The notes under the pieces were generated by a model. The model saw only the letters and a program-made list of their open reading frames with translations, had not been told where the DNA came from and searched no databases. Of a stretch of DNA of 10,000 nt, positions 1 through 10,000 are shown in pieces (position 1 is the first letter of the stretch; every line of letters begins with the position of its first letter). Origin of the DNA: Centruroides vittatus (Eukaryota); NCBI RefSeq assembly GCF_030686945.1, contig NW_027122668.1, forward strand, positions 50,099 through 60,098, in the 5' to 3' direction. Both the position numbers and the translations under genes were made by a program.

Positions 1-675
1 CGATCATCATTACAAATAGTGCAAGTGGCCAGTAAATCCTTAGGCGAGAAGGTTGCAAATGTTAGGATAGCATCTTCTATATCTCATAATAAAATCCATT
101 GTTAAGATTTTACAATGCAATGCCCTCTAAAACAAAGTATCAAAAATTACTTATAAAAATCAGAAGTAAATTGGTATTAAATGATTAAACAGACGAGTAA
201 AAAGTTAATTCAAAAAATTGAAAGTTTCAAATCTAGTTTATTTTTTAAATAATTTTGTGCAGATTTTCAATAATTGGTTCCTCGCGAGATTACTAACAAT
301 CAAGCATGCAATCCCCTATTGTGTCAGGCTCAATCTTTTACTATCATATAATAGTTGAATATCATGAAAGTTGAGACTAGATATGGAAAGCGTAGGGTCA
401 GGAAGCCAATAGTAACTATATACGAAGTCAAAATTGGGCTACTAGGGCCTGAATAATTCGAATTTCAATACTTTCAAAATAGTATGCTAGGAGAACCTCA
501 AACATATTAAGATGCAATGCTACAGTGCAGTACTTGATTTGAATTTCTTTTAAATGTTTTAAACAATACATGATTTCTATATTAGTGTTATAAATCTCAA
601 AGCAGCCTTCTAGTATTGTAATGAAAAAAATTGAAGAAACGGTAATTTTTATACTAATGTAAATAATATTTTCAG
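1..675 (+). other. Intron sequence upstream of the terminal CRAL-TRIO exon, AT-rich, ending in a polypyrimidine tract and AG acceptor at 674-675
   Basis: The downstream ORF begins directly after ...aaataatattttcag|TTG. An in-frame stop lies at 664-666, so coding cannot extend upstream. There is no long ORF in any frame. Confidence 0.5.
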
Positions 676-843
676 TTGCATTTTCACAGTTCTGGAATAG
701 AGTCTCTGCACAAATTCATCTCTCCCCAGCATCTTCCAGTAGAATATGGTGGACAATTACCTCCTCTCGATGTTACCGAATGTAACGAAAGTATAATGAA
801 ATTTCAAGAATATTTTGAAGATAATCAGAAATATTTCAGCTAA
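676..843 (+). CDS. Terminal coding exon of a CRAL-TRIO domain protein (alpha-tocopherol transfer protein-like / SEC14-like lipid-binding protein). It encodes 55 codons plus a TAA stop.
   Basis: The translation is LHFHSSGIESLHKFISPQHLPVEYGGQLPPLDVTECNESIMKFQEYFEDNQKYFS*. It aligns with the conserved CRAL-TRIO C-terminus, for example human alpha-TTP ...[49 protein letters not shown]. Shared residues include HxHG, SL, LP-EYGG and IMK-x-x-Y. It is preceded by a tattttcag acceptor and ends at TAA 841-843. Confidence 0.8.
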   Translation: MHFHSSGIESLHKFISPQHLPVEYGGQLPPLDVTECNESIMKFQEYFEDNQKYFS

Positions 844-945
844 AGAAAAATATAATTGGAATGTTTTTAGGTAAGAATTCATCCAAAAATCATATAAAAT
901 CATTATCATTTTTAGCAATAATTCACTCATTGTCATTAAAATCAG
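844..945 (+). other. Probable 3'UTR of the CRAL-TRIO gene, with an ATTAAA poly(A) signal variant at 935-940
   Basis: Non-coding AT-rich sequence follows the stop codon. ATTAAA occurs about 95 nt downstream of the stop, just before the transposon boundary. A GTAAGA at 871 could alternatively be a UTR intron donor. Confidence 0.35.
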
Positions 946-949
946 TGTA

Positions 950-969
950 CCAAGAAGGAGTTGTCGCAA
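950..969. repeat. Candidate left terminal inverted repeat of the Tc1-like element. Its partner is at 2903-2922.
   Basis: CAAGAAGGAGTTGT at 954-967 pairs with the revcomp of 2908-2921, CAAGAAGGGGTTGT. The extended match is 17 of 20. The outermost bases have diverged. Confidence 0.3.
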
Positions 970-1231
970 CGCTGAGAAACCTGGCACGCAGATAAGTCTC
1001 AAACAGATATAGAAATGGTTAGAGTTATAGCGTGATGGCTTATTGCGTAATGCCAGCACAGGACGTTAAATTGCGCCCTCTTGACCTAAAAATACGCGAA
1101 AAGACATGTCTGTAGTTCACCTGTTGCAGTGGGACGATGTAACCTTCAGATGCTTTTACGTCGCAATCGAAGTCCATATGAACAACTAACCGAGTTGAGA
1201 GAGGAAGAATAATCGGGTTCAGAGAACCTGA

Positions 1232-1935
1232 ATGGTCATCTCGCCGAATAGCTGGCTACCTAGGCTATTCTGACAACACTAAGGAGGTGTTGGGACTAGT
1301 GGACGAGAAAGAGATCGCATACACAGCGCCCAGGCTTAGGACGCCCTCGGCAAACCACTAGCCGAGAAGACCGCCTGGTCCTCTGACAAGTACGTACACA
1401 GCTGACCGTAACGTTCTCCGTCATCCAGACACAGGTAGCGCCATCACGAACCCGTGTGTCTGTTCGTACCATTTAGAGACGCCAGAGTGAGGAACATTCG
1501 GTATTGAAGCGGCCTTTAAGTGTGCTGCCATTGACGGCCACCCACCGTCGCCTCCGTTTATAGAGGTGTCGCTCCTGACGGTACTGGTCCGCAATTGAAT
1601 GGAATCGGGTCGTGTACAGCAACGAATCCAGATTCAGTTTGGTCACTGCGGGCGGCGGCGTTCGTATTTGGAGGCCCCGTGGTTAACGCCTCAATCTGTT
1701 ACGCTTTTGAGCGGCACACCGTCCACACAGCTGGTACGGTGGTCTGGGATGCCATCATATACACCTCTATGTTAAAGACATCCTGCAGCCACATGTGTTG
1801 CAGGGCTCCCAAGAGCCATTTTTCAAGACGACAATGCTCGACCACACACGACAAGGGCAGTGGTGATATTCAGCGGGTTCGCACAGGTTCGGCCGAACCC
1901 GTTGTTAAAATTTTCAGTTTTCCGAACCTTGTTAA
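1232..1935 (+). pseudogene. Tc1-like transposase pseudogene fragment A. It covers the N-terminal HTH DNA-binding region through the second catalytic D of the DDE triad and contains multiple frameshifts and stops.
   Basis: ATG lies at 1232-1234. Translations across shifting frames are IAGYLGYSDNT (compare IARxLGVSxSTVSR), GRPRQTTSREDRLVL, VSVRTI-RRQSEEH (compare VSxxTIRRRLHExGL), QRIQIQFGHCGRRRSYLEAP (compare ESRFQLFGxDGRxRVWRRPGE), HTAGTVVWDAIIYTS (compare HGGGSVMVWGxxS) and IFQDDNARPHTTRAVV (compare FQQDNAxxHTA). Confidence 0.7.
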
Positions 1936-2064
1936 ACACACGGAACATTTCTCAGTGGTTTTGTTATTTTAAAAAATATACATTAGAATATACGTATTAT
2001 ACTCTGCAATACTACCTAACTAGAGCCTTATACCTCGTTTGCACCGAGAATTTCAATGTAGATT

Positions 2065-2806
2065 GTGAGCAAGGTCGGGGACTGTGTCTTGGTGCGATCT
2101 CTCTCGACCGTTTCAATCTCGACCGAAACGAGGTTTAATCTCGATCGATTCAAGAGAGTTCTTGAAACTAGATCCAGTCATAAGAGAGATCCCACAATCT
2201 CAAGCGTGCGAGATAATACAAGATGTCTGTGGAACACGTATCGGACTATGGACAGCGAAATAAAAAGGATATTGTATTTCGAGAGATGATGACATCTGTC
2301 TATCAGCAGTGCCATTCGAGGTGAAAAATTTCTCTGCCTGGAAAAAAAGGTCGACAGCACTAATACACTATTGTTACCTGGTCTTCGCCCAGGGCTCGTT
2401 ACGTTCCGAACACGCCACTGATTATTAGATATATCGCAAGAAAAGGTATTGTATTTATTTCTAGCCAAAACTTCCATTTCGTTTGTCAGTGATTGTCAGG
2501 GAAAAATTAGCGAACCCTTTGTTAACTATTTCGAATATCACCACTGGACAAGGGTATCACAGGACTGCCTCCCCCACATTGCCACACTTTCCTGGTCTGC
2601 CCAATCTGATTTGTCAGCGGTCGAACTTGTCTGGGATCATTTGGGACGCCAAGTTGGACAGCCTAGGAGTTTGGCCGAACTAGAGGACCACTCGCAGCAA
2701 CAGTGGACTGAGATGCCGTAGGACAACATATGTCACCTGTATTCCTACACGCCCGCCAGTATCACATCGTATATTCACACTAGAGATGGCTTAATCGGGT
2801 ACTAGA
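2065..2806 (+). pseudogene. Tc1-like transposase pseudogene fragment B. It covers a weakly conserved middle region plus a clearly conserved stretch from the DDE region to the C-terminus, with frameshifts.
   Basis: The segment 2430-2806 translates to LFLAKTSISFVSDCQGKISEPFVNYFEYHHWTRVSQDCLPHIATLSWSAQSDLSAVELVWDHLGRQVGQPRSLAELEDHSQQQWTEMP followed by DNICHLYSYTPASITSYIHTRDGLIGY*. Compare the consensus ...FQQDNARPHTARVxQxxLxxxxIxxLxWPARSPDLSPIEHVWDxLGRRVxxxxxxxTLxELxxxLxxEWxxIPQxxIxxLIxSMPRRxxAxIxARGGxTxY*. Upstream, KRDPTISSVRDNTRCLWNTYRTMDSEIKRILYFERDD resembles KKPLLSxxHRxARLxWAxxHxxWTxEDWxRVLFSDESRF more weakly. The DNA at 2535-2560 is visibly homologous to 1839-1865 in fragment A. Confidence 0.65.
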
Positions 2807-2944
2807 ACCTCCTTTAATTTATTATTTTGCCTGTAGTAAATGATCCTTGTGCTTTCATTTTAAATCACTTATATCACTGTTACACTCACACATGGTACTG
2901 TACTAACAACCCCTTCTTGATGCGGTAATTTTTATTGCAATTAG

Positions 2945-3010
2945 TGTATATAAAATTATATTTACGTATGATGTATTAATTATACAAATATATTTATGTA
3001 TGATGTAAAT
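2945..3010. repeat. Two-copy direct repeat of roughly 40 bp. The units are 2951-2967 (TATTTACGTATGATGTA) and 2991-3007 (TATTTATGTATGATGTA) with similar flanks.
   Basis: Seen directly in the sequence. The units are AT-rich and near-identical, with a spacing of 40 bp. Confidence 0.5.
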
Positions 3011-3089
3011 ATAATACATTTCCGTTTACCAATACATTTAATATACGTAATGTGAAAGATTCACGTAACGGGATACGTTATATGAGTGT

Positions 3090-3235
3090 TATGGTTAAAA
3101 TATGGTAACAAGAAAAATGAGAACGTGGATACAATGGATATGAATGGAACGTGGATTCTTTTGGATACAATTTAAAGGAAATTTTGAAATTACAGAGTAT
3201 CCTTGTATTCAAATGTATCCATAATCTTTTATTGA
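3090..3235. repeat. Cluster of short motif repeats. GAACGTGGAT occurs twice, GGATACA occurs twice, and its inverse TGTATCC / GTATCC occurs twice.
   Basis: ...gagaacgtggatacaatggatatgaatggaacgtggattcttttggatacaattt...agtatccttgtattcaaatgtatccata. The cluster is both direct and inverted. Confidence 0.45.
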
Positions 3236-4012
3236 GAGCAGTTTGTTTTCTATTTGTAATTTTTCATATGAGGTCTAGCGACAGTGAGGAAGAGGAGTGA
3301 GTAGATGGATTATTCTTATCCATATGTAGCCATATTATGGATTTATAGCTTTATTTTCATTACTTTGTCTAGAATAATAAATAAAATAAAACCATGGCTG
3401 TATTTTGAAATATTATTCTAATGGGCATATGAACTTTTTACAGCAATAAATAACGTTATGCTTTATTTTAATTACAGTATTACCGTAGTTTATCTACTTA
3501 ATTTTATTTTTGTACTCAATATGTTAATTTTATTTTATTATGCAATAACACGGTTAATAAAGAACACAACCAAACTATTTGATGTTTGTTTTAATAGAAT
3601 TTTCTAACACCTAACAAATTACAGTAATTTTTTAAATACATTTTCAGAATATTGTTGAGAAGATCTATCTTCAAAGTGGAGTGAACTTAAATGTAACTAG
3701 CAATTATTTATTGTGACATCTTCACAATGACGGGCTGCAATTTTTAATCATATTTTTAATTTATTTCATTTGAAATATATGCTCTCGATTTTAATAATGT
3801 CTTGCCCCTGTAAATCATACTTTTCCTGTTAACAATAGTCATGCCGGACATTTATCTAATTCCGTTATGGAGAGACGTTTTGAATTGAAACAGCGTTACT
3901 TTCGGTACAAAGTCCGGAAGTTTGTATACAGTTAATCAGGGCCTGCTGCTTCTAAGTTTTCTATTTCTGATCTCGATATTTATCTATATAACTACGTTCT
4001 CGCGATTAAAGA

Positions 4013-4051
4013 ATGACAGAAAATATACCGGCAGATGCTACCGACAATTTG
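4013..4051 (+). CDS. Candidate short first coding exon, MTENIPADATDNL, followed by a consensus 5' splice site GTAAGT. This is speculative.
   Basis: aaagaATGACAGAAAATATACCGGCAGATGCTACCGACAATTTG|gtaagtc. An Inr-like ACAGTT lies about 80 bp upstream. The exon is only 13 codons. No downstream exon was identified. Confidence 0.12.
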
Positions 4052-4443
4052 TAAGTCTTCAAATTAGGAATTGCAATCCAATAATCATGCACCAGTTATG
4101 AAAGAAATTTCAGCAACTTATTCGTAATTGGCATACAGTAATGGGCAAAGGAATAATAACAAAAATTCGTTCAATAAAAGAAACACTAAAAATTGTGATA
4201 GAAGCGTTAAATTTTCCCTTCCTTTACAATACCATATGAATTTGGTAATTAAACAGAGAAGAGAATAACCAATACAATGTATGAAAGTAGGAAAAATATT
4301 AATTTTGTTTAATCCTTACACTTTTTACTCTCGAGCAAGATACACTTCGAATTTAAGATTTAGTTGCAAGTTTCATTAGAATAGGAATTTCTGATTATTT
4401 TTAAATAAATTTTATTCCAATTTAATTAAGTAATTGTATTACA

Positions 4444-4451
4444 TAAGGCAT
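4444..4451. repeat. Target-site duplication TAAGGCAT, left copy. The right copy is at 6449-6456.
   Basis: Identical 8-mers immediately flank the inverted termini. An 8 bp TSD is the hAT hallmark. Confidence 0.8.
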
Positions 4452-4465
4452 CAGTGGCGTGCCGT
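4452..4465. repeat. hAT left terminal inverted repeat CAGTGGCGTGCCGT
   Basis: It is the exact reverse complement of 6435-6448. Confidence 0.85.
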
Positions 4466-4470
4466 CATTG

Positions 4471-4496
4471 GAAGCGGTGGAAGCGCCGCTTCCACT
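4471..4496. repeat. Subterminal GGAAGCG direct repeats followed by a 19 bp hairpin palindrome GTGGAAGCG-C-CGCTTCCAC (4478-4496)
   Basis: ggaagcggtggaagcgccgcttccac. A 9 bp perfect stem flanks 1 nt. GGAAGC / GCTTCC recurs at 4687, 4706, 4781, 4801, 6391, 6399 and 6416. Confidence 0.6.
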
Positions 4497-4671
4497 TTCT
4501 AATGACCTTTCCTTCTAGTTTCTAAAATATAATTTTTCATATTTTAACGTATTTTAAATTAATTAAAATTGATATTTTATTATAACTGCATTATGTATCT
4601 TATTACAAATTTCTATACTACATGTGAAAAAAACGAAAAGATTGCTATTGTATATTCGAATATCAGTGGCG

Positions 4672-4720
4672 GAATGGAAGCGCTTACGAGACAGCTTCCA
4701 CGGCGAGAATAACTGAATGG
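4672..4720 (+). repeat. Internal partial duplicate of the hAT left terminus, reading ATCAGTGGCG...GGAAGCG...GCTTCCAC
   Basis: 4672 atcagtggcggaatggaagcgcttacgagacagcttccacggcg compares with the terminus 4450 atcagtggcgtgccgtcattggaagcggtggaagcgccgcttccac. Confidence 0.5.
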
Positions 4721-5179
4721 TGTAAAGCAGCTAGAGGGCATTGGCGCATGCGCTTTACAACCTCACCCGGTTTAACTGGTGGAAGCTACACACGTGTAAC
4801 GCTTCCAACGATTCTATCTATCCTTAGCCACCGGGTAGGGAGTTACTGTATTTGATTAAGTAAATTGTTTTAAGATTTAAAAAGTAAAAAGTATTCAATG
4901 TTATTTCTATGTACGTTTTTTTTTTGCAAAGTTATATTTAATTATAATTTTCTTTTAATTATACTGTAATTATATTGACAGATTTTCAGACAAAATCTTT
5001 AGAATTTTTATCACTTTTAGATGTTAATAATTTTAATATTATGAAAAACAATTTTTCCAAGCGTGTTTTAATTCTTTAAAATAAGTAAATTTTATGGGAA
5101 ATTTTTTGATTTATCTAAATTACGTAGCGAATCGCAATATTTATATTCGTGTCCGGACTATATTGACAAGTAACTCTTA

Positions 5180-5480
5180 AACATAAAACATATTATAATT
5201 AATGTCGATCCGAACAAAGATGTACTAAAAGAATTATATGATTTAATATCATTAATTTTTATAATACCATCTACCAGTGCGTCTGTTGAGGGCAGTTTTT
5301 CGACCACGAAGCAAATTCATACATTGGCCAGGAACACTCACTCGGTCGGAGGAAAAATTGCCGTCGCTAGCATTGCTTTCGATAGAAAAAAAGCTTTCAA
5401 ATGCGATGATGGAGTCTACGACCAGCGACTTTTGTGATAAAGTAATTAACGACTTTGCGGAAAAAATCGCCCAATAGAGT
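5180..5480 (+). pseudogene. hAT transposase C-terminal dimerisation (hATC) domain remnant. It contains a frameshift and lacks the N-terminal and catalytic parts.
   Basis: Frame a reads VDPNKDVLKELYDLISLIFIIPSTSASVEGSFSTTKQIHTLARNT. Frame b reads LTRSEEKLPSLALLSIEKKLSNAMMESTTSDFCDKVINDFAEKIAQ*. Compare the hATC consensus ...LxxLAxxYLxIPATSAxSERxFSxxxxIxTxLRNxMxQERLNxLxLLxIExDxxxxxDFDxIIxxFAxxK. Confidence 0.7.
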
Positions 5481-6033
5481 TAGTTTATAAAAAATTAAAA
5501 AAACAAGTTTTTCTATCATTGTTTGTATCATATCAATTTGTATTATGTATGTATTATTTATGTATTTTAGAACTGAAATACATAAATTGTTTATTTTTGT
5601 CACTTCCAGTATTTGTTTAAAACTTTTATGGAAATGTGATGTACCGGACAGGTCTGACCCGTCACGAAAGACGCGAAAAAACGGTTAATTTAGAGAAAAA
5701 TTTATTAGTTTAAAAAAAATAGGTAAAAGTCGTTTGTAATCGGACCATTGTTTATATCAAACTGCGAGGCGGAAACCATAAATCGCGGAAGGAAGTCGTC
5801 CTATGATCGGTGAAAGATCGAATTCATCTTCGATTTTGACTTTTCTCCCGCTCCAGGTAAGAGTCTCGTTACGTTTAGTAACCAGGGACCAACCACTCGG
5901 GAATCGTGATTGAGGGAGAATGACCAATAAAATGGACAAAAGAAAGAACGGAGATTGATATAATCTCTGACAATCGAGGACACCTCGCACTCGGTTAACG
6001 TTCCGAATAACCAAACGCGCAAACACAACGCGC

Positions 6034-6057
6034 AAAAAAAAAAAAAAAAAAAAAAAA
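6034..6057 (+). repeat. A24 homopolymer tract, T24 on the minus strand. It is preceded by the direct repeat AACGCGCAAA twice.
   Basis: Seen directly as cgcaaacacaacgcgcaaaaaaaaaaaaaaaaaaaaaaaatac. Confidence 0.9.
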
Positions 6058-6434
6058 TACAATTTCTCGTCTATTGTGCCAACCTGTAACCCGTGCCACC
6101 TCGGACTTAGACCGTGTCCCCGACGCAAACAGAGGAAGTCTCCCCGTGCCCTACAGACTTGTCAACGCCATTGTCCCGGGGCCACCTTCGATCGACCATC
6201 AAAGAACCACATCGACGCCCAGGATGTCCGAACGGCTGATTGTCCTAAAGAAAACTATTTTGTACATAGTATATGTTTATTTTATGTTTCTTTTTTGTCG
6301 GGTTTTGTCAGGTACGTCTCTTCCGCCACCACGCACGTACAAATGGACCCTAGGCCATCACTGACGCGCAATTAACTGATTGCCCCTGGAAGTCGGCTTC
6401 TTACAGAAACACAGCTTCCCTATCATCAAATGTC

Positions 6435-6448
6435 ACGGCACGCCACTG
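6435..6448. repeat. hAT right terminal inverted repeat ACGGCACGCCACTG
   Basis: It is the exact reverse complement of 4452-4465 and is followed by the TSD TAAGGCAT at 6449-6456. Confidence 0.85.
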
Positions 6449-7254
6449 TAAGGCATGTGATTGTGTTATTGGGATTTAATAACACGTGCCTTATATAATT
6501 TAAACATGGAAGCAATAAATAAAATACGTAAATACTATATAATAAAATGAAAATTTCATTTACGGTTTCTTACTGGGGAATGTATTATAAATACTACATT
6601 TTTATACGTAATAGAAGATAGAAGTTTGTATCAGTGTGTAATACGTAGAAAGACTCGATAAGAACAAACATTAAAAGGAGATTGAAGTTGCTAAAAATTT
6701 GAAATTTGACAGCTGAAGCAATAAAGATGTCACCCTGTTAGTCTGGGGCACTCCCATCCAAATCATGGTCAATTCCGAAATTTTTTTGGATAAGTTAAAC
6801 AAGATATGTAGGCGACGTACCTTACCATTCGGCCGCATCAATTATAGTCGTTATCTCATAGGGTTATAAAGAAAATGGCCATCGTAGTCCCTGCAGTACA
6901 GGAGAAATTTCAAAAACTTTTGAGCATGCCCATTTATTTTGCAATGTTTTGGTTATTATACTTATAGAATTCTCATTAGTAAAATATTAAATTTATTTAG
7001 CCCCATCGATAGCATCTGTGATCTTTAATGTAATGTCATTATTAAATATATGCAACTTCAACTTTTTATACGATATGTGCTCTTTACAAAAATGTTATCA
7101 TATTATTATGCAATAATATACTCTCTCCACCCTGTGGGCACTAAGAGGGCCTCTTTTGGCAAGCCCATTATGAATTAGGCCAGGCTCACAATAACGCGAC
7201 TGGGTGTCGACATATCCGGTCTAATCACCTCCCAAAAATTCCTGAGGATTTGCC

Positions 7255-7326
7255 GATCTGTCCGGATTCGATCTCGGATCCCCCACTGCTGTAGGTTTCC
7301 ACCTTGACCGCTCGGCCATCTGGCCT
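7255..7326 (-). mobile_element. tRNA-like head of a probable tRNA-derived SINE or tRNA pseudogene, with a type II Leu/Ser-like A box and B box. The body may extend to about 7135.
   Basis: The minus strand reads GGCCAGATGGCCGAGCGGTCAAGGTGG...GGATCCGAGATCGAATCCGG. The A box TGGCCGAGCGG fits TRGCNNAGTGG, and the B box GATCGAATCC fits GGTTCGAATCC 9 of 11. The spacing is about 46 nt. It does not fold into an intact cloverleaf. The GC-rich island at 7135-7330 is flanked by AT-rich DNA. Confidence 0.45.
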
Positions 7327-8025
7327 TAATATACTTGGCTTGGTGACACTACCGTATTTTTAAATATCCCAACTTTTTTAATATTTTCCCAAAAAAGCAG
7401 AAAAAAAAGAAAACAAAGATGTAATATTTTAATATTAAAAATATTATTTTAAACTTCACTAAATGTAATTCTTTGAATATTTTTTTAATTCAATTTAAAA
7501 ATTCCATTTCTCTCATCACCACAAGAGGGCATCTTTATAACTCCCTCTTGCGTGAAAAGTGAAATTATGTTTTTAAATCTCTATAATTTACAAATTACAA
7601 AATCTTTACTAAATCCATATTTAAAATAAATGCTTCGCAATACGACTAATTTATAAACATTTAGATAATGTTTTTAATTTATCTAAAGAAACCATGAAAA
7701 AAAGCCATTCTGAATAATTCGAATTGTAATCGAATGAATATTCAAAATTAATAGAATGAACAATGTTTCAATTAATTAGAAATCTGTTTAATATAGTATA
7801 CAAAAAATTACGATTAAATAATGCAAATGCAAGACTTCTCGATAAATTAGGCCATACATTTGGATTGAAAAGAGAACAAGTTTTCTTAGGTAGTTTTTTT
7901 TTATAATATACAATCAATATCAATTTAGGTATATTTATAATGATCTGAATTTATAAATATTTCCAAACTAAACTAATTTATAAAGGATTTTAAAAAATAC
8001 AAAAAAGTATTGAATTGTATATACA

Positions 8026-8106
8026 CTTGATGGCTGAATGGTCGAAGCGATTATAGTACTTGCCACTTCCTATATCTGGAGGATTCGGGTTCGAGTTTGA
8101 GTGGCA
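8026..8106 (+). mobile_element. Second, more degraded copy of the same tRNA-like SINE head, in the opposite orientation
   Basis: GATGGCTGAATGGTCGAAGCG...GGATTCGGGTTCGAGTTTGAGTGGCAAAA compares with the minus strand of 7255-7326, GATGGCCGAGCGGTCAAGGTG...GGATCCGAGATCGAATCCGGACAGATCGGCAAA. Confidence 0.35.
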
Positions 8107-8672
8107 AAATATTATATTTCTCATTATTCAGCTGCTCTGTATTGAATTTGTCACAGTGTTGGGCATGTAAAATAGTCCTTATATTTCATATAAGACAGAA
8201 AAACTTCATGAAATATATTTTTAAAATAAATCTCATACATTATGTATTTCTTATAATTCAACGTTCAAATGATATGAAAAGATTTAATTATTAATTGAAT
8301 AAGTATGTTAATATTTATTTTAAAATATTTATTTAGGTTTTGTACTTTTTCTTGGAATTTATTTGATCATTGGATACGGAGCAGAATTTGTCTGCAATTT
8401 TTCTGCAATCATCTATCCGATTTATTCTTCGTAAATATGATTTTTTTTCATTTTATGTATTCATAATAAGTCATAAATACTATACTATAATTTATAAATA
8501 ATAAGTGTTTTTTTATTTAAATTTTTAAGTGATTGTTCTAACATATTATGACTAATAGCGCAAAAGACCAGATGGTCGAGCTCAACTGCTGCTCCGGGGT
8601 CTAAAACCAAATTGTTTCCTCATTATAAATTCGATTAGACCCACAATGGGGACAACACGACATATATAGGTT

Positions 8673-8999
8673 AAACCATCCTTTGAATTTTTTGGGTAGA
8701 CACAAACGTGAATCTGAATCTCTCGGGATTGTAAAGGTAAGGCAACGCAATACCTGGGCGATCTGCCAATGGGTAATGACTCCCGAGAAGAGAAGACTTT
8801 GAAGATGAAAAACTGGCTACTACATAAGTATTATACACGTGAAGAAAACTCCACGTGGCCAATCCATTAGTCAGCTGTTATCTACCAGTGTTCATGGGTT
8901 TTATCCACTCGGCCATTGACAGGGTCTCGTGAATCTCTCAGAGGAGTAAGCTAGGTCAACGCCATTTCCTTTATTGGATATAAAATCAAAGGATGGTTT
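8673..8999. mobile_element. MITE-like unit of about 327 bp bounded by 14 bp perfect inverted repeats AAACCATCCTTTGA / TCAAAGGATGGTTT, with internal short inverted and direct repeats
   Basis: 8673-8686 aaaccatcctttga is the exact reverse complement of 8986-8999. The match extends imperfectly by about 5 bp. Internal repeats include CGTGAATCTC at 8707 and 8927, and the inverted pair CTCGGGA / TCCCGAG at 8719 and 8779. There are no ORFs. Confidence 0.35.
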
Positions 9000-9182
9000 T
9001 GTTACGGTCTATCTCCTCCAATGCTTCATATTATTGATTCTAATTCATTTAACCGATATTTAAATTTATGTTCATTGTCTTCGTGTATCAGTTGAAAGTA
9101 TTTATATTTATCCATTTGTCGTCTTGTTATACTTTGTAGAGTAAAATCGATAGAACAAGAAAATATAGAAGAATCGAAAAGA

Positions 9183-9275
9183 ATGTTAATGTTTTGGACA
9201 ATTTTTGGATGGCTTTATTTTCTGGAACGTATCTCTTTTTTCTCCAGATTCATTCGTTATTATTGGATTCTCAAG
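9183..9275 (+). CDS. Candidate coding exon 1 (31 codons, MLMFWTIFGWLYFLERISFFSRFIRYYWILK) ending at a GTAATC donor. This is speculative.
   Basis: aaagaATG start context. The ORF ends exactly at AAG|gtaatc. A 69 nt intron with a pyrimidine tract and ttatttcag acceptor follows. Confidence 0.2.
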
Positions 9276-9344
9276 GTAATCCATTTGTATTTTAAAATTT
9301 AATGATTTGTTTTGAAGTTAAAATTTCATTTCTATTTATTTCAG

Positions 9345-9444
9345 ATGGTTTTTCTGTTGCTTTGTTTTGTACCTATACCAAATAATTTATCCGATTACTT
9401 TATTCAGATCGTTGATAATGTTAAAACATATTTAAATGATACAG
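9345..9444 (+). CDS. Candidate coding exon 2 (MVFLLLCFVPIPNNLSDYFIQIVDNVKTYLNDT-G), in frame with exon 1 and ending at a GTAAAA donor. This is speculative.
   Basis: It continues in frame from 9275 across a 69 nt intron. The exon is 100 nt (phase 1) and a strong donor follows at 9445. The T-rich sequence composition could create this hydrophobic ORF by chance. Confidence 0.2.
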
Positions 9445-10000
9445 GTAAAAACGCTGCTACGCGGAAAACCTCTTCGGAGGCTCAATAATTTTTGTTTAAA
9501 ACTTAAGAAATAAGAATAAAATTTGAGTAAAAATATAAAAAATAATCATATACAGTCCAACTTCGGGTTACGAACGCCCCTGTTTACGAACAAAGTTTTG
9601 AACGCCATATTTTTCTCCGATTTACATGCGATAACTCGGTTTCCGAACAAGCTACTCGGCAAGAGCCAGCTGGCACAGATTAGAGAAGCACAGATAGTCA
9701 ATTCTTTATACTTTCCAGGGATGGGAGGATGTGCCTATGCTCTTATTAATGAAATGTGTGCAAAATGAAGTAAAGTGCAGAGTTTTGTTGAAAGGTATCA
9801 CCCTGATAAGGCAGTAGCAAGCCGTGTCATTAACCTTTTCAAATAACAATGCTATGTCTCACTTCTGTAACATTGCAAAACGTAGACAAAAGCAAAATTT
9901 CATTAGATAAATTTTTTATAAAAAAAAAAAAGCTCTAATGAATCCCAGGCAGAATCGGCTAGTGAGAAGCAGAAAATCCAAAAGGTAAGACAAACACTCC

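Follow-up and report, generated by a model that had tools for sequence, protein, structure and literature searches.

Ac/Ds of maize is the textbook pair of an autonomous hAT element and an internally deleted, non-autonomous one. The pair belongs to the Ac family, in a plant host, and is characterized by a BED finger, 11-bp terminal inverted repeats (TIRs; CAGGGATGAAA) and AAACGG-type subterminal repeats; foreign "filler" DNA is frequent in the interior of Ds-type elements. In general, hAT elements have TIRs of 10-25 bp and target site duplications (TSDs) of 8 bp (PMC3942097). BuT2 of Drosophila, a member of the Tip group, encodes a transposase with DUF4371 and hATC domains, and its TIRs, which begin with CAGTG, span 12 bp and its TSDs 8 bp; its deletion-derived or MITE-like copies have kept the ends and lost the coding interior, and conserved TIRs and TSDs have been read as a sign of recent mobilization (PMC3942097). 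The target preference of the Tip group of hAT is unstudied (PMC3942097), and the Ac-type target pattern is nTnnnnAn (PMC10368747). Hermes of Musca domestica, an Ac family element whose TIRs span 17 bp and whose core motif is AAGT/AAGC, carries just inward of its left TIR two subterminal repeats that form a quasi-palindrome and a third repeat nearby, all bound by N-terminal zinc-finger domains; its ends are asymmetric, and ~220 bp per end are required in cells (PMC10368747).

The window analyzed here, a stretch of 10,000 nucleotides taken as a whole, contains at 4452-6448 what is very probably an internally deleted, non-autonomous hAT element of the insect ZMYM1-like clade that was inserted at this site by cut-and-paste transposition in trans. 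The initial annotation had already proposed a non-autonomous hAT element that has lost most of its transposase, and this proposal is borne out by a Pfam match, by homologs of ~720 aa and by terminal homology at both ends. The features of the insertion, in window positions, are as follows.

4444-4451, no strand: left TSD copy, 8 bp, TAAGGCAT, identical to 6449-6456
4452-4465, + strand: left TIR, 14 bp, CAGTGGCGTGCCGT, starting CAGTG in agreement with the hAT YARNG pattern
4470-4493, + strand: subterminal cluster 1, with GGAAGC direct at 4470 and 4479 and GCTTCC inverted at 4488 (element positions 19, 28 and 37)
4664-4699, + strand: subterminal cluster 2, a terminus-like CAGTGGCGG followed by the inverted pair GGAAGC 4676 / GCTTCC 4694
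4781-4806, + strand: subterminal cluster 3, the inverted pair GGAAGC 4781 / GCTTCC 4801
~5054-5494, + strand: degenerate transposase C-terminus, ~130 codons including hATC (Pfam, phmmer, tblastn)
5495-6410, no strand: extra DNA of ~0.9 kb between the remnant and the right end, an AT-rich part and then a GC-richer block
6414-6419, - strand: single right-end hexamer, GCTTCC on the + strand and GGAAGC reading inward, in the context AGGGAAGCTGT
6435-6448, - strand: right TIR, ACGGCACGCCACTG on the + strand, the exact reverse complement of the left TIR
6449-6456, no strand: right TSD copy, 8 bp, TAAGGCAT, directly abutting the right TIR

Ends of the element and the target site

The two TIR arms are complementary over 14 nt with no mismatch, complementarity ends there, and exact copies of the 14-bp TIR and of TAAGGCAT occur in the 10-kb window only at the ends of the element. 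When up to three mismatches are allowed, the TIR 14-mer has 3 matches in the window versus 0.17 expected, a number reached in 0 of 200 shuffles. Random windows from a first-order Markov model (n = 300) contained an inverted repeat of at least 8 nt abutted by a perfect 8-bp direct repeat 0.03 times per window, and for the 14 + 8 matched positions seen here an analytic estimate (0.28^22 × ~6e7 position pairs) gives ~5e-5 chance occurrences per window. The perfect 14-bp TIRs and perfect 8-bp TSD described in the initial annotation are confirmed. The length given there, a "1997 bp interior", includes the TIRs and therefore describes the entire element; the interior without TIRs measures 1969 bp.

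An 8-bp TSD adjoining the TIRs and a TIR length of 14 bp both agree with the hAT pattern, as does the CAGTG start, hAT TIRs being said to follow a YARNG rule. The target itself fits less closely: position 2 of TAAGGCAT is A rather than T, positions 4-5 are GG and position 7 is A, so that A7 alone agrees with the Ac-type nTnnnnAn, and the nnnTAnnn reported for Buster-type elements is likewise not fitted. The TSDs of a second element in the window (GACAAGGG) and of a related element in Carabus (AATTTAAG) also fit neither the Ac nor the Buster pattern in full. The empty site is predicted to read ...GTAATTGTATTACATAAGGCATGTGATTGTGTTATTGGG..., with a single TAAGGCAT and the insert absent.

The transposase remnant and its autonomous relatives

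The coding remnant contains an hATC dimerization domain (PF05699; E=1.3e-4, 22.1 bits vs a gathering score of 21.4) at ~5213-5335 on the + strand, and a Pfam scan of every frame of the element returned no other domain. The frameshifted hATC remnant of the initial annotation is thus real as a domain, but its damage amounts to one in-frame stop (5171-5173) and two frameshifts (at ~5338 and ~5465) rather than a single frameshift. Given these lesions, the lineage is not young, though the present insertion might be. A phmmer (HMMER) search of 1.84 G representative proteins with the repaired 125-aa peptide gave 398 matches (best E=1.9e-22), which align to aa ~595-715 of ~720-aa insect proteins; a 5-mer word-index protein search with the same repaired remnant, unlike exhaustive HMMER, returned no match. 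Nearest to the remnant are insect hAT transposases of the "ZMYM1-like" kind, with DUF4371 and hATC, which are 40-49% identical to it and are named ZMYM1-like by their sources for Periplaneta and Arctopsyche. By these relatives and by its AT-richness, the window has the look of insect DNA. Among the 1.84 G representatives, identity peaks at 49% for a near-full-length match and at 64% for a fragment of 67 aa. The matched proteins carry DUF4371 and Dimer_Tnp_hAT, and several also carry FAM200-ZBED5_RNase-like. In tblastn, seven full-length relatives (613-1069 aa) covered the window with aa ~590-724 alone; ~80% of the transposase gene is gone, including the N-terminal ~590 aa. The element accordingly has no intact ORF, DDE/RNase-H-like core, DUF4371 region or N-terminal zinc finger, as an autonomous element would; it has kept TIRs and subterminal repeats and lost a functional transposase, as in Ds-type elements. 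At 1997 bp and with a coding remnant, it falls outside the MITE class, whose members are small (~<800 bp), lack coding capacity and occur in many copies. In a different organism, a related remnant of 71% DNA identity is likewise decayed.

Comparison loci for the ends were those of Arctopsyche grandis (L006, XP_077293750), Carabus blaptoides (L007, GLV39564.1) and a Logan contig (L001, SRR14690712). The intact relatives in the caddisfly, the ground beetle and the Logan sample all have CAGTGGCG termini. The left 45 nt of the window element, which starts CAGTGGCGTGCCGTCATTGGAAGCGGTGGAAGCGCCGCTTCC, share 82% identity with the Arctopsyche left end (E=2e-7; alignment A1); the Arctopsyche element occupies 2356-5242 of its locus and starts CAGTGGCGTGCGGTCCATGGATGCGGTGGATGCGGCGCATCC. 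The Carabus element (1986-5266 of its locus) has termini CAGTGGCGTGCA.../...CAGTGGCATG and a perfect 8-bp TSD, and the Logan element has a 12-bp TIR, CAGTGGCGGCTC, with the contig ending 1 nt outside it. On the right, the context of the window hexamer aligns with AGGGATGCTGT in Arctopsyche and AGGGATGCTCC in Carabus (alignment A2). At either end, the alignment with intact autonomous elements (A1, A2) takes in the terminus and ~30 nt inward of it, and each window end pairs with its counterpart, left with left and right with right, in single autonomous hAT elements. Since these three relatives come from other orders or species, none of them is the actual partner of the window element.

Subterminal hexamers, interior DNA and a second element

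Of the ten copies of GGAAGC/GCTTCC in the window, eight lie within the element, all of them exact, and seven of these fall in the leading 355 bp. Cluster 1 falls within a hairpin-forming palindrome (4464-4506; DNA fold z=-5.5), and 35 nt separate the outer edge of the right-end hexamer from the right tip. The window and Arctopsyche elements alike have hexamers at element positions 19, 28 and 37 and another ~35 nt inward of the right end; a further locus, L003, from another sample, has GTAATC at left positions 19, 28 and 37, its right end lying off the contig. The hexamer itself varies: GGAAGC in the window element, GGATGC in the caddisfly and beetle elements, GGTTCG in the second window element and GTAATC in L003. 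The Logan element has inward motif clusters as well, with GTACAGCC at 27, 258 and 373. We considered whether a nested or shorter element might begin at the copy of CAGTGGCGG at 4664, but this copy has no matching TSD; we therefore take it for an internal subterminal repeat rather than another element end.

The initial annotation overlooked ~0.9 kb of unrelated DNA that separates the remnant from the right end. It has no Pfam, Rfam or protein match, and in autonomous relatives the distance from stop codon to right end is just 67-565 bp. This stretch could be filler, DNA that was captured, or the trace of an old nested insertion. Its GC-richer block (~5640-6250) contains an A24 run (6034-6057). 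As the mark of a nested SINE or retroposed insert this run finds no support, there being neither a flanking duplication nor a tRNA or Rfam match; the sole candidate direct repeat for a retro-insertion, TGTTTATTTT (5588, 6274), is AT-rich, and the A run is not where it ends. The ORFs at 5757-6128 (- strand) and 6076-6375 (+ strand) have no support as genes, and a search with 16 concatenated ORFs, drawn from the element and the flanking DNA, gave no homolog, as exact look-ups of ORFs gave no record.

The window holds one further insertion of this kind.

1858-2546: second hAT element of the same clade, 689 bp; its TIRs (14 bp) and its TSD (8 bp, GACAAGGG) are both perfect

Here the hexamer GGTTCG stands at positions 19, 29 and 37 and at 36 from the right end. 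By its size, this element would fit a MITE. The interiors of the two window elements show no similarity to one another past CAGTGG. The second element sits inside, and postdates, a heavily decayed Tc1-like relic, which matched SB100X in a phmmer search of PDB sequences; Pfam found no domain in the relic, and tblastn with an approximate Sleeping Beauty query found no match.

Origin, age and known systems

We posit that a transposase supplied in trans would have recognized the TIRs together with the GGAAGC hexamers at their fixed positions, that the element would then have been excised from elsewhere and integrated over a staggered 8-bp cut, and that repair of this cut would have produced the TAAGGCAT duplication. 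Abortive gap repair may account both for the internal deletion and for the foreign DNA of ~0.9 kb. By analogy with the STR1-STR2 palindrome and STR3 of Hermes (PMC10368747), the hexamers are putative binding sites of the N-terminal zinc finger of the transposase. We infer, in line with the initial annotation, that the element last moved in the evolutionarily recent past and that this would have required a partner in the same genome, which may be active or recently active. The TIRs and TSD offer just 22 compared positions, and are therefore compatible with any age up to ~7% neutral divergence per lineage. Searches for other copies, in collections outside which the host genome lies, gave 0 matches for the 24-mer terminus in metagenome contigs and for a 20-mer in viral contigs, and a back-translated peptide scan of metagenomes gave one relative only (42%). 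No other copy of the element, no empty site and no full-length partner with more than 49% amino acid identity over a near-full-length match was found in the collections searched, the host genome not being among them. In the full-text literature, the TIR string matched only an unrelated PCR primer.

Three other explanations bear on this reading. The one that deserves most weight, and that we regard as doubtful but by no means negligible, holds that the deletion derivative is an old, immobile relic whose ends escaped mutation by luck, and that the genome has no autonomous partner that is, or recently was, active. The chance that the 14 TIR and 8 TSD pairs remain unchanged, exp(-44*d), is 41% at 2% and still 11% at 5% divergence per lineage; age is also consistent with the stop and two frameshifts of the coding remnant, with relatives no closer than 49% near full length and 64% over the 67-aa fragment among the 1.84 G representative proteins, and with the 71% identical remnant elsewhere that has decayed likewise. 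Luck would, however, have had to extend to all eight subterminal hexamers, and the second element of the same clade, with its unrelated interior, also has perfect TIRs and TSD and is younger than the decayed Tc1-like copy. Close relatives, moreover, are missing because the host genome is absent from the databases, where a CRAL-TRIO-like host exon at 676-843 is likewise unmatched.

The remaining two concern the identity of the element rather than its age. An 8-bp TSD is not exclusive to hAT, P elements making 8 bp duplications too, and the ~0.9 kb of unassigned interior together with the second terminus-like CAGTGGCGG at 4664 could be taken to indicate another cut-and-paste superfamily with 8-bp TSDs, or a composite of the ends of two elements. 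We consider this very unlikely: coding homology is solely to hAT transposases, the left and right ends match those of single autonomous hAT elements, and the internal CAGTGGCGG lacks a matching TSD. That the inverted and direct repeats are a coincidence in AT-rich DNA, with an unrelated hATC-like fossil lying between them, might be argued from TIRs of only 14 nt and from a Pfam score barely over threshold. Only ~5e-5 such structures are expected per window, and the idea is effectively refuted by the alignment of both ends with autonomous elements whose transposase best matches the internal remnant. Coding homology that includes hATC, in the PF05699 match and the 398 HMMER matches, agrees with hAT membership, and we retain the reading of a non-autonomous hAT insertion; for annotation, 4444-6456 should be masked as such and not mined for genes.

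A further element of this clade with perfect ends in the same 10 kb raises the plausibility of fairly recent hAT activity in the host genome without proving it, and the two elements together suggest that hAT transposition shaped the genome fairly recently. Such activity would be relevant to assembly, to structural-variant calling and to searches for an active endogenous transposase in the species. The fixed position and variable sequence of the hexamer provide a small, testable lead on how transposases recognize their ends. It is conceivable, and we put it forward only tentatively, that the end "grammar" of the clade is rigid (CAGTGG; the hexamer direct at 19 and 28 and inverted at 37, with a further copy ~35 nt inward of the right end) and that the hexamer has been swapped between lineages, giving specificity variants and two orthogonal, co-resident transposases. 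If the hexamer is indeed the recognition site of the zinc finger, then the lineages are natural specificity variants and each window element would need its own transposase, which would make them a ready series for a zinc-finger/STR recognition code or for orthogonal transposon tools. The present understanding of hAT elements is unchanged by the window element.

Compared with the autonomous relatives in Arctopsyche, Carabus and the Logan sample, whose transposase C-terminus is 44-49% identical to the remnant and which likewise have a hexamer-rich left end upstream of the ORF, the window element is shorter (2.0 kb vs 2.9-3.8 kb), retains ~130 degenerate codons instead of an intact or near-intact gene of 613-726 aa, contains ~0.9 kb of unrelated interior DNA and has GGAAGC where the relatives have GGATGC. 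BuT2 resembles it in the CAGTG start of the TIR, in the 8-bp TSD and in the DUF4371 and hATC domains carried by the relatives of the window element, whereas its TIR diverges after CAGTG (CAGTGCTGCCAAC...); beside the Tip grouping of BuT2, we note that the RNase-like Pfam match of these relatives is to the FAM200/ZBED5 model. Ac/Ds offers the same arrangement of a deletion derivative with TIRs, subterminal repeats and an 8-bp TSD, mobilized by transposase in trans, but belongs to a different hAT clade. For Hermes, binding of the subterminal repeats was observed in experiments, whereas binding of the window hexamers would be predicted from their conserved position only.

Boundaries and transposase remnant of the main element

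The main element, a hAT element at 4452-6448, measures 1997 bp with its terminal inverted repeats (TIRs), and its parts lie in the window as follows.

4444-4465: left boundary; preceded by cat, target-site duplication (TSD) TAAGGCAT, then TIR CAGTGGCGTGCCGT
~5054-5100 to ~5494: extent of hAT homology (frames read by eye)
~5213-5335, + strand: match to Pfam PF05699, the hAT C-terminal dimerisation region
5495 to ~6410: stretch containing a GC-richer block and an A24 run (6034-6057)
6435-6456: right boundary; TIR ACGGCACGCCACTG, TSD TAAGGCAT, followed by gtg

The 14-mer of the TIR occurs exactly twice in the window, once per strand; the 8-mer of the TSD also has exactly two copies, which lie on the + strand and each abut a 14-mer. 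Complementarity between the two ends extends over 14 nt and no further. These exact copies bear out the initial annotation, which had described 14-bp exact inverted repeats and an identical 8-bp duplication. Inverted repeats immediately bordered by a perfect 8-bp direct repeat were sought across the window, and two were obtained even with an arm length of 14; the random expectation under the far weaker criterion of 8-nt arms is 0.03 per window (300 first-order Markov random windows), and the chance estimate for 22 matched positions is ~5e-5 per window. The TIR and TSD structure is real, not chance. The TSDs seen match neither published target consensus cleanly.

PF05699 is the single Pfam match in six-frame translation (E=1.3e-4, 22.1 bits vs a gathering score of 21.4). 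An HMMER search of 1.84 billion representative proteins with the repaired 125-aa peptide gave 398 matches at E<=1e-3 (best E=1.9e-22), almost always aligning query residues 2-122 with the last ~120 residues of ~720-aa proteins. The matched proteins combine DUF4371 (PF14291) with Dimer_Tnp_hAT, several also containing the FAM200-ZBED5 RNase-like model. Those with names are insect sequences, called "zinc finger MYM-type protein 1(-like)" or hypothetical, and belong to Periplaneta americana, Arctopsyche grandis and Carabus blaptoides. When seven full-length relatives were compared with the window by tblastn, residues ~590-724 alone matched, and no part of the N-terminal ~590 aa was found. The earlier description of a gutted interior with a C-terminal remnant is thus upheld; the remnant is disrupted by two compensating frameshifts (~5338 and ~5465) together with an in-frame stop (5171-5173), rather than by one frameshift.

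At its left end the element retains ~600 bp, close to the 645 bp that separate left tip and ATG in the Arctopsyche element, and it has lost ~1.8 kb of coding sequence while keeping the last ~130 codons. From remnant to right tip it measures 971 bp, in contrast to 67-565 bp in autonomous relatives. The ~0.9 kb stretch from 5495 to ~6410 had no match in any search made (including Pfam, Rfam and proteins), and no insertion signature of its own was found. Filler or captured DNA in hAT derivatives usually originates by abortive gap repair, and this stretch may have been acquired in that way.

Ends shared with intact relatives

We retrieved the DNA around four full-length relatives for comparison of the ends. 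The Arctopsyche locus (L006, XP_077293750) holds an element at 2356-5242 with a 724-aa gene, and its left end CAGTGGCGTGCGGTCCATGGATGCGGTGGATGCGGCGCATCC is 82% identical over 45 nt (E=2e-7) to CAGTGGCGTGCCGTCATTGGAAGCGGTGGAAGCGCCGCTTCC in the window. The Carabus element (L007, GLV39564.1; 1986-5266) runs from CAGTGGCGTGCAATCC... to ...CAGTGGCATGTAGTGG, and its 8-bp duplication, AATTTAAG, is perfect. A Logan contig (L001, SRR14690712) begins one base outside CAGTGGCGGCTC...; an intact 726-aa ORF is followed there by the inverted copy of this terminus (3821-3832). The right ends can be aligned at equal distance from the tip (AGGGAAGCTGT in the window, AGGGATGCTGT in Arctopsyche, AGGGATGCTCC in Carabus). 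A palindrome, GCGCATGCGC, lies ~290-330 bp inside the left end both in the window (4742-4751) and in the L006 element (~325-334), where it could serve the transposase gene as a conserved promoter motif.

A left scaffold of TIR, hexamer, hexamer and inverted hexamer is common to five elements from four sources (L003, a further contig with a relative, 677-718; L006 2356-2397; L007 1986-2018; window 4452-4493 and 1858-1899). The scaffold is constant and the hexamer sequence variable, all copies within one element changing together.

Subterminal hexamers (sequence; left-end positions; right-tip distance)
Window 4452-6448: GGAAGC; 19, 28 direct, 37 inverted; 35 nt
Arctopsyche L006: GGATGC; 19, 28 direct, 37 inverted; 35 nt
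L003: GTAATC / GATTAC; 19, 28, 37; contig ends before right end
Second window element: GGTTCG; 19, 29, 37; 36 nt

Of the eight hexamer copies in the main element, seven fall in the first 355 bp; the remaining 8 kb of the window contain only two copies of GGAAGC. The left end has three inverted pairs or clusters:

4470-4493
4676-4699
4781-4806

A second element in the window and the insertion site

The second match to this end grammar interrupts an older transposon.

1858-2546: non-autonomous element, 689 bp; perfect 14-bp TIR CAGTGGTGATATTC; perfect TSD GACAAGGG at 1850-1857 and 2547-2554
~1250-2800, + strand: heavily decayed Tc1/mariner-type transposase relic, interrupted at 1858-2546

Direct comparison revealed no interior similarity between the two window elements. 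The relic had no Pfam match, and the only PDB sequence match of its repaired form is the catalytic domain of Sleeping Beauty SB100X (5cr4, E=6e-7). After removal of the element and one TSD copy, both the alignment to SB100X and the frame FQDDNARPHTTR/VSQDCLPH... continue uninterrupted over the junction. This provides a built-in "empty-site" control and shows that elements of this clade integrate in this genome with 8-bp duplications.

The main element inserted at the left edge of an imperfect palindrome of 45 nt, TAAGGCATGTGATTGTGTTATTGGGATTTAATAACACGTGCCTTA (6449-6493; DNA fold -10.3 kcal/mol, z=-6.1), which reflects either target preference or coincidence. On the - strand at ~7180-7345, a stretch GGCCGAGCGGTCAAGG...GATCGAATCCGGACAG resembles by eye the A-box and B-box of a tRNA-derived SINE head; ARAGORN and Rfam (E<=1) gave no match there. 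An ORF ...LHKFISPQHLPVEYGGQLPPLD...* at 676-843 (+) is similar to the C-terminal end of a CRAL/TRIO-domain protein (PF00650, E=0.004, 17.4 bits, under the 22.6-bit cut-off), and a word-indexed search retrieved no homologue; this could be the final exon of a host gene, lying ~3.6 kb upstream from the main insertion.

Origin, age and related systems

The main element has every structural feature of a non-autonomous hAT element and, as expected, no intact transposase, and we are highly confident in this assignment. We propose that it arose, in the manner of Ds, by internal deletion from an autonomous hAT element belonging to the ZMYM1-like clade. Given that it contains no transposase, insertion here needed enzyme supplied in trans, and the 8-bp duplication is the footprint of that integration.

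Whether the partner transposase is active in this genome, now or recently, as the initial annotation proposed, we regard as evenly balanced. That two elements with perfect ends lie within 10 kb raises the likelihood of fairly recent hAT activity. The dating power of perfect ends is weak: for 22 compared pairs, P(no difference)=exp(-44d), which gives a 95% bound of d ~0.07 substitutions per site per lineage. At the insect mutation rate of ~3e-9 per site per generation, this allows up to ~2e7 generations. No homologue was found for 16 ORFs of the element and its flanks, exact ORF look-ups found no record, and its terminal 20-24-mers are absent from metagenome and viral collections; the only relative found by a peptide-pattern scan stood at 42%. 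Another AT-rich organism (Logan ERR14151082 and ERR14151083) has the same transposase C-terminus as a decayed remnant, 71% identical in DNA to window 5233-5470 with a 67-aa ORF 64% identical, on ~1-kb contigs with no recognisable element termini. This remnant indicates that the transposase family is old and widespread and is uninformative on activity here.

In Hermes, three BED zinc-finger domains have been shown experimentally to bind a quasi-palindromic repeat pair and a third repeat beside the left TIR, and the ends are asymmetric, ~220 bp of each being needed in cells (PMC10368747). The hexamers of the main element mirror this left-end layout. A hexamer of fixed position and variable sequence may mark co-evolving specificities of transposase and ends, and is the one mildly interesting lead from the element. 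The closest analogues of the main element are Ac/Ds, the deletion derivatives of Drosophila BuT2 (PMC3942097) and the ZMYM1-like elements of Arctopsyche, Carabus and the L001 contig.
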